Shown here piece by piece: positions 1 to 64,000 of a DNA stretch of 64,000 nucleotides. Positions within the stretch are counted from its first letter, which is position 1, and each line of letters begins with the position of its first letter. The stretch lies in NCBI GenBank assembly GCA_016181175.1, contig JACOZV010000003.1, positions 39,773 through 103,772 of the forward strand. The letters run 5' to 3'. Under the pieces are notes generated by a model. That model was not told the DNA's origin, made no database searches, and worked only from the letters and a program-made list of their open reading frames with translations. The translations under genes were made by a program, and so were the position numbers. This DNA comes from Candidatus Yanofskybacteria bacterium (GTDB lineage Bacteria; Patescibacteriota; Minisyncoccia; 2-02-FULL-40-12; IGHO2-01-FULL-4-A).

Positions 1-91
1 CCGATGAATAGTGGGTAGACCGGTCGGCTGCCCTTTTTTGTTATTTGTAGAACCTAGTTCTGCTAAAAATAGATAGAGCGCCGGAAATCTT

Positions 92-379
92 ATGCGTCTA
101 CCAAAGGTTTTATGGGTTTTTGTACTGGTCGTTTCTGTTGCCTATTTTGGCTACTCGGTTTATATGTTTTACTGGCGCATACTTTATTGTTCCAACTTGG
201 CAACAGAGGGCTCTAAAATACCACCCATAGAGATTTATGACACCATTGCTTACGAGAAAACCTTTAGGAAAGTTTGTGGCGGAGGGCCAGGATTTATACC
301 TATTGTGATTAGTGTTGTCGGAATGTACTATGGATTTCGTGGCTGGGTTCTAAATTCCGTAAAAGACCATAAAAAATAA
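92..379 (+). CDS. hypothetical small membrane protein (TM-soluble-TM architecture)
   Basis: 95-aa ORF with an N-terminal hydrophobic helix and a C-terminal hydrophobic segment. It is followed 2 nt later by a second 95-aa ORF of the same architecture. Confidence 0.4.
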   Translation: MRLPKVLWVFVLVVSVAYFGYSVYMFYWRILYCSNLATEGSKIPPIEIYDTIAYEKTFRKVCGGGPGFIPIVISVVGMYYGFRGWVLNSVKDHKK

Positions 380-381
380 AG

Positions 382-669
382 GTGAATAAAAATATAACCA
401 TGTTATCCAAAAAACATATTAGAATTTTTTCTCTTGTAATCGCTATTATTTTTGTCGTCCTTTCCGTGGGCAATATGGTTTTAAGAGTTGCTACATGTAT
501 TCAGCTAGAAAAACCGACCGCACCGCCGACAGATTATAGTTCAGATAGCGAAGTGGACGCATGGATTACTTATAAAAAGTTCTGCAGAAATCCCGTGCCT
601 TATATTATTCTTCTCTTAAGTGGTGGATATTTAATCTCTGCTATTCGGAAATTAAAGCGCAAGTACTAA
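382..669 (+). CDS. hypothetical small membrane protein
   Basis: 95 aa with two predicted TM segments, same strand as and directly upstream of the R-M genes. Confidence 0.4.
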   Translation: MNKNITMLSKKHIRIFSLVIAIIFVVLSVGNMVLRVATCIQLEKPTAPPTDYSSDSEVDAWITYKKFCRNPVPYIILLLSGGYLISAIRKLKRKY

Positions 670-701
670 AGGTATAGAAAATATAATAATTTAGTGCTAA
701 A

Positions 702-1502
702 TTGGATTTATCTAATAGTTTTGTATTACTCAAAGATGTAATGAAGAATCCTAAATTTCCAAAAGATTTTATAAATAAGATTGTCTGTGGTGATGTTTTA
801 GATATAATGAGACATATCCCGAATGACTCTGTTGATTTAGTAATTACTTCACCGCCATATAATCTCAAGAACTCAACTGGCAATGGTATGAAAGACGGCC
901 GAGGCGGTAAATGGGCAAATGCCGCTTTACAAAAAGGTTATACTCATCATGACGATTGTATGCCTCACGAAGAATATGTTAAGTGGCAGAAAAATTGTCT
1001 TACCGAAATGATGAGGATTATCCCTGAACATGGCGCTATTTTCTATAACCACAAGAGGCGAGTTCAAGACGGCATATTGCAGGACCGCCAAGATATAGTG
1101 GGCGGTTTCCCGGTGCGTCAAATTATAATCTGGCAGCGTAAGGGCGGTCTCAATTTTAATCCCGGTTATTTTCTTCCGACTCATGAGGTCATTTATCTTA
1201 TCGCAAAACCCAAATTTAAGCTTGCACCTAAAGCCAACGCTCATGGTGATGTTTGGGAATTTACTCAAGAAATGAAGAATAAACATCCGGCCGCTTTTCC
1301 GGTAGACCTTATTGACCGGATTGTTTCGTCTACTACGGCCCAAACCATTTTAGACCCTTTCATGGGTTCGGGCACTACGGCAATTTCTGCCCTTAATCAT
1401 AAAAGAAATTATATCGGGATTGAAATTTCTCCCGAATATTGTAAAATGGCACAACAAAGAATTAAAGACTATAAACCCCAAGACCCATTTTTATTACAAT
1501 GA
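702..1502 (+). CDS. beta-class DNA methyltransferase, probably N4-cytosine (SPPY motif IV; C-terminal FxGxG motif I)
   Basis: VITSPPYNL catalytic motif IV in the N-terminal half and DPFMGSGTTAISA AdoMet-binding motif I near the C-terminus (beta permutation). Its stop overlaps the next start (ATGA). Confidence 0.85.
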   Translation: MDLSNSFVLLKDVMKNPKFPKDFINKIVCGDVLDIMRHIPNDSVDLVITSPPYNLKNSTGNGMKDGRGGKWANAALQKGYTHHDDCMPHEEYVKWQKNCLTEMMRIIPEHGAIFYNHKRRVQDGILQDRQDIVGGFPVRQIIIWQRKGGLNFNPGYFLPTHEVIYLIAKPKFKLAPKANAHGDVWEFTQEMKNKHPAAFPVDLIDRIVSSTTAQTILDPFMGSGTTAISALNHKRNYIGIEISPEYCKMAQQRIKDYKPQDPFLLQ

Positions 1503-2296
1503 AAAAAGAACCGGTTATTTATACAAAGCAAGCGCTTATAGAAAAGCTCAAAGAAATTGCCGATATGGGTTGGATTAAGAACGCTCGCCATGGCAATCAG
1601 GGCGGTGTTGGGAATACTTTAGAAGATTTGCTTGGTATAGAGGAGAACAATCTGCCAATTCCTAATGCGGCCGAATGGGAGTTAAAGACACAAAGATTAA
1701 ATTCCGGCTCTTTGTGTACTCTTTTTCACATGGAGCCATCGCCCCGGGCCATTGGATTTGTTCCGAAAGTTCTTTTACCTAAATATGGCTGGCCTCATCA
1801 AGAGAGTGGTAAGAAATATACCAAAGGAGAAATGAGTTTTAGGCAAACCATTCAAGGACTTTCTAGGAGCGACCGCGGATTTATGGTTAAGATTGACCGG
1901 AAAGCAAAAAGGGTGCTGGTTTCTTTTGACACTAAAAGCGTAGATGCACGACACAAGAAATGGCTTAAGTCAGTTGAAAAACGCGTAGGTTTAGGCGAAT
2001 TAAATCCACAGCCCTATTGGGGCTTTGACGACTTGGAGCATAAGGCCGGGACCAAATTGCTAAACGCTTTCTATGTCCAAGCTAAAGTTAAAAAGATACG
2101 AGGCAAAGAGCATTACAAATATAGCAAGGTTATGATGTTGCAGAAGTTTAGTTTTGAAGGATTTTTGAAGGCGATTGAGGAGGCACAAATCTTTGTAGAT
2201 TTTGATGCCCGCACCGGTCATAATCACGGGACGAAATTTAGGGTAAGAGAGGACAGTTTACCGATGCTTTATGAAAAAGTAACGACCATTTTATGA
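1499..2296 (+). CDS. type II restriction endonuclease, MvaI/BcnI-like
   Basis: Translationally coupled to the MTase. The N-terminal region (GVGNTLEDLLGIEENNLPIPNAAEWELKT...SLCTLFHMEP) resembles, from memory, the BcnI/MvaI block ...GVVGQILERQFGVQENNITLGDLGEFELKG...NLTLFHKKP. That family pairs with m4C MTases. Confidence 0.55.
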   Translation: MKKEPVIYTKQALIEKLKEIADMGWIKNARHGNQGGVGNTLEDLLGIEENNLPIPNAAEWELKTQRLNSGSLCTLFHMEPSPRAIGFVPKVLLPKYGWPHQESGKKYTKGEMSFRQTIQGLSRSDRGFMVKIDRKAKRVLVSFDTKSVDARHKKWLKSVEKRVGLGELNPQPYWGFDDLEHKAGTKLLNAFYVQAKVKKIRGKEHYKYSKVMMLQKFSFEGFLKAIEEAQIFVDFDARTGHNHGTKFRVREDSLPMLYEKVTTIL

Positions 2297-3024
2297 AAGG
2301 TATAAAAGAATCCAAACCCTGGAAAATTGCTAGAAGGGCAAACGATTTCTTACTTCGCTGGTTTGGGTTTGATTTAATCATTGTCTTTCTTTTGGTTGTA
2401 GGAATCATCGTTATAATTAATTTCGGCGATCGGTCTGATTTTGACAAACTTGCTGTTTCTTTAATTCTTTGGGGAACTGCACTTTCTATTATTCAATATA
2501 CCAAAGAAACACACGGGCTTAGACTTTCAAATAAACGGCTTCTTGACAGTAGCGAGAGAGCAAACAATATAGCAGCAAGGCCGATACTTGCACCACGTTT
2601 TTTAGAAACAAACTACGGTACTGCTAATTACATCTCGGTTAATCTAAAGAATGTAGGAGGAGGGGTTGCAAAAAATATTCGGTGGAGCATCAAAGTAAAT
2701 AAAGATTCAGATAGCCTAGCTGATAAAAATTTATTCTGGCGGAGTTTAAACGAAGACACATTGCCTAAAATTTGGCCTAACTTTGGATATAGGGTAACAA
2801 TGTTTAAGAAAATGGATTACGATAACCTGTGGAAGACCGTTCTTATTGTTAAGTATGATTGGGAATTTAGAAACAATGAAACCGAGGTCTTTCCGTTGGA
2901 CCTAGATTATTACGCGTCCTCTGACTTATCCGGAAATCTCTTAGAAAAGTTGGACGATGTCTGGGTTCATGAAAAAATTAGAGAAATCGCGATTCGGCAC
3001 GTTAAATCACAGATAAATGAATAA
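2293..3024 (+). CDS. hypothetical membrane-anchored protein, third gene of the R-M operon
   Basis: Start overlaps the REase stop (ATGA). It has a predicted N-terminal TM helix and then a 200-aa soluble domain with no motif I recognise. Confidence 0.5.
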   Translation: MKGIKESKPWKIARRANDFLLRWFGFDLIIVFLLVVGIIVIINFGDRSDFDKLAVSLILWGTALSIIQYTKETHGLRLSNKRLLDSSERANNIAARPILAPRFLETNYGTANYISVNLKNVGGGVAKNIRWSIKVNKDSDSLADKNLFWRSLNEDTLPKIWPNFGYRVTMFKKMDYDNLWKTVLIVKYDWEFRNNETEVFPLDLDYYASSDLSGNLLEKLDDVWVHEKIREIAIRHVKSQINE

Positions 3025-3110
3025 GACGGGTTCAAATATCGTTTAATAGTCGGGGGGTAGTGTGATAAGATAGGTTCTAATATCATTCAATACCCTCCGC
3101 CAGTTAGGAA

Positions 3111-3626
3111 ATGAAGTCATTGGCTCGCCCGCTACGCGGGCTCGCCAGCCGTTTTGAATCTAAAATTATGAGAAAATTAATAATTTTTATCATCATCGCA
3201 GTTATTGTCGGCGCAGGCGTGTACTACGCTAGTTTTTATTTCAGAGAGACAAGGGTACAGGAAGAAATTCCTAAAGAAATGCTTACTAATATCAAGACGC
3301 TTCGCCGGGGCAACTTCGAAAAAATTGACATTATCCACGGCGGTTCTGGAAAGGCCCTGTTGCTGGAAGATGCCACTGGGCACAAACTGTTGAGGTTCGA
3401 GAATTTTGAAGTAACTAATGGCCCCGATCTTTACGTTTATCTTTCACGTAATCTCAAACCAACCGGAGACACCGAAAGTTTGGGTGATTTTATAAATCTT
3501 GGGCCTCTCAAGGGTAGCAAGGGTAACCAAAATTATGAGATAAATCAAAATATTGACGGCTACAACACGGCGGTGATCTGGTGCAAACAATTTGGGGTAC
3601 TATTTTCTTTCGCGGTTTTACAATAA
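3111..3626 (+). CDS. DM13 domain-containing secreted/membrane-anchored protein
   Basis: FEVTNGPDLYVYLS...NQNYEI...AVIWC matches the DM13 GPDLxVxL hallmark. A signal/TM segment (MRKLIIFIIIAVIVGAG) suggests the real start may be the internal ATG near 3168. Confidence 0.55.
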   Translation: MKSLARPLRGLASRFESKIMRKLIIFIIIAVIVGAGVYYASFYFRETRVQEEIPKEMLTNIKTLRRGNFEKIDIIHGGSGKALLLEDATGHKLLRFENFEVTNGPDLYVYLSRNLKPTGDTESLGDFINLGPLKGSKGNQNYEINQNIDGYNTAVIWCKQFGVLFSFAVLQ

Positions 3627-3690
3627 TTCGAATTGGTTTGGAGCTTCTCAAAACCACAATTTTGTGGTATTTTTATACTTGGAGGGTTCG

Positions 3691-3830
3691 CCTAATGGTT
3701 AAGGCACCACTCTTTAATCCAGCTCTTGGCGGTGAGGTGGCCGAGTGGGTTGAATGCGAAGCAAGCAGCATTCAACGGGCAACAAAAAGTTGCCCCGGAA
3801 ACATGAGGTCAACAGTTTTTTGATTGAGGC
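3691..3830 (+). repeat. degenerate tRNA-like fragments including an 18-nt exact copy of the tRNA-Ser 5' end (3731-3748), followed by two perfect hairpins and a T-run
   Basis: ggtgaggtggccgagtgg at 3731-3748 equals tRNA-Ser 3846-3863. Next come the hairpins gttgaatgc/gcattcaac (9 bp) and gggcaac/gttgccc (7 bp), and there is no T-arm. An upstream ggagggttcgcctaatggttaaggca resembles a tRNA acceptor plus D-arm. Confidence 0.5.
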
Positions 3831-3845
3831 TTTGTTGAAATTATT

Positions 3846-3935
3846 GGTGAGGTGGCCGAGTGGTTTAAGGCAACGGTCTTGAAAACCGTCATACGGGAAA
3901 CCGTATCGTGAGTTCGAATCTCACCCTCACCACCA
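3846..3935 (+). tRNA. tRNA-Ser (anticodon TGA), type II with long variable arm, CCA encoded
   Basis: Manual fold: acceptor ggtgagg/cctcacc, D-arm gcc-gagtggtttaa-ggc, anticodon stem acggt/accgt with loop cTTGAaa, variable stem atacgg/ccgtat, T-arm gtgag-ttcgaat-ctcac, discriminator A + CCA. Confidence 0.85.
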
Positions 3936-3961
3936 AGAGCTGGGCAAGTGCTATATAAAAA

Positions 3962-4504
3962 ATGGCTCACATAATTGATCTTAAAAATAGGCAGACGGTA
4001 TTGAAACCAGAAAATGGCGAAAGGTTGAATTTAGAGCAATCCTCAATCAGGGTTATTTCCTGGTCCGGCCGACTTTATCACCAGCCCAATAGGTTTGCGG
4101 CTACGGTTGCGGCAGTTATTTTTTTTGGAATCGCTGTTTTGATCCAAATTTTTCAAAAAAATCTCATCACAACCGTTTTTTTTGCTTTGATTGGTGCGGT
4201 AATTTTGCTCAACACAAGACATGAACCCACAAACAATAATTTTGAAATAAACCCGGGCGGCATATCAGTAAATGGCAAAATATACAACTACCGTGAAATC
4301 AAATCGTTTTGGATTGAATATGACCTAACGCTTGGCATAAAAGAATTGAGTCTGCAATTAAAAAAATGGCACACGCCTTATGTTAAAATACCCATAGCCG
4401 AGCAAAATCCTGTACAGCTGAGGTTGGCTCTGCTAGAGTTTTTACCTGAGGTTGAACACAAGGATACACTTGTTGAAATATTGGCGAGAAAATTAGGAAT
4501 TTAA
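3962..4504 (+). CDS. hypothetical membrane protein
   Basis: 180-aa ORF between two tRNAs with two central hydrophobic helices and no recognisable motif. Confidence 0.45.
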   Translation: MAHIIDLKNRQTVLKPENGERLNLEQSSIRVISWSGRLYHQPNRFAATVAAVIFFGIAVLIQIFQKNLITTVFFALIGAVILLNTRHEPTNNNFEINPGGISVNGKIYNYREIKSFWIEYDLTLGIKELSLQLKKWHTPYVKIPIAEQNPVQLRLALLEFLPEVEHKDTLVEILARKLGI

Positions 4505-4505
4505 A

Positions 4506-4577
4506 CCTCTCGTAGTTCAATGGACAGAACGCGAGATTGCGGATCTCGTAATCCAGGTTCGAATCCTGGCGGGAGGA
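4506..4577 (+). tRNA. tRNA-Arg (anticodon GCG)
   Basis: Manual fold: acceptor cctctcg/cgggagg (one G-U), D-stem gttc/gaac, anticodon stem cgaga/tctcg with loop ttGCGga, T-arm ccagg-ttcgaat-cctgg, discriminator A. Confidence 0.75.
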
Positions 4578-4589
4578 CAAAATTGAAAA

Positions 4590-4622
4590 GCCGCCACGTT
4601 CTTTGGGGTGTGGCGGCTTTTC
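4590..4622 (+). terminator. rho-independent terminator after tRNA-Arg
   Basis: gccgccac-gttctttgggg-gtggcggc stem followed by TTTTC. Confidence 0.7.
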
Positions 4623-4661
4623 AATTGGAGAGATTGGTGATATTAAAGTTATAATTAAACC

Positions 4662-6821
4662 ATGTTTGACTTGAACACTCCCATCGAAAAACTCACTCGT
4701 GTCGGACCGAAGTTTTTGGCACGTTTGAAAAAACTGGAAATAAAATCAATCAAAGATTTATTGTGGCACTTCCCGGCACGCTATGACGACTTCAGTAAGT
4801 TATTACTAATATCAGACATTAATAACGCGGGGGAAGTTGTAAGTATTGCCGGCGAAGTGACAGATATCGAAATGGCAAGGTCATGGCGGCGCAGAATGAT
4901 CATTGTTAACGCAACTGTTGAAGACCAAAGCGGTTCTATCCGCGCTGTCTGGTTCAACCAGCCTTATATCGCTGATGCCTTAAAAATCGGGACAAATGTC
5001 AGCTTATCCGGCAAAATTTCCATGGACAAAAATGGCTTATACTTTTCGTCACCATCTTATGAAAAAATTTTTCCGCTAGAAACCGGTTTAACACACACCG
5101 GCCGGCTGGTTCCTGTTTATCCGGAAACCGAAGGCATTACCTCCAAGTACTTGCGTTTTTTGATTAAACCAATCCTTTTAAAAATGAGAGGTGTGCCCGA
5201 TCCCCTACCGTCAGAGATTATTAAAAAATATAACCTGCCAAACTTAGTTAAAGCCATCAATCAAATACATTTTCCGAAAAATCTGGAACAAGCCGAATCG
5301 GCAAGAAAAAGATTTACACTTGAAGAGTTACTTTTATTCCAACTGAGAACGTTGCGCGATCACAGGCAACTCCGAATGTTAAAAGCACCCCGAATTAATT
5401 TTGACAAGAAAATAATATCAGACTTCGTGAAAAATCTGCCCTTTAAATTGACCGATGATCAGAGAGTAGCGGCATATGAAATTCTACAAGACTTGGAACG
5501 GCCTTTTCCCATGAACCGGCTCCTTAACGGCGACGTCGGTTCCGGAAAAACTGTTGTGGCATTAATATCAGCTTTTCAAACAGTTTCAGCCGGCTTTCAG
5601 ACAGTATTCATGGCCCCAACGGAAATACTGGCCAAACAACACTTTGACTCGCTTTGTTCAACCATACTCACTGCAAGTCGCTCGCTCAACGCGGACGCAA
5701 AAATCAAAATCGGATTGTTAACCGGGAGTGAAGCAAAGCAATTCCCGACAGACGAGGTTGTTGAAGAAAAAATCAGTAAGAAATTGCTGGCATTAAAAAT
5801 TGCCAAGGGGCAAATAGATATTGTAATCGGCACCCATGCAGTAATTCAAAAGGGTATAAAATTTGCGAAATTAGGCCTTGTAATAATAGACGAGCAACAC
5901 AGATTCGGAGTTAAACAACGAATGCAGCTAATTAAAAATCAAGAATTGGTGCCGCACCTCCTGTCCATGACCGCGACTCCGATCCCGCGCACACTAGCTC
6001 TGACCGTCTATGGAGACTTGGACGTTTCACTGATTAAAGAAAAACCCAAAGGTAGGCAGCAAATTATCACCAAAATTATTCCGCACAGTAAAAGAAGTGA
6101 CGCTCTTGAATTTGTAGAACAACAAATTCGGTCTGGACGCCAAGTTTTTGTCATATGTCCTCAAATTGAAACATCAAAAACAGAAGAACCGGCGCAAAAC
6201 AAACCAATTTCACAAACAAAATTAGTTTGGGCCGAAATTAAGGCCGTATCCGATGAGTACGAGAAACTCTCAAAAAAAGTTTTTTCCCACCGTAGGGTGG
6301 CAATGCTCCATGGAAAAATGAAACCAAAAGATAAGAATGAAATTATGAAAAAATTCAAAGATGGGCATTATGACATACTGGTATCCACTTCCGTTGTTGA
6401 AGTGGGCATGGACATACCCAACGCCGCCGTCATGATGATTGAGTCGGCCGAAAGATTCGGCTTGGCCCAATTGCATCAATTCCGGGGACGGGTCGGCCGC
6501 GGCAAACACCAATCATATTGCTTATTGTTTACAAGCAGTAACGACACACGGACAACCCGTAATTTAAAAGCACTTGAAAAAACCGACAGCGGTTTTGAGT
6601 TGGCAGAAGCTGATCTAAAAATACGCGGTCCCGGGGAATTTACGGGAACGCAACAGTCAGGCCTTCCTGATTTTGCAATGGCGTCACTTGCCGACATTGA
6701 TCTGATAAAAAAAACCAGGCTTGAAGCCAGGTTATTATTAAAAGATGATCCGGCGCTGAAACGCCATCCGCTCCTTGCCGCCAGATTGGCAGAAATGCAA
6801 AGATTGGTCCATTTTGAATAA
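4662..6821 (+). CDS. recG: ATP-dependent DNA helicase RecG
   Basis: N-terminal wedge/OB region, then Walker A DVGSGKTVVA, DEQHRFGV (DEQH box), TATPIPRTLA, and the RecG-typical C-terminus. Confidence 0.9.
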   Translation: MFDLNTPIEKLTRVGPKFLARLKKLEIKSIKDLLWHFPARYDDFSKLLLISDINNAGEVVSIAGEVTDIEMARSWRRRMIIVNATVEDQSGSIRAVWFNQPYIADALKIGTNVSLSGKISMDKNGLYFSSPSYEKIFPLETGLTHTGRLVPVYPETEGITSKYLRFLIKPILLKMRGVPDPLPSEIIKKYNLPNLVKAINQIHFPKNLEQAESARKRFTLEELLLFQLRTLRDHRQLRMLKAPRINFDKKIISDFVKNLPFKLTDDQRVAAYEILQDLERPFPMNRLLNGDVGSGKTVVALISAFQTVSAGFQTVFMAPTEILAKQHFDSLCSTILTASRSLNADAKIKIGLLTGSEAKQFPTDEVVEEKISKKLLALKIAKGQIDIVIGTHAVIQKGIKFAKLGLVIIDEQHRFGVKQRMQLIKNQELVPHLLSMTATPIPRTLALTVYGDLDVSLIKEKPKGRQQIITKIIPHSKRSDALEFVEQQIRSGRQVFVICPQIETSKTEEPAQNKPISQTKLVWAEIKAVSDEYEKLSKKVFSHRRVAMLHGKMKPKDKNEIMKKFKDGHYDILVSTSVVEVGMDIPNAAVMMIESAERFGLAQLHQFRGRVGRGKHQSYCLLFTSSNDTRTTRNLKALEKTDSGFELAEADLKIRGPGEFTGTQQSGLPDFAMASLADIDLIKKTRLEARLLLKDDPALKRHPLLAARLAEMQRLVHFE

Positions 6822-6822
6822 T

Positions 6823-7155
6823 TTAGCCGGTAATTCTTTGTTTCACAACCTCGGCTAACTTTTGAAATTCGTACACGTCAAATGATTTTTTGTATGCCTG
6901 AATCTTTAGAATTTCTTCTATCTGCCGGTCAATAAACTCACAAATGGGCAAAATGTCTAAAAAGTCTCTGGAGCTCACGGAAGGATCATTATCCATTTCC
7001 AGCAACTTTTGTTCTAAATCTTCATAATCATCCAAAATCCTATTGACCCTTTTTGCTCTTTTAATGTCGTAAAGAATTTTAAGGGTAAACGATATGACGG
7101 CGCCAGCCATCAAAAGGAATAAAAGCGTAGTGTTTGCTCTCACACCGACCCTCAT
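6823..7155 (-). CDS. hypothetical small membrane protein
   Basis: 110 aa with an N-terminal hydrophobic segment and no recognisable motif. Confidence 0.35.
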   Translation of the reverse strand: MRVGVRANTTLLFLLMAGAVISFTLKILYDIKRAKRVNRILDDYEDLEQKLLEMDNDPSVSSRDFLDILPICEFIDRQIEEILKIQAYKKSFDVYEFQKLAEVVKQRITG

Positions 7156-7216
7156 TAAAATATTAAGATTCTGTATTAAGAATATAAATAAATACTTTAC
7201 TTGTAAAGATCACCCC

Positions 7217-8791
7217 TTAGGTTTTTGGGTAACTCCGCGACTTTGGAGTTACCCAAAAACCCATATATTTACCGAGCATAAGACGGGTTTGAGCCTCAAG
7301 ACCCGGTAACGAACCAAGAAGAATAGTCGTTACCGGAAATAGAATCCACTGAAGTAACATCCAAACATGCTTAAATTTTCCATATCGCGGAGGCCTGGGT
7401 GGCAAAACAAAAATTGTAAATATGGCTGACGTCACCAATCCAATCATCGCAAAGGTCATAATTAAACGCGTAATAAACGGCAAGTTAAAAGACAAGACTG
7501 TTCTGTTAAACTGACTGCCTCCAACAATTACAGGCAACCAGCCAAGTAAAAATATTATAATCGCATTGGTGGCCCATGACCAAAATCTTTCCAACATTGT
7601 AAGGGCCAGGTAAATTTTCTTACCCAGACCGATTGCCTTATTTTTATAAAACCCAAAAATAAAATATGGCACATTTTCTACGCCATATCCCCAACGCCGC
7701 TGTTGCTTATAAACATTTACCATGGTTCGCCAAAACGTTTGGCCCACATTAGCATCCATTGAAACTGGGTAATATAAAGGTTCTACCTTGTATCGACTGT
7801 CATACCGCAAAAAACATTGCCAAAAAATGCGCGAATCCTCAGAAACCATGTTGGTCTGCCAAAAATCCACATCAACCAATGCGGCCAATGGCATTGAATG
7901 GCTAGAAAAAGTAGTGTCACTTTCCATGCGTTCCTGTTTTATCGTATGCCAGAATGTTGAAGAAAAAGCCACAACCCGCGCAAATGACGGTGCTTCCCAA
8001 ATGTTATTGGTATAAAACGGCACTGGCTGATAAGAAGAATGCAGTGGATCTTGCGAAGTAAGAAATGTATAAGTTAGGCGTAAAAAATATTGCGGAAAAA
8101 CGATAGTATCAATATCCAGAGCCGAAACTAAAACGCGATCATGTAAAATTCCCATATTATCTATTACTTCGCGTTTAGTAAATTTACCAGCCCAAGCAAT
8201 GTTAGATCCCTTGCCAGCCAACTCACCCTGTAGCGAAGCTGGGTGTTCAACAATTATCAATTTTAAAAAAACATTTTGGTATTTTGAAATTATTATTTTT
8301 GCTACCGAGGAATTAAAATCTTTCCCTGCCCGTTCTTCCTGAGCAACTACGACAATCATCCTGTTCTTTGGGTAATTTGAATTTGTTAATCCATCCAAGG
8401 TTGCATTTATCATTTCCGGATCTTCCTTGTAGGTAGGTAACAAAACTAAATGATAAATATCCTGCCAAGACTTAATGGCTGGCAACTGATAACTGGCGAC
8501 TGGCAACTGGTTTAAAGCCTTTGACCAGTCAATTTTCATATTCAAGCGCATTTGTTTAAACGCGACCCGCAAATGGAAAGACAAGTAAACCGTTTTAACA
8601 AACCAATAAACATCAAAAATAATTATAAAAATTGCGACAATAACAGGTTGAATAAATGATAAAACAACCGCAGCTATTAAAGTGGCCCAGGCCAGAAATC
8701 CAGGCAAAATCTCAAAAAACCGGTATAAAAACCGGTCCTTTTTATCAATTAAATCAGGGGCTCTACCTAATTTTAAATAACTATCAACCAC
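7217..8791 (-). CDS. membrane-embedded family-2 glycosyltransferase (processive, cellulose-synthase-like QxxRW type)
   Basis: Multiple TM helices flank a cytoplasmic GT domain with VVVAQEERAGK...GKGSNIAWAG and QQRRWGYG (the Q(Q/R)xRW motif). The last 14 codons are encoded by a perfect palindrome. Confidence 0.6.
   Translation of the reverse strand: MVDSYLKLGRAPDLIDKKDRFLYRFFEILPGFLAWATLIAAVVLSFIQPVIVAIFIIIFDVYWFVKTVYLSFHLRVAFKQMRLNMKIDWSKALNQLPVASYQLPAIKSWQDIYHLVLLPTYKEDPEMINATLDGLTNSNYPKNRMIVVVAQEERAGKDFNSSVAKIIISKYQNVFLKLIIVEHPASLQGELAGKGSNIAWAGKFTKREVIDNMGILHDRVLVSALDIDTIVFPQYFLRLTYTFLTSQDPLHSSYQPVPFYTNNIWEAPSFARVVAFSSTFWHTIKQERMESDTTFSSHSMPLAALVDVDFWQTNMVSEDSRIFWQCFLRYDSRYKVEPLYYPVSMDANVGQTFWRTMVNVYKQQRRWGYGVENVPYFIFGFYKNKAIGLGKKIYLALTMLERFWSWATNAIIIFLLGWLPVIVGGSQFNRTVLSFNLPFITRLIMTFAMIGLVTSAIFTIFVLPPRPPRYGKFKHVWMLLQWILFPVTTILLGSLPGLEAQTRLMLGKYMGFWVTPKSRSYPKT
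7221..7260. repeat. perfect 16-bp-arm palindrome (gtttttgggtaactcc-N8-ggagttacccaaaaac) inside the last codons of the GT2 gene
   Basis: Exact inverted repeat read directly from the sequence. It encodes GFWVTPKSRSYPKT on the minus strand and a similar GFWVTPRLWSYPKT on the plus strand. No U-tract follows on either strand. Confidence 0.6.
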
Positions 8792-8828
8792 AGACTCACA
8801 TTAGTTTAAAAATTAAAAGGGGGCAACA
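8792..8828 (-). terminator. rho-independent terminator after the 8837..9580 gene
   Basis: ggggc-aacat-gcccc hairpin followed by a T-run on the minus strand. Confidence 0.55.
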
Positions 8829-8836
8829 TGCCCCAG

Positions 8837-9580
8837 CTATTCGCTAATTGTGCCATTTTCCTCCGGCTCTAAGTTTATAGGACTTGCAGTGTCAATATCC
8901 GTAAATGAGTCGGTATATTGAGATACGACAACTTCTTGCTGTAATTTTTCCACAATAGACAAAAGGCGGTCAACAACTTTGTCGGTTTTGAGCATCTCTT
9001 CCTTGAACTCAAGACTAAAAAAAGTAGGAAAATTAACTAGTATGTGCCAAGGCAGAGAATAAATGATTTCTTTTTCCCTTCGTTGTACGTCGATTCCTGT
9101 TAACTGCCCGGCAATTAATTTACGAAGCTCCTGCTCTTCTTTGGGAATTTTCTCTTGCCATTTTTTCAAAAACAAACGTATAGACTCAACACACCCCCAT
9201 AAAATTGGCATTTGTGCGCCAGTCAATTCACCAATGGTAGAAATATCTTCCAGCTCTTTGATGCTTGCGATCAGCACCCCTTTATCACGCCAAATTTTAA
9301 TTGCTTCGGCCCTTGATTTTCCGCTTAAAAAATAAGCGTTATCCTTTTTTTCTAGTGAGCATACGGTTCCGACGAACCACAGTTTTGAGTCTAACTTACC
9401 CTCGGTTTCATTTTTTAACACTAGAAATCTTGCCTCGTCGAGTTGTTCTGGCAATTTAAAAGTTTTGATAAATCCAGTAACTTTCAAAAGTGTTGACGGA
9501 AAAATTATTGATTTTGACACGAATACTGGTAAAACAACGTCGTCACCCGCGCTCACAATTTGACCCGCAGATTTTGACAT
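8837..9580 (-). CDS. hypothetical protein, possibly with a Lon-N-terminal/PUA-like substrate-binding fold
   Basis: 247 aa. The N-terminal DVVLPVFVSKSIIFPSTLLKV weakly resembles the Lon N-domain LPLxPxxxxVxFP pattern. Low certainty. Confidence 0.35.
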   Translation of the reverse strand: MSKSAGQIVSAGDDVVLPVFVSKSIIFPSTLLKVTGFIKTFKLPEQLDEARFLVLKNETEGKLDSKLWFVGTVCSLEKKDNAYFLSGKSRAEAIKIWRDKGVLIASIKELEDISTIGELTGAQMPILWGCVESIRLFLKKWQEKIPKEEQELRKLIAGQLTGIDVQRREKEIIYSLPWHILVNFPTFFSLEFKEEMLKTDKVVDRLLSIVEKLQQEVVVSQYTDSFTDIDTASPINLEPEENGTISE

Positions 9581-9645
9581 AGCTAACTCCGTATAAATTT
9601 AAGGTGCTCATTTAATGCTAACAGATTAAACGCTCATTTAAAACC

Positions 9646-10641
9646 CTAAACGGTTGCGGAGAATACAAACCTAAAAAGGCTGTTCTCAATGTCTGATACG
9701 CCCGATTTTACTTCAATGTCCATTTGCGCTAGTGAAGCAAATAATCGCCTAAGCTCGTCAAGGTCATAGCCGTGGCACTGTTCGTATGTTTTTTTAACAA
9801 CAAATGGATTAAGGCCTGTTTTTTTTATAATCATTGGAAAGGGCACCGCATTTTTCATTAAGCTTTTGACTCGAAGTAAATTTCTGAATTGGTAAACAAT
9901 CATGGAAAAAATGTAGTGTGGATCATCGCCATTTTCTATGTGATTGTGAAGTAACACCATGGCTTTCAGTTTATTTTTACCGGCCACAGCATCTACAATC
10001 TTAAAAATATTTAAATTTTCCTTGGAATAGACAAGCAGGTCAACGTCGGCAACGGTAATTTTTTTGTCATCAAAACCAATTCTGTAGTTGGTAAGTTTTG
10101 CAATTTCTTGGCCAAGACGCCAACAGTCGTTATCCGCATAAGAAATTAGTTTTTTAATTGCAGCGGGTTCAATCTCTATTGATGCCAATCTGAGTTCTTT
10201 TGTAATCCAGGTTTCCAGTTTTTTTCCTTCTAAAAATTCAAAAGATTTAACAACATTCGGCTCCGCCGTTAATATGGCAAAAAAACTTTTATTTTTCCTT
10301 GCCAACTCCGCTCCATCTATTTCTTCAACAAAAATAAGAATCCTCTGCTTGTCACCTATTAAACTCCAGGTTTCTATAAGTTTACCGATTGTGTCGGACT
10401 CATTAAAAGATTTCTTCAACACAATCAGCCGTTTCTCATCAAAAAAAGAAACCGTTTTTACGATATCTTCCAACAGGGCCATCTGACCCGTTTCGTCAAA
10501 GTCTAAGACCGAGTAACCCAAACCACTATATTTTTTTTTATATTCATCAATAATCTTTTCCAAATTTTGTTTAAGCCGATACCCATCCCGGCCGTATAAA
10601 AAGATAATCACGTAATTTAGTTTGTGGTTATTTCTATCCAA
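9646..10641 (-). CDS. holA: DNA polymerase III delta subunit
   Basis: 331 aa. The N-terminal clamp-loader delta fold pattern (VIIFLYGRDGYRL...IIDEY...) and the C-terminal helical domain are typical of HolA. Confidence 0.6.
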   Translation of the reverse strand: MDRNNHKLNYVIIFLYGRDGYRLKQNLEKIIDEYKKKYSGLGYSVLDFDETGQMALLEDIVKTVSFFDEKRLIVLKKSFNESDTIGKLIETWSLIGDKQRILIFVEEIDGAELARKNKSFFAILTAEPNVVKSFEFLEGKKLETWITKELRLASIEIEPAAIKKLISYADNDCWRLGQEIAKLTNYRIGFDDKKITVADVDLLVYSKENLNIFKIVDAVAGKNKLKAMVLLHNHIENGDDPHYIFSMIVYQFRNLLRVKSLMKNAVPFPMIIKKTGLNPFVVKKTYEQCHGYDLDELRRLFASLAQMDIEVKSGVSDIENSLFRFVFSATV

Positions 10642-11603
10642 ACACTTCCCGGAACAAAAGGTATCTCTTTGTGGTTTTGATCATAAAAATATAGTTTGCT
10701 TTTGTCGATTTTCTTTTCCCAGGTACCAGAAACTACTTGGCCGTTTTTATAAAGCAATAAACCACCTGAACCAATAGTTTTAACCCGAATGTAATCTTTA
10801 CTGATCGGTGACCATGAAGTTTTCATAATAACAACATTTTTAGTTTCTACTTGTTTGTTGGTATTTTTATCTACTTCCGGCTTATCAGCACGAAAACGTA
10901 AATACGAATTTGTTTCCTTATTGTAACGCCATGCGACATCAAATCCATGATTAAAAACTGGCTCTGGTTGGACTTCGGCCTTGCTTTTATCATCTTCATC
11001 GTGGGGATACTTAACTTGATCGCCATCCAATTTGTAACCCAGTTTTGAAGAAATCTCGATCAAAAGATCAAAATTGGTAAAAGCATTATGCGGCATGGGG
11101 ATAGATTTCTTACGGTAATAAATTGTACCGTCGTACTTGAGACCGTCAATGTTATCTATAATCCCACTGTTTAATTCTTCGAGTGCTTGACGCTCTCCAC
11201 CGAAATGAGCATAAATTGCATTAAGACCGAGTGCTAGTGGCACAAAATCAAGCCGAGATGAACGAACAGAACCAAGTTCCTTGGGACGATTACACTGGTA
11301 AATTGCCATCATGCGCGTAAAACCATTCTCAACTACCGGCATCTCAAATACCATATCCGCCTCCCCCACCCCGGACAACGACCTCGCTTCTTTGTCTGAT
11401 GACAACATCACCGCATATGGCCGCGCATCATAATTAATGCATTGAATGCCGGCAATAAAGCTCGTGCCAAGTTTTTGACTTTTTACACTGCCACTATTGA
11501 AAATCTCAATATTTTTGTGGCCAAGTCTTACGAACCACAAAACCAGCAATAACGTTATTACCAAAATGGATATGATTATTTTTTTGTTTTTGTGCAATTT
11601 CAT
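10617..11603 (-). CDS. DUF3048 family secreted/lipoprotein (YerB-like)
   Basis: N-terminal TM/signal, then GVGEADMVFEMPVVENGFTRMMAIY and a C-terminal GTWEKK block typical of DUF3048 proteins. Confidence 0.55.
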   Translation of the reverse strand: MKLHKNKKIIISILVITLLLVLWFVRLGHKNIEIFNSGSVKSQKLGTSFIAGIQCINYDARPYAVMLSSDKEARSLSGVGEADMVFEMPVVENGFTRMMAIYQCNRPKELGSVRSSRLDFVPLALGLNAIYAHFGGERQALEELNSGIIDNIDGLKYDGTIYYRKKSIPMPHNAFTNFDLLIEISSKLGYKLDGDQVKYPHDEDDKSKAEVQPEPVFNHGFDVAWRYNKETNSYLRFRADKPEVDKNTNKQVETKNVVIMKTSWSPISKDYIRVKTIGSGGLLLYKNGQVVSGTWEKKIDKSKLYFYDQNHKEIPFVPGSVWIEITTN

Positions 11604-12475
11604 TTTTGATGCACCGAACAGAAATGAGCGGAGCGGCCACCCACAACAAGACGTTTGATGGTGCCGCCATCATGCTTCTGGCATTTTTCACCGGTCAACT
11701 GATAGGCTTTCTGCATATTTTGGTAATTGCCGAATTTTCCTTCAAGCGTGCGATAATCTTGCTGGCTATTACCCTTGGCGCCTATGGCTTTTTTCAAAAT
11801 AAATTTAATATATTTGTAAATCTCGGCAAGTTCTTTATCGGTTAATTTTTCTACCCGGCGCAGTGGCATAACGCCAGCGTACCAAAGTATTTCGTCAGAA
11901 TAAATATTGCCGATACCAGCAATCACAAACGGGTCCATCAGAACTTTTTTGACCACTCCCCTCTTGCGGCGCATGAGCTCTTTGAATTTTGCCAACGTAA
12001 ATTTCAAGTCCAGGGGTTCCGGTCCAAGACGGCCAATCTCGTTTATGTTTTCAACCTTGTCGGTATCACCTAAAAAAACCTTACCAAAACGCCGGACATC
12101 AGAAAGCCCCAGCATGTAACCGTTGCTTAAATATAAAATAAATCTGATAAAACGGTTAAAAGGATCAGACTTAATCGGCCCCGCCATTGCCGGCTTAACT
12201 TTCTTGCCGTCAACTTCCCACTTTCCATACAAGAGGTGACCGGAAATTTTTTGATGAATTATAAGCGTTTTACCACCAGACAGATCCAACATTATATATT
12301 TTGCCCGCCGATGAGCACGTAAAATTTTACGGCCATTTATTTCGCGTTTAAATTTATCAAGCGAGTGCGTCTTAATAGTTTTCGCCCAGTCGGTCCAGGC
12401 ACCCTTAATTTTAAGTCCAACCACTTTGTGATTAAGCCCGCGAACAATAGTTTCTACCTCCGGTAGCTCTGGCAT
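11600..12475 (-). CDS. mutM: formamidopyrimidine-DNA glycosylase (Fpg/MutM)
   Basis: Begins MPELPEVETIVRGL (catalytic Pro2/Glu3), with an H2TH domain and a C-terminal zinc finger. Confidence 0.9.
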   Translation of the reverse strand: MPELPEVETIVRGLNHKVVGLKIKGAWTDWAKTIKTHSLDKFKREINGRKILRAHRRAKYIMLDLSGGKTLIIHQKISGHLLYGKWEVDGKKVKPAMAGPIKSDPFNRFIRFILYLSNGYMLGLSDVRRFGKVFLGDTDKVENINEIGRLGPEPLDLKFTLAKFKELMRRKRGVVKKVLMDPFVIAGIGNIYSDEILWYAGVMPLRRVEKLTDKELAEIYKYIKFILKKAIGAKGNSQQDYRTLEGKFGNYQNMQKAYQLTGEKCQKHDGGTIKRLVVGGRSAHFCSVHQK

Positions 12476-12523
12476 AGGAGTATTTTAAATAAAAATGTGC
12501 GATTTGTCCATTTAAAAACCGGC

Positions 12524-13030
12524 TTATTGGGCCGGCAACGTTTTTTCAGATAGGGCAACAATTCTTTCGGAACTTTCGGTTAAGCCAAAATGAAGCAAAC
12601 CGTCTCTGACAACATTTTTATCTTTTAAAAGTTCCACCGCGAATCTATCCGCAACAAGCTCATCACTTGTTGCTTTTATTATATGACCCAGCTCGTGAGC
12701 TACGGCCACTTTTAAATACCTTGATTTCACTGCTTTGGGCGTTAGAAAAACTCTATTTCTTCTCACGCCATGAAAATCCGACATAGTAAAAGCATTACCA
12801 TTGGGGGTCCTTGGTAAATCATAAAAACCATAATAAACTGCGAACGATGTATCCTTGCGTTTTACAATCGGACTGGCCATTACTTCCTGGCAAACTACAA
12901 AAGCATGTCGGTCTATAATCGCTAAAGGCAAAGAGGAAATTTCCGGGTAAATAAATGAGACAAATATGTAAAAATTTATAAAAATAAATAAAAAAACAAC
13001 AGCGAAAAGAATCCAGAATAATTTGCGCAT
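12524..13030 (-). CDS. membrane-anchored putative zinc metallopeptidase (HExxH)
   Basis: N-terminal TM helix and AVAHELGHII (HExxH). Otherwise uncharacterised. Confidence 0.4.
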   Translation of the reverse strand: MRKLFWILFAVVFLFIFINFYIFVSFIYPEISSLPLAIIDRHAFVVCQEVMASPIVKRKDTSFAVYYGFYDLPRTPNGNAFTMSDFHGVRRNRVFLTPKAVKSRYLKVAVAHELGHIIKATSDELVADRFAVELLKDKNVVRDGLLHFGLTESSERIVALSEKTLPAQ

Positions 13031-13059
13031 TTGACTCCAATTCTCCTATTTTAAAATAA

Positions 13060-15606
13060 CTACGGTTTATTCATTTCCTGCCAATTCTGGCCACACTTTA
13101 CATCTACTATTAACGGTACGTCAAGGTGGTGGACCGATTCCATAATATGTTTAAATTCGGGAAAAAGTTTTTTAGTTAAGTCGGACTTGACCTCAAACAC
13201 AAGTTCATCGTGAACCTGAAGCAACAGCCTTGCCTGACTGTCATCCAAATTTTTATGTATAAAGTTAGAAATATTTATCATGGCCATTTTCATCAAGTCA
13301 GCCGCGGTTCCTTGCACCGGATGATTTATTGCCGCACGTTCTGCCTGGGACTGCATCTGGGGCATGGTTGAGTGAATGTCAGGAAGCTGACGACGACGGC
13401 CGAATATAGTCTCGACATAACCATCGCGGTGAGCCTTGGCTTTCATTTCTTCCATATATCTAGCAACACCGGAAAAATCGGCAAAATATTTGGTTATAAA
13501 CTCGCGGGCGCGCAAAGTACTGACTCCCGCAGCACGCGCGAAACCAAGCGGCCCCATGCCGTAAATTATTCCAAAATTTAATGTTTTTGCCTGTCGGCGC
13601 ATTTCTTTAGTTACCTGATCTGGTTTTACTTCAAAGATTTCCGCGGCCGTCGCGACGTGAATATCCTCACCACGACGAAAAACATCTATCATTTTTTGGT
13701 CTTTAGCAATATGGGCGACGATACGAAGTTCGAGCTGTGAATAGTCAAGCGAAATCAACTGATAACCATCTTGTGCAATAAATGCCTTGCGGAACTCCCG
13801 CCCCAGCTCGGTTTTAACGGGAATATTTTGAAGATTTGGGTTTTCAGAAGATAAGCGGCCGGTACCGGTACCGGTTTGATTATAAGTTGTGTGCAGTCGG
13901 CCATCTTTCGAATCAATTAGTTGCGGGAAAGGCTCGATATATGTTGTCTTTAATTTTTGGAGTTCTCTATATTGTAAAATCAAATCAATAATCTGGTGTT
14001 CACCGCGAATTTTCTCAAGCTCCGGAGCGGCTGTAGAAAGCGCCCCCTTACCGGTCTTACGCACCCTACCCTTTATGCCAAGCTTGGAAAATAAAATTTC
14101 GCCAAGCTGTTGCGGCGAGTTAATATTGAATTCTCCACCGGCCAATTTATATATTTTTTTCTCCAGTTGTGCCTGCACACCGGTTGCCGACTTGAGCAGT
14201 CTTGCGATGTTTTTTACATCTATCTTAATGCCCCACAATTCCATTTCAGCTAAAACAGGAATCAAGGGCATCTCAATGTCTTCAAAAACTTTAACCAAAT
14301 TAGCCGATTTTAATTTTTCCCAAAGCTGTTTTTTAAGTTTCCAAATAAGAGCCGGCTTTTGTGACACACTTTCACCTGGCATTTCATTAAATTCAGCGTA
14401 GTAAATCTTAGTAAAATCATAGTCTTTGGTATCGGGATTTAACAAATAGGCGGCGATCTCCGTATCAAAAACTCGATTTTTAATATGTTTGCCCTGCCCA
14501 ATGGCAAACTTAAAAAATCCCTTAAGATCGTGGCCAGTAAGAGTTGCTTCATTACTGGCAAATACTTTTTTAATTGTATTTCCGTCGTTAGAGTCAATGA
14601 CATATATATTGTTTTTGTCTGGGTCAAATTCTAATTTTGCGACATCTGATGCTCGCAAGACATCCAATGCTGTAATATTTTGTTCGGGCTCAAGATTAAC
14701 CTCCGGCAATCTTTTCAATAAACTTGAGAAACCCAAATCCCTGAAAGTTTTTTCAATTTTTTGCAAATCTAAATTCTTTCGCCAATCAGCTTTTTCAAAT
14801 GAAAAATCAACATCTAGGTCTGTTACCATTGTTGCAAGTTGTTTGGAAAAAAATGCCTGATCTTTATTGCTAAGCAATTTTTCTGTGAGTTTTTCGCTAA
14901 TTTCTGATTTTTCGGTTTCTGCTTTTTGGACTTTAGATTTTGGACTTTCAAGAAACTGATAAAGAGACCCCAAGTTGCCAAATCTTTTTGTCAGTTCCGA
15001 AGCAGTCTTCTCCCCCACTCCGGGTACCCCCGGTATATTGTCCGACGGATCACCCTTCAGGCCTTTGTAATCGTTAAGCTGATCCGGACGCAAACCGTAA
15101 CGCGCCGCGACTGCTTCTTCATCATAAACCACCGTGTCACTCACGCCCTTGCGCAAAGTAAAAACAACTACCTTTTTGTTATCCACCAGCTGAAGGGCGT
15201 CCAAATCACCGGTAGCTATAATGACTTGTAGGTCTTTTTCCACTTTTGCTTTAAAAACAAGCGAACCTATAAGATCATCGGCCTCATAACCCTCTTTTTC
15301 ATAAATCGGTATGCCAAAAGCTGATACCACTTCTTTAACCAAAGGAATCTGATTGTATAATTCCTGCGGAGCTTTTTCACGGTGTATTTTGTATTCTGCG
15401 AATTTTTCATGGCGAAAAGTCGGTCCTTTTAAGTCAAAAGTTGCCGCTATATAATCCGGCTTGATATCTTTAATTGTTTTTAAAAGTATGGAAGTAAAAC
15501 CAAAAACAGCATTGGTTACAATGCCCGTTGGCGAAGTCAGGGGCGGCAAAGCGTGGAAGGCGCGATGTACCAGCGCATTACCGTCAATTAGAATCAATTT
15601 TTTCAT
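13060..15606 (-). CDS. polA: DNA polymerase I
   Basis: 5'-3' exonuclease N-terminus (LILIDGNALVHRAFHALP), polymerase motifs DYSQLELRIVAHI and QVHDELVFEV. Confidence 0.95.
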   Translation of the reverse strand: MKKLILIDGNALVHRAFHALPPLTSPTGIVTNAVFGFTSILLKTIKDIKPDYIAATFDLKGPTFRHEKFAEYKIHREKAPQELYNQIPLVKEVVSAFGIPIYEKEGYEADDLIGSLVFKAKVEKDLQVIIATGDLDALQLVDNKKVVVFTLRKGVSDTVVYDEEAVAARYGLRPDQLNDYKGLKGDPSDNIPGVPGVGEKTASELTKRFGNLGSLYQFLESPKSKVQKAETEKSEISEKLTEKLLSNKDQAFFSKQLATMVTDLDVDFSFEKADWRKNLDLQKIEKTFRDLGFSSLLKRLPEVNLEPEQNITALDVLRASDVAKLEFDPDKNNIYVIDSNDGNTIKKVFASNEATLTGHDLKGFFKFAIGQGKHIKNRVFDTEIAAYLLNPDTKDYDFTKIYYAEFNEMPGESVSQKPALIWKLKKQLWEKLKSANLVKVFEDIEMPLIPVLAEMELWGIKIDVKNIARLLKSATGVQAQLEKKIYKLAGGEFNINSPQQLGEILFSKLGIKGRVRKTGKGALSTAAPELEKIRGEHQIIDLILQYRELQKLKTTYIEPFPQLIDSKDGRLHTTYNQTGTGTGRLSSENPNLQNIPVKTELGREFRKAFIAQDGYQLISLDYSQLELRIVAHIAKDQKMIDVFRRGEDIHVATAAEIFEVKPDQVTKEMRRQAKTLNFGIIYGMGPLGFARAAGVSTLRAREFITKYFADFSGVARYMEEMKAKAHRDGYVETIFGRRRQLPDIHSTMPQMQSQAERAAINHPVQGTAADLMKMAMINISNFIHKNLDDSQARLLLQVHDELVFEVKSDLTKKLFPEFKHIMESVHHLDVPLIVDVKCGQNWQEMNKP

Positions 15607-16052
15607 TGGAAATTTGAAATAGTAATTTTTCTTACGGTTTGGTTGATATGATCAATGTGAATTTTGATATATTTCTTGGGCAGTATCTTTTTAACCCGGT
15701 CAGACCATTCAATTAAAACGATATTTTTTGAATCGGATATAATTTCTTTTATACCAAGCGTTATAAAATCTTGATAATTTTTTAGTCTATATGCGTCTAT
15801 GTGAACCAACAATCTGTAACCTGCGACCGATAATCTATAATTACGAAGTATTACAAATGTCGGACTGGTTACTTGGGATTTAATGCCAAATGCCCCGACA
15901 AAACCTTTTACAAAAGTGGTTTTCCCAGCGCCAAGCTCACCCTCTAAAGCAACAACTTGCGCATGTTTTGACTGGCCGTTTTTTTTTATTTTTTTACCCA
16001 GTTCAAAAGCAATTTTTTGTGTCTGCCGCGGACTTTTGGATTTTAATACCAT
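15603..16052 (-). CDS. tsaE: tRNA threonylcarbamoyladenosine biosynthesis ATPase TsaE
   Basis: GELGAGKTTFVKG P-loop and YjeE-family length. The track ORF is extended N-terminally; the likely start is MVLKSKSPRQ at 16052, overlapping the polA start by 4 nt. Confidence 0.8.
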   Translation of the reverse strand: MVLKSKSPRQTQKIAFELGKKIKKNGQSKHAQVVALEGELGAGKTTFVKGFVGAFGIKSQVTSPTFVILRNYRLSVAGYRLLVHIDAYRLKNYQDFITLGIKEIISDSKNIVLIEWSDRVKKILPKKYIKIHIDHINQTVRKITISNFQ

Positions 16053-16144
16053 TATGTAAAGAATAGCTTTTTTAGTGCTTTTTTTCAATAAAAAATGCCC
16101 CACGCGATGCAGGGCATGACATGGGCCATTGCGGCCCAAACAAG

Positions 16145-16765
16145 TTACGGGAGTTGATTCCAGACTCGGCATCGCCGATATCTGGTAGGTTCCCGCGCCC
16201 AGTTGGCACAGGGATCGATTGAACGTTGCTCCCCAGACTCAGCTGCCGGCGTTAAAACCTTATCCGACTGTTTTAGATTCTCGGCAATTTTGCCAAGGCC
16301 CCTTTCAATCGGAGTCAGATCCACTGCTGCGGTAGTTGCCGACATAGCGGCAGATGCAGATGTAGTAGAAGCAGCATTTGTTTTAACTGCTCCAAGTCTA
16401 TCCGCCGCTGACTTGAGGTTTGCAGTAGCTTCTTTAAGTCCCGGTATTTCCACCGTAACTTTGGAGGCTACCGGCTGGGTTACTGCCGGTTGCGACGGAG
16501 TGGCGTTGTTTGTGGCCGCCGGTGCGATTGATTGCGACGGAACAGCAACGGCTACTGCTGGAATTGCTGACATGGGTGCCATCTCGGCCTCTGGTGTCGT
16601 CCAGCGACCAACCATGAACCCCATATATAGCAACCAGAACAAGAAAGCCACTCCACCGATTCTCAACGCCCACAAAAGAAAACGATTCCAATTGTGATCG
16701 ATGAGATCTTCATCTCGATTCACTGTAGTATTCAATCTTTGAGTTGTTGTTAGGCGGGCCATCAC
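16145..16765 (-). CDS. hypothetical single-pass membrane protein with Ala/Thr/Ser-rich low-complexity tail
   Basis: One TM helix (LLWALRIGGVAFLFWLLYMGFMV) and then an A/T/S/P-rich region. Its start overlaps the stop of the upstream Gly-rich gene (ATGA). Confidence 0.45.
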   Translation of the reverse strand: MMARLTTTQRLNTTVNRDEDLIDHNWNRFLLWALRIGGVAFLFWLLYMGFMVGRWTTPEAEMAPMSAIPAVAVAVPSQSIAPAATNNATPSQPAVTQPVASKVTVEIPGLKEATANLKSAADRLGAVKTNAASTTSASAAMSATTAAVDLTPIERGLGKIAENLKQSDKVLTPAAESGEQRSIDPCANWAREPTRYRRCRVWNQLP

Positions 16766-17397
16766 CTTCCTCCTTGAGCCGCTTCGGCCGGCTCTTCAAA
16801 CGCCCAACCATTCGTGGTCGGGATTGGATACAAACGGTCGGATGAAAGCCCGCCGTTGTAATTGGGAATCAGGGTATAGCCATAATAAGACTCGCCCGGT
16901 TTCGGCGCTTGGACTGCCCAAGTGTCGCCGGAACCCAACCGACCGAGAAACTTGTCCTTACCCTTTTGATTCCGGAAGTAAATATCCGCCGGATATCTCA
17001 TAAGGTTGGAAAGTTCAAAGTCTCCTCGGCCGCCACCAGCTGATGGGCCGGCAGCTGCTGAACCGCCTCGAGTCACAAGCATAGACGCTCCGAATCCAGC
17101 GCCGCCACCAATGATAGCGCCCCGACGGCCGCCCAAGGTACCACCCATGACAGCGCCAGCGATGATGCTACCGATAACAGTAGTTCGACGACTAACGCCG
17201 CCGATACCTACGCCGCCTCCATAGTAACCACCAGAGCCAGCTGCCCCAAGAATGCGGTCAATGGGCGCATAGGCTTGTCGAGCGATACGCTCAGCGCAAG
17301 GCCCGGGAATCAGTTCACAGGTCGTACCCTGGAACTGGGCATTTGCCAGCGACACAAGCGCCACCAGCATGAACAGAGCAAACATTATTCGCTTCAT
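16762..17397 (-). CDS. secreted glycine-rich (glycine-zipper) protein
   Basis: Signal peptide MKRIMFALFMLVALVSLANA followed by long GxxxG-rich tracts. The track ORF is extended upstream, and the likely start is at 17397. Confidence 0.5.
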   Translation of the reverse strand: MKRIMFALFMLVALVSLANAQFQGTTCELIPGPCAERIARQAYAPIDRILGAAGSGGYYGGGVGIGGVSRRTTVIGSIIAGAVMGGTLGGRRGAIIGGGAGFGASMLVTRGGSAAAGPSAGGGRGDFELSNLMRYPADIYFRNQKGKDKFLGRLGSGDTWAVQAPKPGESYYGYTLIPNYNGGLSSDRLYPIPTTNGWAFEEPAEAAQGGR

Positions 17398-17602
17398 TTC
17401 AATCTCCTTTTCTGGCCTGTTTCCAGGCCTTTCATTTTGCAAAATGGATGAGAATGTCCCATGCCACCTCAAATAACTTGCTCGCACTGAGCGAGCAAAA
17501 CGAATCGAAGTGTTAAAGAACAAACCTCATCTTGACTGACTTAATTATATCAAAAATAGACAATAAAGTCAACACAATAAAAAGCTAATAAAATAAGGGG
17601 TT

Positions 17603-18439
17603 TTAGCCCCTAATTTCTTTAAGTACCTCTAGGTCAAGCATTCTTTTTGAATCCTCGGTTTCCAATAGCCAGTCAATTTTCATAAACTCCGGCGTTTTCA
17701 AAATATTTGCTATTCCGATTTTGCCCACAAACCCGTCTCCGATATGCTCGTGCCGATCTCGCTTTCCGCCCAGATCTACTTTTGAGTCGTTCACGTGCGC
17801 CAGTTTCAGGTATTCAAGTCCAATTTTTTTATCAAATTCCTTAAGCATTTGCTGGACGGTTTCGGGAGTACGAAAATCATAACCCGAAGCAAAAGCATGA
17901 CAGGTGTCAAAACACACTCCACTTAAACCATTTATATTCTTTACGCTGTTTAAAATATTTCCGATTTCTTCAAATTTATCTCCGATTATATTGCCGGTCC
18001 CAGCGGCAATTTCAAGCAGTAATTGCGTAGAACCGAGATAACCATCCAAAATCTGGCCAACCGAGTCTGTCACTTTCTCTAACCCTTCTTCAACGCTCTG
18101 ACCCGTATGCGAACCGAGGTGTGTCATGACATAACGCGCGCCAAGCGCACTCCCCCGTTCCAACTCTTCCCTCACAACCCTGATTGATCCATGCCTAATG
18201 CGCAGATCAAGAGAGGCAAAGTTGATATAGTAAGGCGTGTGTATGTAAAATGTCTCAAACCCAAAGTTTGTCATTTGCGATTGGAAACTGGCAACTAGTG
18301 ATGGTGTAAGTTCCGGTGCCGGTCCGCCCTGCGGCGACCTGGTAAAACACTGGAATGTTTCACAACCCAAGTCCTTAGCACGATTAGGCGCCAAATGTAT
18401 TCCGCCAGATATTGAAATGTGTACTCCAATTTTTGCCAT
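17603..18439 (-). CDS. nfo: endonuclease IV (AP endonuclease family 2)
   Basis: MAKIGVHISISGG...ETFQCFT...HxxYxxNxA layout and the conserved metal-binding His/Glu pattern of Nfo. Confidence 0.85.
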   Translation of the reverse strand: MAKIGVHISISGGIHLAPNRAKDLGCETFQCFTRSPQGGPAPELTPSLVASFQSQMTNFGFETFYIHTPYYINFASLDLRIRHGSIRVVREELERGSALGARYVMTHLGSHTGQSVEEGLEKVTDSVGQILDGYLGSTQLLLEIAAGTGNIIGDKFEEIGNILNSVKNINGLSGVCFDTCHAFASGYDFRTPETVQQMLKEFDKKIGLEYLKLAHVNDSKVDLGGKRDRHEHIGDGFVGKIGIANILKTPEFMKIDWLLETEDSKRMLDLEVLKEIRG

Positions 18440-18488
18440 TATCTAATAATAGTAATTTCTAGAGCAAAATAAAACCCCGAAATGGGGT

Positions 18489-19511
18489 TTAATGGCTCTT
18501 TGTTACCAGATATCCTTCTCTGTGTAAAAGTTTGGCGGGTAACGGCTGCCACTTGCCATCTGAACTGACATTGCCTACGCGTACCCTGATTTTAACCTCA
18601 TCGCCGTCTTTATAATCTGGGCTTAATTCATAACTAAGATGGTATTGATTGCGAAGATCCTGCAACACTTGCCTGGCAATTTCCGGCAATTTGTTCTGCT
18701 CGGGCAGATCAAAAAACCTTCCACCAGTTAGTTGAGAAATCTGTTTAAGGTTGTTTTCATAACTATCAAGGAGAAAAGAATCAATATCGTGCTTGGCCGT
18801 ACCAATCGTGTAAATAGGCAGGTCAACTGCTTGAGCACGATAAGTAGATTCTTTCAAATCAGCAAGCGCCACGTTGTCCTGGCCATCTGCCACGATAATC
18901 AGAAAATTGGCAAAATTACCGCGGGCTTCTTTTTTGAATTTTTCTGCAGCGAATCTTACACTGCCGAAAAGTGGACTGGTACCAGCGGCTTTTTTTGTCT
19001 TTCTGACTATGGCTCTTACCAGAGCGCTGCTATCGTCAGACCAATCCTGTTTTAATGTAAATGCTCCTTGGCTCGGATTTAAGTCAAGCGATTCATAGTA
19101 AAATTCGGCAACAAAAAATTTGTCGCCGCGTTTTTTGTCGCCTACCGCTTTTATAATCCACTTTACCAGTTCTGAAGCCACATCCAGCTGATAACGGAAT
19201 TGCCTGGCTGTTGAACCGCTGGTATCTATGATTATGCCACCACGAAGCGGCAATTGTTCTGGCTGATCAAGCTTTATATTTCTTTCACGAAAGTTCTGCC
19301 CGCCAGCCAAACTCTCTTCTAACTTGAAATTCTGTTTCTCAAGCTGGGGTAATGGTTTACCGCCAGCGCTTAAGGCCACAACGGTTACATTAACCATATC
19401 TACTTCGGCGCTAAAAATCGGTTTATCGTAAGCCGGTTCGGCCGTTACTTGTGCCTTTGCCAACCAGGGCAAAATTGACACAAAAGTCAGAATAAAAATA
19501 AACACTTTCAT
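18489..19511 (-). CDS. secreted von Willebrand factor A (VWA) domain protein
   Basis: Signal peptide and MIDAS motif GGIIIDTSGST (DxSxS) with downstream T and D residues. Confidence 0.65.
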   Translation of the reverse strand: MKVFIFILTFVSILPWLAKAQVTAEPAYDKPIFSAEVDMVNVTVVALSAGGKPLPQLEKQNFKLEESLAGGQNFRERNIKLDQPEQLPLRGGIIIDTSGSTARQFRYQLDVASELVKWIIKAVGDKKRGDKFFVAEFYYESLDLNPSQGAFTLKQDWSDDSSALVRAIVRKTKKAAGTSPLFGSVRFAAEKFKKEARGNFANFLIIVADGQDNVALADLKESTYRAQAVDLPIYTIGTAKHDIDSFLLDSYENNLKQISQLTGGRFFDLPEQNKLPEIARQVLQDLRNQYHLSYELSPDYKDGDEVKIRVRVGNVSSDGKWQPLPAKLLHREGYLVTKSH

Positions 19512-19591
19512 TCTTTGCCTCTAATCTTTTTAACGAACATATGGCTTTTGTTCTATCACATTTTATAAAAAAAATAAACCCCCGAGGGGGT

Positions 19592-20149
19592 TTAGGGCAT
19601 ATTACCATTTATGTGATTCTTCTGAATTATTCTAACTTTGGTTCCTATGGGTAAAAGATTTATTACTGCCGGCTCCTTTAAGCTTTCGCTGTTAATATCG
19701 TAGATTATGGTTGGCGATTTTTGCGTTAAAAGATTGAAAAGAATCCGCCCCGTGGCACTAAAACCAGCGGCGGTGATACCAGCAATAGCAGCGTTTTTTA
19801 TCTTACTTTCTGATGGTTGAATGCTTTTTGGCGGATCAATTACGCCCACTCTGGCAATAATTCCGCCGCTCGCTCCGCCGATGATAGCGGTAGTTCCCAC
19901 TCCGTCAATTAGATCTTTCGAATCTCTGACTGCCAAGCTCTCAATATCGGCCAAACCCAATTCAATGCTTTGTGATTTCTTGATCTCAATAACTATGCTT
20001 TTTGAGGGTTCTACCCTAACAATTCGCCCTTCAATGGCCACGGAGAATTCGGTCGCCCAAACGCTATTTGCACAGGAAAAAATCGCTAAAATTGCAACTG
20101 AATATACTAATAGCTTTTTCATCGGGTTCCTCCTTGCTATTATGCTCAT
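19592..20149 (-). CDS. secreted glycine-zipper protein
   Basis: Signal peptide and GTTAIIGGASGGIIARVG...AAIAGITAAGFSATG. Its start overlaps the stop of the upstream gene. Confidence 0.45.
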   Translation of the reverse strand: MSIIARRNPMKKLLVYSVAILAIFSCANSVWATEFSVAIEGRIVRVEPSKSIVIEIKKSQSIELGLADIESLAVRDSKDLIDGVGTTAIIGGASGGIIARVGVIDPPKSIQPSESKIKNAAIAGITAAGFSATGRILFNLLTQKSPTIIYDINSESLKEPAVINLLPIGTKVRIIQKNHINGNMP

Positions 20150-21945
20150 TCTACTCTCAACCTTGCCAACAAGACGGTAAAGTTTACCTCGTAAATTATG
20201 GCTTTTTCCCTAACCTCGTCGGTAACCGTCAGCTTTAACTGGTAATAACCGGTGGGCAACGGATTGTCCGTCGGCCAACCGAGCATAAAACTAGTCAGCC
20301 TCTGATAGTCCTTACTTACATCAATATACTTATTGGCCTCATTTATCATGAATCTACGTTCACGGACCAACTGTGGCTGATCGTCATTTTTGCTTGTATA
20401 GTAAAATATTTTTGACTCTACCGATATTTGCGGAATATCCTTTTTAAAAAGTGTTCCGGCGCTTGCCTCTTCAACTTTGTAACCCACTCCTTGCAAAAGT
20501 AAGACCATAACCGGATTTTCGTCGTCATAGAATACCAATTCAACACCAGAGTTTTTCCTAAATCGCAACAATTCCCTTTGGATTTTGGCAAACTCATTTG
20601 CTAACTGCTTTAAATTTTCCTCAAATTCGTTGACCAGGGTTTCAATTTCTCGCCGACCACCGGCATTTGAGTTAATCAAATTTAGAAACTGTTTCTTGTC
20701 ATTTTTTTTAGGCGACAGGGTGTTTTGCCAAACCGCTATCTTGTCGAATGCTTTTTGACCTTTTTCAGAAGTAAGAAGATCGTCTTTTACTTTGTTGTAA
20801 ATCTTATTTAAGGCGTCGGCTTGAGCAAAACTCAGTCGGCTGATTTTTGTGTTAAAAACTATGCTTACCAGTTCAAGATTGGCAAGCGCGGCGCCGCCTT
20901 TGGCATTTTCAGCAATGGCACCCAGACCGAATTGGTCCGCAAACCTGAACCTACCGGATAGCAATTGCTCAAGGACCTCTTCCGGTGTTCCGGCCATCTT
21001 GCTCTTGTAAGCAGCTACAAGTTGGTAGTCCTCAAATCCGGTTCCTTGGCTTTGGCACAGATTAGCCAACGCCAAATCGCGCATTTGGGGTTGTAGATAT
21101 TGATTTGAAACAAACCAGTCTAAGTTGGGATTCCTTTCCGCAAAAACAAACTGATAAGTTCCCTCTTGCCCGGTGTGATATTCAATAATCATAATTTTGG
21201 GCGGCGCGCTCAACTGAAAAGTTCCGGAAATTCTTTGTTGTGAATCTGGTCTCGAAGACTGTTGATCACCCAAATCACCAGAATTACCGGTATACATGCC
21301 ACCAGTGGGTGCAAAACACGTAGACGCGCTTAAAAGCATTTCTGTCCCGTCATTAATTTGAAAACTAAACCTCCCCATGGGTCCGACCCTGACATTCCTG
21401 GGGTCTGGATGGCCCATTTTTTCAACAACTACGTCCCTGCCATCCTTAAATTCTTTAGGCTGAGATTTGGTTTTATCTCTGAATCGCGGCGCCCTTTTTA
21501 ATTCCTGCTTTATTTTTTCAAACGAATCATCAATGACTCGTAAAATACCTAATACGGGCTCGTAATCTTCAGTAAGATTGGCCTCAAGATAAAGCTTTTC
21601 GGCTTCTTCCAATAAACTTTTGGAATTGTCAAGTATTTTTTCGGCTTGGCTGGTATTGACACCCTCCGCCCTTTTGGTGGCAAGAGTTATCTCGTTTTCT
21701 TTGAGTTTCTCCCACAGAGAATCAATTTCTTCTGTTGTTTGGGCTTTAGTTTTTATTCTTTTTTTGTTTTCTTTGGCAATTTTTTCCACGTCTTCATTTT
21801 CTTCCAATGCTACCTTCACCGCCTCTGGTGTTTTGGGCAGGCTAGAAGGAATAGGCGCTGTAGAACGTGAGTGGACACTGCATCCAATACAAGAAAAAAT
21901 AAAAACAGAAACAGATAGAAATAAAACCAAAAATGACTTATTCAC
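20146..21945 (-). CDS. hypothetical secreted lipoprotein (599 aa)
   Basis: Signal peptide with a Cys-containing lipobox-like end (FIFSCIGCS). Large, mostly helical, no recognisable domain. Confidence 0.45.
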   Translation of the reverse strand: MNKSFLVLFLSVSVFIFSCIGCSVHSRSTAPIPSSLPKTPEAVKVALEENEDVEKIAKENKKRIKTKAQTTEEIDSLWEKLKENEITLATKRAEGVNTSQAEKILDNSKSLLEEAEKLYLEANLTEDYEPVLGILRVIDDSFEKIKQELKRAPRFRDKTKSQPKEFKDGRDVVVEKMGHPDPRNVRVGPMGRFSFQINDGTEMLLSASTCFAPTGGMYTGNSGDLGDQQSSRPDSQQRISGTFQLSAPPKIMIIEYHTGQEGTYQFVFAERNPNLDWFVSNQYLQPQMRDLALANLCQSQGTGFEDYQLVAAYKSKMAGTPEEVLEQLLSGRFRFADQFGLGAIAENAKGGAALANLELVSIVFNTKISRLSFAQADALNKIYNKVKDDLLTSEKGQKAFDKIAVWQNTLSPKKNDKKQFLNLINSNAGGRREIETLVNEFEENLKQLANEFAKIQRELLRFRKNSGVELVFYDDENPVMVLLLQGVGYKVEEASAGTLFKKDIPQISVESKIFYYTSKNDDQPQLVRERRFMINEANKYIDVSKDYQRLTSFMLGWPTDNPLPTGYYQLKLTVTDEVREKAIIYEVNFTVLLARLRVE

Positions 21946-22083
21946 TTACTACCTCGCTTTTTGTTGTTAATGTTCTTGTTTAATTTACGTTATTACTTTC
22001 TGGATACGGGGTCAACCCGTCCAAATTTTTGGGCTGGCATCAGAAACATAAAAGCCGAAGGCATGTTCAAAAACTTGGGCGGG

Positions 22084-22449
22084 CTAAACGTTTTTAAAAT
22101 GTTTGATTTTTGCTTTTTTATTAACTCTGTCAAAAACCACAGATATTACATCGATCTGCCATTCCAAATCCATGCCGCACAATTCATGCTCAAGATATAA
22201 CATAGCGGTACGTTTAATTTTTGCCATTTTTTTCCAATCAACCCTGACTTCAGGGTTAAAATCACCCTCAAATTCTTGGCTGTTTGACTTAACCTCAACA
22301 AAAATCACCACTTCATCTTTGCGGGCAATTATATCTATCTCTCCCCACGGCTTACGATAATTTTTATCAACCACTTCGTATCCCCCGACTTCAAGATATC
22401 TTGCCGCAATATTTTCTGCGAAAAATCCCAGTTCTTTGGAGTTAAGCAT
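22084..22449 (-). CDS. YraN-family (UPF0102) predicted endonuclease
   Basis: GFFAENIAARYLEVGGYEVVDKNYR...GEIDIIARKDEVVIFVEVK matches the YraN pattern. The likely start is MLNSKELG. Confidence 0.7.
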   Translation of the reverse strand: MLNSKELGFFAENIAARYLEVGGYEVVDKNYRKPWGEIDIIARKDEVVIFVEVKSNSQEFEGDFNPEVRVDWKKMAKIKRTAMLYLEHELCGMDLEWQIDVISVVFDRVNKKAKIKHFKNV

Positions 22450-22565
22450 GAACCTAGTATTGTGAATTATAAACCAATAATCAAGCCACTGAACCATGAC
22501 AACCTATTGACAAATTTAGTATATAGCTTTAAAATAGAATAGTGGTATTTTAAGGAGACAAATCT

Positions 22566-22943
22566 ATGTATCCAGAGTTTCAGTTAATACACCGAGAGTA
22601 TGGAAGGGTTGGTGGGGGTTCGGACAGCAAAGCAGAGTTTCCGTTAAGTTCATTGAAAATAGAAAAAGGTGGATGGTTTACATATGCCTCTTTGAAGTTA
22701 AGAGGGGTAAATGGCGAAGAGTTTGATGTTTCTTTTTATGAATGTTGCGCGCCAGAAAGGTTTAAATTTGAAGTGGATAATTCTAAAAAGCATATTACTG
22801 TTCTAATTTTTTTACGCGTTATTGTTGTTGCCCCTGAAGATGGCACTAGAAGTTTTGATATTAAATTTGTTGGTCCTGATGATAAAATAAGGAGCTTAAA
22901 AAGGAAAATATATGAAAGTCAAGGATTTGTTTTTGTTGATTAA
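22566..22943 (+). CDS. hypothetical protein
   Basis: 125-aa ORF with a good SD (aaggag, 8 nt upstream) and a terminator hairpin (gccgag-aaaacc-tcggc + T-run) at 22952-22975. Confidence 0.45.
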   Translation: MYPEFQLIHREYGRVGGGSDSKAEFPLSSLKIEKGGWFTYASLKLRGVNGEEFDVSFYECCAPERFKFEVDNSKKHITVLIFLRVIVVAPEDGTRSFDIKFVGPDDKIRSLKRKIYESQGFVFVD

Positions 22944-23197
22944 AAAATTATTGCCGAGAAAACCTCGGCTTTTGTATTAACTAATTATCAACTTATGCCT
23001 CTTGACTTACCTACTACACATTGCTACTCTTAACTCTAGATTCTCGCGAGAGAATCGTTATTGTTTTCAGCAATATTTCAACATTCTAGCTAGTAACCGC
23101 AAACCGATAGCTGGAAATTAACCTTATTAAAACACTTATAAATAATACTTTTTTTGGGCAATTTTTAAAAAACGAGAGAGTCGGATTTTTTGTTGTT

Positions 23198-24196
23198 ATG
23201 AGTCTAGCTATTATTGTATTGATTTTTAAAGGTTCGTCAGAGGGTCAGAGAAGTGTTCTTGGTAACCTACTAACAAGCTATGTAGAAGAAACCGCTGCTT
23301 CAGTAATCACTATCCCATCCCAAAACCAGCTTGCTGACATTAATAGCCTCGCTGCCTATGCCGGAACTGAACGCATGCCAAAGCCGTCCGTACTTAACAC
23401 AATTCAAGACAACTCTCTCGTTTCGCGAGGAACAATTTTGACAGATATTCTTGATGAATTTTTAGATAGAGGATCTCAAATAGCAATCTATACTGTACAA
23501 GAGGGCGATACCCTCTCTTTTATTGCTTCTGACTATGGCGTGAGCATTAACACTATAATTTGGGCAAATAATCTTAGCGATGCCGATGCAATTAGACCCG
23601 GTATGGATTTGAAAATACCGCCAGTTACAGGAGTCATACACAAGGTTAAAAAAGGCGATACCGTTGCTTCGTTGGCCAAAAAATATGGGGTAAAAGAAGA
23701 AGAAATAGTTAGTTTTAACGGTTTGCCGTTAAGCGGAGACCTGCAAACAGATGAAGAAATTATAATTCCTGGTGGAAAAATAAATACGCCCAAAGCTCCT
23801 CTCCAACAAAGCACAGCTCCAAGATTCGCCTATTTACCAACATTAGCGGGTTACTTCATCCAACCGGCTACAGGCTATAATTGGGGCAGGATCCACGGAA
23901 GGAACGGCGTAGATGTAGCTAATTCATGCGGTACGCCGATATACGCCGCCGCCAATGGCAGAGTAACTATATCTGATGCTGTGGGTTATAATGGCGGCTT
24001 TGGCAAATTTATTAAGGTAAATCACCCCAATGGCACCGAAACTCTTTATGCTCATGCCAGCCGATTATTGGCCAATGTCGGAGATTTTGTTGCACGCGGT
24101 CAGCAAATTGCAGTTATGGGTTCTACTGGCCGTTCCACTGGCTGCCACGTCCATTTTGAAGTACACGGAGCGAAGAATCCATTGGCAAAATATTAG
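23198..24196 (+). CDS. LysM-domain M23 family metallopeptidase
   Basis: Two LysM repeats (YTVQEGDTLSFIASDYGVS...; HKVKKGDTVASLAKKYGV...) and M23 catalytic motifs (GVDVA...GTPIYAAANGRV...HVHFEV). Confidence 0.85.
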   Translation: MSLAIIVLIFKGSSEGQRSVLGNLLTSYVEETAASVITIPSQNQLADINSLAAYAGTERMPKPSVLNTIQDNSLVSRGTILTDILDEFLDRGSQIAIYTVQEGDTLSFIASDYGVSINTIIWANNLSDADAIRPGMDLKIPPVTGVIHKVKKGDTVASLAKKYGVKEEEIVSFNGLPLSGDLQTDEEIIIPGGKINTPKAPLQQSTAPRFAYLPTLAGYFIQPATGYNWGRIHGRNGVDVANSCGTPIYAAANGRVTISDAVGYNGGFGKFIKVNHPNGTETLYAHASRLLANVGDFVARGQQIAVMGSTGRSTGCHVHFEVHGAKNPLAKY

Positions 24197-24275
24197 AGAT
24201 GGTTTCAAAATCCTATTTCTACTGCAATCTCTAAAGGTTTTGAAACCATCTCTAGAAGGGGAGGGACCTTTGAAA

Positions 24276-24608
24276 ATGATTGAAGAAAAAGACGGCTATC
24301 GTGAAAAATATCTGGGAAAACCCGCTATATTTTCAATACCCTCGTCAAAACTTGAAAAAGTAGAGTACGAAATACACGCTTTTCTGGAGAAAAGTTACGG
24401 CCACGCCTGGAGCCGAACAGAAAAAGTTAAGGGCTTCTGGATGGGAAAACCAGATGGCGAATACACAAAATTTGAGATTTCTTTTGTTGGTAAAGAAAGG
24501 ATTCCGAATCTTAAAAAATTTTTAGCCAAAATCGCCAAAAAGATAGGGGAGGAATGCATTTACTTACTCACTGGAGCTGATTCCTGGTACGTATATCCAC
24601 CTAAATAA
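24276..24608 (+). CDS. hypothetical protein
   Basis: The ATG is preceded by a strong SD (aggggaggg). The longer track ORF 24030..24608 overlaps the M23 gene and is presumably an artefactual extension. A terminator follows at 24609-24630 (agccagc-ttt-gctgg + T-run). Confidence 0.45.
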   Translation: MIEEKDGYREKYLGKPAIFSIPSSKLEKVEYEIHAFLEKSYGHAWSRTEKVKGFWMGKPDGEYTKFEISFVGKERIPNLKKFLAKIAKKIGEECIYLLTGADSWYVYPPK

Positions 24609-24957
24609 GCCAGCTTTGCTGGTTTTTTGTTTACCCTCACTTGTTTACAAAGGCGGGGTTTCCCATGAAACATTGATGGACGAATGAGCCGGTATTTAGC
24701 ATTTCGTCATTCATCCCGTTAGAGAGCCCGCTATTTAAAAGATGATTGTTATTCGATGGATTACCTAACTAATATAACACTCTCTAACGGGATTCATCTG
24801 CCGACTAATAAATTAACGGATTGAGCGTATGATTGTTACGCTAGAAATATGCGGGCCCCGGAGTCAGAAGACGAAGGGGGAATGGATAACCGCATATTTT
24901 TAGTAACAATAGCTCAAGGAGGAAAATTTATAAGAAGGCATGATGTTGAAAGAAATG

Positions 24958-26526
24958 TTAAATACCGGCAAATGAGTCGTTTTCTGGGCGAATACGGTAC
25001 GCTATAGCTTCGGCCACATGATTGGCCTGTATAATTTCACTATCAGCCAAATCGGCGATTGTGCGCGCAATTTTGAGAATTTTGTGGTAGCCACGTCCAG
25101 AAAGACTGTGAGATACAACTGCGTTTTTAACCAGTTCCTCGGCTTCCGCAGTAAGCTGGCAGAATTTTTTAATATCTTTAGGACCCATCTCGCTATTCGT
25201 ATGCAATTTGGCATCAATAAATCTGTCCTGCTGTATTTTTCTTGTTTTTGCCACGATTTGCCTAATTTCACAGCTAGTTTGGCCACTTTTTTCACTAGTC
25301 AAATTGGCATAAGTTTCACGAGGAACACTTATTTGAATATCGATACGATCAAGCATGGGACCAGAAATTTTTCGCTGATATTTATAAATCTCATGTGCCG
25401 AACACACGCAAGGCTTAACTTCATCACCATAATTACCGCAAGGGCATGGATTCATGGCGGCCACAAGCATAAACCTGGCAGGAAATCTTACGGAACTTGA
25501 AGCGCGTGAAACGACAACTTCGCCACCTTCCATTGGTTGGCGAAGCGCCTCAATAACATTTCGCGGAAATTCAGGAAATTCATCAAGAAATAACACGCCG
25601 CGATGAGCAAGAGAAATTTCACCTGGCTTTGGCCACGTGCCTCCGCCAACCACTGCAACGGCTGAAGTAGAATGGTGTGGATTGCGGAATGGACGCTCAA
25701 AAATTATCGCTTGGTTCTTTATGAGACCACAAATGCTGTATATTTTTGTCACTTCTAGCGCCTCATCTCTGCTCATTTCTGGCAAAATACTTGAAAGGGC
25801 TCTAGCCAAAAGCGTCTTGCCGGTACCAGGCGAGCCATGCATCAACAAATTGTGGCCACCGCTAGCAGCAATTATTAGGGCCCTCTTGGCACTTTCTTGT
25901 CCCTTCACGTGGGAAATATCAAAATCACCACAATCGTAGCTCTGCGAGCCATTTTTTACCAAATAATCATAATCTAAATGTTCTGCTGGAGAAATTACGG
26001 TCTTGCCTTCAAGATACCCGGTTAATTCCGTTAAATTATTTATACCAATTATATTAATTCCACCAACAACTGAAGCTTCAACGGTATTTTCTTTGGGTAA
26101 AATTATTTCCTTAAACCCTTTGGCCTGTGCCATCAGCGTTACCGATAAAACACCATTTATTTTACGCACAGAGCCGTCAAGCGACAATTCCCCAAGAAAA
26201 ATTCTGTTTTTATGTTCAAATTTTATTTGTTTAGTTGTAAGCAAATAACCCAACGCAATCGGTAAATCGTAAGCAGGTCCTTCTTTCTTGATATCCGCTG
26301 GCGCAAGATTGACGATTATTCTTTGGTTTTTCTTATTGGGCGCAATAAAACCGCTATTTTTGATAGCGGAGCCAATTCTATCTTTAGACTCCTCGACTGA
26401 TTTATCAGGGAGCCCAACAATATTTAGTGAATGAAGTCCAGGTGTAGAATCAACTTCAACCTCTACGGTAAGAGCGTCGAGGCCAGTAACAGCGGCCGAA
26501 AAAACTTTAACAGATGGCATTCCCAA
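24958..26526 (-). CDS. YifB/ComM family Mg-chelatase-like AAA+ ATPase
   Basis: N-terminal Lon-protease-like domain, Walker A GSPGTGKT, C-terminal Mg-chelatase region. The full-length layout is typical. Confidence 0.9.
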   Translation of the reverse strand: MGMPSVKVFSAAVTGLDALTVEVEVDSTPGLHSLNIVGLPDKSVEESKDRIGSAIKNSGFIAPNKKNQRIIVNLAPADIKKEGPAYDLPIALGYLLTTKQIKFEHKNRIFLGELSLDGSVRKINGVLSVTLMAQAKGFKEIILPKENTVEASVVGGINIIGINNLTELTGYLEGKTVISPAEHLDYDYLVKNGSQSYDCGDFDISHVKGQESAKRALIIAASGGHNLLMHGSPGTGKTLLARALSSILPEMSRDEALEVTKIYSICGLIKNQAIIFERPFRNPHHSTSAVAVVGGGTWPKPGEISLAHRGVLFLDEFPEFPRNVIEALRQPMEGGEVVVSRASSSVRFPARFMLVAAMNPCPCGNYGDEVKPCVCSAHEIYKYQRKISGPMLDRIDIQISVPRETYANLTSEKSGQTSCEIRQIVAKTRKIQQDRFIDAKLHTNSEMGPKDIKKFCQLTAEAEELVKNAVVSHSLSGRGYHKILKIARTIADLADSEIIQANHVAEAIAYRIRPENDSFAGI

Positions 26527-26618
26527 AGCAAATTAGCATTCCTCCTAATCAGCTAATCGATTACCTTTGATTTTCTTAATTGCACTTTTCCACTCACGTT
26601 TCTCTATCTAAAAAGAGT

Positions 26619-27023
26619 TTATAATAACTTTACTTTTTTGGCACAATCAACACAAAACTTAGCTACTGGTATAACTTTTAAGCGCCTTACATCAATAGGG
26701 GATGAGCAATTCTCACAAATACCATAAGATTCTTTGTCTATTTTCCCAAGAGTCTCGTTGATTTCACGTAAACGCAATTCAAGATTCTGTTCAACCGCCC
26801 TTTCTTGCTCAGAATCAGTTACGCTGTGAGCTTTTTCATCAGAAGTATCTGACTGATCAACAGCATGGAAGTGTGATTTATAGTCACCCCTAACAACTGG
26901 GTTTTCTGTAGTAAATTCGCCTAGTAATTTTTCAATATTTACCTTTTCGGTTAATAAATCTTCTTTTAATTTTTTTTGTTCTTCTTTGTCCACCCCGTTA
27001 GAAGTAGTAACAGCGGTATGCAA
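26619..27023 (-). CDS. DksA/TraR family C4-type zinc-finger protein
   Basis: A coiled-coil region followed by CENCSSPI...CVDCA (four Cys, DksA-like). The apparent start codon is TTG. Confidence 0.7.
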   Translation of the reverse strand: MHTAVTTSNGVDKEEQKKLKEDLLTEKVNIEKLLGEFTTENPVVRGDYKSHFHAVDQSDTSDEKAHSVTDSEQERAVEQNLELRLREINETLGKIDKESYGICENCSSPIDVRRLKVIPVAKFCVDCAKKVKLL

Positions 27024-27103
27024 GTTTTACTTACAGTCGCTGTTTAACTTTGATAAAATAATAATTTTGGCTCGCAAACCCGTTAGGGCTACTTCTAACG
27101 GGG
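26993..27103 (-). promoter_or_regulatory. candidate 5'-leader regulatory structure: 15-nt perfect complementarity between the leader and codons 6-10 of the DksA-family gene, competing with a local leader hairpin
   Basis: ccccgttagaagtag (26993-27007, in the CDS) is the exact reverse complement of ctacttctaacgggg (27089-27103, in the leader). The leader segment also forms a local hairpin, cccgttag/ctaacggg. Confidence 0.4.
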
Positions 27104-27477
27104 TCCATAGTGTTTTAGAATAAACTCAAAAAGAAATTGTAGCACGAGATATTATATGTAGGCAAGAAAAAAACGGGCATCGAGGCCCAGAAACAAAAGT
27201 TGCTTAGAGGCTGACACCCGTAGTGCCTGCCCAAGTTTCTAGAAACACCGTTACATCAACACTAACTTAGGTGCTAGTCTAAAAACTTGAGCAGGCTGCA
27301 AAACTGCCGGTCGTTCCATCACATCGGAACAACTAGCCAAAAAGAGAACTATACTTAGTATAAATGCCCCCAAGAATGATGACAAGTAAAATCTGTGGAT
27401 AAGTTGTCATCATTAATCACTAAATTACCCTTAAAAACAAGGATATCTTACAATGATGTCAATGATGTCAACACTTT

Positions 27478-27520
27478 AATAACAATGGTGTCGGGTAACC
27501 CGACACCATTGTTATTATTA
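27478..27520 (-). terminator. long perfect hairpin downstream of the 27543..28934 gene (likely bidirectional terminator)
   Basis: aataacaatggtgtcggg-taac-ccgacaccattgttatt, an 18-bp stem. Confidence 0.6.
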
Positions 27521-27542
27521 AGAAATATATTTTTAAGTACTG

Positions 27543-28934
27543 CTACTTAATCTTATCTATTACTCCAAATATGTGGTCCCTAGAATTAACCAAAACGAGA
27601 TAGGCATCGTTATTTTTTGCTAGAATTACCGAATAATCAATCGTTAAATTATGATCTGGAAAGTTAATATATCTAATTGCTGTCCCGTTGTAAGTATTAT
27701 CTAAGAATACCATGGATGATGCCTTGGATTGGTCAAATTGAAGCATGTTAACTAACGTTTGTTTCATTGTGTCTTCCCAATTTTTTAAGATTGTACGCAC
27801 TATTGGGGTCATATCTGTGCTTTGAATTTTTACAATAAAACCAGGGCTAATAGTACCATCTATTTTGGGCATAAAAGTCAACCAAAAGTTTTTATCATCA
27901 ATCAAGGTTTTCAATTCTAACGGTAAATTAGCTAACATACCATCCATAAATTCTTCAAATCCATACCGCTTAGTCCCATCTACATTATTAACCTTGTAAA
28001 TTCCAATCTCCCCGGATGAAATCAATGAATCAAGCTTTCCAGAACTGGAAAACTGGCTTACTAGGGTCGCAGGTGCAGTACCTCCAATTGAAAAATTTAC
28101 CGAATCCACCACCGAAAACAGGTTTTCAATAGAAATTGGCGTGACAGTTGGTGAAGTAGAAGGAGATGGACTAAATATTGGCGTAGGTATTGTTTGACTA
28201 CGATAAACAAAAAATTCAGTAATAGCAGCAATTAAAACTACCAGACCAATAATAATAAAAAGCGTCCTTTTTGAACCAGCTTTGTCAAATTTACTCCAAA
28301 AACTACCTGTGGACGGTATATTCAATGAAGGCTTCGTTAAGCTAATAGGGGGCATCGTCGGCTGCATCGTCGGCTGTGAAACTCTTGGCAAAACTGCTGG
28401 CGGAATAGCTGTGCCTGGCAATGGCTTGGCTTTTTCAAGCTTACCAAGCTCAACGTGAGATATTGGTGATAGTGGTATTTTTGTTGGAATAGGTTCAGGC
28501 ATTGTTTTAACTTCTTTTTCCGATTCTTTTTCTATTTTAAAACCGGCTGGTGTCTGGCCTTTTTTGATAGCTCCCAGATCGTCCAGCATTGTCCTAATTG
28601 AAGATTTAAAAACAGTAGATGGTTGACTCTGTTGAGTAACTGGCGGCAACGTAGGAACTGTGGGTCTGGAAAATCCTGGCGTTGAAGGTCGTGGTGGTAT
28701 TGGCATGGTAGGTATAGCCGGCCTAACAAAAGTGGAAGTTGGTGATTTCGTTTCACTAATCGGCAAATTAGGCGGAATTTTAATATCCGGGGTTAGAGGA
28801 CTTGCTTTGCCCTCCATAGCTACAGGCGAAGGAGGGTTCACGCTGGGTTTGGGCGGCGTTGTTACGCTTGGAAAAGAAGGGGGTGGCGGTAAACTAGTCG
28901 ACCTAGAAACTGGCGGTTTTATTTCATCGGCCAT
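27543..28934 (-). CDS. proline-rich single-pass membrane protein with C-terminal globular domain
   Basis: The N-terminus is P/S/T-rich (PPPSFPSVTTPPKPS...), followed by a TM helix (LFIIIGLVVLIAAITEFFV) and then a structured C-terminal domain. Confidence 0.5.
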   Translation of the reverse strand: MADEIKPPVSRSTSLPPPPSFPSVTTPPKPSVNPPSPVAMEGKASPLTPDIKIPPNLPISETKSPTSTFVRPAIPTMPIPPRPSTPGFSRPTVPTLPPVTQQSQPSTVFKSSIRTMLDDLGAIKKGQTPAGFKIEKESEKEVKTMPEPIPTKIPLSPISHVELGKLEKAKPLPGTAIPPAVLPRVSQPTMQPTMPPISLTKPSLNIPSTGSFWSKFDKAGSKRTLFIIIGLVVLIAAITEFFVYRSQTIPTPIFSPSPSTSPTVTPISIENLFSVVDSVNFSIGGTAPATLVSQFSSSGKLDSLISSGEIGIYKVNNVDGTKRYGFEEFMDGMLANLPLELKTLIDDKNFWLTFMPKIDGTISPGFIVKIQSTDMTPIVRTILKNWEDTMKQTLVNMLQFDQSKASSMVFLDNTYNGTAIRYINFPDHNLTIDYSVILAKNNDAYLVLVNSRDHIFGVIDKIK

Positions 28935-28941
28935 TTGCGGA

Positions 28942-29016
28942 AGGTTTTAGGTTTTAGGTTTTAGGTTTTAGTAAAATTTATAAATCTAAAAACTAACGCC
29001 TAACAGCTAACACCTA
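28942..29016. repeat. two heptad-periodic tandem repeats, (AGGTTTT)x4 and (CTAACNN)x3-4, 8 nt upstream of the start codon of the Pro-rich membrane protein gene
   Basis: aggttttaggttttaggttttaggttttag at 28942-28971, and ctaacgcctaacagctaacacctaa at about 28990-29014. Confidence 0.7.
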
Positions 29017-29553
29017 ATTTTTTACTAGACTAATTCTATCACACATACCCAAAATCTTATCTACAGCCTAGCGTTTTGGTTATTAATTTTTATGAAATTG
29101 ATTTTATTTGTAAAATATATTATTCTTTTGCCAGAACTTTAATATTCTACCAAATAAGAGGATTGGCTGATATGGAAAATATTCTCAAGTTTTTCTTTCT
29201 TGCCTTTTTTCAATTACTACTACCTGGCCTTGGCCATTGTCTTATGGGGAAAAAAGGATCGGTTTAATTTTTATTGCTATTTTTTCCTTATCTTTAGCTT
29301 GTTATGCGGTTTCTCTGAATCCATTTCTTCCAATTGTCTGGTGGCTTCTATAATTTTTATCCATTATTCATCTCACTAAATATTTTGTTTCTTACAAACC
29401 AGAGGAAAAACAAAATTAGTCTTGCGCCTAGCAGGACTTTTATTTTGAAAAAGATCCTCTTTTCAAAGACCTTCTTTAATCTAGCACCAGTACGACCGCC
29501 ACTACCGGCGGTTTTTGATTTAACCTAGCACTCCATCGTATTTTATGCTTTAA

Positions 29554-30681
29554 TTGTGGCTACAAATGGGCACAAAGAAAAACAAAATTAGGGTCGGGGT
29601 TATATTTGGAGGAAAATCGGTTGAGCACGAGGTTTCCTTGCAATCGGCCAAGAATATCATGGAAGCGATTGATAAAAATAAATATGAAATCGTACCGATT
29701 GGAATTGATAAGAATGGCAGATGGCTTCTCAATAGCTCCACAAGGTTTTTGTTAAATGCTAATGATCCCAAACTAATTAAACTTAACAATGAAGCCAATG
29801 TCGCGTTGGCATTATCACCGGGAGAACAAAATAGACAACTTCAAAGTTCGTCTGACAAAATTCAGGCAAAACAAATAGATGTCGCTTTCCCGGTTCTTCA
29901 CGGAACTTTCGGCGAAGATGGCACGATGCAGGGCTTACTAAAATTACTAAATATACCATTCGTCGGTGCGAGCGTATTGGGTTCGGCCGTGGGAATGGAT
30001 AAGGACATCCAGAAACGATTACTGACGGCTGCCGGTATACTAACTGTCAATTTCTTGGTATTTGAAAAGAGTTCAAAAATAAATTTTAAAAATACTGTAA
30101 AACAATTGGGGCTGCCATTTTTTGTAAAACCAGCCAACTCCGGTTCTTCCATCGGAATATCGAGAGTAGATAACCAAAAACAATTCAAAAGTGCCGTAGC
30201 CAAAGCGTTTAAATATGACAGGAAGATTTTAATTGAGGAGTTTATTAAGGGCAGAGAATTAGAGTGTTCGGTACTTGGAAATGATAAGCCAATTGCTTCA
30301 ATTCCTGGCGAGATTGTAGTAAACAATCACGATTTCTATTCTTATGAAGCAAAATATGTTGACGAGAAAGGAGCGATACTTGCGATTCCAGCAAAATTGC
30401 CAAAAAACATAATTAAAAAAATTCAAAACATTGCCGTAAAATCTTTTAAAACCCTCTGCTTAGAAGGTATGGCACGAGTAGATTTCTTTTTAAGAAACGA
30501 CAACGAAGTGATCGTGAATGAATTAAATACCATTCCTGGTTTTACTAAAATCAGCATGTATCCGAAGCTTTGGGAAGCCAGTGGGATATCTTATAAAGAA
30601 CTAATTGATAGGTTGATTATGCTAGCCATTAGACGATTTAACGAAGAAAAGAAACTAAAAACGTCAGTTGACTTGAGCTAA
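29554..30681 (+). CDS. ddl: D-alanine--D-alanine ligase
   Basis: [21 protein letters not shown]-terminal motif and the ATP-grasp region ([13 protein letters not shown]...). Full-length Ddl. Confidence 0.9.
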
Positions 30682-30921
30682 AGCGACGCCTTTATTGGAA
30701 CCGCGCAATGGTTAGTGCAAGTCCTTGCCAAAAATTATTCAAAGCGAACCATTATGTCTTATAGCACCGTTGAAAGGGTGGATTGCATGGTCGCCGAGTA
30801 GTAAAATATTCATCACTGCGAGACGAATCCACGCTTTCAACGGAACGTAGAATTCTCGCTGGGAATTCAAGTGGTGATAGAAAACATAATGGCGAGCGAT
30901 AATTTTTGACAAGGGCGAGCC

Positions 30922-33015
30922 TTACCGCATTGTAAGGTTTATGCGTCCCATCTCGTCTATTTGTTTCACGCGTACATGCACGGTTTGGCCAACCTTGAGG
31001 ACATCTGACGGACGGCGGATATGATCTTTTGATATTTCGGAAACATGAACCATTCCTTCCTGGCCGGGCATAAATTCAACAAAAGCACCGAAATCCATAA
31101 GTCGGGTTACCTTACCGTCAAACTCATCACCAGGTTTGGCTTCATAAGTTATCGTTTCAATCCATTTAATCGCTTTTTCCATGCCATCCGGACTATCAGA
31201 GGTTATAAATACCGAGCCGTCCTGCTCAATATCAATTTCAACACCGGTTTTTTCAATTATTTCGTTAATTACCTTGCCCTGTGGGCCGATAACCATTCGG
31301 ATTTTATCCGGATCAATTTTTATAGTTGTAACTCTGGGAGCATATTTAGATAATTCTTCACGCGGCTCTTTGATTGCTTTCGCCATGTGATCAAGTATTT
31401 CTAGTCTTGCTTTACGGGTTTGTTCCAACGCTTTTTCAAGTATTTTTTCGTCTATACCCTCTATTTTCACATCCATTTGCATGGCAGTAACACCGTCCCG
31501 CGTACCCGCCACCTTGAGATCCATGTCACCATGATGATCTTCCGGTCCTTGAATGTCTGTTAGGACCTTATACTTTTCGCCTTTTTCATCAAACATTAAG
31601 CCCATGGCAATACCGGCGGCTGGCGCCTTAATTGGAACCCCTCCGTCCATCATGGCCAGCGATGAACCACAGACAGATGCCATGGAAGAAGACCCATTGG
31701 AGGATAAAATTTCTGAAACTACTCGAATCGTATAGGGGAATTCGTCTTTGCTTGGTATCAACGGCTCAAGAGCGCGTTCAGCTAGGGCTCCGTGGCCTAT
31801 TTCTCGCCGGCCAGCCCCACCCATGCGTCCGGTTTCACCGACACTGAATGGCGGAAAAACATAATGATGCATAAACCTCTTCTTGGTAAGCTCAATCTCC
31901 ATCGTCTCTATCCATTGCTCCATTCCGGGAGCAGCCAAAGTCAAACTGGATAATGCTTGCGTTGTGCCACGATTAAACAAACCCGTGCCATGCGAGTGGG
32001 GGAGTATTCCAACTTCAGCGCTTATATCTCGCAATTCGTCAATCTTACGACCATCAGGACGCTTTTCACTTTCAAGAATATTTTTGTGCACAATCCTGTC
32101 AATTTCCTCTTCAAAAATTACATTGGCTTCTTTGAGTTTTTTACTTAAATCGGGATGATCGGTATATTGAGCGGCAATATACCCAGCCAGTTCGTCTTGG
32201 GCTTTGTGCAAACCCTCAACATACTCAAGTTTGTGGGGAGTGTACAAAACTTTCTCAAGCTTTGGACTGACAAAATCTCTGACCACTTTAGCTAACGCCT
32301 CGTCACGGCTAAAAACCGCCAGTTCCCGCTTTTTGGGAGCAATTTCTTCGGCAATTTTCCATTGCAACTTAATAAGCGCCTTCAGTTCTTTATGCGCCTT
32401 GGCCACCGCTTCTACAATGTCTTTTTCCGGCACTATTTTAGCACCGGTTTCAATCATGTTTATCTTGTTTTCAGTACCGGCAACCACGATATCAAAATCA
32501 CTTAGTTTGCGTTCTTCATAGCTGGGGTTAAATACCAATTTTCCATCCACTCTTCCGACACGAGCCGCAGCAACAGGCCCGTCAAAAGGAATATCGGAAA
32601 TCATTAGAGCCAGTGAAGCCCCGAAAAGCGCCGGAATATCAGGGTCGTTTATAGCGTCAAAAGACAGGATAGTAGCAATAACCTGGACTTCGTTTCTTAT
32701 ATTGTGGTCAAACCTTGGCCTTAGTGAACGATCAATTAAACGCGCCGACAAAATAGCCTCTTCCGAGGGTCGAGTCTCGCGTTTAATCCATTTTGAACCT
32801 TTAATTTTACCGGCAGCGTAATACTTCTCTTCGTAGTCTAGGGTCAGCGGAAAATAATCAACATCCTTGGTATGCGCTGACATAGTAGCGGTCACCAAAA
32901 TGGTTGTTTCACCATATTGAATACGACAAGAACCGTTGGCCTGCCCTGCCAATTTACCAATTTCAATCTGAAGAGGCTTTCCAGCAAACTCTTCTTTATA
33001 GGTTTTTACTGACAT
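30922..33015 (-). CDS. pnp: polyribonucleotide nucleotidyltransferase (PNPase)
   Basis: Two RNase PH domains plus KH (VIGPQGKVINEI) and S1 domains, 697 aa. Confidence 0.95.
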   Translation of the reverse strand: MSVKTYKEEFAGKPLQIEIGKLAGQANGSCRIQYGETTILVTATMSAHTKDVDYFPLTLDYEEKYYAAGKIKGSKWIKRETRPSEEAILSARLIDRSLRPRFDHNIRNEVQVIATILSFDAINDPDIPALFGASLALMISDIPFDGPVAAARVGRVDGKLVFNPSYEERKLSDFDIVVAGTENKINMIETGAKIVPEKDIVEAVAKAHKELKALIKLQWKIAEEIAPKKRELAVFSRDEALAKVVRDFVSPKLEKVLYTPHKLEYVEGLHKAQDELAGYIAAQYTDHPDLSKKLKEANVIFEEEIDRIVHKNILESEKRPDGRKIDELRDISAEVGILPHSHGTGLFNRGTTQALSSLTLAAPGMEQWIETMEIELTKKRFMHHYVFPPFSVGETGRMGGAGRREIGHGALAERALEPLIPSKDEFPYTIRVVSEILSSNGSSSMASVCGSSLAMMDGGVPIKAPAAGIAMGLMFDEKGEKYKVLTDIQGPEDHHGDMDLKVAGTRDGVTAMQMDVKIEGIDEKILEKALEQTRKARLEILDHMAKAIKEPREELSKYAPRVTTIKIDPDKIRMVIGPQGKVINEIIEKTGVEIDIEQDGSVFITSDSPDGMEKAIKWIETITYEAKPGDEFDGKVTRLMDFGAFVEFMPGQEGMVHVSEISKDHIRRPSDVLKVGQTVHVRVKQIDEMGRINLTMR

Positions 33016-33213
33016 CTAAAATCCGACAGAATAGAAGAGAAGAGAGTGACTTGGAGTCAGACCACAGCCATCGAATTGCCGATAACTTTGGCCTAAACCT
33101 AAGCCCTGCGCACCTTTTGTCCTTCTCTGCTTTTCTATTTAGTTGTAATTATTAAAATTTCAAATTTTAATCTAGCATATTTTAATCGGAAAAGCCAATC
33201 TTTAAAATTAGAA

Positions 33214-33753
33214 TCAGTAGATCAAAAACTTCTTTGGGTCGTCGCCCAAGTCGGTAAAAACATCGGCGACTTCTTTGAGTTTGGCCGAGGTACTACGGCC
33301 AAATGATATGACTTCCACTTTGAGACCTTGCGAAATGCGAAGATATTCAACTAGCGGGATAAAATCGCCATCACCGGTTACAAGCACCGCCACATCAATT
33401 TTGTCAGCCAGTATCACCGCATCCATGGCCAAACCGACATCCCAATCGGCCTTTTTCATACCGCCGGGAAATATCTGGAGATCTTTTTCTTTGATCTCGT
33501 AGCCGCCCTTTTCAAGCGCTTCAAAAAAGGCTTTCTCTTCACCAGATTCAGTCCTGATAACATAGATAAAGGCGCGTATTAAGCGCCGATTGCCAACGGC
33601 CGTTTCAAGGACTTTTTTAAAATTTAACTTGGCCTTGTAAAGATTCTTGGCCGAATGGTACATATTCTGCGCGTCAACAAAAACACCGACTCTCTGGTGT
33701 TCTGAAGTTACATCGTGAGACTTACTAGTATTTTTGTGTTTGCGCTCGGCCAA
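33214..33753 (-). CDS. NYN-domain (LabA-like, PIN-related) predicted RNase
   Basis: GVFVDAQNMYHSAK...VLVTGDGDFIPLV matches the NYN/LabA signature. It lies between rpsO and pnp. Confidence 0.7.
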   Translation of the reverse strand: MAERKHKNTSKSHDVTSEHQRVGVFVDAQNMYHSAKNLYKAKLNFKKVLETAVGNRRLIRAFIYVIRTESGEEKAFFEALEKGGYEIKEKDLQIFPGGMKKADWDVGLAMDAVILADKIDVAVLVTGDGDFIPLVEYLRISQGLKVEVISFGRSTSAKLKEVADVFTDLGDDPKKFLIY

Positions 33754-33755
33754 AA

Positions 33756-34022
33756 TTATTTCTTTAATCCTAAGTCTTTTACAATTTTTGCGTATCTTGT
33801 TGGCGACTCCTTTTTTAGGTAATCCAAAAGACGTTTGCGCTTGGCAACCATTTTCAAAAGGCCGGTGCGTGAACTGTTGTCCTTTGAATGTTTTTTGAGA
33901 TGCTTGGCTAAAGCCTCTATTTCCTCGGAAAATAAAGCAATCTGCACTTCTGCAGAACCGGTATCCCCCTCATGAATGGCATGTTTGCTGACTATCTTTA
34001 GTTTTGTCTTGGGGTTTAACAC
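33756..34022 (-). CDS. rpsO: 30S ribosomal protein S15
   Basis: 88 aa with HEGDTGSAEVQIALFSEEIEALAKHLKKHSKDNSSRTGLLKMVAKRKRLLDYL, the canonical S15. Confidence 0.9.
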   Translation of the reverse strand: MLNPKTKLKIVSKHAIHEGDTGSAEVQIALFSEEIEALAKHLKKHSKDNSSRTGLLKMVAKRKRLLDYLKKESPTRYAKIVKDLGLKK

Positions 34023-34263
34023 GTTAAGTCCTTATACGCTTTTCGCCACGAAGCCCATAAGATTTTGGGCTTATCGTGGCTCAAAGCCATAGGCGGTTTA
34101 GCCAATTTCTTCGTTAAGCACTCCGGTGCTCCCTCAACGTAGTTATACTACGTCTCGGTTTGCTCCTCGTGCTTGCCTTGAACTTGGCTAAACGCAAAAG
34201 TCCTAATAAATTTAATGATAACACATATTTAAAAAATAAAAAAGCCCCTTAGCGGTGGCTTTA

Positions 34264-35454
34264 TTAATAGCGGCTCTTTAACAAGTAATCGACCTTCTCA
34301 AGAAATATAATTGTTTCGTCTGTTTTGCCTAATTTACGAAGGGCAACACGCCAATCCTGACCCGTCTTTGTGCGTTTAATCGCTTTAATTACCCGCCCAA
34401 TACCACAATTGTGGGCGGCATATAAATAATGATCGAGTTTTTCATCATCCAATATTTTTTCACCAAATACTTTTTTTAGTTCGTTAAGATTATAGTCATA
34501 GAGCAGTATTGCGGCCATTATTGACTCTATGTGCTGCATTGCGCCAACATTAAACTCTGGCAACTTAGCTAAGGGATATTTCTTCTTGATAATATTCCAC
34601 GTCCCCCTTGTAAACTGCGTAAGACCTACAGCACCGGCATAATTGTAGGTAGAAAACGCCCCTTCGCCGTTACCTGCAAGCAAAATCTTAACTCTATCAA
34701 ACGGATTGAATTTTAAAGTTCCTGACTTAAAAGCATAAAATTCCTGTGGATCTGTTAATTCCACTAAAACAAGGTTTATGGGAAATAAGAAGCTCATCGT
34801 TTCACTTACCTTTTTATCCGAATTTGCCAAAGATATGACACCTAAAGAATGTAGCTCTGCAACGGCAGCGACAAAATGACCCTCAAGGTGAAAGTCGCCC
34901 ATCTTAATTAATTCATCTTGATGAAGACTAGTAGAGTAAGGAAAATAAATGCGTTCCGCTGGTTTACCGCTTACAAGGTCGATCCAGCCATTAGCAATCA
35001 CTATCCACCCATCGGGTGCAACAACGCGAAAGGCGGTATTCCTGCCATTCCAGGTTATGCCATTTACCCTCGGCTCAATTTCAACCGTAAATTCTTTATC
35101 TAGATTAAAAAGTTTTTGGCCTTCTTTCCTAATTTTAATAAGCTTTATTTCGCCCGTTTCTGTATTCATTAATACCAGGCCAGCTTCTTTCCAGGCATAA
35201 TCTGTCCTTTTTGTGGTTAAAATTTTGGATTTTTTCTTCTTGACTTGTGCTGGTAATTTTCTTGTTTCCTTATAAGTTACTATTTTGACGCTGTGCTTCA
35301 ATTCCACATTTTTAAGCATCTGTTTTGCTTCATCAATTTTATCAAGCCAGCTGTATTTTTTTTCTTGAGCTTCGGCTCTGGAACAATAATGCACAGATAA
35401 TGAAAAAACCACCAAAGTAGCAAATAACAAAATCCTCGCACGTAATTTGTTCAT
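34264..35454 (-). CDS. secreted protein with C-terminal lytic-transglycosylase (SLT/lysozyme-like) domain
   Basis: Signal peptide. The C-terminus has FSTYNYAGAVGLTQF, matching the SLT motif S..GA.GLMQ. Confidence 0.5.
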   Translation of the reverse strand: MNKLRARILLFATLVVFSLSVHYCSRAEAQEKKYSWLDKIDEAKQMLKNVELKHSVKIVTYKETRKLPAQVKKKKSKILTTKRTDYAWKEAGLVLMNTETGEIKLIKIRKEGQKLFNLDKEFTVEIEPRVNGITWNGRNTAFRVVAPDGWIVIANGWIDLVSGKPAERIYFPYSTSLHQDELIKMGDFHLEGHFVAAVAELHSLGVISLANSDKKVSETMSFLFPINLVLVELTDPQEFYAFKSGTLKFNPFDRVKILLAGNGEGAFSTYNYAGAVGLTQFTRGTWNIIKKKYPLAKLPEFNVGAMQHIESIMAAILLYDYNLNELKKVFGEKILDDEKLDHYLYAAHNCGIGRVIKAIKRTKTGQDWRVALRKLGKTDETIIFLEKVDYLLKSRY

Positions 35455-35556
35455 GTTTGCCTTGTTAATTTTTAAAAAACTATTTAGGAAATAGTAGCAA
35501 TTTTTGTGAATAAATCAAATTAATAATGTGCGACATATCTGTGCTATAATAGCTTC

Positions 35557-36468
35557 ATGACCATCAAAGACCTCAAAACACAATTTCTAGAATATCTGGA
35601 GATAGAAAAAAACCGTTCAGCAAAAACGGTTGAAAACTACAATCACTACCTAGTTAGGTTTATTAATTTCGCCAAAATGGGACGGCCGGAAGAAATTACC
35701 GAAGAACTTATCAGAAAATATCGGCTCTACTTAAACAGATTAAACGATGGCGGTGATAAACCGCTAAAGAAGGTCACCCAAAATTATCACATCATTGCCC
35801 TGCGGGCGTTTCTTAAATATCTGGCCAAACGTGATATCAAAACTGTTTCAGCGGAAAAAGTAGAGCTTGGCAAACAGGAAGAACGTCAGGTTACGTTTCT
35901 GGAACCGCAAGAATTGGAAAGATTTTTAAAAACGCCGGCGGGTACGGCTCTGGCTGACTTACGTGACCGTGCAATACTTGAAACACTTTTCTCCACCGGT
36001 CTTCGTGTCTCTGAACTATGCTCTTTAAATCGAACTGATATAGACGTAAAAAGAGGGGAGTTTGGAGTGCGTGGCAAAGGCAGTAAGATACGGGTAGTCT
36101 TCCTGTCCGATACTGCAAGGATGGCCCTTGTAACTTACCTGAATAAACGTCCGGATGCCGATGAAGCGTTATTCATTCGCATACCGCAGAATGAAAAACT
36201 GGAGAAATATGAAAAACTAAGACTTACTCCGCGCAGTATCCAACGTATTATCAAAAAATATGCCATTGTTGCTGGCATTGTTGGCAAGAGGGTTAGCCCT
36301 CACAGCTTGCGCCACTCGTTTGCCACCGACCTTTTGCGCAATGGCGCCGATATCCGCTCCGTCCAAGCTATGCTAGGCCACTCCTCTGTAACCACTACCC
36401 AAATTTATACCCATGTCACAGACAAACAGTTAAGAGAGGTACATGAGAAATTTCACGGAAAAAAATAG
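35557..36468 (+). CDS. tyrosine recombinase XerC/XerD family
   Basis: C-terminal catalytic region HSLRHSFATDLLRNGADIRSVQAMLGHSSVTTTQIYTHV (R..H..R..H..Y). Confidence 0.85.
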   Translation: MTIKDLKTQFLEYLEIEKNRSAKTVENYNHYLVRFINFAKMGRPEEITEELIRKYRLYLNRLNDGGDKPLKKVTQNYHIIALRAFLKYLAKRDIKTVSAEKVELGKQEERQVTFLEPQELERFLKTPAGTALADLRDRAILETLFSTGLRVSELCSLNRTDIDVKRGEFGVRGKGSKIRVVFLSDTARMALVTYLNKRPDADEALFIRIPQNEKLEKYEKLRLTPRSIQRIIKKYAIVAGIVGKRVSPHSLRHSFATDLLRNGADIRSVQAMLGHSSVTTTQIYTHVTDKQLREVHEKFHGKK

Positions 36469-36720
36469 CACTCGCCATATTACCTTTTGGGAACTTCAAA
36501 AATCCCAGCGAGATTTTTTCATCTTTTGTGATTGCCGCCATTTGTCAAGATGTTCCCCTTCGACAAGCTCAGGGTCAATCATTGACAAAACCATGCTGGC
36601 GGCAACCCCAGAAGTCCCAAAAGGCAATATGGCTCGCTTCTACGTAAAAAGGATTGCAAAGTTACTTTTTAGTTGTTACTATATTAAAACTTCTTTGAAA
36701 TATAAACGAGGTATGAAAAA

Positions 36721-37068
36721 ATGCCTACAAAAATAGGCGAGGAAAAAAATTATCTTTGTGCCATTTGCAGAAAAAATCAGATAAGCAAAAAACGTATATG
36801 TGAATTATTTGAAGGCGGAGGCGGCTTTGATGGGGATATATTTGGTTTTGATCCTATTTCTTATACCGACTACCGCATAGAAGGCGGCAAATTGTTTGCA
36901 GAAAGACCAGACCTATTTTGGGAATCTGATACTAAAAGAAAGCTAGACGAATTATTAAAAACCCCAAAAAAAGAACCGCCGATTGGCGGGATTTGTACCG
37001 AATGCTTAAAAAATCCGATAGTGCTCTCACTTATGGAACACATACAATTTGAAAACAAAAGCCGATAA
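36721..37068 (+). CDS. hypothetical Cys-rich (zinc-ribbon-like) protein
   Basis: CAIC...C and CTEC pairs. It is followed by a strong terminator (37057-37086, gccgata-att-tatcggc + T7). Confidence 0.35.
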   Translation: MPTKIGEEKNYLCAICRKNQISKKRICELFEGGGGFDGDIFGFDPISYTDYRIEGGKLFAERPDLFWESDTKRKLDELLKTPKKEPPIGGICTECLKNPIVLSLMEHIQFENKSR

Positions 37069-37086
37069 TTATCGGCTTTTTTTATT
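37057..37086 (+). terminator. rho-independent terminator
   Basis: gccgata/tatcggc stem plus TTTTTTT. Bidirectional, since the minus-strand S8 protease gene ends at 37097. Confidence 0.7.
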
Positions 37087-37096
37087 AATCAACGAT

Positions 37097-39082
37097 TCAT
37101 GGCGTAGCAGTTTTTACCCTGATAGTCGCAAAAGAACGCGCAGAACCACCAGGAGAAGTAACTGTGTAATAAAAAGTGTAAGTATATCCGGCCTGTCTTG
37201 GATCAATTATCGCGGGACCCAGCGATCCGCCACTGCCCGGACTAAAATAGGGAACTTGTCCGCTACAGTTACCAAGCGGATCGCAAGTTTGTCCGGACGG
37301 ACCCAGAACCGCGAGATCAAATCTGTAAAAAGTTCCCTCTACACTTGACCACTTGTAGGTTATTTGATCGCCCGCTTTTACCGTTATGTCAACGGAAGAA
37401 TTTGCTGAAAAATTGGCCGCTGGAGTCCTCGCGTAAACAGTGGTTTCAGCAAAAACAACGGGAATATCGCCTTCGGGGTAATAAATCAGAAGCACTCCAG
37501 TTGCATTACCGGCATTGACGGTTATCTTCTCCTCACCCTGGTAGTTCGTAAGTTCTCTTAATGTACCACCGTTAAAATTGTCATATAAGTAAACTTGCCA
37601 TCCCCTCGGCTCAACTGTGTAACCCACTGTAACTTCACAGCTTTGTTGGTCAACTACAATGCTGCAAGCAAAAGTTTCTTGACTAAAAAATCCGAAAACT
37701 GGCAACCGGTTATCAATACTTGCAAAAGACGTATAAGCGCGAACCATGCCCCAACCTGTTTCGTCATCGCGACCGCCAGGAGGAACATCATCAGCGGTTT
37801 TTGCGAGAATTTTCCTGATCTCTTCCGGATCTCGGATGCCAGCCGTCATCAATAAACCAGCTAACCCGCTAACAACGGCTGTGGCCGGCGATGTGCCGGT
37901 CATAATATACATTTTATAATAGGGAATACCCGTCAGGTCGTTTATTTCATTTATCCAACCCTCAACAACAATCCCATCGGAACGATTATTTTTATCCAGA
38001 TCTTCATCTAGATCGCCCACTGGAACCATAATTTCTGTTTCCGGGCCATAGTTGGAATATGGGGCTCTCTTTTTTTCGCGAGCTCTTGCATCCGGAAACG
38101 TTGTCGCGCCAACCGCAATAACTTCCGGAAACGCGGCCGGGAAAATGACCCTGTTTGTGCCATCATTACCGCTCGCGGCAACAAATGTTATTTTTTTTAC
38201 TGACGAACCGTATTCAACGTAATATTTGATAAGGGGGTCTTCCACTTTAGTGCCTAGCGCTAAATTCACTATCTCATTTCCCAGCCCCTCGCTTCTGTTT
38301 ACAATTTCTCCGATGGCGGCAGCGATAGCAAAAGTTGAACCGCTTCCATTTTTACCAAGCACACGCCAAATATGGAACTTGGCTCGCGGCACTATTCCTG
38401 CTCCACCATGACCATTATTAGTCTTTGCCGCAATGATACCCAACATAAATGTACCGTGCAGGCCCATACCGTATGGTGAAGAGCACGGGTTATCGTCAAA
38501 ATCAATATAATCTTTCTCCGGTATAATATTACCGGAATCGACGTCAGGGTGATCGCACCCGCCGCCGCTGTCTACGATGTGAATGTGGATGTCTTCTCCC
38601 CTTGTTTCATCTCGTCCCAGTTCAAAGCCGTATCTTTTATATACAGTATCCATACCGATAAAACGCAGGTGAACCTGTATAGGGTAGTACGGATCGTTGG
38701 GGGGAGCGATGTCGGACAACGCTTGGCCGGCAGACGGTTGCCCTTGTTCCACAATGTCAGTGCCAACCGCTTTATAGACAAAGTCTGGTTGGGCATATTC
38801 CACATCGGGCAAACCCTGAACATACTGAAGCATATCTTCCACCTGGATACGCTTATCAAAAGACAATGGGTACACGGAGGGAGAATCGTTACGTTTATAG
38901 ACAATCCTGCCAGATAAAAATTTATCCTCTTTTCCTTTTAAAGATTTACTGGCTATTAATGCCTCCGTATTCATTTTGTGCAAAGAAATTTCTTTTTGTT
39001 GAGCAAAACTAAAGCTTACAAACGATACAAAATATATTAGAAAACAAACACTACAAAAAAGTTTTTTAATTCGCGTTTTCAT
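37097..39082 (-). CDS. secreted subtilisin-like serine protease (S8 family)
   Basis: Signal peptide, with Asp/His/Ser triad contexts HIVDSGGGCDHPD, HGTFMLGIIAA and GTSPATAVVSGLAGLL. Confidence 0.85.
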   Translation of the reverse strand: MKTRIKKLFCSVCFLIYFVSFVSFSFAQQKEISLHKMNTEALIASKSLKGKEDKFLSGRIVYKRNDSPSVYPLSFDKRIQVEDMLQYVQGLPDVEYAQPDFVYKAVGTDIVEQGQPSAGQALSDIAPPNDPYYPIQVHLRFIGMDTVYKRYGFELGRDETRGEDIHIHIVDSGGGCDHPDVDSGNIIPEKDYIDFDDNPCSSPYGMGLHGTFMLGIIAAKTNNGHGGAGIVPRAKFHIWRVLGKNGSGSTFAIAAAIGEIVNRSEGLGNEIVNLALGTKVEDPLIKYYVEYGSSVKKITFVAASGNDGTNRVIFPAAFPEVIAVGATTFPDARAREKKRAPYSNYGPETEIMVPVGDLDEDLDKNNRSDGIVVEGWINEINDLTGIPYYKMYIMTGTSPATAVVSGLAGLLMTAGIRDPEEIRKILAKTADDVPPGGRDDETGWGMVRAYTSFASIDNRLPVFGFFSQETFACSIVVDQQSCEVTVGYTVEPRGWQVYLYDNFNGGTLRELTNYQGEEKITVNAGNATGVLLIYYPEGDIPVVFAETTVYARTPAANFSANSSVDITVKAGDQITYKWSSVEGTFYRFDLAVLGPSGQTCDPLGNCSGQVPYFSPGSGGSLGPAIIDPRQAGYTYTFYYTVTSPGGSARSFATIRVKTATP

Positions 39083-39130
39083 TACCTATCTGCTTTCCTG
39101 TTTTTAATGTACCGTCTTCTACATCACAAC

Positions 39131-39832
39131 TTACATGTTATTTAAATAAATGCCAAGTTCGTTTTTGAGAATACGGTTTACTTCCTCAACAGGATCTTTC
39201 GCGCTTAGTATCTGCCGCCCCATAACAATATAATCAGCACCCCTATTTATCGCGACTTTTGGGGTGGAAATACGTTTTTGGTCCCCTGGATCAGCACCAG
39301 ATGAACGTATTCCGGGCACAACAAGAGTAAACTTGGGGAATCTTCCGCGCAATTCACTTACTTCTTCGGACGAACACACTAATCCATCAGCGCCCGCATT
39401 TTTAGCAATTTGTGCCAATTCCATAACTTGCTCCGCCGGTTTTCTGTGATAGATCTCCTCGCAGGTTTTGGGGTCAATTGAAGAAAGAACCGTTACAACC
39501 AGCACCTTGGTTCCCACACTTTGCAATTCTTTACAGGCCACCTCAATCATCTCCTTGCCGCCAGAACCATGCACTGTAACTGCCCACGGGGGACAGGCAC
39601 GCAAATTGCGGCAAGTATTGGCAACTGTATTAGGAATATCATGGCATTTAAGGTCAGCCATAACGCGTCCGTAAACAGAAAGTTTTGGCAATAAATTTCT
39701 AAAACCTTCTCTGAAAAGTAGATCATTAACCTTCAAGATGCAGCCGGTGGTTCTAAGTTTATCAACGACAGGCAAAACTTGATCCCAGCTCATGCCATCC
39801 AAAGCTACAATTATAGGATTTTTTATTGACAT
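39131..39832 (-). CDS. pyrF: orotidine 5'-phosphate decarboxylase
   Basis: IVALD, LKVNDLLF, DLKCHDIPNT, VTVH, PGIR and GADYIVMGR, the full set of OMPdecase signatures. Confidence 0.85.
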   Translation of the reverse strand: MSIKNPIIVALDGMSWDQVLPVVDKLRTTGCILKVNDLLFREGFRNLLPKLSVYGRVMADLKCHDIPNTVANTCRNLRACPPWAVTVHGSGGKEMIEVACKELQSVGTKVLVVTVLSSIDPKTCEEIYHRKPAEQVMELAQIAKNAGADGLVCSSEEVSELRGRFPKFTLVVPGIRSSGADPGDQKRISTPKVAINRGADYIVMGRQILSAKDPVEEVNRILKNELGIYLNNM

Positions 39833-39887
39833 TTAAAGTATTATATCAAAATCTAAGCAAAAATACCTTTTGGGAACGTGGAATTTT

Positions 39888-39919
39888 AGTAAAAAAGAGG
39901 AGCAGGTATTTCCTGCTCC
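39888..39919 (-). terminator. rho-independent terminator after the PG-binding protein gene
   Basis: aggagcagg-tattt-cctgctcct hairpin followed by a T-run on the minus strand. Confidence 0.55.
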
Positions 39920-40035
39920 TATGAGCCGATAGATATCGACTCTTTTTAATTTCTGGAAAAAGATTGACCTTTCCCTTTTGGTTTGTGGTTTGTGCCGTTG
40001 GACTTCTTTGTCAATTGTGGCAAATCAGAATTTGG

Positions 40036-41826
40036 TTAGTCAGATATAAGAGCGCGTAAAGCTCGGCGAGTTATTTCGCCAAAGTAACCGGATACCGGTT
40101 TAACTCCGTATTTTGCTTGAAGTCTTTTCACTGCATCGTGGGTTATACGTCCAAAATATCCGGTAAGCAAATCTGCGGGATAGTTGACTTCGTTAACGAG
40201 AAGCGCCTGAAGTTCTTTTACGTCAATGCCGTTTGAACCAATGGCTAAATTTCTAGAAAAATTTGATTGAATTTTTGGTACCGTATTTAGGTTGCTAATC
40301 TGACTTGATCCCGGCTGGACTATTCCGCCACTCCCGGTTTGCCATACTCCATTCGTGAAATATTGCCCCCCGTAGCTATAATCAAATGGTGTCTGAATAT
40401 ATGTGGAATTTTCCGGATATCCGTTTGAGTAATACCGGCCGTTAAGAAGTTGGTTTGACGGCCAAGTGCGCCATTCACCATTCCGTCCGCAAACATCTAC
40501 GCTACAAACTGCTCCGCTTATAACTTTTCCCGTTGCATTATCAACTTCATTCCATGCAGTTCCACTAAGATTTTCTGGCATTAAACAAATTGGAAGTCCT
40601 GACACTCGGTCATCACCACCAACACAAGTAGATGTGGGTGAAATAGGAGCTGGTGTAGGGGTTGGGGTAGGTGTTGCTCCAAAAGTAGTGGTATTCGCAG
40701 AAATACTCAACTCTGAATTCAATGTTCCAACAGCAGTTACCCAATAAGTATAGGTAATATCGGCAGTAAGATTTGTGTCAGAATATGAATATGTATTTGA
40801 GTATGGAGATGCGCTTACATTTGTAACATAAGAACGGCCGACTTGTCCGCCATCTGGGCGATAATATAGCCTGAATACATCGTATCTATTGACTCCTGTT
40901 TCAGTGGCATTACTAGAAGCAGACCAACTAAGATCTATACGAGAAGAGGACTTGGCTACAGCAGAAAGATTGCTAGGTGGGTTGGGTCTTGAACTGGAAA
41001 CTGGTGTGGGAATGGGGGTGGCTGATGAAGAAGCGGTAACACTGGGTGTTGGTGAGGTAGTTAATGTCGGGGTCGGGGTAAGGCTGGATGGTTGAGTTGG
41101 AGTTGCCGGCGTTGCGGGAATAGCAGGAGTGGCTGATTGGGCATCTGAAGCGGGTATTGGCGTGGATGTTGGCGTTGGTGTGAACGACCCTGAAGCCGGA
41201 GTCGGAGTGGCTGTCGGAGAAACTAACGGTTGAGAAGGTGAAGCTGGAATGGCTGGTATGGCCGGTACTGCAGGAACAGCAGAAGTGGCTTGCGATGAAC
41301 CCGTAGAAACACCTCGGTGATATTGCGGCACTTCTTTGACTGATTTTAATTCCTCGCCTCTTTTATACCATTTAAATTCCCTGTCATTGATGCAAAATAC
41401 TTTTTTGAAAAAGTCAGGATCATCAACAACGGCTTCTTCTCCGGAAGTATTGACCCAGCGAATCTTTCCTTCATCTTCATCTTCCGATTCAAAACCATAT
41501 ACTTTGGGGTCGTTTTGTTCGCAATTTCTAAAAAGACCGACCGTTGAAAATGCATCTCTGACATCTGCGGTTACAAGTTTAACATTGGTAAAACCTCCTA
41601 AGTGGGCATAAAATTTGAAGATTTCTGGATTGAGAAATAATCTCTTAAAACCGTGCTCGTTAATGATATATACATCAGGATCATCAGAGAAGATAGCACT
41701 AATGAGATCGCCTTCTTTGAGACCAAAATCTGATGGCTTGGCGGCACTGGTTAGGGATATTTTGTAAAAAAATATTGAGACAACAACCAATACGGCAAAC
41801 AAAAAATAGGTCTTTTTCATATACAT
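40036..41826 (-). CDS. secreted protein with Pro/Thr-rich linker, FN3-like region and C-terminal peptidoglycan-binding domain (PG_binding_1)
   Basis: Signal/TM at the N-terminus and a long PT-rich low-complexity linker. The C-terminus (GIDVKELQALLVNEVNYPADLLTGYFGRITHDAVKRLQAKYGV...) matches the PG-binding domain. Confidence 0.55.
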   Translation of the reverse strand: MYMKKTYFLFAVLVVVSIFFYKISLTSAAKPSDFGLKEGDLISAIFSDDPDVYIINEHGFKRLFLNPEIFKFYAHLGGFTNVKLVTADVRDAFSTVGLFRNCEQNDPKVYGFESEDEDEGKIRWVNTSGEEAVVDDPDFFKKVFCINDREFKWYKRGEELKSVKEVPQYHRGVSTGSSQATSAVPAVPAIPAIPASPSQPLVSPTATPTPASGSFTPTPTSTPIPASDAQSATPAIPATPATPTQPSSLTPTPTLTTSPTPSVTASSSATPIPTPVSSSRPNPPSNLSAVAKSSSRIDLSWSASSNATETGVNRYDVFRLYYRPDGGQVGRSYVTNVSASPYSNTYSYSDTNLTADITYTYWVTAVGTLNSELSISANTTTFGATPTPTPTPAPISPTSTCVGGDDRVSGLPICLMPENLSGTAWNEVDNATGKVISGAVCSVDVCGRNGEWRTWPSNQLLNGRYYSNGYPENSTYIQTPFDYSYGGQYFTNGVWQTGSGGIVQPGSSQISNLNTVPKIQSNFSRNLAIGSNGIDVKELQALLVNEVNYPADLLTGYFGRITHDAVKRLQAKYGVKPVSGYFGEITRRALRALISD

Positions 41827-41888
41827 CTATTATCATCCATTTTTAATGCTGGGACTATTAAGTTATCAACATCAAAGCATTAGTATAT

Positions 41889-41930
41889 TCCACAAAATCA
41901 AAACGGCGTCATGCCGTTTTGATTTTGTGG
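41889..41930. repeat. perfect 18-bp-stem hairpin (ccacaaaatcaaaacggc-gtcat-gccgttttgattttgtgg) with no U-tract
   Basis: Exact inverted repeat in the intergenic region between the MazF-like gene and the PG-binding protein gene. Confidence 0.6.
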
Positions 41931-42103
41931 TGTTGGTAGAGAACAATGGAAAACTATTTTGATATTTTTGAAAAACAATCTATTCCAGCCGCTGGATTAC
42001 CTATGTTGATAATTCATTGACTTTGCATACACGGTTTGCTATATTTAAAGTCTAAATGGCTTCGGCCCGACCTCGCTGCAAAGCGAGGGTAAAAAAGACA
42101 TGA

Positions 42104-42493
42104 TCAAGGCAACAAAGCCTTGATTTTTTGTTTTAACTGGCCAAATTCAAACTTTCCAACCTCTCCAATTTTATGGGACAATCTGCGGGCATCAATTAAT
42201 CTAATTTGAGATAAAATAGCGACACTTTCTTTATTATGTAATTTAAAATGGAAGTAATAGAGTGACTTTTTATTAGTTCTGGTAAGCGGAATGGCCCAAA
42301 AAATTTCATTATTAAATTTGCGAATAATCAAGACTGGTCTTAGAAAATCTTCTCCTTTTCCATCCTGTTCAAAACCGATATTTAATCCTAAGTGGCAAAA
42401 CCATATTTCTCGTTCATGGAAGAACGGTCTTTTTGCTAGCTCGTCAACCACGGATTTTTTATCATGCCACTTCCTAAAATCTTTCATGTGCAT
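42104..42493 (-). CDS. PemK/MazF/Kid-family toxin (mRNA interferase) with 25-aa N-terminal extension
   Basis: EREIWFCHLGLNIGFEQDGKGEDFLRPVLIIRKFNNEIFWAIPLT follows the Kid/MazF pattern (EIW.V.LDP..G.EQ.G.RPVLIV...V.PVTS). The hairpin plus T-run terminator overlaps the stop codon. Confidence 0.7.
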   Translation of the reverse strand: MHMKDFRKWHDKKSVVDELAKRPFFHEREIWFCHLGLNIGFEQDGKGEDFLRPVLIIRKFNNEIFWAIPLTRTNKKSLYYFHFKLHNKESVAILSQIRLIDARRLSHKIGEVGKFEFGQLKQKIKALLP

Positions 42494-42604
42494 TATTAAA
42501 ACAAAGTCTGGTAAAAATTACCAGTACCGATGTTTTCTGCGTAATCAGATTTTGGTGGGGGATTAAAAACAAAAAGCAAGCCTAACGCTTGCTTACTAAA
42601 TTAA

Positions 42605-43231
42605 TTATCTATCTCCTTGGAATCCATAAGACCATCCCCATATTTCTGCTTTTTGATCGTCATTATCCTCATTTTCTTGGCTACCAACCCCGGCCTTAGC
42701 TACAACAACTAGAGATTCAGGATTGTTTTTGAAAACAAACATAAAAGAATCTCTGACAATAGTCTCGTCTTCTGGTCCCCATTCTCTTGTATTCTTTACT
42801 CTCTCTCTTTCTCGTCTTGCAAGACAGGTGGCCCACTGCCAATCGTGCCCCGGACACTCCGGTATACCAAACTGTTTTCTAAATTCATACAAACGGTATG
42901 CGGCTCTTTCAACCCAGCGCCGCTCTCCCATTCCTTCCTCATTGCTTGTTTTTGACCCTTGCCACACTTCCTCTTGTTTGTTTAAGATTAACTGCTCTCT
43001 TTTTTCCGGCGAGTTAACTTGTCTGGCCATTACAAAATCCCCACAATATTGCCAAGCCCAGAAGCCTCCACAATGTGAACAATGGATAAAGCTTTTAAAT
43101 CCCAATGTGCCCTCATCTATTTTTTGTAAGTGGGGATGACCAGAACATTTTGGACACCGAAAATCTAAAACCCACGATTCTTCCGAACGAAATAAGTCAA
43201 ATAACCACATATTCTCCTCCTTTTTATTCAA
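42605..43231 (-). CDS. hypothetical Cys/Trp-rich zinc-ribbon protein
   Basis: CPKCSGHP...CSHCGG (a CxxC...CxxC ribbon) and a later acidic tail. It sits 110 bp upstream of the MazF-like gene on the same strand. Confidence 0.4.
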   Translation of the reverse strand: MNKKEENMWLFDLFRSEESWVLDFRCPKCSGHPHLQKIDEGTLGFKSFIHCSHCGGFWAWQYCGDFVMARQVNSPEKREQLILNKQEEVWQGSKTSNEEGMGERRWVERAAYRLYEFRKQFGIPECPGHDWQWATCLARRERERVKNTREWGPEDETIVRDSFMFVFKNNPESLVVVAKAGVGSQENEDNDDQKAEIWGWSYGFQGDR

Positions 43232-43449
43232 TTAAAAGAACATGCCAGATGGGATTTTACACCCCCAGCATCATTAGCACACAGAACATATGCTGTCAAG
43301 TTTTTTCCTCGGAATATCTGGAAAACCCACAAAATCCTTGTTTTTAATGAAATTTAATAATTAGTATTTTTTAGACATTTTTTAAGAAAACCGTTAATTA
43401 ATAACCCCTGCCTAACAAAGAACACCTTATTTGAGGTGTTCTTTGAATT

Positions 43450-43468
43450 GTGGATCTGGGGAGAGTTG
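43450..43468. repeat. 19-bp exact duplicate of the tmRNA 3' terminus (att-like direct repeat), about 180 bp beyond the tmRNA gene
   Basis: gtggatctggggagagttg occurs at 43450-43468 and at 43646-43664. The latter is the T-arm/acceptor 3' strand of ssrA. Confidence 0.65.
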
Positions 43469-43602
43469 GCTTTGGCTAAAATTTTCTTCCGAAAATTTTG
43501 CCTAGCCACCTGCTCGCGTGATTTTCTGCCAACTGCAGAAAATCACATGCTCCGCCGTTCATCTCTCCACGCGAGACAAGCAGTTGTCTCGTTTCCAGAT
43601 CT

Positions 43603-43636
43603 AGGACAAAACTAAACCCGCCACAAGGGCGGGCTC
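43603..43636 (-). terminator. rho-independent terminator of ssrA
   Basis: cccgcc-cttgt-ggcggg hairpin followed by TTTAGTTTTGT on the minus strand. Confidence 0.6.
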
Positions 43637-43646
43637 GTTTTGTCCG

Positions 43647-43998
43647 TGGATCTGGGGAGAGTTGAACTCCCGTCTAGAAGTTGATTTAAAATTGCACTAC
43701 AAGTTTAGCCGGACTGTTTAGTCCTCGGTTAAAAGCCCGACAGAATAACCGAAAACCTGTTTTGTATTTTTCGAATCGTAACGCCGAAACATTTAAAAAA
43801 CGCTACAATCTTATCCTGCTAATGACACCCTGATTCGGCTAGCAGAAATCACCGAGAGGATGCGCCTTAAGCGTAAGCTAAAGCGTAATTGCTATTGTAG
43901 TTGGCAATTATAATTTTGGGTAGGTACTTAAAGTGGTGACTACCCATCCACTACTTGCGCAAATTTTAAAAGAAATTCTATCGAAGCCGGTCAGACCC
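43647..43998 (-). ncRNA. ssrA: tmRNA (ssrA), one-piece, 352 nt; tag ORF 43868-43905 encoding (A)ANYNSNYALAYA
   Basis: Lies immediately 3' of smpB on the same strand. The 5' GGGUCUG pairs with the 3' CAGAUCC, giving G3:U70 and discriminator A. T-arm gggag-uucaacu-cuccc. The 5' region resembles the E. coli GGGGCUGAUUCUGGAUUCGAC. Tag frame gcc aac tac aat agc aat tac gct tta gct tac gct TAA (compare E. coli ...AAC UAC GCU UUA GCA GCU UAA). CCA is not encoded. Confidence 0.85.
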
Positions 43999-44000
43999 GC

Positions 44001-44474
44001 CTAAATTTTTTGTTTGATTGCTCTTTCTATCTTCCTTTGGACTTCGCGTTTGGTTATTTTTTCTCTCTTGTCTGATTTTTTCTTACCCCGACCAATGCCT
44101 ATTTCCAACTTAATCAAACCGTTCTTATTATACAATTTAATTGGCACCAAAGTCAACCCATGCTCTTGCGATTTACCAATGAGATACTTGAGTTCCGAAC
44201 GCTTTAACAGCAATTTACGAGAGTTTTGCGGATCATAACCGGCTGGTGCGTTACCTGCTTGATACGGCGGGATAGTTGCTCCCAAAAGCCACGCTTCGGT
44301 ACTCCGTCCTGAGCCTATCGAAGGACCAAGCACTTTTACATAAGCTCCCTTAATTGACGCGCTTCCGCGTCTGATTGATTTAACTTCCTGCCCGGTCAAA
44401 ACAATACCCGCCTCAAGCGTTTCCAATATCTCATAATCAAACCTTGCTTTTTCATTTGTGGCATAGATTTGCAT
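44001..44474 (-). CDS. smpB: SsrA-binding protein SmpB
   Basis: MQIYATNEKARFDYEILETLEAGIVLTGQEVKSIR...LVPIKLY...KKSDKREKI, the canonical SmpB. Confidence 0.9.
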   Translation of the reverse strand: MQIYATNEKARFDYEILETLEAGIVLTGQEVKSIRRGSASIKGAYVKVLGPSIGSGRSTEAWLLGATIPPYQAGNAPAGYDPQNSRKLLLKRSELKYLIGKSQEHGLTLVPIKLYNKNGLIKLEIGIGRGKKKSDKREKITKREVQRKIERAIKQKI

Positions 44475-44553
44475 AAATTAACTATATCACTAACAGACCT
44501 CGCCATTAATGGCGAGGTCTGTGTGAATTATAAATATTTAATTTTTCGGACAT

Positions 44554-45687
44554 CTATTTCCTCTCTTCAAGCACGGTCTTAATCTTTGTTGTCTTGTCTT
44601 TTCTCATCACTGTCATTTCAATTTCCTCGCCAACCTTGGCGACTTGAACCAAATCTGCAAGCTCTTTCTTTTCGGTAAGCTTTTCCCCGTTTATTTCCAG
44701 TACTATATCGTTTTCTCGAATACCGGCCTTGTCGGCTGGAGAACCCTTGACTACCGCCTCCGTACCAGGAACGTGATCCTTGATGACTAGAGCGCCGTAA
44801 TCCACGGGCAAATCGTACCTGTCTTGTAATGACCTATTCAACATTACGTAACGCAATCCAATAAATGGTCTGACAATACGACCAAATTTAATTATGTCTT
44901 CAAGGTCAGCCTTGGCCCAATTAATGGGAAGGGAAAAACCAATGTTCTGCGCTCCGAAAATTATCGCGGTATTTATGCCCACAACTTCCCCATCCAAGTT
45001 AATAAGCGGCCCGCCAGAATTGCCCTGATTAATTGCGACATCGGTTTGTATTACATTTCTAAGATGTTCCATCTCTCCGCCCTGACCCATTGAAGCTGAA
45101 ATCTTGCGCCCTAAACCGGAAACTATGCCCTTAGATACGGTATTGGTGAAAAGTCCCAAAGCATTACCTATAGCGACAACTGTCTGGCCAAGGTCAATTT
45201 TGTCAGAGTTCCCGAGTCTGACAGCTGGCAGTCCTTTTGCGTCAATTTTTAGTACCGCCACATCATTGATAGGATCGCGTGAAATAACTCTACCTTTATA
45301 TTCTTTTTCGTCGTTGGTTATAACCGTATACTCGGCATCAGTATCAAACACTACGTGTTTGTTTGTTAAAATCAAACCATCGGGATGGACAATTGAGCCG
45401 GATCCGCCACCGATTTTTACTTTTTCTCCTTCAACACCATGAACCTTGTGATGGGGGTGGGGGATAAGCTGATCATCATTGTCAAAATCCTCACCGCCGT
45501 CAGGCATACCAGGAATTTCTTGGCCGGGCAGACCCTGGCCTGGCAAACCGAATGGCATAAATGGCCCAAAAAATGGCATCATCGGCATACGTTTAATCTT
45601 GGGCAAGTGCTTTGAAATAACGATGCTGACCACCGCTGGCAGTACTTTTTTGACCGCTTCTATTGTTTGTCGTTCTATATTTTCCAT
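44554..45687 (-). CDS. htrA: HtrA/DegP-family serine protease with PDZ domain
   Basis: Catalytic triad contexts (HPDGLILTNKHVV; D...; GNSGGPLINLDGEVVGINTAI) and a C-terminal PDZ domain. The likely start is MENIERQT. Confidence 0.85.
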   Translation of the reverse strand: MENIERQTIEAVKKVLPAVVSIVISKHLPKIKRMPMMPFFGPFMPFGLPGQGLPGQEIPGMPDGGEDFDNDDQLIPHPHHKVHGVEGEKVKIGGGSGSIVHPDGLILTNKHVVFDTDAEYTVITNDEKEYKGRVISRDPINDVAVLKIDAKGLPAVRLGNSDKIDLGQTVVAIGNALGLFTNTVSKGIVSGLGRKISASMGQGGEMEHLRNVIQTDVAINQGNSGGPLINLDGEVVGINTAIIFGAQNIGFSLPINWAKADLEDIIKFGRIVRPFIGLRYVMLNRSLQDRYDLPVDYGALVIKDHVPGTEAVVKGSPADKAGIRENDIVLEINGEKLTEKKELADLVQVAKVGEEIEMTVMRKDKTTKIKTVLEERK

Positions 45688-45702
45688 GATAAAGATTATA
45701 AC

Positions 45703-46230
45703 ATGGCGTGCAAAAAACTTACAAGAGAATTTTTCAATAGGCCCACCCTGAGCGTAGCCAAAGAATTGCTTGGCAAGTTTTTGGTTAGAAAAACTGGTAG
45801 AAAAGTTGTGGCGGCGATGATTACCGAAACCGAGGCCTATTGCGGGCCACGAGATCTTGCCTCCCACGCATCGCGAGGCAAAACAAAACGGACGGAAGTA
45901 ATGTTTGGCCCGCCCGGTTATGCTTATGTTTATTTAATCTACGGCATGTATCACTGTTTTAATATCGTCACCGAACGTGATGGTTATCCCGCAGCAGTTT
46001 TGATTAGGGCCATTGATGTCTCGAGCATCAACGGCCCTGGCAAGCTGTGCCGCTATTTTCAAATAGATAGAACTCTCAACAACAATGACCTGTCAAAAAA
46101 TAACAAACTTTGGATTGAAGACCGTGGCACCAAAATCAGACAAAACCAAATCACACGTTCGCCCAGAATAGGAGTGGATTACGCCGGCAAGTACAAAGAC
46201 AAGTTGTGGAGGTTCTGTGTTAAAAATTGA
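45703..46230 (+). CDS. mpg: DNA-3-methyladenine glycosylase (Mpg/AAG family)
   Basis: ETEAYCGPRDLASHASRGKTKRTEVMFGPPGYAYVYLIYGMYHCFNIV matches the MPG signature. The likely start is MACKKL. Confidence 0.8.
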   Translation: MACKKLTREFFNRPTLSVAKELLGKFLVRKTGRKVVAAMITETEAYCGPRDLASHASRGKTKRTEVMFGPPGYAYVYLIYGMYHCFNIVTERDGYPAAVLIRAIDVSSINGPGKLCRYFQIDRTLNNNDLSKNNKLWIEDRGTKIRQNQITRSPRIGVDYAGKYKDKLWRFCVKN

Positions 46231-46298
46231 CTTTTTGTAATTTTATTGATAAATTTACAACCAAAAGTTGCTTTGAAAATTTAGAAAAGGGACCGAGC

Positions 46299-47570
46299 AT
46301 GCGCAACGAAATTAAAGTTGGCATTCTTCCAAATGGTGTGCGTTTTTATTCTCAATATGACTGGTCCGGCAGCAGCAATCTGGCCGGCATAGGCATAAAA
46401 GCTGGCGCGATCCATGCGCCACCAGGCTATACCGGACTGCCACACTTAGTAGAGCACCTGCTTGCTAGAGAATCCTTGAAATACACACTCGGTGAGGTAG
46501 ACCTTGCTTTTGAAAAATTTTTGGGTGGCCCCGACGATGACATCAATATAAGAATAGACCGGGTTAGCACTCACTTCGGCTTTGGTAATTTATTAAGAAG
46601 AAAGGATATGTTTTTTTGCTTGGATGTTATGGCTTACTTTTTACGTGACAAGATTGTAACCACTGAAGGGATTGATGTGGAAAAGGCAGCTGTCCTTAAT
46701 GAATATTGCTTGCGCGGCACTGACGTAATGCCGGTCTTGCTGGACGATTTATTGCACCAAACAGCCTATGCAACCAATCCTGCAAGGCTTAGGATAGATT
46801 GTGAAAAAGAACATTTAGAAAAAATGCAACGTAGTAAAATAACAAATTTTATTAAAAAACATTATGTTACTGACAATATATTTCTAATAGTCTTCGGCCC
46901 AAAATTTGAAGAAGTGAAGGAATTGGCCAAAATGTATTTCGGCGATTGGTCTCAAAAATCTCGGCCCCAGTTGGATTACGATCACTCCGATGATTTTCCC
47001 ACCATAACCTCTGTCAAATCATGCGAGGTGGAAAGAAAAATTAGTCAATGTCACCTTGCTTTGGGTTTTTACACTGAAAATTATATGGGTAAAAATACCG
47101 AAATACTCACAGTTTTAGCAAGAATATTGGCTTTTCGCTTACGGCACCGGCTTCGCGACGGCAACCGCAATTTTAATGAGGGCGTATACCGAGTTAATGT
47201 TGACGTTTCCAAGTCGTTTGTTCACGGTTTATTCTGTATTACATTTGCTTCAACAAGCGAAGAGTTTGTGAAAAAAGGAGAAGATATTGTTTTGGAAGAA
47301 TTGCGCAAACTAAAAGAAGTACCCGTTGATAATCGCCAATTAGATGCCGCACTCTACCGCACAGATACGGTTTACCTTGAAGCGTTTCGCAAAAATCCCG
47401 ATATCCTAGCTGAAATGGTTATAGAAGCAGCATGCAACGGCGACGAGGATTTAACACATCTTCATTCCTTTAGAGAAAGGCTGGGTAAAATTACAAGGAA
47501 AAAACTGCTAAGTGTCGCCAATAAATATTTCACTCCCAATTATATCAAAGTCATCATTAGACCCGCCTAG
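46299..47570 (+). CDS. M16-family (pitrilysin-like) zinc peptidase
   Basis: HLVEHLL inverted zinc-binding motif (HxxEH) near the N-terminus, 420-aa M16 layout. Confidence 0.6.
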   Translation: MRNEIKVGILPNGVRFYSQYDWSGSSNLAGIGIKAGAIHAPPGYTGLPHLVEHLLARESLKYTLGEVDLAFEKFLGGPDDDINIRIDRVSTHFGFGNLLRRKDMFFCLDVMAYFLRDKIVTTEGIDVEKAAVLNEYCLRGTDVMPVLLDDLLHQTAYATNPARLRIDCEKEHLEKMQRSKITNFIKKHYVTDNIFLIVFGPKFEEVKELAKMYFGDWSQKSRPQLDYDHSDDFPTITSVKSCEVERKISQCHLALGFYTENYMGKNTEILTVLARILAFRLRHRLRDGNRNFNEGVYRVNVDVSKSFVHGLFCITFASTSEEFVKKGEDIVLEELRKLKEVPVDNRQLDAALYRTDTVYLEAFRKNPDILAEMVIEAACNGDEDLTHLHSFRERLGKITRKKLLSVANKYFTPNYIKVIIRPA

Positions 47571-47647
47571 CGGGTTTTTGTTTGCATTAATTTTCCCTTA
47601 AGAGTAACTTAAATCTTAAAATTGATCATTAAAATCAGGAGGCCGAA

Positions 47648-48232
47648 ATGGCCAACATTCCCGACGCGGAAATAAGTGGAGACGAAAATCACATAATTTT
47701 CAACATTGAAAAACGTCGAATTTATATTTTCCGTGTAATAGACAGAGACGCCACCTTGGAAATGCAGTCGCTTTTGGATGAATTCAAAGAAAATGGCGAT
47801 GCTACTAAAAAAGATTCGGTACCAATTACGATAGTCATCAACTCTCCCGGCGGTTCCGCATTTCAGGGTTTGGCAATTTATGACCTGCTCAAATCAAGTG
47901 GATTTAAATTAATAACAATTATATTGGGGGAGGTAGCCTCGGCCGGAGTGGCCATATCTCTTGTCGGCGACCAAAGATGGATGCACAAAAATGCTGTAAT
48001 TCACTTTCATGCTGCCGCTTTCCAATTTGAAAACCCCAAAGAAAGGTTAGAACGATTTGAAAGAGATATAATGCAAAAAGAGGTAAGAGTTGTAGAAACC
48101 CTTTATGAAAACATCTACCTGGCCAATTCTAAACTTACTAGAAAAAAGCTGAGGGAATTAGAGTTGCACGAGGATTGCCTTACTTCTGACCAGGCATTAA
48201 AATTTGGACTTGTACACAAAATTATTAGCTAG
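47648..48232 (+). CDS. ClpP-family serine peptidase (S14)
   Basis: ITIVINSPGGSAFQGLAIYD, GEVASAGVAI (the catalytic Ser context, compare GxASMG) and VIHFH (His). No clpX is adjacent. Confidence 0.65.
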   Translation: MANIPDAEISGDENHIIFNIEKRRIYIFRVIDRDATLEMQSLLDEFKENGDATKKDSVPITIVINSPGGSAFQGLAIYDLLKSSGFKLITIILGEVASAGVAISLVGDQRWMHKNAVIHFHAAAFQFENPKERLERFERDIMQKEVRVVETLYENIYLANSKLTRKKLRELELHEDCLTSDQALKFGLVHKIIS

Positions 48233-48301
48233 GGATAGGATAGATAGATAGACGCTTACCGCGTCTTTTTAATTTGTCATTGGGCATGTTAGGATTTATG
48301 T

Positions 48302-50080
48302 ATGATTAAGGATTTACTTAAAAATTTAGTCATCAAAACTTTGAAAAGCCAAAAAAATTGGCCGAGTTTTGATGTCTATGAAATTACAATAGAGAAACCG
48401 GCCAACCAACAGTTCGGGGACTATGCCACAAACATCGCATTCAGATTAGCCAAACAACTTGGCAAACCGCCGCAAGAAATAGCACAATTTTTAGCTGATG
48501 AAATTTCTAAAATCAAACCAGCCGAAATTGTCAAAGTTGAAGCTAACGACGGGTACGTTAACTTTTTCTTAAGCAGTGAGTTGCTCCGCCAATCACTGGC
48601 TGATATTTATAAAACTCGGGGATCTTTCGGCAAACTAAACATCGGCCGAAAACAGAAAATAATAGTTGAGTATTCCCAGCCCAATATCGCCAAGCAGATG
48701 CACATCGGCCACTTGCGGACAACTGTGCTCGGCGATGCCTTGGCTAACATTTATGAGATGCTGGGTTATAAGGTAATACGCTGGAACTACCTCGGCGACT
48801 GGGGCACACAATTCGGTAAACTAATCACTGCTTACAAACTCTGGAGTGTCCAACTTAGAGGCTCAGCCTCTAAGTACTTAGAGGCTGAGCCTCTAAGTAA
48901 TAAAAAACAGCTAACAATCAGGGTTTTGACAGAGCTTTACGTCAAATTTCACAAAGAATTAAAAGAGCATCCTGAGTTGGAACGCCAGGGACAGGAAGAA
49001 TTTGCAAAACTGGAAGCCAGTGATAAAGAAAACCACAAGCTGTGGGAATGGTTTCGCAAACTATCTATCAAAGAATTTGAGAATATTTATAAAACACTGG
49101 GAGTTAATTTTGATATTTGGCTCGGGGAAAGCAATTTTGAAAAAGACCTCAAGCCATTGGTTAACGATCTCCGCAAGCGGGAGATTGCCGAAATTGGCGA
49201 AGAAGGAGCAATTATTATAAAACTAGACCGATTTAACCTACCACCGGCGTTGATACAAAAAGCTGATGGGGCAAGTTTGTATCTCACACGTGACATCGCG
49301 ACTCTCAAGTACCGCTTAGCTAAATATAAACCGGCAAAACTTCTTTATGTCGTCGGCAATGAGCAATCTCTGCATTTTGAACAGCTTTTTATGATTGCAA
49401 AAGTCTTAGATTTAAACACATCCCAACTCCTTCATATAAAATTTGGCTTGGTACTCGGGGAGGACAAGAAAAAAATGTCCACGCGAGAAGGCGAGGCAAT
49501 CCCGCTTGAAGAAGTAGTTGAAAAAGCCATTAGCTTGGCCCGAGATATTGTAGAAAAAAAGAGTCCGAACATTGCCGAAAAAGAAAAATATCATATCGCT
49601 CAAACCGTTGCTCTTGGCGCACTTAAATACGAAATGCTCAAGGAGCACCGCAATAGCGATATCGTTTTCAGTTGGGACAAAATGCTAGATTTCAGCGGTA
49701 ACAGTGCACCATATTTGCAATACACTTATGCGCGATTATCAAGTATACTGCAAAAAGCCGGCTGGACTTGGAGGTTGAGCCTCCAAGGGAGGCTCAACCT
49801 CTCAAAACTCGGTGAAAAAACAGAGTTGGCCATCATGAAACATCTTTTGGATTTCCCCGAAGTCATCACCGATTCTGCTCGCACTAATCTGACCAATAAT
49901 CTTGCTCTCTATGTTTATGAACTTGCCAACTTGTCCAACCAATTTTATGAAACCTCACCAATTCTCAAAGACGACAATACCTCCCGCCGGAACGCCCGTC
50001 TCGTACTCATACAAACCACGGCCTCTGTTCTCAAATCCGGCCTTAATCTGTTGGGTATAGAAGTCCTAAATAAAATATAA
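48302..50080 (+). CDS. argS: arginine--tRNA ligase
   Basis: HIGHLRTTVLGDA (HIGH), KMSTREG (KMSK) and a C-terminal DALR anticodon-binding domain. It contains two in-frame palindromic repeat elements. Confidence 0.9.
   Translation: MIKDLLKNLVIKTLKSQKNWPSFDVYEITIEKPANQQFGDYATNIAFRLAKQLGKPPQEIAQFLADEISKIKPAEIVKVEANDGYVNFFLSSELLRQSLADIYKTRGSFGKLNIGRKQKIIVEYSQPNIAKQMHIGHLRTTVLGDALANIYEMLGYKVIRWNYLGDWGTQFGKLITAYKLWSVQLRGSASKYLEAEPLSNKKQLTIRVLTELYVKFHKELKEHPELERQGQEEFAKLEASDKENHKLWEWFRKLSIKEFENIYKTLGVNFDIWLGESNFEKDLKPLVNDLRKREIAEIGEEGAIIIKLDRFNLPPALIQKADGASLYLTRDIATLKYRLAKYKPAKLLYVVGNEQSLHFEQLFMIAKVLDLNTSQLLHIKFGLVLGEDKKKMSTREGEAIPLEEVVEKAISLARDIVEKKSPNIAEKEKYHIAQTVALGALKYEMLKEHRNSDIVFSWDKMLDFSGNSAPYLQYTYARLSSILQKAGWTWRLSLQGRLNLSKLGEKTELAIMKHLLDFPEVITDSARTNLTNNLALYVYELANLSNQFYETSPILKDDNTSRRNARLVLIQTTASVLKSGLNLLGIEVLNKI
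48854..48899. repeat. 46-bp tandem duplication of a 23-nt self-palindromic unit (cttagaggctSagcctctaagta x2) inside argS, translated in two different frames
   Basis: Read directly from the sequence. The unit cttagaggctcagcctctaag is its own reverse complement apart from the central base. It encodes LRGSASKYLEAEPLSN. Confidence 0.75.
49771..49801. repeat. 14-bp-arm inverted repeat (gaggttgagcctcc-aag-ggaggctcaacctc) inside argS
   Basis: Exact inverted repeat encoding WRLSLQGRLNLS. It shares a gagcctc core with the 48854 element. Confidence 0.7.
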
Positions 50081-50117
50081 TTGAATAAATATCGATTTTT
50101 CGCTATAATTTTTACTA

Positions 50118-53100
50118 ATGGCCGATTTTGATTTCCCCAAAGTAGAGGAAAAAATCCTCCATTTTTGGAAAGATCGGAAAATTTTTGAGAGATCTCTTGA
50201 AAACCGCGAACACGCGCGGCGGTTTGTTTTTTTTGAAGGGCCGCCGACAGCCAACGGCAAACCGGGCATACACCATTTCCTCGGCCGCATATTGAAAGAT
50301 CTTTTTGTCCGCTACAAAACTATGCGGGGTTACCTGGTTGCACGCAAAGCTGGCTGGGATACACACGGCTTACCGGTTGAAATTGAGGTAGAAAAAGAAC
50401 TTGAATTAAAAGATAAAAAAGAAATAGAAAAATACGGCATAGCCAAATTCAACGCAAAAGCCAAACAAAGTGTCTGGAAATATAAAGATGAATGGGAAAG
50501 ATTTACTCACCGCATTGGTTTCTGGTTAAACATGGGCGAGCCTTATATAACTTATGATTGGAAATACATGGAATCGCTTTGGTGGATCATCTCACAAATA
50601 GACAAACGTAAACTTCTCTATCAAGGTCACAAGATCCTTCCATGGTGTCCTCGCTGTGGTACTGCATTATCAAGCCATGAAGTCGCGCAGGGCTATGAAG
50701 ACGTAACCGAAACCTCGGTCTATGTTAAATTCAAACTCAAAAACCCGGAAAAAATTTTACCAGTTACCAGTGACCGGTTACCGGTTACCTACTTATTAGC
50801 TTGGACAACAACCCCATGGACACTTCCGGGTAATGTTGCCTTAGCCGTAGGAGAAAAAATCAAATATGCAATCGTACGAAAAGACAACGACTATTTATTG
50901 CTTGCCAAGGATTTAATTGAAAAAGTTGTACCCGATTCACAAATAATTCAAGAAATAAAAGGCAAAGATCTTGTTGGACTAGAATACAAACCGATTTTTA
51001 ATATTCCCGTCCTTCGACAAGGCTTCGGAGGACAAGCCTCATATAAAATTTATCCGGCCGATTTTGTCACCACAAAGGAAGGCACAGGCATTGTCCATAC
51101 AGCCGTAATGTACGGCGAGGATGACTATGAGTTGGGTAAAAAAATAGGCTTACCCAAACACCACACCGTTGATGAACAGGGTAAATTTACCAAAGAGGTA
51201 AAAGAATTCGCCGGTCAATACGTAAAAGATGCTGAAAAAGGAATAATAGAATATCTTGGTTCCCACGGACTACTTTTCAAAACGGAACAATTTACACACT
51301 CTTATCCGCATTGTTGGCGTTGCAACAATCCGCTTCTTTATTACGCAAAAGACTCCTGGTTTGTGGCAATGTCTAAACTCCGCAAACAACTTCTTAAAAA
51401 TAACAAAAAAATAAACTGGGTGCCTAACTATCTCAAGAACGGCCGTTTTGGCGAATTCTTAAAAGAAGCGAAAGACTGGGCTTTTTCACGCGAACGTTAT
51501 TGGGGAACGCCGTTGCCAATCTGGCAATGCCAAAATTGTAAAGAACAAAAAGTAATAGGCTCACTGGATGAATTAGAAAAACATAGATACCACGGCAAAA
51601 ATACATTTTTTGTTTTGCGTCATGGATTCAGCACTAAAAATGGCGCCCACGGACAAGACGCGATTACCGCCTCAAAACTTGAACATGACAAGTATGAACT
51701 AACGGACGATGGAATAGAACAGGTGCAAAAAACAGCTGATGAGCTTCTCGCAAGCGGGGGAGTAGATGTTATTTTCTCATCCCCGTTCTTAAGAACACGG
51801 CAATCAGCTGAACTCGTTGCCAAAAAGCTAGGCATGAAAGTAACGATAGATGCCAGGCTAAAAGAACTGGATCACGGCACTGTTTGTGAGGGTCAAACAC
51901 ACATGGTTTGCGTTTCACCCGATACTATTTTGACATTTGACACCAAATACGGAGACGGCGAAAGCTGGCGAGATGTCAAAATCAGAATGGCCGAGATTAT
52001 CCGTGAACTTGACCAAAAATATGAAAATAAAAAAATCCTGCTCGTAAGCCACGGCGACCCGATTTGGATACTAGAAGGGTTTACCAAAAACTGGAACGAT
52101 GAAGAAATGCTAAACGGACGAGGCGGCATCTATCTTCGAGAGGGTCATATGAAAAAAATTGAGTTGAAAAATCTTCCATATAACAATCGGGCCGAACTTG
52201 ATATGCACCGGCCGTATGTTGACGAGATATCGCTTAAGTGTGAAAAATGCGGAAATAAAATGTCCCGGATTAAAGATATCGCCGATGTTTGGTTTGACTC
52301 CGGCTCAATGCCGTACGCGCAGTGGCATTATCCATTTGAAAACAAAAAACGTTTTGATGAAAATTTCCCTGCTGATTTCGTTGCCGAAGGTATAGATCAG
52401 ACTCGCGGCTGGTTCTACACATTGCTTGCCGTATCTACTTTGCTTGGCCTGGAAACTCCATATAAAAACGTTATTTCTTACAGCCACGTTCTGGATGAGA
52501 AAGGCAAAAAAATGTCTAAATCTACCGGCAATGTGGTGGATCCGCGGATTATTATAGAAAAATTCGGAGTAGATGCCGCGAGGTGGTATTTTTATACAGT
52601 AAACAATCCTGCTGATTCTAAATTGTTTTCCATAAATGACGTTGGCAAAAAACTTAACGGTTTCATTATGACGCTGATGAACTCTTTGAGGTTTTTTGAG
52701 TTATATGGCAAACCCAGCAACAAAAAACCCAAAGCAGTTCCAACGAACCAATTGGATTCTTGGATACTTTCTCGACTAAATACTACTGCGGGGATTGTCG
52801 CCAAGTCCATGGACGGTTACGATCCCACAACTGCCACCCGCGAAATGGAAAAGTTTGTAGTGGAAGACTTATCAAATTGGTGGATCCGTCGCTCGCGCCA
52901 GCGTTTTCAGAAACCAGAAAATAAAGAAGAGCTTAGCCATGCGGTAGAACTTTTGCGGCACCTTCTGGTGGAATTAAGCAAAATGCTGGCACCGTTTACA
53001 CCATTTCTTGCTGATCATATTTATAAAAAACTTGATAACCGCAAAGAATCAGTCCATTTGGAAGATTGGCCGAAAATAAAAAAGAAGCTCATCAATCATG

Positions 53101-53618
53101 AGCTTGAAACACAAATGGCCGAATTGCGCGAAACCGCAACGCAAGGCCTTGCCCAAAGAAAAGAACGGGGGATAAAAGTGCGCCAGCCGCTTGCCGGCAT
53201 CACGCTCAAGAAAGCCAATAAATTTGACCCCGGCTTGGAACAACTACTTTTAGATGAATTGAATGTTAAAAATGTACTCTACGAGACCGGCCAACAAGAT
53301 ACTATAAGTATAGACCACAAACTTACGCCCGATCTGTTAATGGAGGGCTATGCCCGAGAAATAATGCGTCAGATTCAGGATATGCGAAAAGAAGCCAAAT
53401 ATAAATTATATGAAAAAGTACATGCGGCTTGGGAAAGTCAAAATCAGGAAGTTATTGAAGCCTTAAAAAAACACGAAAAGGAAATAGCTGAAGACACACT
53501 GCTTTCGGAATTTAGTCGCGGACACGATCCAAAAAAAATTTTTGACGTTGAAAAAGAGTTTGAACTAGGACCACAAGCTAAAATTTGGTTAGGAGTCCAC
53601 GCTAAAAATAGGTTATGA
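50118..53618 (+). CDS. ileS: isoleucine--tRNA ligase (type 2-like) carrying an inserted histidine-phosphatase (PGAM-like) domain
   Basis: PPTANGKPGIHHFLGR (HIGH), editing-domain WTTTPWTLPGN and TGIVHTAVMYGEDD, KKMSKSTGN (KMSKS). Between the WQCQNCK zinc knuckle and DMHRPYVDEI lies about 200 aa with LRHGFSTKNG (RHGxxxxN), LTDDGIEQVQKTA, VIFSSPFLRTRQSA and LLVSHGDPI, the complete histidine-phosphatase motif set. Confidence 0.9.
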   Translation: MADFDFPKVEEKILHFWKDRKIFERSLENREHARRFVFFEGPPTANGKPGIHHFLGRILKDLFVRYKTMRGYLVARKAGWDTHGLPVEIEVEKELELKDKKEIEKYGIAKFNAKAKQSVWKYKDEWERFTHRIGFWLNMGEPYITYDWKYMESLWWIISQIDKRKLLYQGHKILPWCPRCGTALSSHEVAQGYEDVTETSVYVKFKLKNPEKILPVTSDRLPVTYLLAWTTTPWTLPGNVALAVGEKIKYAIVRKDNDYLLLAKDLIEKVVPDSQIIQEIKGKDLVGLEYKPIFNIPVLRQGFGGQASYKIYPADFVTTKEGTGIVHTAVMYGEDDYELGKKIGLPKHHTVDEQGKFTKEVKEFAGQYVKDAEKGIIEYLGSHGLLFKTEQFTHSYPHCWRCNNPLLYYAKDSWFVAMSKLRKQLLKNNKKINWVPNYLKNGRFGEFLKEAKDWAFSRERYWGTPLPIWQCQNCKEQKVIGSLDELEKHRYHGKNTFFVLRHGFSTKNGAHGQDAITASKLEHDKYELTDDGIEQVQKTADELLASGGVDVIFSSPFLRTRQSAELVAKKLGMKVTIDARLKELDHGTVCEGQTHMVCVSPDTILTFDTKYGDGESWRDVKIRMAEIIRELDQKYENKKILLVSHGDPIWILEGFTKNWNDEEMLNGRGGIYLREGHMKKIELKNLPYNNRAELDMHRPYVDEISLKCEKCGNKMSRIKDIADVWFDSGSMPYAQWHYPFENKKRFDENFPADFVAEGIDQTRGWFYTLLAVSTLLGLETPYKNVISYSHVLDEKGKKMSKSTGNVVDPRIIIEKFGVDAARWYFYTVNNPADSKLFSINDVGKKLNGFIMTLMNSLRFFELYGKPSNKKPKAVPTNQLDSWILSRLNTTAGIVAKSMDGYDPTTATREMEKFVVEDLSNWWIRRSRQRFQKPENKEELSHAVELLRHLLVELSKMLAPFTPFLADHIYKKLDNRKESVHLEDWPKIKKKLINHELETQMAELRETATQGLAQRKERGIKVRQPLAGITLKKANKFDPGLEQLLLDELNVKNVLYETGQQDTISIDHKLTPDLLMEGYAREIMRQIQDMRKEAKYKLYEKVHAAWESQNQEVIEALKKHEKEIAEDTLLSEFSRGHDPKKIFDVEKEFELGPQAKIWLGVHAKNRL

Positions 53619-54112
53619 TTATATCCGATTTTGTTTTTCATAATTTAACTACTGACAGGAAATACAACGGCGGTTTTTTTGAGAAGATCGTAGAATTTGC
53701 CGCAAAAGAGTTGGATTTGGAATCCAAAAAATTTGAACTGTCCTTAAGTCTGGTGGGTGAGGGCAGGATTAAGGCGCTGAACAAAAAATATCGCGGCAAA
53801 AACAAGACAACCGATGTTTTATCATTCCCGTTGATGGAACGTGGCCCCATCAGAAGTCGCGCCGGCCAAGAGCTGATTACTTCTAACGGAGTAAATGATA
53901 TAATAAGCTTGGGTGACATATTTATTTGTTTGCCAGTAGCAAAGAAAAATGCCGCTCGTGAAAAAGTGAGTTTGGATTATATCATGTCTTTTTTAACAAT
54001 TCACGGATTTATGCATTTGCTCGGATATGACCACGAAAAATCAGCCATAGAAAAAGACAAAATGTTTACATTGCAAGATAAAATACTAAAGCGACTAGCA
54101 ACTAGCGACTAG
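53615..54112 (+). CDS. ybeY: endoribonuclease YbeY (rRNA maturation factor)
   Basis: HGFMHLLGYDH zinc-binding motif (H3xH5xH). Confidence 0.85.
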   Translation: MIISDFVFHNLTTDRKYNGGFFEKIVEFAAKELDLESKKFELSLSLVGEGRIKALNKKYRGKNKTTDVLSFPLMERGPIRSRAGQELITSNGVNDIISLGDIFICLPVAKKNAAREKVSLDYIMSFLTIHGFMHLLGYDHEKSAIEKDKMFTLQDKILKRLATSD

Positions 54113-54164
54113 ATGAAGAATAAGATAATTTTTCACTAGCCACTAACCACTAGCCACTAGTTAT

Positions 54165-55403
54165 TTGCGTCAACAAATAATCACCGGCATAGACATAGGC
54201 AATCACACCATTAAAACGGTAATCGCGGAATTGGATCGCGAAACTTTGCATCCCCAAATAATCGGCGTTGGCAACACTCCTTCTAGCGGCCTGCGCAAGG
54301 GAATGGTTTTTGACATGGAGGAGACCATAAATAATATAAGGGAATCTGTGGGCGTGGCTCAAACAATGGCTGGTGTGAAAGTTGGCAGGGCTTACGTTTC
54401 TGCTAACGGTCTTCATATCCACACCCAGCCTTCGCGCGGAGTAATAGTGGTTTCGCGAGCCGACAATGAAATAACCCAGAATGATATTGATCGCGTTATT
54501 GATGCTGCTTCTACAATAAATCTCCCCCCTAATAGGGAAATAATCCATACTATCCCCAAGAATTTTACAATAGATGCCCAAGAACATGTTAAAAATCCTT
54601 TGGGCATGAAAGGTGTACGCCTAGAAGCAGATGTCTTGTTGGTAGAGGGCCTGTCGCCATATATTCGCAACCTCGCCAAATGTGTAAACGCTAACGATAT
54701 AGAAGTAACGGAGTTTGTTTTTGCACCACTGGCAGCTTCAAAAGCAGTACTTGATAAGCACCAACGCGAACATGGAGTATTAAGCATAGACTTTGGCGGG
54801 GGAGTTTCTTCAGTCACACTTTTTCATGAAGGAGATTTGATTCATACGGCAATATTGCCTATTGGTTCAAGACATATCACCAACGATTTGGCTGTCGCCT
54901 TTCGTACCTCTATGGACAAGGCGGAGGAAATCAAGTGCCAGCACGGTCTTATCGGCACAGAACAAAATAGTAAAAAAGATAAAATTGATTTATCAGAACT
55001 TTTAGGGGAAACTGATTTCATAGTTCCGCGCACCCAAATAGCAAAAATAATTGATTCGCGAGTGGCTGAACTTTTTGATTTAATATCTGACGAAATGAAA
55101 AAACTACAGCGGGGCTATCTTTTACCGGCTGGCGTAGTTTTGGCTGGCGGTGGAGCTAATCTAACTGGTCTGCCTGATTTTACTAAAAATCGCCTCAAAT
55201 TAGCCGTACGAGTAAGCGATAACTACTTACTAGAAGGACTCACTGATCAGGTGGCTGATCCGGCTTTTGCGGTTGCGACAGGCTTGGTGCTTTGGGGTCT
55301 TGAAAAAGAATTTTCAGGCGGCAAGCTGACATTATCCAGCAGATTTTCTTATACCGATACTGTTTCAAAAATAACCAGATGGTTTAAAAATTTTCTACCT
55401 TAG
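54165..55403 (+). CDS. ftsA: cell division protein FtsA
   Basis: Actin-like ATPase motifs (ITGIDIGNHTIKTVIAE, GVVLAGGGANL) and ftsA-ftsZ synteny. The probable start codon is TTG. Confidence 0.9.
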   Translation: MRQQIITGIDIGNHTIKTVIAELDRETLHPQIIGVGNTPSSGLRKGMVFDMEETINNIRESVGVAQTMAGVKVGRAYVSANGLHIHTQPSRGVIVVSRADNEITQNDIDRVIDAASTINLPPNREIIHTIPKNFTIDAQEHVKNPLGMKGVRLEADVLLVEGLSPYIRNLAKCVNANDIEVTEFVFAPLAASKAVLDKHQREHGVLSIDFGGGVSSVTLFHEGDLIHTAILPIGSRHITNDLAVAFRTSMDKAEEIKCQHGLIGTEQNSKKDKIDLSELLGETDFIVPRTQIAKIIDSRVAELFDLISDEMKKLQRGYLLPAGVVLAGGGANLTGLPDFTKNRLKLAVRVSDNYLLEGLTDQVADPAFAVATGLVLWGLEKEFSGGKLTLSSRFSYTDTVSKITRWFKNFLP

Positions 55404-55581
55404 TTATTTGGGTTTTTATTGTATAGTAAGTTATCCACAGACTAGAAACAGGTGTGTATATTGCACACCTTTTACTTTTATGCTAAACCCAACCTAGTAG
55501 TTACGCGATTATTTTACGTTAATTAGCTTTGTGTTTTTGGCTTTTTTAAGATGTCAGCTAAAAGTTATTTAGATACTAATT

Positions 55582-56721
55582 ATGGCACAACTCAAACCTC
55601 CATTTGAAACATTCGCCCGCATTAAAGTAGTTGGAGTCGGTGGCGGAGGAAATAAGGCAATACAAAGGATGATGATGACAAAAATACACGGCGTAGAATT
55701 TGTTGCCGTGAATTTGGATGCCCAAGATCTTAATATCGCAAATGCTCCAACAAAAATTTTAATAGGTAAAAATCTTACACGCGGATTGGGAGCCGGTATG
55801 AATCCGGAAATTGGCAGACAAGCAGCTAGCGAAAGCAAGGATGAGATACAGGATGCGCTCAAGGGTTCTGATATGGTATTTATCTGCGGCGGCCTCGGTG
55901 GGGGAACCTGCTCCGGAGCTTCACCAGTGATCGCCGAAATAGCCAGAGATGTTGGCGCTCTTACTGTCGGCGTTGTAACTAAGCCGTTTTCTTTTGAGGG
56001 AGCCGCCAGGTCACGCATTGCAGAAGACGCTTGGAATCTTTTAAGAGAAAATGTTGATGCTTTGATAACCATACCTAATGACCGGTTGCTTTCTATAATT
56101 GACCGCAAAACCCCCCTACTTGAAGCTTTTGCAAAAGTAGATGACGTTTTAAGACAAGGTGTCCAGGGAATATCTGACTTAATTACTATTCCCGGCTTGA
56201 TAAATGTAGACTTCGCCGATGTTAAGGCGGTAATGGCAAATTCAGGTTCCGCCTTGATGGGTATAGGCTACGCCAGCGGAGAAGACCGGGCCATAGACGC
56301 CGCCAAAACCGCCATAAGCTCACCCCTACTAGAAGTTTCCATAGACGGGGCTCGTGGAGTACTTTTCAACATATCTGGCGGCACTGACTTGGCAATGGCA
56401 GAAATTAACGAAGCGGCTAAAATCATAACCGATAAAATTGACACTGATGCAAAGGTGATATTTGGAGCAGTACAAGACGATAAATTGAAAAAGGGCGAGA
56501 TAAAAATCACCGTTATAGCGACTGGTTTTAATAATGGTATGCCCAAGCCCGCCCCTAGACTACAAGCTAGCCCAACACTTTTTGAAGAAGCAACGGGTAA
56601 TGGGCAGGTAAAAAATGGCGGCATTTCACAATCAAACGGACAAATTAAAGAAGTTATAGATGCAACGCTAGATGACACGGAATTCGATATCCCGGCATTT
56701 ATTAGGAGAAAAATGAAGTAG
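55582..56721 (+). CDS. ftsZ: cell division GTPase FtsZ
   Basis: GVGGGGNKAI and the tubulin signature GGLGGGTCSGASPVIAEIA. Followed by a terminator (aaaaacccg-ccgacaaga-cgggttttt). Confidence 0.95.
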   Translation: MAQLKPPFETFARIKVVGVGGGGNKAIQRMMMTKIHGVEFVAVNLDAQDLNIANAPTKILIGKNLTRGLGAGMNPEIGRQAASESKDEIQDALKGSDMVFICGGLGGGTCSGASPVIAEIARDVGALTVGVVTKPFSFEGAARSRIAEDAWNLLRENVDALITIPNDRLLSIIDRKTPLLEAFAKVDDVLRQGVQGISDLITIPGLINVDFADVKAVMANSGSALMGIGYASGEDRAIDAAKTAISSPLLEVSIDGARGVLFNISGGTDLAMAEINEAAKIITDKIDTDAKVIFGAVQDDKLKKGEIKITVIATGFNNGMPKPAPRLQASPTLFEEATGNGQVKNGGISQSNGQIKEVIDATLDDTEFDIPAFIRRKMK

Positions 56722-56846
56722 CATTCTAAATTTTTGTGACCGTGAAAATAAAAACCCGCCGACAAGACGGGTTTTTATTTGACAAAAAAGTCACCTCGGA
56801 AGATTATATTATGATAGTAACGCAAGTTCATTAAAAAGGCACAGAT

Positions 56847-57461
56847 ATGCTCGAAAAGGAAGTAAGAGATATTTTGGCAGAAGAATTAATGGACAAAACA
56901 ACGCCAGAAGCGCTTATCATGTCTCAGGTTAGAATTGCATGGGAAATTATAAAAAAAATAACAAAATCAGCAATATCTGCCGAAACAGAAGAACTATTTA
57001 AAAATATTATATTAACCAAGAATCGTCTCGGTACATTTCTTGGCATCAAATCCAACTCCATAGTGAAAATGGAAAATGCCGTGCTCAAGGAGGTCCTCTC
57101 TTTCTACGAATTTTGGCTAAAAGTTTTAACTTTTCTATATGACAACTACGACGATATTAAATCTGAAGAATTCCGGAAAGGTTGGGACAAAGAATCAACC
57201 TTAGATAGCAAAAATGCACTGTCAAAAAAATACGAGGACTTACAGCATCAATTTACAACCCCCAAAACCCTACGCATTCACAGCCAAGATCTTTCTTTAA
57301 TAAACGCGACTCTTACCTGGGCATTGATAGCAATGTTTGGTTACGACTCATATACACAACTAACAAAAGAATTCAATGAAACCGAAGTTTTTTTAAAAAA
57401 ATACAGGGACGAGCTTATCCCAGCATATATCGAAAAGGGGGATAGTAATGAGACTGTTTAA
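56847..57461 (+). CDS. hypothetical protein (204 aa, soluble, helical)
   Basis: ORF with no recognisable motif. It overlaps the next ORF by 14 nt. Confidence 0.4.
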   Translation: MLEKEVRDILAEELMDKTTPEALIMSQVRIAWEIIKKITKSAISAETEELFKNIILTKNRLGTFLGIKSNSIVKMENAVLKEVLSFYEFWLKVLTFLYDNYDDIKSEEFRKGWDKESTLDSKNALSKKYEDLQHQFTTPKTLRIHSQDLSLINATLTWALIAMFGYDSYTQLTKEFNETEVFLKKYRDELIPAYIEKGDSNETV

Positions 57462-57810
57462 AAAAACGTCTAAATTAACAGATTTTGTAGAAGGTACTAT
57501 TTCCTTTGACCAGCTTGCTTGTTGTGCTCTTGCTAATGGATTTGCAAAAAATCCTATCGCGGCCGGACAGTTGAAAAAACTGGTACCAGAAAATCAGCTT
57601 AGATTATTTGAAAACATCTTACTCGATACAAAAGAAATGAAATTTATGCCATCAGAAGAAATGAAAATAGTGTATAATCAGATTGCTAGCATAGAGTTGG
57701 GACGTCTGGACAATTTATTTCAATCCGATTTACATTGTGAACATTCAATTGTTGAACACAAAAAAGCTCTCGAAGACGTAATTGAAAAAACTGCCACGCC
57801 TATTCAATAA
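57448..57810 (+). CDS. hypothetical protein (120 aa)
   Basis: ORF overlapping the preceding gene, with no recognisable motif. Confidence 0.4.
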   Translation: MRLFKKTSKLTDFVEGTISFDQLACCALANGFAKNPIAAGQLKKLVPENQLRLFENILLDTKEMKFMPSEEMKIVYNQIASIELGRLDNLFQSDLHCEHSIVEHKKALEDVIEKTATPIQ

Positions 57811-57862
57811 ACATAGGATTCTTATTACACAAAAAACACCAAGGCGGTGCTTTTATACTTTG

Positions 57863-57936
57863 TTGCGGGGGAGGGATTTGAACCCCCGATCTTCGGGTTA
57901 TGAGCCCGACGAGATAGACCACTTCTCCACCCCGCG
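57863..57936 (-). tRNA. initiator tRNA-fMet (anticodon CAT)
   Basis: The reverse complement reads cgcggggtggagaagtggtctatctcgtcgggctcataacccgaagatcgggggttcaaatccctcccccgca. C1 pairs opposite A72 (unpaired), and three consecutive G-C pairs sit in the anticodon stem (tcggg/cccga). It is near-identical in layout to E. coli tRNA-fMet. Confidence 0.85.
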
Positions 57937-58038
57937 ATATTATTTGGCCGTATTCGCAATTTAACACACGATAACGCTTTTTACAACTTTTTTTGCAACT
58001 AAATTTGCATGAATTTATTTTTTGCTTATAATAAGTTC

Positions 58039-58581
58039 ATGCTTCCAACAAAAATTTTTTTTACTAAGGGCGTCGGGATGCATAAAGAATATCTGGCTTC
58101 ATTTGAGTTGGCTCTGCGTTCGGCCGGAATCGCGCCATATAATCTTGTTACCGTCTCCAGTATCTATCCGCCAAATGTCAAAAAGGTCAGCAAGGACGAG
58201 GGATTAAAATTATTGCCGCCCGGATCCGTCGTTCATGCGGTCATGGCCCGAAATGCCACAAACGAACCCAATCGTTTGGTTTCAGCGTCTATCGGTGTCG
58301 CTATTCCACAGGATCCCAATCAATACGGTTATCTGTCCGAACATCATCCTTTTGGCGAGACTGATGAAAAAGCAGGGGATTACGCCGAAGACTTGGCCGC
58401 CACGATGCTAGCCACAACACTGGGCATTGAGTTCAATCCCAATACTTCGTGGAATGAAAGAGAGCAAGTATTTAAGGCGTCAGGGCAGATCATAAGAACT
58501 TCGAATATTACTCAATCGGCCATCGGCAACAAAGACGGCCTTTGGACTACGGTAATCGCAACGGCTATTTTGATAGAATAG
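58039..58581 (+). CDS. pdaD: pyruvoyl-dependent arginine decarboxylase (PdaD/AaxB family)
   Basis: [45 protein letters not shown] matches the PdaD N-terminus, including the VSS self-cleavage site. Confidence 0.7.
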
Positions 58582-58624
58582 TAATTGAAAAAATTAACTA
58601 CTTCGGTTATTCTGGTGATATAAA

Positions 58625-58696
58625 GCCGGCGTAGTTCAACGGTCAGAACAAGGGACTCATAAGCCCTGGACGAAAGTTCGACTCTTTCCGCCGGCA
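58625..58696 (+). tRNA. tRNA-Met (anticodon CAT; elongator Met or lysidine-dependent Ile2)
   Basis: Manual fold: acceptor gccggcg/cgccggc, anticodon loop ctCATaa, T-arm gaaag-ttcgact-ctttc, discriminator A. Confidence 0.8.
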
Positions 58697-58698
58697 CA

Positions 58699-59079
58699 AT
58701 GGAACCTTACTCTTGGGAACAATTTGATGAAGATGCTGAAAAAATAGCAAACTGGGCGCAAAACAAAAATTTCAAAAGCGTCTACGGCATACCACGCGGT
58801 GGACTAATACTGGCTGTAAAATTTTCCCATCTGCTAGATATTCCACTGATACGAAACGAAAATGATATAACAAAAGATACTCTGATCGTGGATGACATTG
58901 TAGATACCGGCGGAACCGTTGAGCGTCTTCTGGCATCTCTAGGGCCGGGATATAGAATCGCGACCATATTTTGCAATGAAGAAGCCAAGAAGCCCGATTT
59001 TTACATACGAAAAAAAACTGAATGGATCCTCTTTCCCTGGGAAACAAAAGAAACATCACGCTATGATGGGACAATTTAA
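58699..59079 (+). CDS. purine phosphoribosyltransferase (XGPRT/Gpt-like type I PRTase)
   Basis: PRPP-binding motif LIVDDIVDTGGTV, an upstream GIPRGGL loop, and 126 aa in a Gpt-like arrangement. Confidence 0.65.
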   Translation: MEPYSWEQFDEDAEKIANWAQNKNFKSVYGIPRGGLILAVKFSHLLDIPLIRNENDITKDTLIVDDIVDTGGTVERLLASLGPGYRIATIFCNEEAKKPDFYIRKKTEWILFPWETKETSRYDGTI

Positions 59080-59192
59080 TTTCTGACATACTCAACCATG
59101 CCCTTTCTATAGAAAGGGCATGGTTTTGATTTTGAAACAAATCTACACTATACTAACCAAGTTATTGAAACAGCACATTAAAAAGGAGTTGG

Positions 59193-60707
59193 ATGCACCC
59201 GCAAGAAATTTTGACTCAACTGGCACGTTTTCGCGGTATAACTTATCGCGATGTATCCTTGCCGCCGCTTGGCAAAAATTTAGCAATATCAAGAGATGCG
59301 GTCACGCTTAACACGCACTTTTCAACCAACGTTCCGTTAAAGCAGCCTCTGGTTTCAGCAAATATGCTTGACGTTACAGAATCTAAAATGGCAATCGCCC
59401 AATCACTGGAAGGCGGAATCGGTATAATACATAGGTTTTGCCCGCCGGATCGCCAAGCCCAAGAAGCTGGCACAACAAAAAGAGCTCATAATTTCTTGGT
59501 TGAGGACCCATATTCATTACAAGGTTCTTCCACGATTGGCGAAGCCAGAAATATGATGGCTCTATATAAAATTGGGAGCTTATTGGTAAAAAATCCGGAC
59601 GGCAAACTAGCAGGTCTTCTGACACAAAGGGACGTAAGATTCGTGGATGACAGAGAGCTCGTAAAAACTCATATGACACCGCGAAGACCTGGCAAAGAGA
59701 AAAGGGGAGATTTGGTTGTCGTTACTCGTGAAGAAACATTATCTATTAATCAAATAGTAGAGAAACTAAAACAACACAAAATTAAAAAATTACCGGTGGT
59801 TGATTCCGATAACTTTATTGTCGGGCTTATTTCTGCTAAAGACATTGAGCGCCTCAAGCAATATCCCTTGGCAAATCTTGACCAAAGGGGCAATCTCGTA
59901 GTTGGAGCGACGATTGGCGCAATCGGCGATTTTATAGAACGCGCACAAGAACTAAAGAAAAAAAATGTTGATGTAATTGTCATGGACGTAACCTCGGCCA
60001 ATTCCGTCTCTGTTGAAAATGCAATTCATGAATTTAGGCAAAAGTTGGGGGATTACGAACTAGTAGTTGGAAATATTGGCACCGCGGAACAAGCTCATGC
60101 CTTAATGCAAGAAAGTGTACAGGGACTAAAAATTGGAATTGGTCCAGGGGGACCATGCACCACGCGCCTTAGCACAGGGATCGGGGTGCCCCAACTTTAT
60201 GCAATTTTGGAAATTTACTGGAAACTAATTTTTAAATATCACTACAAGCCAGAGCAAATTCCACCGCTCTGCGCTGACGGCAACATAGGAGCCGGCTGTG
60301 ATATCGTTCATGCACTTCTTGCTGGAGCTTCATCTATAATGATCGGCACACTTTTTGCCGGCACCGAAGAAACACCAGGAGAAAGTTACGAAAAACCGGA
60401 TGGCCGCTACAAACGCTATGCCGGCATGGCTTCAATTGAGGCTGCCATAGAACGTTTTACGGCCATGGGTTTTGACGATCCGATTGTCGAAGCATTAAAA
60501 AAAGCTCCAGAGGGAATTCCTCGCGAAGTAAAAGTCGGGGGGTCAGTTAAAACCACGATTAGAACCTTGCTTGGTGGTGTCAGGTCGGGTATTAGTCACC
60601 GTGGAATACTAAGTTTGAATGATTTTAAGAAGCAAAATCCATTTGATCCAGAAACCGGTTTCCATATTTTGTCCGCCGCTTCCAGAGACGAGTCTTATAA
60701 AAGATAG
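59193..60707 (+). CDS. guaB: IMP dehydrogenase (GuaB; IMPDH/GMPR family with CBS pair)
   Basis: Catalytic loop GIGPGGPCTTR (Cys), two CBS modules in the N-terminal third, followed by a terminator (catgcgc-taaaac-gcgcatg + T-run). Confidence 0.8.
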   Translation: MHPQEILTQLARFRGITYRDVSLPPLGKNLAISRDAVTLNTHFSTNVPLKQPLVSANMLDVTESKMAIAQSLEGGIGIIHRFCPPDRQAQEAGTTKRAHNFLVEDPYSLQGSSTIGEARNMMALYKIGSLLVKNPDGKLAGLLTQRDVRFVDDRELVKTHMTPRRPGKEKRGDLVVVTREETLSINQIVEKLKQHKIKKLPVVDSDNFIVGLISAKDIERLKQYPLANLDQRGNLVVGATIGAIGDFIERAQELKKKNVDVIVMDVTSANSVSVENAIHEFRQKLGDYELVVGNIGTAEQAHALMQESVQGLKIGIGPGGPCTTRLSTGIGVPQLYAILEIYWKLIFKYHYKPEQIPPLCADGNIGAGCDIVHALLAGASSIMIGTLFAGTEETPGESYEKPDGRYKRYAGMASIEAAIERFTAMGFDDPIVEALKKAPEGIPREVKVGGSVKTTIRTLLGGVRSGISHRGILSLNDFKKQNPFDPETGFHILSAASRDESYKR

Positions 60708-60845
60708 ATGGCATAACTGTTATTAAGTATTTTACATGCGCTAAAACGCGCATTTTTTATTTGCTATTTCCGCAAAAATTAATTATAATTTGAAGTCTGT
60801 GACGTTAAGCGGGCCTGCCCGCCGAAGCTCACAGAGTGAGCGTAG

Positions 60846-60919
60846 GCGGGCGTAGCTTAGTTGGATAAAGCGCCTCCCTGTCACGGAGGAGATCGAGGGT
60901 TCGAGTCCCTTCGCCCGCG
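60846..60919 (+). tRNA. tRNA-Asp (anticodon GTC)
   Basis: Manual fold: acceptor gcgggcg/cgcccgc, D-stem gctt/aagc, anticodon stem cctcc/ggagg with loop ctGTCac, T-arm gaggg-ttcgagt-ccctt, discriminator G. A terminator hairpin follows at 60931-60960 (aaacatgcc-ttga-ggcatgttt). Confidence 0.9.
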
Positions 60920-60972
60920 CAGTATAAAAATGAAACATGCCTTGAGGCATGTTTTGCGTTTAGATAGCTAAT

Positions 60973-61101
60973 GGCGAAGGGACTCGAACGCCGGAACGAT
61001 ATTTCGTCAGTAGACTAAATCGTGAGGCGGTGGCTAGACAAAATTTTGCGACGGCAAAATTTTAGTCAAAGCCGAGTCTCTTCGCCCGCGCAATATAAAA
61101 A
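60973..61101. repeat. att-like partial copies of the tRNA-Asp 3' end: an inverted 16-nt copy (60973-60988) and a direct 23-nt copy (61077-61101, 22/23 identical)
   Basis: ggcgaagggactcgaa is the reverse complement of tRNA-Asp ttcgagtcccttcgcc. tcttcgcccgcgcaatataaaaa matches ccttcgcccgcgcagtataaaaa at the tRNA 3' end and flank. Confidence 0.65.
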
Positions 61102-61127
61102 CCATCGTGTTTGATCTGGTGGTTTTT

Positions 61128-61985
61128 TTATTTTGGGTAGGTTATGTTGCTTTCAACTTGCGGGAATATAACATCGGATTTGGCGCGAAATCTCCGGTAA
61201 TTCTTCCACATTCCCGAAGCAAAATACCACTTTCTGTCACGATTAAATTGCGCAGCCATTTCTATACTCACCGGCAATCTTAAAAGCTCTTGATTTTCAC
61301 CGAGACCAACAAATTCATAATTTACACTTATAAAAAGAGTTGACGATAACAGGCCTTCTGGCAAGTACAATTCTTGAAAAATCTGCAGAACATTAAACTG
61401 TTCGTCAACAACAACTCGACCCGAACACCCAACAGCCCCGTCCCAGTTACTAAAAAAACTGTTGCGTTCAGTATAGTGACAAACCTTATCTTGCGAAAAT
61501 GCTTTGTAACTAAAAACTTGCACAATTTTTCCTTTGTAACTACTAACGCCCTGATAGCTGACGGGGGTAGTAACCAAATGCTTAAACAGATCATGCCATT
61601 CTTGCCCTGGCCTAACGCCTATTCCCGGAATTGGGAGCGCAAATCTCTCTTTGCCGAATTTGCCACCAGGTTCTATCTTGCGAAACACCTGACGGTTGTT
61701 ATAAATTGCAACTTCATATCGCCAAGTTTCTCTGGATTTAGTTTCACCCCACAACCGCAATTCTTGTTCTGCCAACAGATCAGTCATCAACGCCAGGTTT
61801 TTACTCACCTTGTTTTTCATGACAAAAATTAAGTTAGCTGAATCCGTTTCCTTGTCTAACATGAGCGGTTTGTCTAGCTTTAACTTCAAATCCGGCAAAT
61901 AAGTAGTGCTTTCATTTTTTTGTTCAGCGAATAAAGCCGGAAAAAAAATAAAAACTGACAAAATGCAATAAAAAGGCACCCTCAT
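61128..61985 (-). CDS. hypothetical secreted protein
   Basis: Signal peptide (MRVPFYCILSVFIFFPALFA) and no recognisable motif. Confidence 0.4.
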   Translation of the reverse strand: MRVPFYCILSVFIFFPALFAEQKNESTTYLPDLKLKLDKPLMLDKETDSANLIFVMKNKVSKNLALMTDLLAEQELRLWGETKSRETWRYEVAIYNNRQVFRKIEPGGKFGKERFALPIPGIGVRPGQEWHDLFKHLVTTPVSYQGVSSYKGKIVQVFSYKAFSQDKVCHYTERNSFFSNWDGAVGCSGRVVVDEQFNVLQIFQELYLPEGLLSSTLFISVNYEFVGLGENQELLRLPVSIEMAAQFNRDRKWYFASGMWKNYRRFRAKSDVIFPQVESNITYPK

Positions 61986-62111
61986 TTGAATCCCTTCTTG
62001 TTTTGTTAAGAATCTATTTACTAATTATGGACACCGATTTAAATTCTGTCAAAATAAAAATACTTCGCTTAAGTCTTTGATCATTACTTATATTTCTGCT
62101 AAAATTATAAA

Positions 62112-62420
62112 ATGAGATGGCAGATTTATGGCGTTTGGACGGCATTTGCCGTTTCGTTTGTCAGCCTGGATTTTATCATATGGAAAATCGGACCAGATAC
62201 CTCTTCGTTTAAGATAAAGGTTCTGTTTTTCATTGCTTTGTTTATTTTGGTGTGGAGCATAGCAACCTTAGTAATTTTTGAAATCAAAAATAGATTTCTC
62301 AAGTCACGACTTCTTGGACAAAATGCCTACGAATCGGCTTTTTTATTATCATCATTGCAGAGTTTAATTTTTTCTGCTGTTATTATAATCATCATTTTAA
62401 TTAGAAAATTTGTTCTATGA
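62112..62420 (+). CDS. hypothetical small membrane protein
   Basis: 102 aa with three hydrophobic helices. Its stop overlaps the pheS start. Confidence 0.35.
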   Translation: MRWQIYGVWTAFAVSFVSLDFIIWKIGPDTSSFKIKVLFFIALFILVWSIATLVIFEIKNRFLKSRLLGQNAYESAFLLSSLQSLIFSAVIIIIILIRKFVL

Positions 62421-63559
62421 GAGAAATAATCGCGGCAAAAGCGCCTGAAGCGGACATACTGCAAAAAGCGCTAGAATCTAAAAACGACCCGGAAAGCTTG
62501 CGTCTAAAGAGGTTTTTAAGCATGCCTGATTTGTCGCGCACTTCCGGCAGTCCGATCTGTGAACTGGCACAACGCATTATAAACCTGCCAGATTTTAAGG
62601 ACTTCGATATTGTGGAGGCACCGGAAATTGTCCCGGCCGATATCAGTTTTGACTTATTTGATTTTCCACCGGATCATCCGGCACGCTCCAAGTCAGACAC
62701 ATATTACGTAGATGATAAAAACATACTGCGCACTCACACCACTATTATGTGGTACTACTACCTAATGAATGAGGGTATAAAAAGCCGTATTAAAAACATG
62801 GAAGCCGTCGGTTCTCTTTCTTATGGAAAGGTTTACCGCAGGGACGAGATAGACCGCCACCACATGAATGTATTCCACCAAATGGATGGTTGGTATCTGT
62901 GTTTAAAAGAGCAAAAAATAATCACTACCGAAGACCTGCAGAACGTCTTGATAAAAATCGCACAAGCGGTTTTCGGTAATGACGTGAAATACCGCTTCAA
63001 TGAAGATAAATTCCCATACACCAATCCGAGTCTTGAGATGGAAATTGAAAGGGGTAACAGATGGGTGGAAATACTGGGAAGCGGCGTGGTAAGCGGCGTG
63101 GTCCTGGAAAAACTAGGCGTTGATTCTTCCAAATACAATGGCTGGGCGTTTGGTTTCGGTTTGGAACGCCTCGCAATCGCCAGCATGGAACTACCAGATA
63201 TTAGACTGCTTTGGTCAAACGACGAACGGGTCAAAAAACAGCTTGTGCTAGATAATAAGTTCAAAGAAGTTTCCAAATTCCCGCCGATTACCAGAGACAT
63301 TTCTTTTATTGTGAACAAAAAGTTTGTGCCCAATGATTATTTTGACCTTATACGCGACTTAGGTGGGGACTTAGTAGAAGAAGTCAAACTTTTGGACCAC
63401 TACGATGACACTGAAAAATTCGGTTCGGACCAAACCAGCTATACTTATCGGATCACATATCGCAGTAACGAACGCACTCTTCAAACCAACGAGATAGACC
63501 CAATTCAAGAAAAAATCACCCAAGAAACAATTAAACAATTTAACTCTCAAATTCGCTAA
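62417..63559 (+). CDS. pheS: monomeric phenylalanine--tRNA ligase: PheS-type class II catalytic core fused to a C-terminal FDX anticodon-binding domain (mitochondrial-type architecture)
   Basis: PheS motifs HPARSKSDTYY, LRTHTT and GWAFGFGLERLAIASMELPDIRLLWSNDER. The C-terminal 100 aa (FPPITRDISFIV...LLDHYDD...SYTYRITYRSNERTLQTNEID) match the ferredoxin-fold anticodon-binding domain that is normally the C-terminus of PheT. gyrB follows, with no pheT. Confidence 0.75.
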   Translation: MREIIAAKAPEADILQKALESKNDPESLRLKRFLSMPDLSRTSGSPICELAQRIINLPDFKDFDIVEAPEIVPADISFDLFDFPPDHPARSKSDTYYVDDKNILRTHTTIMWYYYLMNEGIKSRIKNMEAVGSLSYGKVYRRDEIDRHHMNVFHQMDGWYLCLKEQKIITTEDLQNVLIKIAQAVFGNDVKYRFNEDKFPYTNPSLEMEIERGNRWVEILGSGVVSGVVLEKLGVDSSKYNGWAFGFGLERLAIASMELPDIRLLWSNDERVKKQLVLDNKFKEVSKFPPITRDISFIVNKKFVPNDYFDLIRDLGGDLVEEVKLLDHYDDTEKFGSDQTSYTYRITYRSNERTLQTNEIDPIQEKITQETIKQFNSQIR

Positions 63560-63698
63560 AAACCTTGGCGGTTTTTCAAGATTAAACCACTTTTGACATC
63601 CTTGTTTGACTTCTCAAAATTTGTTATAATTAAAGTACAAAACATGAACAGAGACTACCTAAAACGACATCATCGCGGGTAGTCTATTTAATTAGGAA

Positions 63699-64000
63699 AT
63701 GGCCAAAAAAGAAGACCAAAAAAATCAAAATTCTTATACTGCTAAAGACATATATGTTTTAGAGGGTCTTGAACCGGTTAGAAAAAGACCAGGAATGTAT
63801 ATCGGCTCAACCGGCGTGGACGGATTACACCATTTGATATGGGAGGTTTTTGATAACTCACTTGATGAAGCCATGGCCGGCTATGCTAAAAATATTGAGG
63901 TTACACTGCTAACCAACAATCGCGTAAAGGTAAAGGACGACGGACGCGGCATACCGGTAGAAAAGCACAAACAAACCGGGGTCTCGGCGCTTGAAACGGT
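63699..64000 (+). CDS. gyrB: DNA gyrase subunit B (N-terminal fragment, continues beyond the window)
   Basis: [49 protein letters not shown], the GHKL ATPase N-terminus of GyrB. Confidence 0.85.

Follow-up and report, generated by a model that had tools for sequence, protein, structure and literature searches.

An MvaI/BcnI-like restriction-modification pair of Candidatus Yanofskybacteria followed by a coupled membrane protein gene as its likely cargo

The genome of Candidatus Yanofskybacteria (CPR), an uncultured groundwater bacterium, contains a tightly packed block of three genes encoding a DNA methyltransferase (M), a restriction endonuclease (REase, R), and a membrane protein (X). The whole stretch of DNA that was analysed, referred to as the window, comprises 64,000 nucleotides. 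We consider it fairly probable that M and R make up a conventional type IIP restriction-modification (R-M) system of two genes and that X is an autonomous cargo and not a part of this system. The preliminary description of this DNA had suggested that X could be an abortive-infection-like or regulatory add-on of the R-M pair, making the locus a composite defence locus. This suggestion was only partly supported, as X is absent from nearly all of the ~7000 homologs of the REase, replaced in the related locus L031 and deleted in L034, and occurs without R-M genes in L005, L007, L026, and L029 (related loci are designated by L numbers). The features of the locus are listed in Table 1.

Table 1. Features of the locus, with positions in the window.
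Feature	Position	Strand	Basis
sTM1, small hydrophobic 95-aa protein, context only	92..379	+	ORF call
sTM2, small hydrophobic 95-aa protein directly upstream of M	382..669	+	ORF call
M, beta-class N4/N6 DNA methyltransferase	702..1502	+	PF01555, PADLOC MTase_II, 8s9n
R, MvaI/BcnI-family (MutH-like PD-(D/E)XK) type IIP REase	1499..2296	+	PF15515, REase_II, 2oa9
X, 243-aa membrane protein, unannotated CPR family	2293..3024	+	alignment A1, AF2 model
DM13-domain protein, N-terminal TM	3111..3626	+	PF10517 at 2.8e-17
tRNA-Ser(TGA)	3846..3935	+	ARAGORN

The three open reading frames (ORFs) overlap successively by ATGA, as had been described earlier for this operon. Both junctions were read in the sequence: M and R meet at caATGAaa (1499-1502), and R and X meet at ttATGAaa (2293-2296). 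It should be noted that 4-base overlaps are present in 8 of the 49 same-strand neighbour pairs of the 64-kb window (16%). With overlaps this frequent, two consecutive ATGA junctions point to a tightly packed operon and to nothing rare. A promoter and terminator scan of positions 1-4700 gave site counts at the shuffle background, with no terminator-like sites within the operon or right after it.

The maximal ORF of M encodes 266 aa from TTG 702, and its start is probably ATG 741 because relatives are called at 250-253 aa. M matched the N6_N4_Mtase profile PF01555 at 4.7e-41 (141.6 bits against the cut-off of 26.7, profile positions 1-220 of 221) and the PADLOC model MTase_II PDLC03305 at 8.5e-118. 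The beta class is defined by the (S/D)PPY motif IV placed N-terminal to the AdoMet-binding motif I (FxGxG). In M, VITSPPYNL (ITSPPYNL at ~aa 48-55) precedes DPFMGSGTT (~aa 213-221), so the motifs follow the beta-class order. The best solved relative found by the PDB search was the rotifer N4-cytosine methyltransferase 8s9n (1.1e-36), the experimentally characterised N4CMT (PMC10406627). Judging from the SPPY (not DPPY) motif and from this relative, the product of M is probably N4-methylcytosine, which agrees with the earlier assignment of M as a beta-class SPPY methyltransferase probably producing m4C. M shares 91% amino acid identity with its counterpart in L001, and its dN/dS is 0.05-0.06.

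The 265-aa R protein matched the MvaI_BcnI profile PF15515 from end to end (9.4e-65, 219.2 bits against the cut-off of 25, positions 1-227 of 227) as well as the PADLOC model REase_II (4.3e-84). In the PDB search, MvaI 2oa9 matched R at 1.1e-17 (aa 13-254) and BcnI at 2.9e-6. The assignment of an MvaI/BcnI-like REase beside the methyltransferase was thus confirmed, and both genes are under strong purifying selection (dN/dS 0.03-0.06; 0.03-0.05 for R). In total, 6981 homologs of R were found at E<=1e-10. The best 120 of these 6981 have 77-91% identity and carry names from Parcubacteria, Zambryskibacteria, Roizmanbacteria, Peregrinibacteria, Aenigmatarchaeota, and other groups; one close homolog carries the source label 'nciI'. 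M and R overlap by 4 nt in the window, L001-3, L031/32, and L034 and are 3 nt apart in L033. From these sequences, the M-R pair appears to be a highly mobile clade, with ~80% identity across many CPR phyla and DPANN archaea.

The active-site residues of MvaI are Glu36, Asp50, Glu55, and Lys57, of which Asp50 ligates both metal ions (PMC1874612). The alignment A6 identified E42, N56, E61, and K63 as their equivalents in R. The preliminary description had raised the case of an REase lacking its catalytic residues, and the alignment gives a divided answer: three of the four residues are kept, while Asp50 is replaced by Asn56, an Asn that is clade-wide and under selection. R also has the acidic residue E59 near the active site. 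Asn stands in the Asp50 column in all 120 of the 120 closest R homologs, and Asp in every more distant member examined. The possibility that R is a decaying pseudogene was ruled out by the dN/dS of 0.03-0.05 together with the conservation of Asn across the clade. Given the Asn at the MvaI Asp50 position, the standard cleavage chemistry of R is assumed here; the most widespread REase clade of CPR and DPANN may work with a non-canonical active site, having Asn for the metal-bridging Asp. The counts of the candidate recognition sites in the 64-kb window (observed/expected, O/E, 0.85 for CCWGG and 0.79 for CCSGG, the latter being the 8th lowest of 512 5-mers) show a weak avoidance, too weak for assigning the R-M specificity.

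X has a strongly hydrophobic segment at aa 24-42 and a second, weaker one at aa 53-69. According to the AF2 model (pLDDT 84, 7-strand beta domain) and the alignment, X would begin with a basic helix, continue with TM1 (~24-44), TM2 (~53-73, with the conserved IIQYTKET motif at its end), and a long helix, followed by a CARDB-like beta-sandwich at 99-201 (motif LKNVGGGVAKNI) and a C-terminal helix at 214-242. Residues T62, Y69, E72, L76, P97, and N120 are invariant in the alignment A1 of the X family. The family appears from its sequences to be CPR-wide and unannotated, with an N-in TM hairpin and an invariant juxtamembrane QYTKET. The beta-sandwich is probably cytoplasmic. However, TM2 shows only moderate hydrophobicity, which leaves the topology uncertain, and an extracellular location of the beta-sandwich is conceivable.

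No match to X was obtained in Pfam, NCBIfam, or PADLOC, which, together with the hydrophobic N-terminal segments, sustains its earlier description as a 243-aa N-terminally anchored protein without known identity. None of the PADLOC-DB v2 defence models, including those of 2TM effectors, was matched at E<=1. In the Pfam scan, weak sub-threshold matches to CARDB (PF07705) were seen in 3 of 29 members of the X family (best 3.1e-4), X itself showing none. In PHROGs, there was one weak match, phrog_9607 of unknown function (E 0.002). A search of the X-family profile against the PDB sequences returned nothing, and fold searches with the X model gave only generic TM-plus-Ig-like matches with TM-scores <0.4. 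No tblastn match was found in 50,697 phage records or 72,556 plasmids, and no relatives were found in the IMG/VR contigs. Only 4 close homologs of X were present among 5.8 billion proteins, whereas an exhaustive search assembled a family of 31 representatives. A single-protein genome scan returned L001 again and one Veblenbacteria relative, and nothing else. X is under purifying selection, yet it evolves ~5x faster than M and R (dN/dS 0.14-0.26 compared with 0.03-0.06).

The M-R-X block recurs with different flanks in another Yanofskybacteria genome (L001). The stretch common to the window and L001 is limited to 753-3043, the flanks differ on both sides, and in L001 a tRNA-Gln gene abuts M. 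The dS between the two loci is similar for all three genes (0.72 for M, 0.85 for R, and 0.56 for X). The ATGA coupling of X to R was kept in three loci, namely the window, L001-L004, and L006. It should be noted that a functional link between X and R would also predict both the conservation of ATGA and the movement of the block as a unit.

X does not co-occur with M-R throughout the relatives: it is missing, replaced, or deleted in L031, L033, and L034. L031 has the same sTM2-M-R arrangement, but its TTATGA junction, identical to that of the window, leads into a 270-aa gene unrelated to X. In L034, M and R are intact (90-91% identical), and X is internally deleted to fragments of aa 1-56 and 165-243. 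This deletion is seen on one metagenome contig and may represent recent decay or an assembly artefact. In L033, PADLOC identified PDC-M48A/B downstream of R (9.1e-65). Because the slot after R is filled by other genes in the relatives, it is a cargo site. The comparison of the loci suggests that X is a dispensable cargo outside the restriction machinery.

Meanwhile, the nearest other relatives of X (in L005, L007, L026, and L029), as well as those in L027-28 and L010, occur without R-M genes. In L005, a terminator-like hairpin is followed by a promoter-like site of the gene itself (TTGACA-17-TATATT). X-family genes are found no more than two genes away from R-M or candidate defence genes in 4 of the 13 other loci (a raw count), and in one subclade 3 of 4 loci are near such genes. 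The neighbours of the X-like gene are two N6_N4 MTases, an HNH_2 nuclease, and an AEP-TOTE primase in L017, a type I HsdS in L019, RE_LlaMI with a C5 MTase in L021, and PDC-S06, HNH, and GIY-YIG in L008. In L017, L019, and L021, the X-like gene is split from the R-M genes by another gene or is divergent to them, and the R-M types are mutually unrelated. An all-against-all BLAST of the neighbours revealed no conserved partner gene for the X family, save a TehB-like methyltransferase in two lineages. Synteny of the third gene with unrelated neighbours, an outcome considered in the preliminary description, thus holds for the closest free-standing relatives; in 4 of 13 loci, however, more distant members adjoin other R-M or defence genes. 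A looser association of the X family with defence islands is possible.

The locus could operate as follows. By family membership, M would most likely methylate cytosine at N4 within a 5-bp CCNGG-type site, and R would be a monomeric MutH-like nuclease cutting unmethylated sites, one strand at a time. X would have joined exactly at the stop codon of R (ATGA) in one Yanofskybacteria lineage and since then would have travelled with M and R as a single block. It is presumably co-transcribed with M-R and probably translationally coupled. X would be neither a subunit of the R-M system nor needed by it; it would fill the variable cargo slot downstream of R, in keeping with an apparent tendency of its family toward variable or defence-island regions. 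The most likely function would be an autonomous role at the membrane, e.g., phage or mobile-element exclusion or an abortive-infection-type effector, with X expressed together with the R-M system but acting independently of it.

The known type IIP systems MvaI (CC^WGG) and BcnI/NciI (CC^SGG) consist of monomeric MutH-like REases paired with N4-cytosine methyltransferases. R resembles them in its full-length matches to PF15515 and the MvaI structure, and the adjoining beta-class SPPY methyltransferase is as expected for an m4C-protected CCNGG-type site. However, R and MvaI share only ~33% identity where they align, the equivalent of Asp50 is Asn, and, unlike the MvaI/BcnI systems, the locus has a third, translationally coupled cistron. 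An extra gene apparently co-transcribed with M and R is reminiscent of R-M operons with C proteins or Vsr. However, X is a 243-aa membrane protein without an HTH or a Vsr-like nuclease domain and, unlike a controller gene, lies downstream of R, not upstream, and is dispensable in L034. The candidate identity of X as a controller (C) protein or Vsr was rejected by the absence of the HTH and nuclease domains and by the wrong gene position.

The CBASS protein Cap15 (S-2TM-beta) is an abortive-infection effector consisting of two TMs plus a beta-domain. Like it, X has an N-terminal TM hairpin, then a small, probably cytoplasmic all-beta domain, and lies near defence genes. Unlike in Cap15, however, the beta domain of X resembles a CARDB/Ig-like sandwich, not a barrel, the locus has no cyclase or other signal-generating partner, and X has no PADLOC match (E<=1); Cap15 was not among the 50 PDB Foldseek matches listed for X. 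KirBac/Kir channels and archaeal type IV pilins share with X the order of TM helices followed by an Ig-like beta-sandwich (Foldseek E ~1e-4), but the TM-scores are 0.2-0.33, X has no pore helix or selectivity filter, and no sequence similarity was found. Judged from the model, the resemblance of X to KirBac and the pilins is one of architecture only. PDC-M48 in L033 resembles X in lying immediately downstream of the same M-R pair and in beginning with a small multi-TM protein, but its sequence is unrelated to that of X, and it comprises two genes, the partner having a metallo-beta-lactamase fold. Its presence marks the slot as a cargo site; it does not mark X as PDC-M48.

Three other explanations for X were weighed against the cargo reading. 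X may be a non-defence envelope or housekeeping protein that stands behind R-M genes only through the compact packing of CPR genomes, which we regard as unlikely but with some real weight. The contexts of several relatives are not defence-like (Band_7 and Peptidase_C39 in L016, AAA_28 and thiolase in L026, PRTase and CYTH in L029, His_Phos_1 and PRK in L005), and in L010 a tRNA synthetase gene overlaps the X-like gene, which is followed by PNPOx. Overlaps of a few bases with unrelated neighbours are also seen in L010, L012, and L024, and 16% of the pairs of same-strand neighbours in the window share 4 nt. CARDB-like domains typically occur in surface proteins, and the matches here are weak. 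However, the patchy occurrence of X in few genomes with changing flanks differs from that of a housekeeping gene, X evolves comparatively fast, and 4 of 13 other loci, including 3 of 4 in one subclade, place it at most two genes away from R-M or candidate defence genes. That X is a true R-M accessory, forming a three-component composite defence as a membrane effector or tether, seems improbable to us. Such a protein might regulate restriction or be activated by it, provide an abortive-infection back-up, or hold R at the membrane where DNA enters. The ATGA overlap kept in the window, L001-L004, and L006, the joint movement of the three genes to different flanks, with dS values that are similar, and the purifying selection on X all agree with it, and the vicinity of one subclade to three different R-M systems (L017, L019, and L021) fits a partnership as well as a shared island. 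Nevertheless, ~7000 REase homologs contrast with 4 close homologs of X, an unrelated gene occupies the same junction in L031, X is deleted beside intact M-R in L034, and the nearest free-standing relatives have no R-M neighbour. In addition, the X-like genes of L017, L019, and L021 are separated from or divergent to R-M genes of unrelated types, no PADLOC model was matched, and 4-base overlaps are common in this genome. We give about as little credence to the broader proposal that the X family is a new CPR-specific membrane effector working with diverse R-M types, of which the window would hold the most integrated form; such an effector might, for example, respond to failed restriction or damaged DNA by collapsing the membrane, or protect the site of DNA entry. 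An autonomous island cargo is most likely what X represents.

A further explanation concerns the other half of the locus. R might not be an active restriction enzyme but a DNA-binding, nicking, or re-purposed protein, so that the locus would comprise a methyltransferase and a non-restricting partner; we judge this quite doubtful. It would account for Asn56 at the position where MvaI uses Asp50 to ligate both metals (PMC1874612), an Asp kept by every more distant family member examined, and for the lack of clear avoidance of CCWGG and CCSGG in the window (O/E 0.85 and 0.79). However, the Asn is fixed in 120/120 closest homologs, the purifying selection is very strong (dN/dS 0.03-0.05), and E42, E61, and K63 are conserved with the extra acidic E59 close by. 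The methyltransferase also adjoins R in every related locus whose contig extends upstream of R, and the wide horizontal spread is as expected of a selfish, active R-M system.

CPR bacteria are largely devoid of CRISPR and are thought to depend on R-M systems. As the R-M clade spans CPR and DPANN at ~80% identity, the specificity and the chemistry of this clade matter for many uncultured lineages, and the Asp-to-Asn change found throughout the clade at the active site of the nuclease poses a concrete and cheap biochemical question. The slot after R, where various genes, among them a candidate defence system, are joined at the same ATGA junction, offers a practical handle for finding new defence genes in poorly annotated genomes. 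X itself defines an unannotated family of membrane proteins recurring beside unrelated R-M systems and, if it cooperates with restriction, would be a new kind of R-M accessory. At present, the locus stands mostly as an ordinary R-M system plus an uncharacterised passenger.

The genes surrounding the block are variable. Upstream of M, the two same-strand ORFs for 95-aa proteins were found as described earlier; their paralogous appearance was not substantiated, as BLASTP detected no similarity between sTM1 and sTM2, and paralogy was ruled out at the sequence level. A 56%-identical homolog of sTM2 is present directly upstream of M-R in L031 only, and sTM2 is absent upstream of M in L001. For sTM1, there was no family match and no match in the related loci. 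Both genes are outside the conserved mobile block. Downstream, the DM13 gene occupies a variable slot between X and tRNA-Ser, where L006 and L034 have a TehB-like methyltransferase, and the tRNA-Ser gene downstream of the cassette is a landmark common to the window and L006.

The locus at the start of the window (see the table) looks like a functional mobile type IIP restriction–modification (R-M) pair of the MvaI/BcnI kind, consisting of a methyltransferase (MTase), M, which judging from its sequence is a probable m4C enzyme, and an endonuclease (REase), R. A lineage-specific third cistron encoding the membrane protein X would have been captured in the variable slot behind R.

Features of the window and of related loci from other genomes (L handles), each in the coordinates of its own locus
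Locus	Feature	Position	Strand	Product
Window	Small ORF 1	92-379	+	95 aa
Window	Small ORF 2	382-669	+	95 aa
Window	M ORF	702-1502	+	266 aa counted from TTG
Window	R ORF	1499-2296	+	265 aa
Window	X ORF	2293-3024	+	243 aa
Window	IleRS-like class I tRNA synthetase	50118-53618	+	1166 aa
L001	tRNA-Gln(TTG)	6385-6456		
L017	AEP-TOTE primase / AAA_25 protein	7357-8943		
L021	LlaMI/MvaI-like REase	2400-3206	+	
L021	LexA/S24-fused C5 MTase	3203-4903	-	
L021	X-like gene	4926-5597	+	
L031	Protein joined to R	1954-2766		270 aa
L033	PDC-M48A/B	1988-3301		
L034	X remnants	1833-2257		65 aa and 74 aa

The ORF listing gave five consecutive ORFs on the + strand. In the raw sequence, the M/R junction reads caATGAaa (at 1499) and the R/X junction ttATGAaa (at 2293), so that at each of them the stop of one gene and the start of the next overlap in four bases, and the overlapping three-gene operon of the preliminary description was borne out. 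Overlaps of this length are common in the genome (8/49 same-strand pairs in the window). The true start of M is probably the ATG at 741, because its relatives are called at 250–253 aa. The remainder of the window encodes housekeeping proteins (RecG-like helicase, PolA, PNPase, ArgRS, IleRS, IMPDH); in the IleRS-like protein, a His_Phos_1 (histidine phosphatase) insertion at aa 499–652 splits the catalytic domain in two.

Profile searches upheld the proposed pairing of an SPPY MTase with an MvaI/BcnI-like REase. M covered the whole PF01555 (N6_N4_Mtase) profile (4.7e-41), matched PADLOC type II MTase models, and showed the beta-class motif order, with ITSPPYNL preceding DPFMGSGTT. Its best solved relative was 8s9n (1.1e-36), the N4-cytosine MTase of Adineta vaga, which has been characterised experimentally (PMC10406627), and N6-adenine enzymes such as CcrM, MboIIA, and RsrI matched M in the C-terminal AdoMet region only. 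R matched PF15515 (MvaI_BcnI) end to end (9.4e-65), PADLOC REase_II (4.3e-84), MvaI (2oa9; 1.1e-17 across aa 13–254), and BcnI (2.9e-6). A single 513-position PADLOC profile, PDLC03305 'MTase_II', spanned both proteins (positions 5–243 on M and 256–509 on R; window 702–2296), so the reference set contains fused single-chain M-R versions of this system.

The active site of MvaI consists of Glu36, Asp50, Glu55, and Lys57, and both metal ions are ligated by Asp50 (PMC1874612). The alignment used for the comparison contained R, two close relatives of it, plasmid homologs from Acinetobacter (41%) and Lactococcus, an LlaMI-like enzyme, MvaI, and BcnI. At the corresponding columns R has E42, N56, E61, and K63. 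The Asp50 column holds Asp in every distant member aligned and Asn in the window clade; the N56 codon lies at about 1664–1666. Among the best 120 of the 6981 R homologs, Asn occupied this position in 120/120 and the motif P-N-A-x-E-W-E-L-K was present in essentially all. The Asp-to-Asn exchange is a clade-wide variant of the active site; E59 could compensate for Asn56, or R could use one metal. This Asn raises the alternative that R is not an active restriction enzyme, which we consider improbable. Purifying selection on R is very strong (dN/dS 0.03–0.05), and an MTase adjoins R in all related loci with contig sequence upstream of it; together with the clade-wide Asn, these data rule out a decaying nuclease. 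Loss of the catalytic residues, named beforehand as evidence against the enzyme, is therefore seen only in part: three of the four residues are in place, and the fourth is replaced throughout a clade in a gene under selection. The O/E values in the window were 0.85 for CCWGG and 0.79 for CCSGG, an avoidance too weak for assigning a site. By far the most under-represented 5-mer in the 64 kb was CTCAG/CTGAG (20 observed on both strands vs 57.6 expected, O/E 0.35), a hint that a further restriction specificity bears on the genome.

The spread of R differs from that of X. The 6981 R homologs were obtained at E<=1e-10, and the best 120 of them were 77–91% identical and came from many CPR phyla and DPANN archaea, a pattern that marks a highly mobile module. 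X had only four close homologs among 5.8 billion clustered proteins (68–100% identical, each 243 aa); the match at 100% is a hypothetical protein from a Candidatus Yanofskybacteria MAG, which assigns the window to a CPR bacterium. When 1.84 billion representatives were searched exhaustively with HMMER, 31 proteins passed E<=1e-3, including two spurious repeat proteins. X found no match in Pfam, NCBIfam, or PADLOC; CARDB was matched weakly by three of the 29 family members scanned, and fold searches returned architecture-level look-alikes only. In the 29-member alignment T62, Y69, E72, L76, P97, and N120 are invariant and fall within two motifs: ILWxTAxxIxQYTKETYxLK, where the second hydrophobic segment ends, and LKNxGxGxAxNI, where the beta domain begins. 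The AlphaFold2 model built from this alignment was confident (mean pLDDT 84.3), with an N-terminal helix, helix 28–44, long helix 50–94, seven strands (99–201), and helix 214–242. Hydropathy gave one strong TM at 24–42; the second segment, 53–69, averaged about 1.65 by hand calculation and fell below the pass in a 19-residue scan. The charge distribution (+5 ahead of TM1, -1 in the short loop, +3 past TM2) speaks for a hairpin of N-in, C-in topology, which would put the beta-sandwich in the cytoplasm.

M-R-X recurs as a unit, which can be read as support for X being a true accessory of the R-M system, as the composite defence locus considered in the preliminary description would imply. In L001, from a second Yanofskybacteria genome (GCA_016185525), M-R-X recurs with both 4-nt overlaps, and the similar dS values for M, R, and X (0.72, 0.85, and 0.56) fit a shared history as a block. 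In the translated comparison, only 753–3043 is shared, from the MTase coding sequence to just past the X stop; upstream of M lie two small ORFs in the window versus a tRNA-Gln gene abutting the MTase start in L001, where the tRNA ends one base before the start codon. In L006, the 3' end of a REase and an ATGA immediately precede an X 79% identical to ours. A tRNA-Ser(TGA) lies about 0.8 kb downstream of X in both this locus and the window, with a DM13 gene in between in the window and a TehB-like gene in L006. The cassette is located at tRNA-linked variable spots. The accessory role is nevertheless quite unlikely, since X is replaced, absent, or deleted behind close relatives of R. L031 and L032 (REase 89% identical) share the left context of the window, with a homolog of its second small ORF followed by M and R, and an unrelated 270-aa protein is joined to R at the identical TTATGA junction; its N-terminal part resembles a zinc ribbon (CxxC...C), and Pfam and PADLOC gave no match for it. 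Behind R, L033 (84%) carries the PADLOC candidate defence system PDC-M48A/B, a 162-aa multi-TM protein (9.1e-65) and a metallo-beta-lactamase fold. In L034 (91%), M and R are intact and X is internally deleted, leaving two ORFs (X aa 1–56 and 165–243) with a TehB-like gene downstream, as in L006. The position behind R acts as a cargo slot.

Nor is X confined to R-M systems. Its next-closest relatives have no R-M neighbour (L005, 68%; L007, 45%; L026–28; L029), the one in L005 standing behind a terminator-like hairpin with its own TTGACA-17-TATATT site, and X-like genes overlap unrelated neighbours in L010, L012, and L024. Non-synonymous change in X is about five times faster than in M and R (dN/dS 0.14–0.26 vs 0.03–0.06). 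X is real, under selection, and presumably co-expressed, but also dispensable and not specific to the R-M system of the window. We regard it as probably autonomous island cargo; should it serve in defence, it would do so independently of restriction. That X has no defence role whatever is less probable, though a better candidate than the accessory role. Recurrence of X homologs beside R-M or candidate defence genes, a check named in the preliminary description, was seen at 4/13 loci with usable context other than the window (within two genes), against an assumed few percent for CPR genes that close to an R-M gene. This is suggestive of a family residing in variable or defence islands but does not prove that it acts in defence. 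The other contexts were mixed (HD_4 and SNase; Band_7 and Peptidase C39; HTH-HSP20 and NYN; tRNA synthetase and PNPOx; AAA_28 and thiolase), and comparison of neighbours across the X loci found no recurring partner gene.

The four loci place X-like genes near an HNH_2 nuclease plus two N6_N4 MTases and, at a greater distance, an AEP-TOTE primase (L017), type I HsdS (L019), an RE_LlaMI nuclease and a LexA/S24-fused C5 MTase (L021/22), and HNH, PDC-S06, and GIY-YIG (L008). L017, L019, and L021 fall in one X subclade, yet three unrelated R-M types stand alongside. Such X-like genes beside different R-M types and the clade-wide Asp-to-Asn exchange in R are the most interesting loose ends. The primase in L017, about 1.7 kb downstream of the X-like gene and R-M system, suggests that this copy belongs to a mobile element, integrated or extrachromosomal. 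The C5 DNA methylase of L021 has two further domains joined to it, LexA DNA-binding (N-terminal) and S24 peptidase, an unusual fusion of a self-cleaving repressor with an MTase; it is convergent with the REase, their 3' ends overlapping by 4 nt, and starts 23 nt from the divergent X-like gene.

Follow-up and report, generated by a model that had tools for sequence, protein, structure and literature searches.

A gene-less folded module bounded by copies of the tmRNA gene end in Paceibacteria

Downstream of the tmRNA gene (ssrA) of a Candidatus Yanofskybacteria bacterium we found a 196-bp segment, made up of a 177-bp interval and one of two flanking copies of the last 19 nucleotides of the gene, which constitutes a true insertion relative to syntenic relatives. 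It supplies a replacement gene 3' end along with its own terminator, and ssrA thereby stays intact. The segment belongs to a family of modules, defined by both sequence and structure, that occupies the position from the T-loop to the 3' end of ssrA, tRNA-Asp and tRNA-Ile genes in Paceibacteria, and whose hairpins are maintained by compensatory, almost purely Watson-Crick changes. We see about an even chance that the 196 bp are a copy of a small, gene-less, folded and non-autonomous site-specific mini-insertion element, possibly one that recombines as a folded single strand, a mechanism that we infer from the sequences and their predicted folds.

An insertion behind ssrA

The window, i.e. the whole stretch of 64,000 nucleotides analysed here, carries a one-piece ssrA with the tag peptide ANYNSNYALAYA (ARAGORN). 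The preliminary description had called this gene intact, and both ARAGORN and a full-model match to RF00023 (43644-43998, 145 bits, model positions 1-374) agree. The adjacent smpB served as the handle for fetching related loci; exact-protein look-ups with the window SmpB gave no match, and P0001, a protein from a Ca. Yanofskybacteria metagenome-assembled genome, is 100% identical to it. The window has two exact copies of the repeat GTGGATCTGGGGAGAGTTG (19/19; Table 1), which confirms the duplicate of the gene end reported earlier and its coordinates. No further copy was found in the window even when three mismatches were allowed, and none is expected from 100 shuffles. The two copies start 196 bp apart, and on the tmRNA strand each begins at T-loop base 3 (TT|CAACT) and takes in the 3' strands of the T-stem and of the acceptor, the discriminator A and one C.

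Comparison with related loci places the boundaries of the insertion at these repeats. In the alignment with locus L005, the window matches on either side of a clean, repeat-bounded gap of 196 bp. Both L005 and L136 have both flanks in common with the window, lack the 196 bp and carry the counterpart of the 43416-43445 terminator directly after ssrA. The segment is also absent from the close relatives L123, L139 and L133/L003; the module is missing from the five closest relatives. Hence, the reading of the att-like duplication as the signature of an insertion at the ssrA 3' end is borne out by these loci.

The three hairpins originally noted are all present, as perfect inverted repeats of 12 bp (43518-29/43535-46), 8 bp (43572-79/43584-91) and 12 bp (43416-27/43434-45); the last of these had been grouped with the inserted segment but lies outside it and is the native ssrA terminator. 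We found additional inverted repeats of 9 bp (43478-86/43491-99) and 8 bp (43513-20/43568-75), and a further one of 9 bp (43604-12/43637-45) encloses a G+C hairpin rated as an intrinsic terminator. The terminator-like site (43636-43614) falls within this module-borne hairpin, which is absent from the empty site of L005. The 177-bp interval is non-coding, its only ORFs (59 and 51 aa) having no Pfam match, and no integrase or recombinase gene or remnant, cargo, phage or transfer gene was found between the repeats. A search of 43300-43700 against Rfam 15 at E <= 10 likewise returned nothing beyond the tmRNA itself.

Table 1. Coordinates of the features of the two modules and of associated genes in the window
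Feature	Position	Strand	Evidence
Xer-family tyrosine recombinase gene, the only recombinase gene seen in the window	35557..36468	+	Pfam Phage_integrase and SAM-like domain
Native ssrA terminator hairpin, outside the insertion, orthologous to the L005/L136 hairpin	43416..43445	-	Inverted repeat, alignment A1
Repeat copy 2, displaced or duplicated ssrA 3' end; right insertion junction	43450..43468	-	
Conserved 3' body (GCGAGCAGGTGGCTAGG, hairpin 43478-43499, AGCCAAAGC)	43468..43519	-	Model R2, 61 bits, E = 4e-10
Variable 12-bp hairpin	43518..43546	-	Inverted repeat
Module 5' core	43543..43608	-	Covariance model R1, 62 bits, E = 3.7e-11
Conserved single-stranded motif GAACGGCGGAGCATGTG	43544..43560	-	Alignment A3
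Antisense block a'2 GGAGAGATGAA, complement of T-loop and T-stem 3' strand TTCAACTCTCC, 1 mismatch	43558..43568	-	
Conserved CUGC-loop hairpin, separating the two antisense blocks	43572..43591	-	Inverted repeat, covariation
Antisense block a'1 GATCTGG, complement of acceptor 3' strand CCAGATC	43595..43601	-	
Module-borne terminator hairpin GGACAAAAC..CCCGCC cttgt GGCGGG..GTTTTGTCC, immediately behind the rebuilt ssrA end	43604..43645	-	
Repeat copy 1, 3'-terminal 19 nt of ssrA, from T-loop position 3 to discriminator and C; left insertion junction	43646..43664	-	
ssrA (tmRNA gene), intact, one-piece	43646..43998	-	ARAGORN; Rfam RF00023
smpB, immediately upstream of ssrA	44001..44474	-	Pfam SmpB, 1.1e-48
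tRNA-Asp (GTC), target of the second module	60846..60920	+	ARAGORN, Rfam
Second module, same family	60921..61091	+	Fold, R2

Architecture, folding and target matching

Each module has the same order of parts, namely a terminator hairpin, an antisense copy of the gene end, conserved motifs (GAACGGCGGAGCATGT and GCGAG..GG..C), further hairpins, and a sense copy of the gene 3' end that begins within the T-loop. The antisense copy, which had not been recorded in the preliminary description, covers the neighbouring gene from the T-loop to the 3' end and is usually split by a covarying hairpin with a CUGC loop. Its block a'1 is partly decayed in the window and spans 9-11 nt in relatives, for example GGTGGATCTG in L126. 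The stem of the variable hairpin displays compensatory changes in L094 (GTGGTTTGCCGC/GCGGCAAACCAC).

The 196 nt fold with -96 kcal/mol (z = -9.1 relative to shuffles), and the other strand with -92 kcal/mol (z = -10.1). In the CUGC hairpin 98.8% of the pairs are kept across alignment A2, with both sides changed in seven of nine pairs and none of 500 shuffles doing as well; among 23 distinct members, 205 of 207 pairs are Watson-Crick and one is a G-T pair. In the minimum-energy folds of most members the antisense blocks pair with the terminal repeat in closing helices, giving the succession acceptor-like stem, arm and T-stem-like helix, and the arms of the fold differ with the target gene. Each module begins with a terminator-like hairpin and a T-run, and no internal promoter-like site was found in the modules; these two features, along with the single G-T pair in 207, favor a role at the level of DNA over one at the level of RNA.

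A second module of the family lies behind the tRNA-Asp gene of the window, the last 19 nt of which (60902-60920) form its repeat copy 1. Its parts are a terminator hairpin (about 60932-60955), an unbroken antisense block (GGCGAAGGGACTCGAAC, 60973-60989) that is the reverse complement of tRNA-Asp GTTCGAGTCCCTTCGCC, the motif GCCGGAACGATAT, a body at 61020-61073 (R2, 58 bits, E = 1.8e-9) and a repeat copy 2 (CGAGTCTCTTCGCCCGCGC, 61073-61091) that matches at 18 of 19 positions; its fold reaches -72.6 kcal/mol (z = -8.2), and beyond it lies the native terminator (about 61097-61129). Both gene-end copies, sense and antisense, follow whichever gene adjoins, while the body is conserved, and in tRNA-Asp and tRNA-Ile modules the antisense blocks match those tRNAs. 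Exact complementary blocks average 16.2 nt in cognate gene-module pairs versus 5.5 nt in non-cognate ones. The antisense block tracks the DNA trailer, including non-CCA bases, rather than the mature CCA end, and in L126 complementarity continues through the trailer. In several members the terminal sense copy has decayed and the antisense copy is still perfect against the live gene, a state more in keeping with pairing to the end of the gene itself, or with gene conversion within a long palindrome, than with a pure folded att site. A change of both target copies upon moving to a new gene has no explanation in any known recombinase mechanism, which weighs against a mobile element.

Occurrence of the modules and of recombinase genes

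Bacteria of the CPR/Patescibacteria have tiny genomes with few recognisable mobile elements. In Paceibacteria (CPR), modules follow ssrA at about 30 of the roughly 85 loci. Over 966 kb, model R1 gave 38 matches at E<1 (E<=0.001 for about 29), nearly all situated 40-55 nt past the tmRNA 3' end and nearly always in the orientation of the adjacent gene, and R2 gave 27 matches including both window copies. A repeat of the tmRNA end occurs 119-241 bp downstream in 11 of 64 ssrA loci; this count leaves out L029, whose supposed 3.6-kb "island" rests on a 12/13 match that arose by chance within a polX-like gene and encloses housekeeping genes. The motif GAACGGCGGAGCATGTG was the query for finding relatives. 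A metagenome scan with an 18-nt motif yielded 16 matches, of which only L093, L094, L096, L099 and L104 are true relatives and the others are chance matches in high-GC coding DNA. Hainich groundwater contigs from the metagenome motif scan have a module behind ssrA with a repeat that fits their own tmRNA end (CATCTCC versus CAGATCC). Scans of viral contigs with a 17-nt motif, the 19-nt core and a 16-nt hairpin recovered unrelated phage coding regions or phage-borne tmRNA genes with conserved T-arm and acceptor, with no attP-bearing phage among the matches.

The number of modules per locus ranges from zero to four, with tandem arrays in L094/L096 (three units), L018 (two near-identical units of 131 bp), L023 (four body matches) and L071. 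Modules at tRNA-Ile were seen in L071, L076 and L061, and occasional orphan modules away from tRNA-like genes always abut ...CCAC. The architecture measures 130-250 bp across dozens of distant genomes, and the 3' body of the window is about 93-97% identical to those of L126 and L094, the tmRNA genes being 79-80% identical. The earlier remark that the interval is too short to encode anything is not a full account of it: very distant genomes have a conserved, structured unit that matches it in size and architecture. The modules of relatives gave only sub-threshold, chance-level matches to Rfam, which has no family for them, and no published description was found in the literature searched. Part of the patchy presence of the modules could stem not from gain but from precise loss, with the 19-bp repeats recombining.

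The Xer-family gene of the window scores about 243 bits with the NCBIfam XerC/XerD models, which is below their cut-off, and 233.7 bits with an XerA-type model against a cut-off of 220; we regard it as a candidate trans-acting enzyme only. The suggestion to look for islands at ssrA in related genomes was fruitful, in that a gene for a large serine recombinase of 535 aa abuts or overlaps the ssrA 3' end in L076, L040 and L036, all related Paceibacteria. The window has no homologue of this enzyme, no recombinase linked to modules was found in the loci examined, and roughly 1 Mb of sequence yielded no autonomous gene-carrying relative with the same ends. We rejected the serine recombinase as a simple mobiliser of the modules, as the junction of a circularised module would be expected to resemble attB and not the attP of the islands.

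Explanations weighed and known systems compared

If the 196 bp are a mini-insertion element, the module would be moved in trans by a recombinase encoded elsewhere, with the crossover probably in the T-loop, in the register also seen in the serine-recombinase islands at Dehalococcoides ssrA. The two gene-end copies, antisense and sense, might pair within one strand to form a double-stranded image of the target site, on which the CUGC hairpin could act as an asymmetric marker.

The preliminary description had instead proposed the scar of an excised or decayed larger integrative island or prophage at ssrA, its genes lost by deletion. The 19-bp repeat is indeed in the classic register, real serine-recombinase islands occupy ssrA in related genomes, and degenerate remnants with partial tRNA repeats are known beside island tRNAs (bioRxiv 10.1101/2020.12.28.424599; PMC3146451). 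However, deletions arising independently in dozens of distant genomes would not converge on one architecture of 130-250 bp, the hairpins are maintained by compensatory changes, no gene fragment is detectable by Pfam in the interval ORFs, the body is more conserved than the tmRNA, and the sister copy at tRNA-Asp has both its repeat and its antisense copy retargeted. The presence of an antisense target copy within a conserved family speaks against a scar as well, and we strongly disfavor this explanation as improbable. The alternative that the preliminary description had named as its own refutation, a terminator or processing region of ssrA conserved in all relatives, finds some backing in how common the modules are (about one in three of the Paceibacteria ssrA loci studied), but is already refuted by the empty sites with clean boundaries in the closest relatives, and neither the variable copy number nor the occurrence at tRNA genes agrees with it. 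A replication by-product, in which, at the terminator palindrome, snap-back synthesis or template switching repeatedly makes and lengthens inverted and direct copies of the gene end with no dedicated element, would account for the antisense block being contiguous with the terminator stem, such that gene end, terminator and antisense form one long palindrome, for the complementarity through the trailer in L126, and for the tracking of non-CCA trailer bases. It leaves out the non-palindromic body and motifs common to ssrA, tRNA-Asp and tRNA-Ile copies and to distant genomes, as well as the constant place that the CUGC-loop hairpin takes within the antisense block of most members, and appears highly improbable to us.

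A structured non-coding RNA deserves more weight, although we still consider it unlikely. It would be a 3' trailer or small RNA tied to tRNA-like genes, made by terminator read-through and spread by duplication with no dedicated mobility; its antisense blocks might pair with the 3' end of the upstream tmRNA or tRNA precursor, or with its own terminal copy, for instance in control of maturation or as a tRNA-like minihelix. Several features point this way: the shared orientation of module and gene, conserved unpaired motifs next to covarying helices, a sense strand that in 19 of 25 members is slightly the more stable one, antisense blocks perfectly complementary to the live gene despite a decayed terminal repeat, and the tRNA-like helix topology. 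In L023 there is also a weak tmRNA_permuted match (29 bits, over the tmRNA end and a'1), which merely reflects the order tmRNA 3' end, spacer and complement of the acceptor. Against an RNA stand the terminator-like hairpin and T-run at the start of every module with no internal promoter-like site, helices that are almost purely Watson-Crick, the lack of an Rfam family match, and, on direct reading of the sequence, an A-U in the acceptor-like stem where tmRNA has its G-U alanine identity pair. Moreover, presence and absence in close relatives, tandem arrays and non-tRNA sites need mobility or duplication in any case.

Other candidates were set aside. For a group I or II intron in the tmRNA T-loop, the sole match was to a group II domain-5 family (E = 8.3, far below the gathering score), and the upstream ssrA copy needs no splicing to be complete. 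Introns, ribozymes, IS200/IS605, IS110 bridge RNAs, retrons and primer-binding sites had no model match and no associated protein, and the antisense copy follows the DNA trailer and not the mature CCA end. A tandem partial duplication of ssrA does not fit the module body, which on direct reading is unlike the tmRNA 3' domain.

A more tentative idea, which we would not yet bet on, is that the modules are a class of "programmable" mini-elements not described before, with a conserved body of ~100 nt flanked by sense and antisense images of the target. Instead of relying on protein-DNA recognition, they might then recognise or recreate the target by nucleic-acid pairing, as a guide-like RNA or a folded single-stranded att site, and the elements could hop between ssrA, tRNA-Asp and tRNA-Ile in streamlined CPR genomes and build arrays. 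A gene-less family of ~0.2 kb that homes to the ends of essential tRNA-like genes would be among the smallest site-specific elements known, and base pairing, if it sets the target, would point to programmable-site recombination, akin in spirit to attC, the CTX-phage attP and bridge RNAs. The family accounts for recurrent 3'-end duplications, and possibly for some assembly breaks, beside ssrA in CPR metagenome bins, where models R1 and R2 can be used to annotate modules.

The ssrA islands of Dehalococcoides, which are associated with the large serine recombinase DsiB (McMurdie et al. 2011), have a 20-bp ssrA repeat, an insertion point midway through the T-loop and a tandem arrangement (PMC3146451). 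Like the modules, they form several tandem units downstream of ssrA, and the 535-aa enzyme overlapping the ssrA 3' end in L076, L040 and L036 is DsiB-like. In contrast, the islands extend over kilobases with an integration module and cargo and use a serine recombinase, of which the window has none, whereas the module interval is 177 bp, gene-less, and has a folded conserved body and an antisense target copy. Cis-mobilisable elements (CIMEs) are att-flanked and devoid of a recombination module but keep functional attL and attR (PMC3146451). They share with the module att-like flanks, the want of a recombinase of their own and a proposed movement in trans or by accretion; however, they are kilobase-sized deletion derivatives without a conserved fold, whereas the modules form their own sequence and structure family.

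A sublocation scheme for integrase elements that target tRNA and tmRNA genes was reportedly laid out by Williams in 2002. In such elements, including tycheposons (bioRxiv 10.1101/2020.12.28.424599), a replacement 3' end likewise keeps the target intact, partial tRNA or tmRNA copies lie at the borders, and successive integrations push older units outward. The module differs in having no integrase, a size of about 0.2 kb and an internal inverted copy of the core, and to the left of its distal repeat no symmetric core is recreated (there is no GGGAG arm).

Parallels at the level of folding come from the attC sites of integrons and the attP(+) site of the CTX phage, imperfect palindromes whose arms pair in one strand to create the recombinase site, with structure conserved over sequence. 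In the modules, too, inverted arms are predicted to pair in one strand and structure is kept as sequence varies; arrays of units each end in the same short core, as with attC, and the window has a gene for a tyrosine recombinase resembling Xer and integron integrases. However, the paired arms of the module reproduce the end of the target gene, the target is a tRNA-like gene and not attI or dif, and no integron integrase lies beside the array, single-strand exchange being a proposal from sequence here. MITE-like small palindromic elements, such as the Rickettsia palindromic elements and REP/BIME, are also gene-less and hairpin-rich, measure about 100-250 bp and lie in or next to RNA genes. These are multi-copy and not matched to a target, whereas the modules occur in one to four copies per locus, are strictly associated with the 3' ends of tRNA-like genes and carry both a 19-bp target copy and its antisense counterpart.

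Insertion behind ssrA

The 196-bp segment that follows ssrA in the window is an insertion at the 3' end of the gene. The tmRNA gene is complete, and an exact second copy of its final 19 nt (GTGGATCTGGGGAGAGTTG on the plus strand) is present. These two copies are the only ones in the 64 kb with three mismatches allowed, where chance predicts none, so the duplication noted in the preliminary description is real. The window SmpB is 100% identical to a protein from a Candidatus Yanofskybacteria MAG (Paceibacteria, CPR), and within the genome collection the closest loci are likewise from Yanofskybacteria. In the related locus L005, with 83% identity in SmpB and 88.5% in the tmRNA gene, the sequence that comes after the second repeat copy in the window, hairpin and flank alike, stands directly after the tmRNA 3' end, and pairwise alignment leaves one clean 196-bp gap with the repeat at its bounds. 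Locus L136 (SmpB 87%) is empty in the same way and likewise shares the downstream flank, and the segment is also missing from L123, L139 and L133/L003. These sites bear out the reading of the repeat as an att-like insertion signature and refute the alternative of a terminator region kept in all relatives. As the hairpin beyond the second repeat copy directly follows ssrA in the empty-site relatives, it is the native terminator. All hairpins previously named were recovered, along with three more, and compared with dinucleotide-shuffled sequences the 196-nt fold has a z-score of -9 to -10.

Immediately downstream of the ssrA locus are a gene for a MazF/PemK toxin and a 208-aa ORF that contains CxxC pairs and could not be annotated. 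L005 has a MazF-like ORF after the shared flank and lacks the 208-aa one, which makes these surroundings variable as well. Between that flank and the MazF-like ORF, L005 carries a G+C-rich, hairpin-dense stretch that looks like a structured RNA.

Features of the window and of related loci
Feature	Sequence	Positions	Strand	Remarks
ssrA	window	43646-43998	minus	directly after smpB
Second copy of ssrA-end repeat	window	43450-43468		exact
Native ssrA terminator hairpin	window	43416-43445		outside insertion
Acquired terminator hairpin	window	43604-43645		came with insertion; scores as intrinsic terminator
MazF/PemK gene	window	42104-42493	minus
208-aa ORF	window	42605-43231	minus
tRNA-Asp module	window	60921-61091	plus	locus 60846-61130
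Antisense block GGCGAAGGGACTCGAAC	window	60973-60989		17 nt, unbroken; reverse complement of tRNA-Asp T-loop/acceptor
tRNA-Asp module body	window	61020-61073	plus	conserved
tRNA-Asp terminal repeat	window	61073-61091	plus	19 nt of tRNA 3' end, 18/19 matching
Hairpin-dense stretch	L005	about 7060-7215
Short-unit array	L071	2010-2450		behind tRNA-Ile(UAU)
Module pair	L126	5106-5330; 6603-6830		100% identical, 1.5 kb apart
Large serine recombinase gene	L076	6866-8473	minus	antisense to ssrA; Resolvase + Zn_ribbon_recom
Large serine recombinase gene	L040	6773-8302	minus	antisense to ssrA
Large serine recombinase gene	L036	1839-3413	minus	antisense to ssrA

A family of folded, target-matched modules

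The locus L001 has two motifs in common with the window interval, and a metagenome scan with TGAACGGCGGAGCATGTG detected the module behind ssrA in the Hainich groundwater contigs L093, L094, L096 and L099, where its 19-nt flanking repeat fits their own tmRNA end (CATCTCC, not CAGATCC). A further copy, in L104, has no tmRNA gene in front. Stems change in a compensatory fashion between copies (GAGACAA/TTGTCTC versus AAGCCAA/TTGGCTT; GTGATTTTCTGC/GCAGAAAATCAC versus GTGGTTTGCCGC/GCGGCAAACCAC). In a scripted survey of all the ssrA loci collected, the final 13 nt of the tmRNA are repeated 119-241 bp downstream in 11 of 64; a twelfth match, 3.6 kb downstream in L029, proved to be due to chance. In 966 kb of sequence, a covariance model of the 5' core recovered 38 matches with E<1, of which about 29 had E<=0.001; almost all lie on the gene strand, 40-55 nt past the tmRNA 3' end. 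A model of the 3' body gave 27. The hosts are Yanofsky-, Kaiser-, Vogel- and other "Parcubacteria" bins, with SmpB only 45-60% identical to that of the window. At L062, which has a module behind ssrA, and at L064, ssrA is convergent with smpB on the opposite strand, unlike at all other loci. Five of the seven metagenome contigs encoding the SmpB protein P0016 (L127-L131) stop within ssrA, some 120-150 nt past smpB, which suggests assembly breaks from downstream repeats or strain variation.

On the gene strand, the parts of every module follow one order: the gene 3' end; a terminator hairpin; a'1, the complement of the acceptor 3' strand and discriminator (e.g. GTGGAGATG for CATCTCCAC); a hairpin of 7-9 bp with the loop CUGC; a'2, the complement of the T-stem 3' strand and T-loop (e.g. 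GGGAGAGTTGAA for TTCAACTCTCCC); the conserved stretch CGGCGGAGCATGT; a variable hairpin; GCGAG..GGGG.CGCGA, a hairpin and then GTGACC or AGCCAAAGC; a sense copy of the gene 3' end, usually starting after the T-loop TT; and the native terminator. The window ssrA module has a partly decayed a'1 (ctaGATCTGG) and a single mismatch in a'2. Pairing in the CUGC hairpin stands at 98.8%, with both-side changes in 7 of 9 pairs (reached by 0 of 500 shuffles); of the 207 pairs counted over 23 distinct members, 205 are Watson-Crick and one is G-T. In minimum-energy folds of most members, a'1 and a'2 pair with the terminal repeat, thereby closing the module. The ssrA segment is therefore not a random scar but a member of a conserved, folded module family.

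Both target images, sense and antisense, correspond to the adjacent gene. Between the last 24 nt of a gene and its own module, exact complementary blocks total 16.2 nt on average, against 5.5 nt for non-cognate pairs, 2% of which reach the cognate median. A second module of the family lies in the window behind tRNA-Asp, its body closely resembling that of the ssrA module and its terminal repeat starting in the T-loop in the same register; the module contains its own terminator hairpin, and the native terminator comes after the terminal repeat. Modules behind tRNA-Ile(UAU) in the loci L071, L076 and L061 have antisense blocks fitting that tRNA. Accordingly, the "excised or decayed island" of the preliminary description gives way to a conserved, folded and target-matched family of mini-insertions.

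Turnover and possible mechanisms

Units are arranged in tandem in L094/L096 (three), L018 (two near-identical ones of 131 bp), L071 and L023 (four body matches across >1 kb). In L071 the array has three or more short units, all of which end in a ..GGGCTACA-like tRNA-end copy; TGTACGAGACGG occurs three times and the full core in the third unit only. The copies that are not next to a tRNA-like gene (those in L104 and L076 and the second one in L126) always have ...CCAC on their left side, and L006 and unit 2 of L094 are variants with the hairpin inverted. Over its 3' ~95 nt the window ssrA module shares 93-97% identity with its counterparts in L126 and L094, whose tmRNA genes are only 79-80% identical to that of the window, and the five closest relatives of the window have no module. 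The pattern is consistent with transfer or recent insertion; strong constraint with precise loss between the repeats could also have produced it. The L126 module pair flanks two ORFs, neither with a Pfam match; in both copies the acceptor part of the terminal repeat (ATCTCCAC) mismatches the genome's own tmRNA end (AGATCCAC), as if imported from another host.

Insertion in the T-loop-to-3'-end register restores the gene, adds a terminator and carries a conserved fold. Since the modules carry no gene, they would be non-autonomous elements moved in trans, and we consider such mobility about an even prospect. Because the two target copies, sense and antisense, are able to base-pair on one strand, a folded single strand might present a double-stranded image of the target, by analogy with integron attC or CTX-phage attP. 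This specific mechanism seems unlikely: in several members the terminal repeat is decayed and the antisense blocks still fit the live gene; the antisense block runs on from the terminator stem, making gene end, terminator and antisense block one long palindrome; and we know of no mechanism that explains the coordinated change of both images on retargeting. All three count against it. The main rival reading is of a structured RNA, a trailer linked to tRNA-like genes, and the sense strand folds slightly better in 19 of 25 members. The terminator at the module start, the lack of an internal promoter-like site in the module and the near absence of wobble pairs favour a DNA-level over an RNA-level role.

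Comparison with known islands

No family in Rfam 15 matches the module. Full-text literature searches, of incomplete coverage, returned ssrA islands but, for CPR, no structured modules lacking genes next to ssrA or tRNA genes; these may have been described elsewhere. The window encodes one Xer/integron-integrase-like tyrosine recombinase, for which no link to the modules was found. Two large phage contigs from IMG/VR (L089, L090) carry a tmRNA gene or tmRNA-like 3' end whose last 19 nt equal those of the window ssrA, adjoining big tRNA arrays (26 tRNA/tmRNA genes in 4.9 kb in L090).

The proposed comparison with related genomes did reveal islands at ssrA in Paceibacteria: in L076, L040 and L036 the ssrA end is overlapped by a gene for a Resolvase/Zn-ribbon recombinase, which has 535 aa in L076. 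The L076 overlap covers the last ~35 nt of the recombinase gene, as with DsiB of the Dehalococcoides ssrA islands. Between ssrA and a module, L076 has a ~5.1 kb island with PIN-like and terminase-small-subunit-like ORFs. In tycheposons, successive integrations leave partial tRNA copies (bioRxiv 10.1101/2020.12.28.424599). The modules share the T-loop-to-3'-end register, the ~20-bp repeat and tandem build-up with known ssrA islands, of which the serine-recombinase islands of Dehalococcoides are best documented (PMC3146451). Unlike integrase islands they have neither recombinase nor cargo, and because these defining components are missing we keep them out of that family, classifying them as a new form of site-specific insertion at tRNA-like genes.

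Follow-up and report, generated by a model that had tools for sequence, protein, structure and literature searches.

In-frame palindromes in a Candidatus Yanofskybacteria argS gene match a dispersed hairpin repeat family and are probably REP/REPIN-type elements

How does a gene for arginine--tRNA ligase come to hold, within its reading frame, segments of DNA that read the same on both strands? The question is raised by argS in a 64,000-nucleotide stretch of a Candidatus Yanofskybacteria genome (hereafter the window, meaning the whole stretch that was analysed). The earlier note had placed two palindromic elements, here called E1 and E2, in frame within this gene, and both are present there in an intact ORF. 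The features discussed are the following.

48302..50080, + strand: argS (arginine--tRNA ligase), an intact ORF of 592 aa in which all three units lie
48853..48898, no strand assigned: E1 as a whole, a perfect 46-nt palindrome and REPIN-like inverted doublet, at ArgRS residues ~185-200
48853..48875, no strand assigned: E1 unit 1, ACTTAGAGGCTCAGCCTCTAAGT, a 23-nt hairpin unit with an 11-bp stem and a 1-nt centre, 0 mismatches to the family consensus
48876..48898, no strand assigned: E1 unit 2, ACTTAGAGGCTGAGCCTCTAAGT, the inverted orientation of unit 1, with centre G
49766..49788, no strand assigned: E2 unit, ACTTGGAGGTTGAGCCTCCAAGG, of the TTGG variant, with a single mismatch to the family at its last base
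49788..49801, no strand assigned: second arm of E2, GGAGGCTCAACCTC, an inverted further unit that is truncated
27203..27214, + strand: CTTAGAGGCTGA, a candidate decayed half-unit, being an exact 12-nt match in a 520-bp intergenic gap that may be due to chance

E1 has arms of 23 bp and a loop of 0 nt; the register 48854-48899 given earlier denotes the same element. What had been described as a tandem duplication of a 23-nt unit does consist of two units, but these are mutually reverse-complementary (centre C in one, G in the other) and form an inverted doublet, not a tandem one. As had also been claimed, the two copies are read in different frames, unit 1 encoding (Q)LRGSASK and unit 2 (Y)LEAEPLS. 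The hairpin predicted for E1 has an energy of -24.3 kcal/mol when modelled as DNA and -39.4 kcal/mol when modelled as RNA; the folding z-score, -11 for the doublet as DNA, is -5.8 for a single unit. E2 as a whole, unit plus extra inverted arm, spans 49766-49801. It contains the reported inverted repeat, with 14-nt arms GAGGTTGAGCCTCC (49771-49784) and GGAGGCTCAACCTC (49788-49801) separated by a 3-nt loop; the energy predicted for this hairpin is -17.6 kcal/mol in the DNA model and -29.6 kcal/mol in the RNA model. The E2 unit encodes TWRLSLQG; TWRLSLQV, a peptide of the same class, was found in L085 and L115, and CTTGGAGGTTGAGCCTCCAAG was counted 6 times among the scan matches listed.

Shuffle controls excluded chance as the source of the elements. 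The 21-nt unit gave 3 matches in the window at up to 3 mismatches, vs 0 in 100 shuffles, and the 13-nt core gave 8 strand-hits, vs a shuffled mean of 0.1. With the degenerate 23-nt consensus and up to 5 mismatches, the window again gave 3 matches, vs 0 in 10 shuffles. No further units were detected in the 64 kb (up to 5 mismatches, plus half-sites) beyond the three in argS. The 12-nt partial match that had been noticed in noncoding DNA near 27.2 kb proved exact, and is a single arm for which no partner was found at 27203-27214. An Rfam search of the 26-30 kb region returned no family at gathering score, and on argS it returned eukaryotic miRNA hairpin models alone, all below threshold.

The product of the host gene is 100% identical to P0001, the arginine--tRNA ligase of Ca. 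Yanofskybacteria, matches the Pfam domains Arg_tRNA_synt_N, tRNA-synt_1d and DALR_1, and retains all invariant ArgRS columns of the ortholog alignment. Relative to the nearest orthologs without E1, the protein is ~14 residues longer. An AF2 model of the window ArgRS (pLDDT 88, pTM 0.89) fell below a pLDDT of 50 solely at residues 186-201, the E1 region, which was modelled as coil between helices 170-185 and 206-222. For the window, the modest conclusion is that argS is an intact gene carrying three copies of a selfish hairpin.

Where else the unit occurs was determined by scanning reference genomes (596 Gb) with a degenerate 21-nt pattern. At least 120 loci were recovered, vs an estimated chance expectation of ~20-35 matches over 596 Gb. 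Among the matches listed, 110 loci carried Patescibacteria/CPR lineage labels, 7 were labelled 'bacterium', and 3 were non-CPR with imperfect units. The earlier note had proposed that the unit be sought elsewhere in coding and intergenic DNA, and it was found in at least 146 copies at 117 Patescibacteria-type loci. The same degenerate pattern gave 0 matches in 2.9 million viral contigs, and a phage origin was rejected on this result.

The true unit is A-CTTRGWGGYTSARCCWCYAAG-T, of 23 nt: the flanking A was present in 91% and the T in 89% of the matches listed, and neither base was in the search pattern. Among these matches, the free stem pairs were complementary in 140/146 and 139/146 units, which indicates covariation, and 103 of the 146 units had perfect 10-bp arms. 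The flank consensus was (C/T)(C/A/T)A-CTT...AAG-T(G/A/T)(G/A), with GT[GAT]G-like bases confined to the 3' side, where they overlap the stem. A 5' foot (GTAG/GTGG) or CGTC tag was absent from the unit flanks, and no consistent direct (target) duplication was seen there. Inverted doublets other than E1 were found at L038, L065 and L108. In the best-sampled sister MAG, JACPNJ01, 13 or more units that match the pattern lay on 4 contigs; per-genome copy number was modest among the matches listed, and hundreds of copies were not seen. Collectively, these sequence comparisons confirmed that E1 and E2 are copies of a hairpin repeat family dispersed through Patescibacteria.

Residence inside genes is common in this family, and units occur in intergenic DNA as well. 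Among the matches listed, 84 of the 146 units (58%) were inside open frames 150 aa or more in length, vs 83% of random positions, and 67 of these 84 were at least 25 aa from both frame ends. The host ORFs match Pfam families and are real genes, among them aminoacyl-tRNA synthetases, MiaA, TGT, TopA and LigA. Other ArgRS genes (L070, L111) carry units at positions different from those in the window.

Units were also found around and within a transposase gene. The L044 ORF matched Pfam Y1_Tnp (PF01797) at 32.9 bits (cutoff 23), and 10 host ORFs match this family. The sole NCBIfam match of the transposases was REP-associated tyrosine transposase (NF047646), with scores of 19.8-31.4 bits that are far under the equivalog cutoff of 80. 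Among the matches listed, 15 loci with a transposase homolog (42-64% identity) had a common layout, with one unit 8-26 nt upstream of the gene and another at or past the C-terminus. In most of the 15, further units lay in frame at ~aa 59 and ~aa 150, the one before the HUH motif and the other just after the Tyr motif; both motifs, NPNH[FY]H (HUH) and SAY[IV]NLN (Tyr), were kept across the 15 homologs. The sequence of E1 unit 1, ACTTAGAGGCTCAGCCTCTAAGT, was found identically 4 times around and inside the L044 transposase gene. The paralogs L044 and L075 each have their own unit variant. L044 is neighboured by ordinary-sized host ORFs, and no tnpB-sized ORF is adjacent at this locus. A CRISPR array was considered for clusters such as L044 and discarded, since the units are unevenly spaced and lie both around and within a Y1 transposase ORF. 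In the 64-kb window, tblastn (E up to 1e-3) detected no transposase homolog. Judged from sequence, the transposase gene with its flanking units in related loci is the REPtron layout, and by analogy with known systems the transposase would mobilise the units.

Comparison of argS orthologs, which the earlier note had put forward as a check, revealed close relatives with empty sites. P0005 is without E1, and P0004 has neither E1 nor E2, yet its MAG carries a unit in fmt (L032). In an NJ tree, the window and P0002-P0005 formed a clade (100/100) with P0006 outside, and P0003 grouped with P0004 (72/100). The presence of E1 is discordant with this gene tree, a simple one, which contradicts the idea that E1 was inserted once and passed on vertically. 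A small indel next to E1 is common to the E1-bearing orthologs, and this shared neighbour fits one ancestral insertion followed by losses less awkwardly than repeated gains. Recombination between lineages could be an alternative source of the patchy pattern.

Where the sites are filled, their contents vary. The E1 type is AGAGG in the window and AGTGG in L001, which matches the two transposase paralogs of the L001 MAG. In L001 and L002, partial end pieces of extra units lie at the flanks of E1. In these orthologs, of 76-79% identity, arm length is 27 bp in L001 and 21 bp in L002, and in L003 E1 is decaying, with 20/23 positions paired. The palindromes at the E2 site differ from ortholog to ortholog.

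Because orthologs show different perfect palindromes at shared sites, we first considered a local origin, in which template switching during replication (correction of quasi-palindromes, or inverted duplication of adjacent sequence) had made the palindromes within argS, unrelated to any dispersed element. Every arm is perfectly Watson-Crick paired, as would result from templated copying, the window E2 has an extra partial inverted arm, and in L002 and L003 the palindrome at the E2 site has a 3' arm that overlaps conserved D-L-Q-K-L coding, as if the 5' arm had been copied from it. However, at least 117 other loci have the 23-nt unit together with flanking bases that were outside the search pattern, and these copies lie in genes with no relation to one another and surround a transposase gene. 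A purely local origin now seems very improbable, and it was dropped as the main explanation since the unit is in more than 100 unrelated loci; template switching may help to keep the arms identical, without explaining where the sequence came from. A selected cis-acting stem-loop in argS mRNA or DNA, serving as a ribosome pause, an RNase site or a means of mRNA stabilisation, would agree with the high stability of the predicted RNA hairpins (-39 and -30 kcal/mol) and with the compensatory changes that preserve symmetry between orthologs of 76-79% identity. We consider such a role quite improbable, given that one or both elements are missing from the closest orthologs, that dozens of unrelated genes, and intergenic sites as well, carry the unit, and that Rfam gave only the sub-threshold miRNA models. 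Base pairing argues in the same direction: the argS palindrome arms of the window and four orthologs contain 0 G-T (G-U) pairs, and across the family such pairs are rare at two well-paired free stem positions (2/146 and 0/146).

The elements could also be REP-type but dead here, relics that were inherited vertically, with no transposase remaining, and that owe their symmetry to hairpin-templated repair or to recent age. The 64 kb without a transposase or any other unit, the decaying E1 of L003 and the indel shared by E1-bearing orthologs all speak for this reading. Against it, the window E1 and E2 are near-perfect (0 and 1 mismatches to the consensus), transposases and several units are present in sister MAGs, and the window covers only part of the genome; we regard it as unlikely. 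It is scarcely credible that the units are Rickettsia palindromic elements (RPEs) in the strict sense, or that they are classical MITEs, which have terminal inverted repeats and duplicate their target site. The units do share with RPEs an in-frame residence in housekeeping genes (PMC3733652), but the whole 23-nt unit is the hairpin and lacks a non-palindromic core, the flanks show no consistent duplication of the target, and the associated gene is that of a Y1 transposase; RPEs are moreover longer and come from an alphaproteobacterial genus (PMC3733652). The earlier suggestion of a selfish, in-frame palindromic repeat is supported; in place of the Rickettsia palindromic elements with which it was compared, the nearest known system is REP/REPIN with RAYT.

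The reading that we favour, at a probability of roughly 0.8, is that E1 and E2 are REP/REPIN-type elements, tolerated in permissive loops, whose cognate gene encodes an IS200-like Y1 (HUH) transposase of the RAYT/TnpA_REP kind. Under this model, single-stranded DNA would fold into the hairpin. The transposase would then cut and rejoin it, on the model of E. coli TnpA_REP (see the summary in PMC6006769), sending copies to new sites or placing them beside existing units to give doublets. Because the genomes are ~83% open frame, most insertions would land within genes. The survivors seen would be those that keep the frame, bring no stop codon and lie in permissive surface loops, presumably through selection. 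In argS the survivors, as sequence and structure model show, are a doublet in a loop of the catalytic domain that is predicted to be disordered, and a unit with a half-unit in the linker before the anticodon-binding domain, adding or replacing ~16 (E1) and ~12 (E2) residues in an otherwise intact enzyme. Copies seem to remain symmetric, and variants at the same site seem to track the dominant variant of each genome, which suggests replacement, re-insertion or hairpin-templated correction over slow independent mutation.

A wider interpretation, which we offer tentatively and hold to be rather doubtful, is an ancient REP-RAYT partnership adapted to gene interiors. Many Patescibacteria lineages would have retained one 23-nt family along with its transposase, the units residing mainly in frame in essential genes because almost no intergenic space is available, and resident copies would have been repeatedly rewritten to the current variant of the genome. 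If this were true, the element would steadily supply CPR housekeeping proteins with lineage-specific loop insertions, and the in-frame units fixed within the transposase gene might belong to its own control.

Our data bring together one hairpin family and a RAYT-like transposase in many Patescibacteria lineages, with units in frame in essential translation and DNA enzymes, and suggest concretely how some of the odd insertions in CPR proteins arise. They also call for caution in annotation and structure prediction, as it is the repeats that encode peptides such as LGGSTSK, LEVEPPS and TWRLNLQV. With empty and filled ortholog sites, and two transposase paralogs with their own variants in one MAG, the family offers a tractable system for the spread and symmetry of REPs.

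Of the systems with which the family can be compared, RPEs are likewise palindromic repeats that lie in frame in functional genes of a reduced genome and encode peptides in permissive regions. They are set apart by size and host, the CPR unit being 23 nt (46 nt as a doublet) and from another phylum; RPEs measure roughly 100-150 bp, and we know of no dedicated transposase for them. REP/REPIN sequences are textbook extragenic repeats, largely species-specific and mostly from Proteobacteria. The CPR family resembles REP/REPIN (BIME) and RAYT, the 'REPtron', in its short hairpin unit, its inverted doublets and its dispersed copies, and in having a Y1/HUH transposase gene with its own units on both sides and a unit variant for each paralog (L044 vs L075). 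It differs in that the unit lacks a 5' GTAG/GTGG or CGTC tag, that 58% of copies among the matches listed are in long ORFs whereas REPs are extragenic, that copy number looks low, and that the transposases score under the NCBIfam RAYT cutoff. A near-identical unit is, moreover, common to many candidate lineages, in contrast to REPs, which are described as species-specific (PMC6006769).

TnpA_REP subclass 2.4 (Quentin et al. 2018, PMC6006769) is similar in having REP units in frame inside tnpA_REP in addition to flanking units. Descriptions of this subclass come mainly from Cyanobacteria and Bacteroidetes; its REPs have a GT[AG]G 'double foot', and the inserted units are as a rule placed between the HuH and Tyr motifs (PMC6006769); here, comparing by description, the host is CPR, the foot is different, and the units lie before HUH and after Tyr. 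Intragenic REP monomers and dimers that encode 20-30 residues in known genes were reported by Di Nocera et al. 2013 (PMC3733652), in hosts that include a tRNA synthetase, DNA ligase, TruB and repair genes, some of them hit twice. That host-gene spectrum is similar to the one of the CPR units, but in those bacteria most of a large population is extragenic and copies within genes form the minority, whereas the CPR units are in the majority intragenic among the matches listed. In the literature searched, no paper joins REP, REPIN or RAYT with Patescibacteria, CPR or Parcubacteria. Intragenic REPs were already known from other bacteria; what appears to be new is that the repeats occur in CPR, lie mostly within genes and are conserved from lineage to lineage.

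The earlier note described two in-frame symmetry elements in the argS gene of the window, and these were borne out in all details that matter:

48302..50080, forward strand: argS, arginine--tRNA ligase, 592 aa (ORF list)
48853-48898, inside argS: E1, a perfect 46-nt palindrome (inverted-repeat search)
49766-49788, inside argS: first part of E2, the unit ACTTGGAGGTTGAGCCTCCAAGG, a third copy of the 23-nt unit and a slightly different variant
49771-49801, inside argS: the E2 inverted repeat, confirmed with 14-bp arms and a 3-nt loop

E1 is composed of two 23-nt hairpin units, ACTTAGAGGCT[C/G]AGCCTCTAAGT, that are mutual reverse complements. It had been described as a tandem duplication of a self-palindromic unit read in different frames; the two units and their frames (LRGSASK and LEAEPLS) stand, but the arrangement is an inverted doublet, not a tandem. 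The E2 unit is translated as TWRLSLQG. No unit matches of the argS kind occurred in shuffled controls, and no units beyond these three were found in the 64-kb window. Perfect hairpins with a stem of at least 9 bp gave 50 records in the window versus 0-5 in shuffles, and those outside the argS elements are nearly all intergenic and terminator-like. The window ArgRS has exactly the sequence of a protein listed at NCBI for a Candidatus Yanofskybacteria MAG (Patescibacteria, the Candidate Phyla Radiation, CPR). Its AlphaFold2 model (pLDDT 88, pTM 0.89) places E1, residues 186-201, in a predicted loop, a coil between two helices that is the sole segment with pLDDT below 50, while E2 is predicted to lie in the linker preceding the anticodon-binding domain (pLDDT ~73-89).

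A scan of one genome per bacterial or archaeal species, a 596-Gb collection, with the pattern CTTRGWGGYTSARCCWCYAAG showed that the motif does occur elsewhere: at least 120 loci match, a lower bound, and the matches listed may not be representative. Of these loci, 110 carry Patescibacteria labels in their record titles (Paceibacterota, Yanofsky-, Niyogi-, Lloyd-, Zambryski-, Yonath-, Nomura-, Campbell-, Sungii- and Moran-bacteria, and "Saccharibacteria"); among the matches listed, seven are an unlabelled "bacterium" and three, with imperfect units, come from other phyla. By our own estimate, ~20-35 chance matches are expected over the whole 596-Gb collection, and the viral collection gave 0 matches. 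Among the matches listed, the pattern is preceded by A in 91% and followed by T in 89%; neither base is part of the pattern, so the unit is 23 nt long, and the stem positions left free are complementary in 140/146 and 139/146 cases. The unimposed flanking bases and this covariation show that the unit is a real repeat family with a covarying hairpin.

To count coding copies, we dropped the three non-CPR matches, leaving 146 units among the matches listed, and let open frames of 150 aa or more stand for genes, a stand-in that Pfam supported in aggregate only. The proposed tolerance of in-frame residence is supported, since 84 of the 146 units (58%) lie in such frames, and 67 of these 84 keep a distance of 25 residues or more from both ends. 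Of random positions in these loci, 83% fall within such a frame, which makes the units somewhat under-represented in coding DNA, yet they lie more often within genes than between them. Pfam identified real genes among the host ORFs of the matches listed: Y1_Tnp (10), class I aminoacyl-tRNA synthetases (4), MiaA (4), ArgRS (3), TGT (3), and TopA, LigA, MnmA, RNase HII and TruB (2 each), and also LeuRS, a class II synthetase, XseA, Fmt and glycosyltransferases. In two distant ArgRS genes (loci L070 and L111) the unit sits in the N-terminal region, at a site unlike those of E1 and E2. Units among the matches listed are read in three frames, giving peptides like LGGSTSK (43), LEVEPPS (37) or TWRLNLQV (4), and the window E2 falls in this rare third class.

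In related genomes the unit is associated with a Y1 transposase. At locus L044, five units lie around and within a 220-aa ORF that scores above the cutoff of Pfam Y1_Tnp ("Transposase IS200 like"); its only NCBIfam match, "REP-associated tyrosine transposase", scores 31 bits, far under the model cutoff of 80. Homologs with 42-64% identity, HUH and Tyr motifs kept, occur in 15 scan loci among the matches listed; none was found within the 64-kb window. These loci share a layout, with a unit 8-26 nt upstream, in-frame units at ~aa 59 and ~aa 150 in most of the 15, and a unit at or just past the C-terminus, and in each case the units are the variant typical of that genome. The Yanofskybacteria MAG JACPNJ01 encodes two paralogs, 64% identical (L044 1053-1712 and L075 6976-7608), each flanked and interrupted by its own variants, AGAGG-type in L044 and AGTGG/GTAGC-type in L075. 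The argS doublet of this MAG, at L001, is AGTGG-type, like L075, and the window E1 is AGAGG-type, like L044.

An alignment of 31 ArgRS sequences supported the view that the peptides are lineage-specific insertions. The E1 peptide, a low-confidence coil in the model, is present in the window protein and orthologs P0002, P0003 and P0006 only; P0004 and P0005, which share 76-77% identity with the window protein, lack it, as do all relatives further away. Directly after a conserved YARL..IL.KAG, the E2 region is hypervariable, and other orthologs have private insertions at several further positions. Comparison of six argS orthologs at the DNA level showed sites both empty and differently filled. 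In the P0003 gene (L001), E1 forms a perfect palindrome of 54 nt, with AGAGG changed to AGTGG in 4/4 arms; it has 21-bp arms in the P0002 gene (L002), with GGTT..AACC replacing GGCT..AGCC, and has begun to decay in the P0006 gene (L003; 20/23 positions paired). Extra partial unit ends adjoin E1 in L001 and L002. The P0004 argS has no palindromes at all, and E1 is absent from P0005 argS DNA. At the E2 site, L002/L003, L125 and L126 each have a different palindrome (CCCCCACTTGGAAGCTCAACTTCCAAGTGGGGG in L126). The MAG of P0004, with its empty argS, does have a unit in fmt (L032). In a simple neighbour-joining distance tree (548 gap-free columns), the window protein and P0002-P0005 form one clade (100/100 bootstraps) with P0006 outside, and P0003 groups with P0004 (72/100). 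The E1 distribution is discordant with this tree and requires multiple gains, multiple losses or recombination.

On the simplest account, E1 and E2 are hairpin elements of the REP/REPIN type (short hairpin repeats and their doublets) from a Patescibacteria-wide family, surviving in permissive ArgRS loops. A purely local template-switch origin of the argS palindromes cannot explain the more than 100 unit copies elsewhere. An argS-specific regulatory hairpin would fit the very stable RNA hairpins predicted for the two elements (-39 and -30 kcal/mol), and an effect on translation is possible; such a role is hard to square with the empty sites in the closest argS orthologs and with the same unit in dozens of other genes. 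Rfam lists no matching bacterial family for argS. That E1 and E2 are fossil copies in the window genome is a fair possibility. For in-frame residence the classic example is the RPEs of Rickettsia; in size and architecture the unit fits neither RPEs nor MITEs.

In this account, the transposase would move or copy units via single-stranded hairpin intermediates, by analogy with E. coli TnpA_REP (as summarised in PMC6006769). Selection would retain only those insertions that preserve the frame, bring in no stop codon and fall in tolerant loops, and resident copies may be renewed or corrected, keeping both arms and both doublet units identical.

Several other palindromes and insertions were seen. 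Further private ArgRS insertions occupy columns 262-265, 357-370, 426-449 and 505-515 of alignment A1; examples are S[AD]SRR, AKGVPWQGLPSQPM, AERQ/TVRGPTSDSGG and 20-25-residue segments bracketed by LGL, and at least one (L003, aa 420-432) is encoded by a perfect palindrome with 18-bp arms. A second palindrome set has a GAGG-N5-CCTC tip and arms of 11-25 bp, the tip being GAGGYCSGACCTC in 3/5 copies. It occurs once intergenically, between the tmRNA gene and smpB (L001 3738-3788); the other copies sit in-frame in argS orthologs (gene nt 1439-1465 of L125 argS, gene 3274-5010; L003 4603-4639 and 4832-4868; gene nt 1484-1516 of L002 argS, gene 145-1929). The set may be another repeat family of the same lifestyle. 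In the window, the unusually long intergenic gap 27024-27542 (520 bp) holds a perfect 20-bp-arm palindrome (27477-27517) and the previously reported 12-nt match CTTAGAGGCTGA (27203-27214), a possible half-unit, with no Rfam family at gathering score. A 524-aa ORF with no Pfam match (7217..8791, reverse strand) has its final 14 codons in a perfect 17-bp-stem hairpin at 7220-7261; the stop TAA directly follows the stem, making this a terminator-like hairpin within coding sequence. The isoleucyl-tRNA synthetase gene adjoining argS (50118-53618, forward strand, 1166 aa) encodes, between the two halves of its catalytic domain, an entire histidine-phosphatase domain (Pfam His_Phos_1, aa 499-652, E 7.5e-27), as recorded for orthologs in L001, L125 and L126. 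Another CPR synthetase with an embedded domain is the unit-bearing leucyl-tRNA synthetase L026 4157-6130 (reverse strand), with a nucleotidyltransferase-like domain (Pfam Aminoglyc_resit, aa 74-206).

The units surrounding a Y1 transposase gene in related loci have the same arrangement as a REPtron, in which a RAYT/TnpA_REP gene is flanked by its own REPs, and TnpA_REP subclass 2.4 is reported to have in-frame units within its transposase gene (PMC6006769). Intragenic REPs have also been described, among them dimers encoding 20-30 residues, with tRNA synthetase, ligase and TruB genes among the hosts (PMC3733652). We found no paper in the literature searched that ties REP, REPIN or RAYT to Patescibacteria. 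The CPR units differ from known REPs in their host group, in lacking the GTAG/CGTC tag from their flanks and in being intragenic in the majority of copies among the matches listed. Whereas REPs have been described as species-specific (PMC6006769), a nearly identical unit is common to many Patescibacteria candidate lineages.
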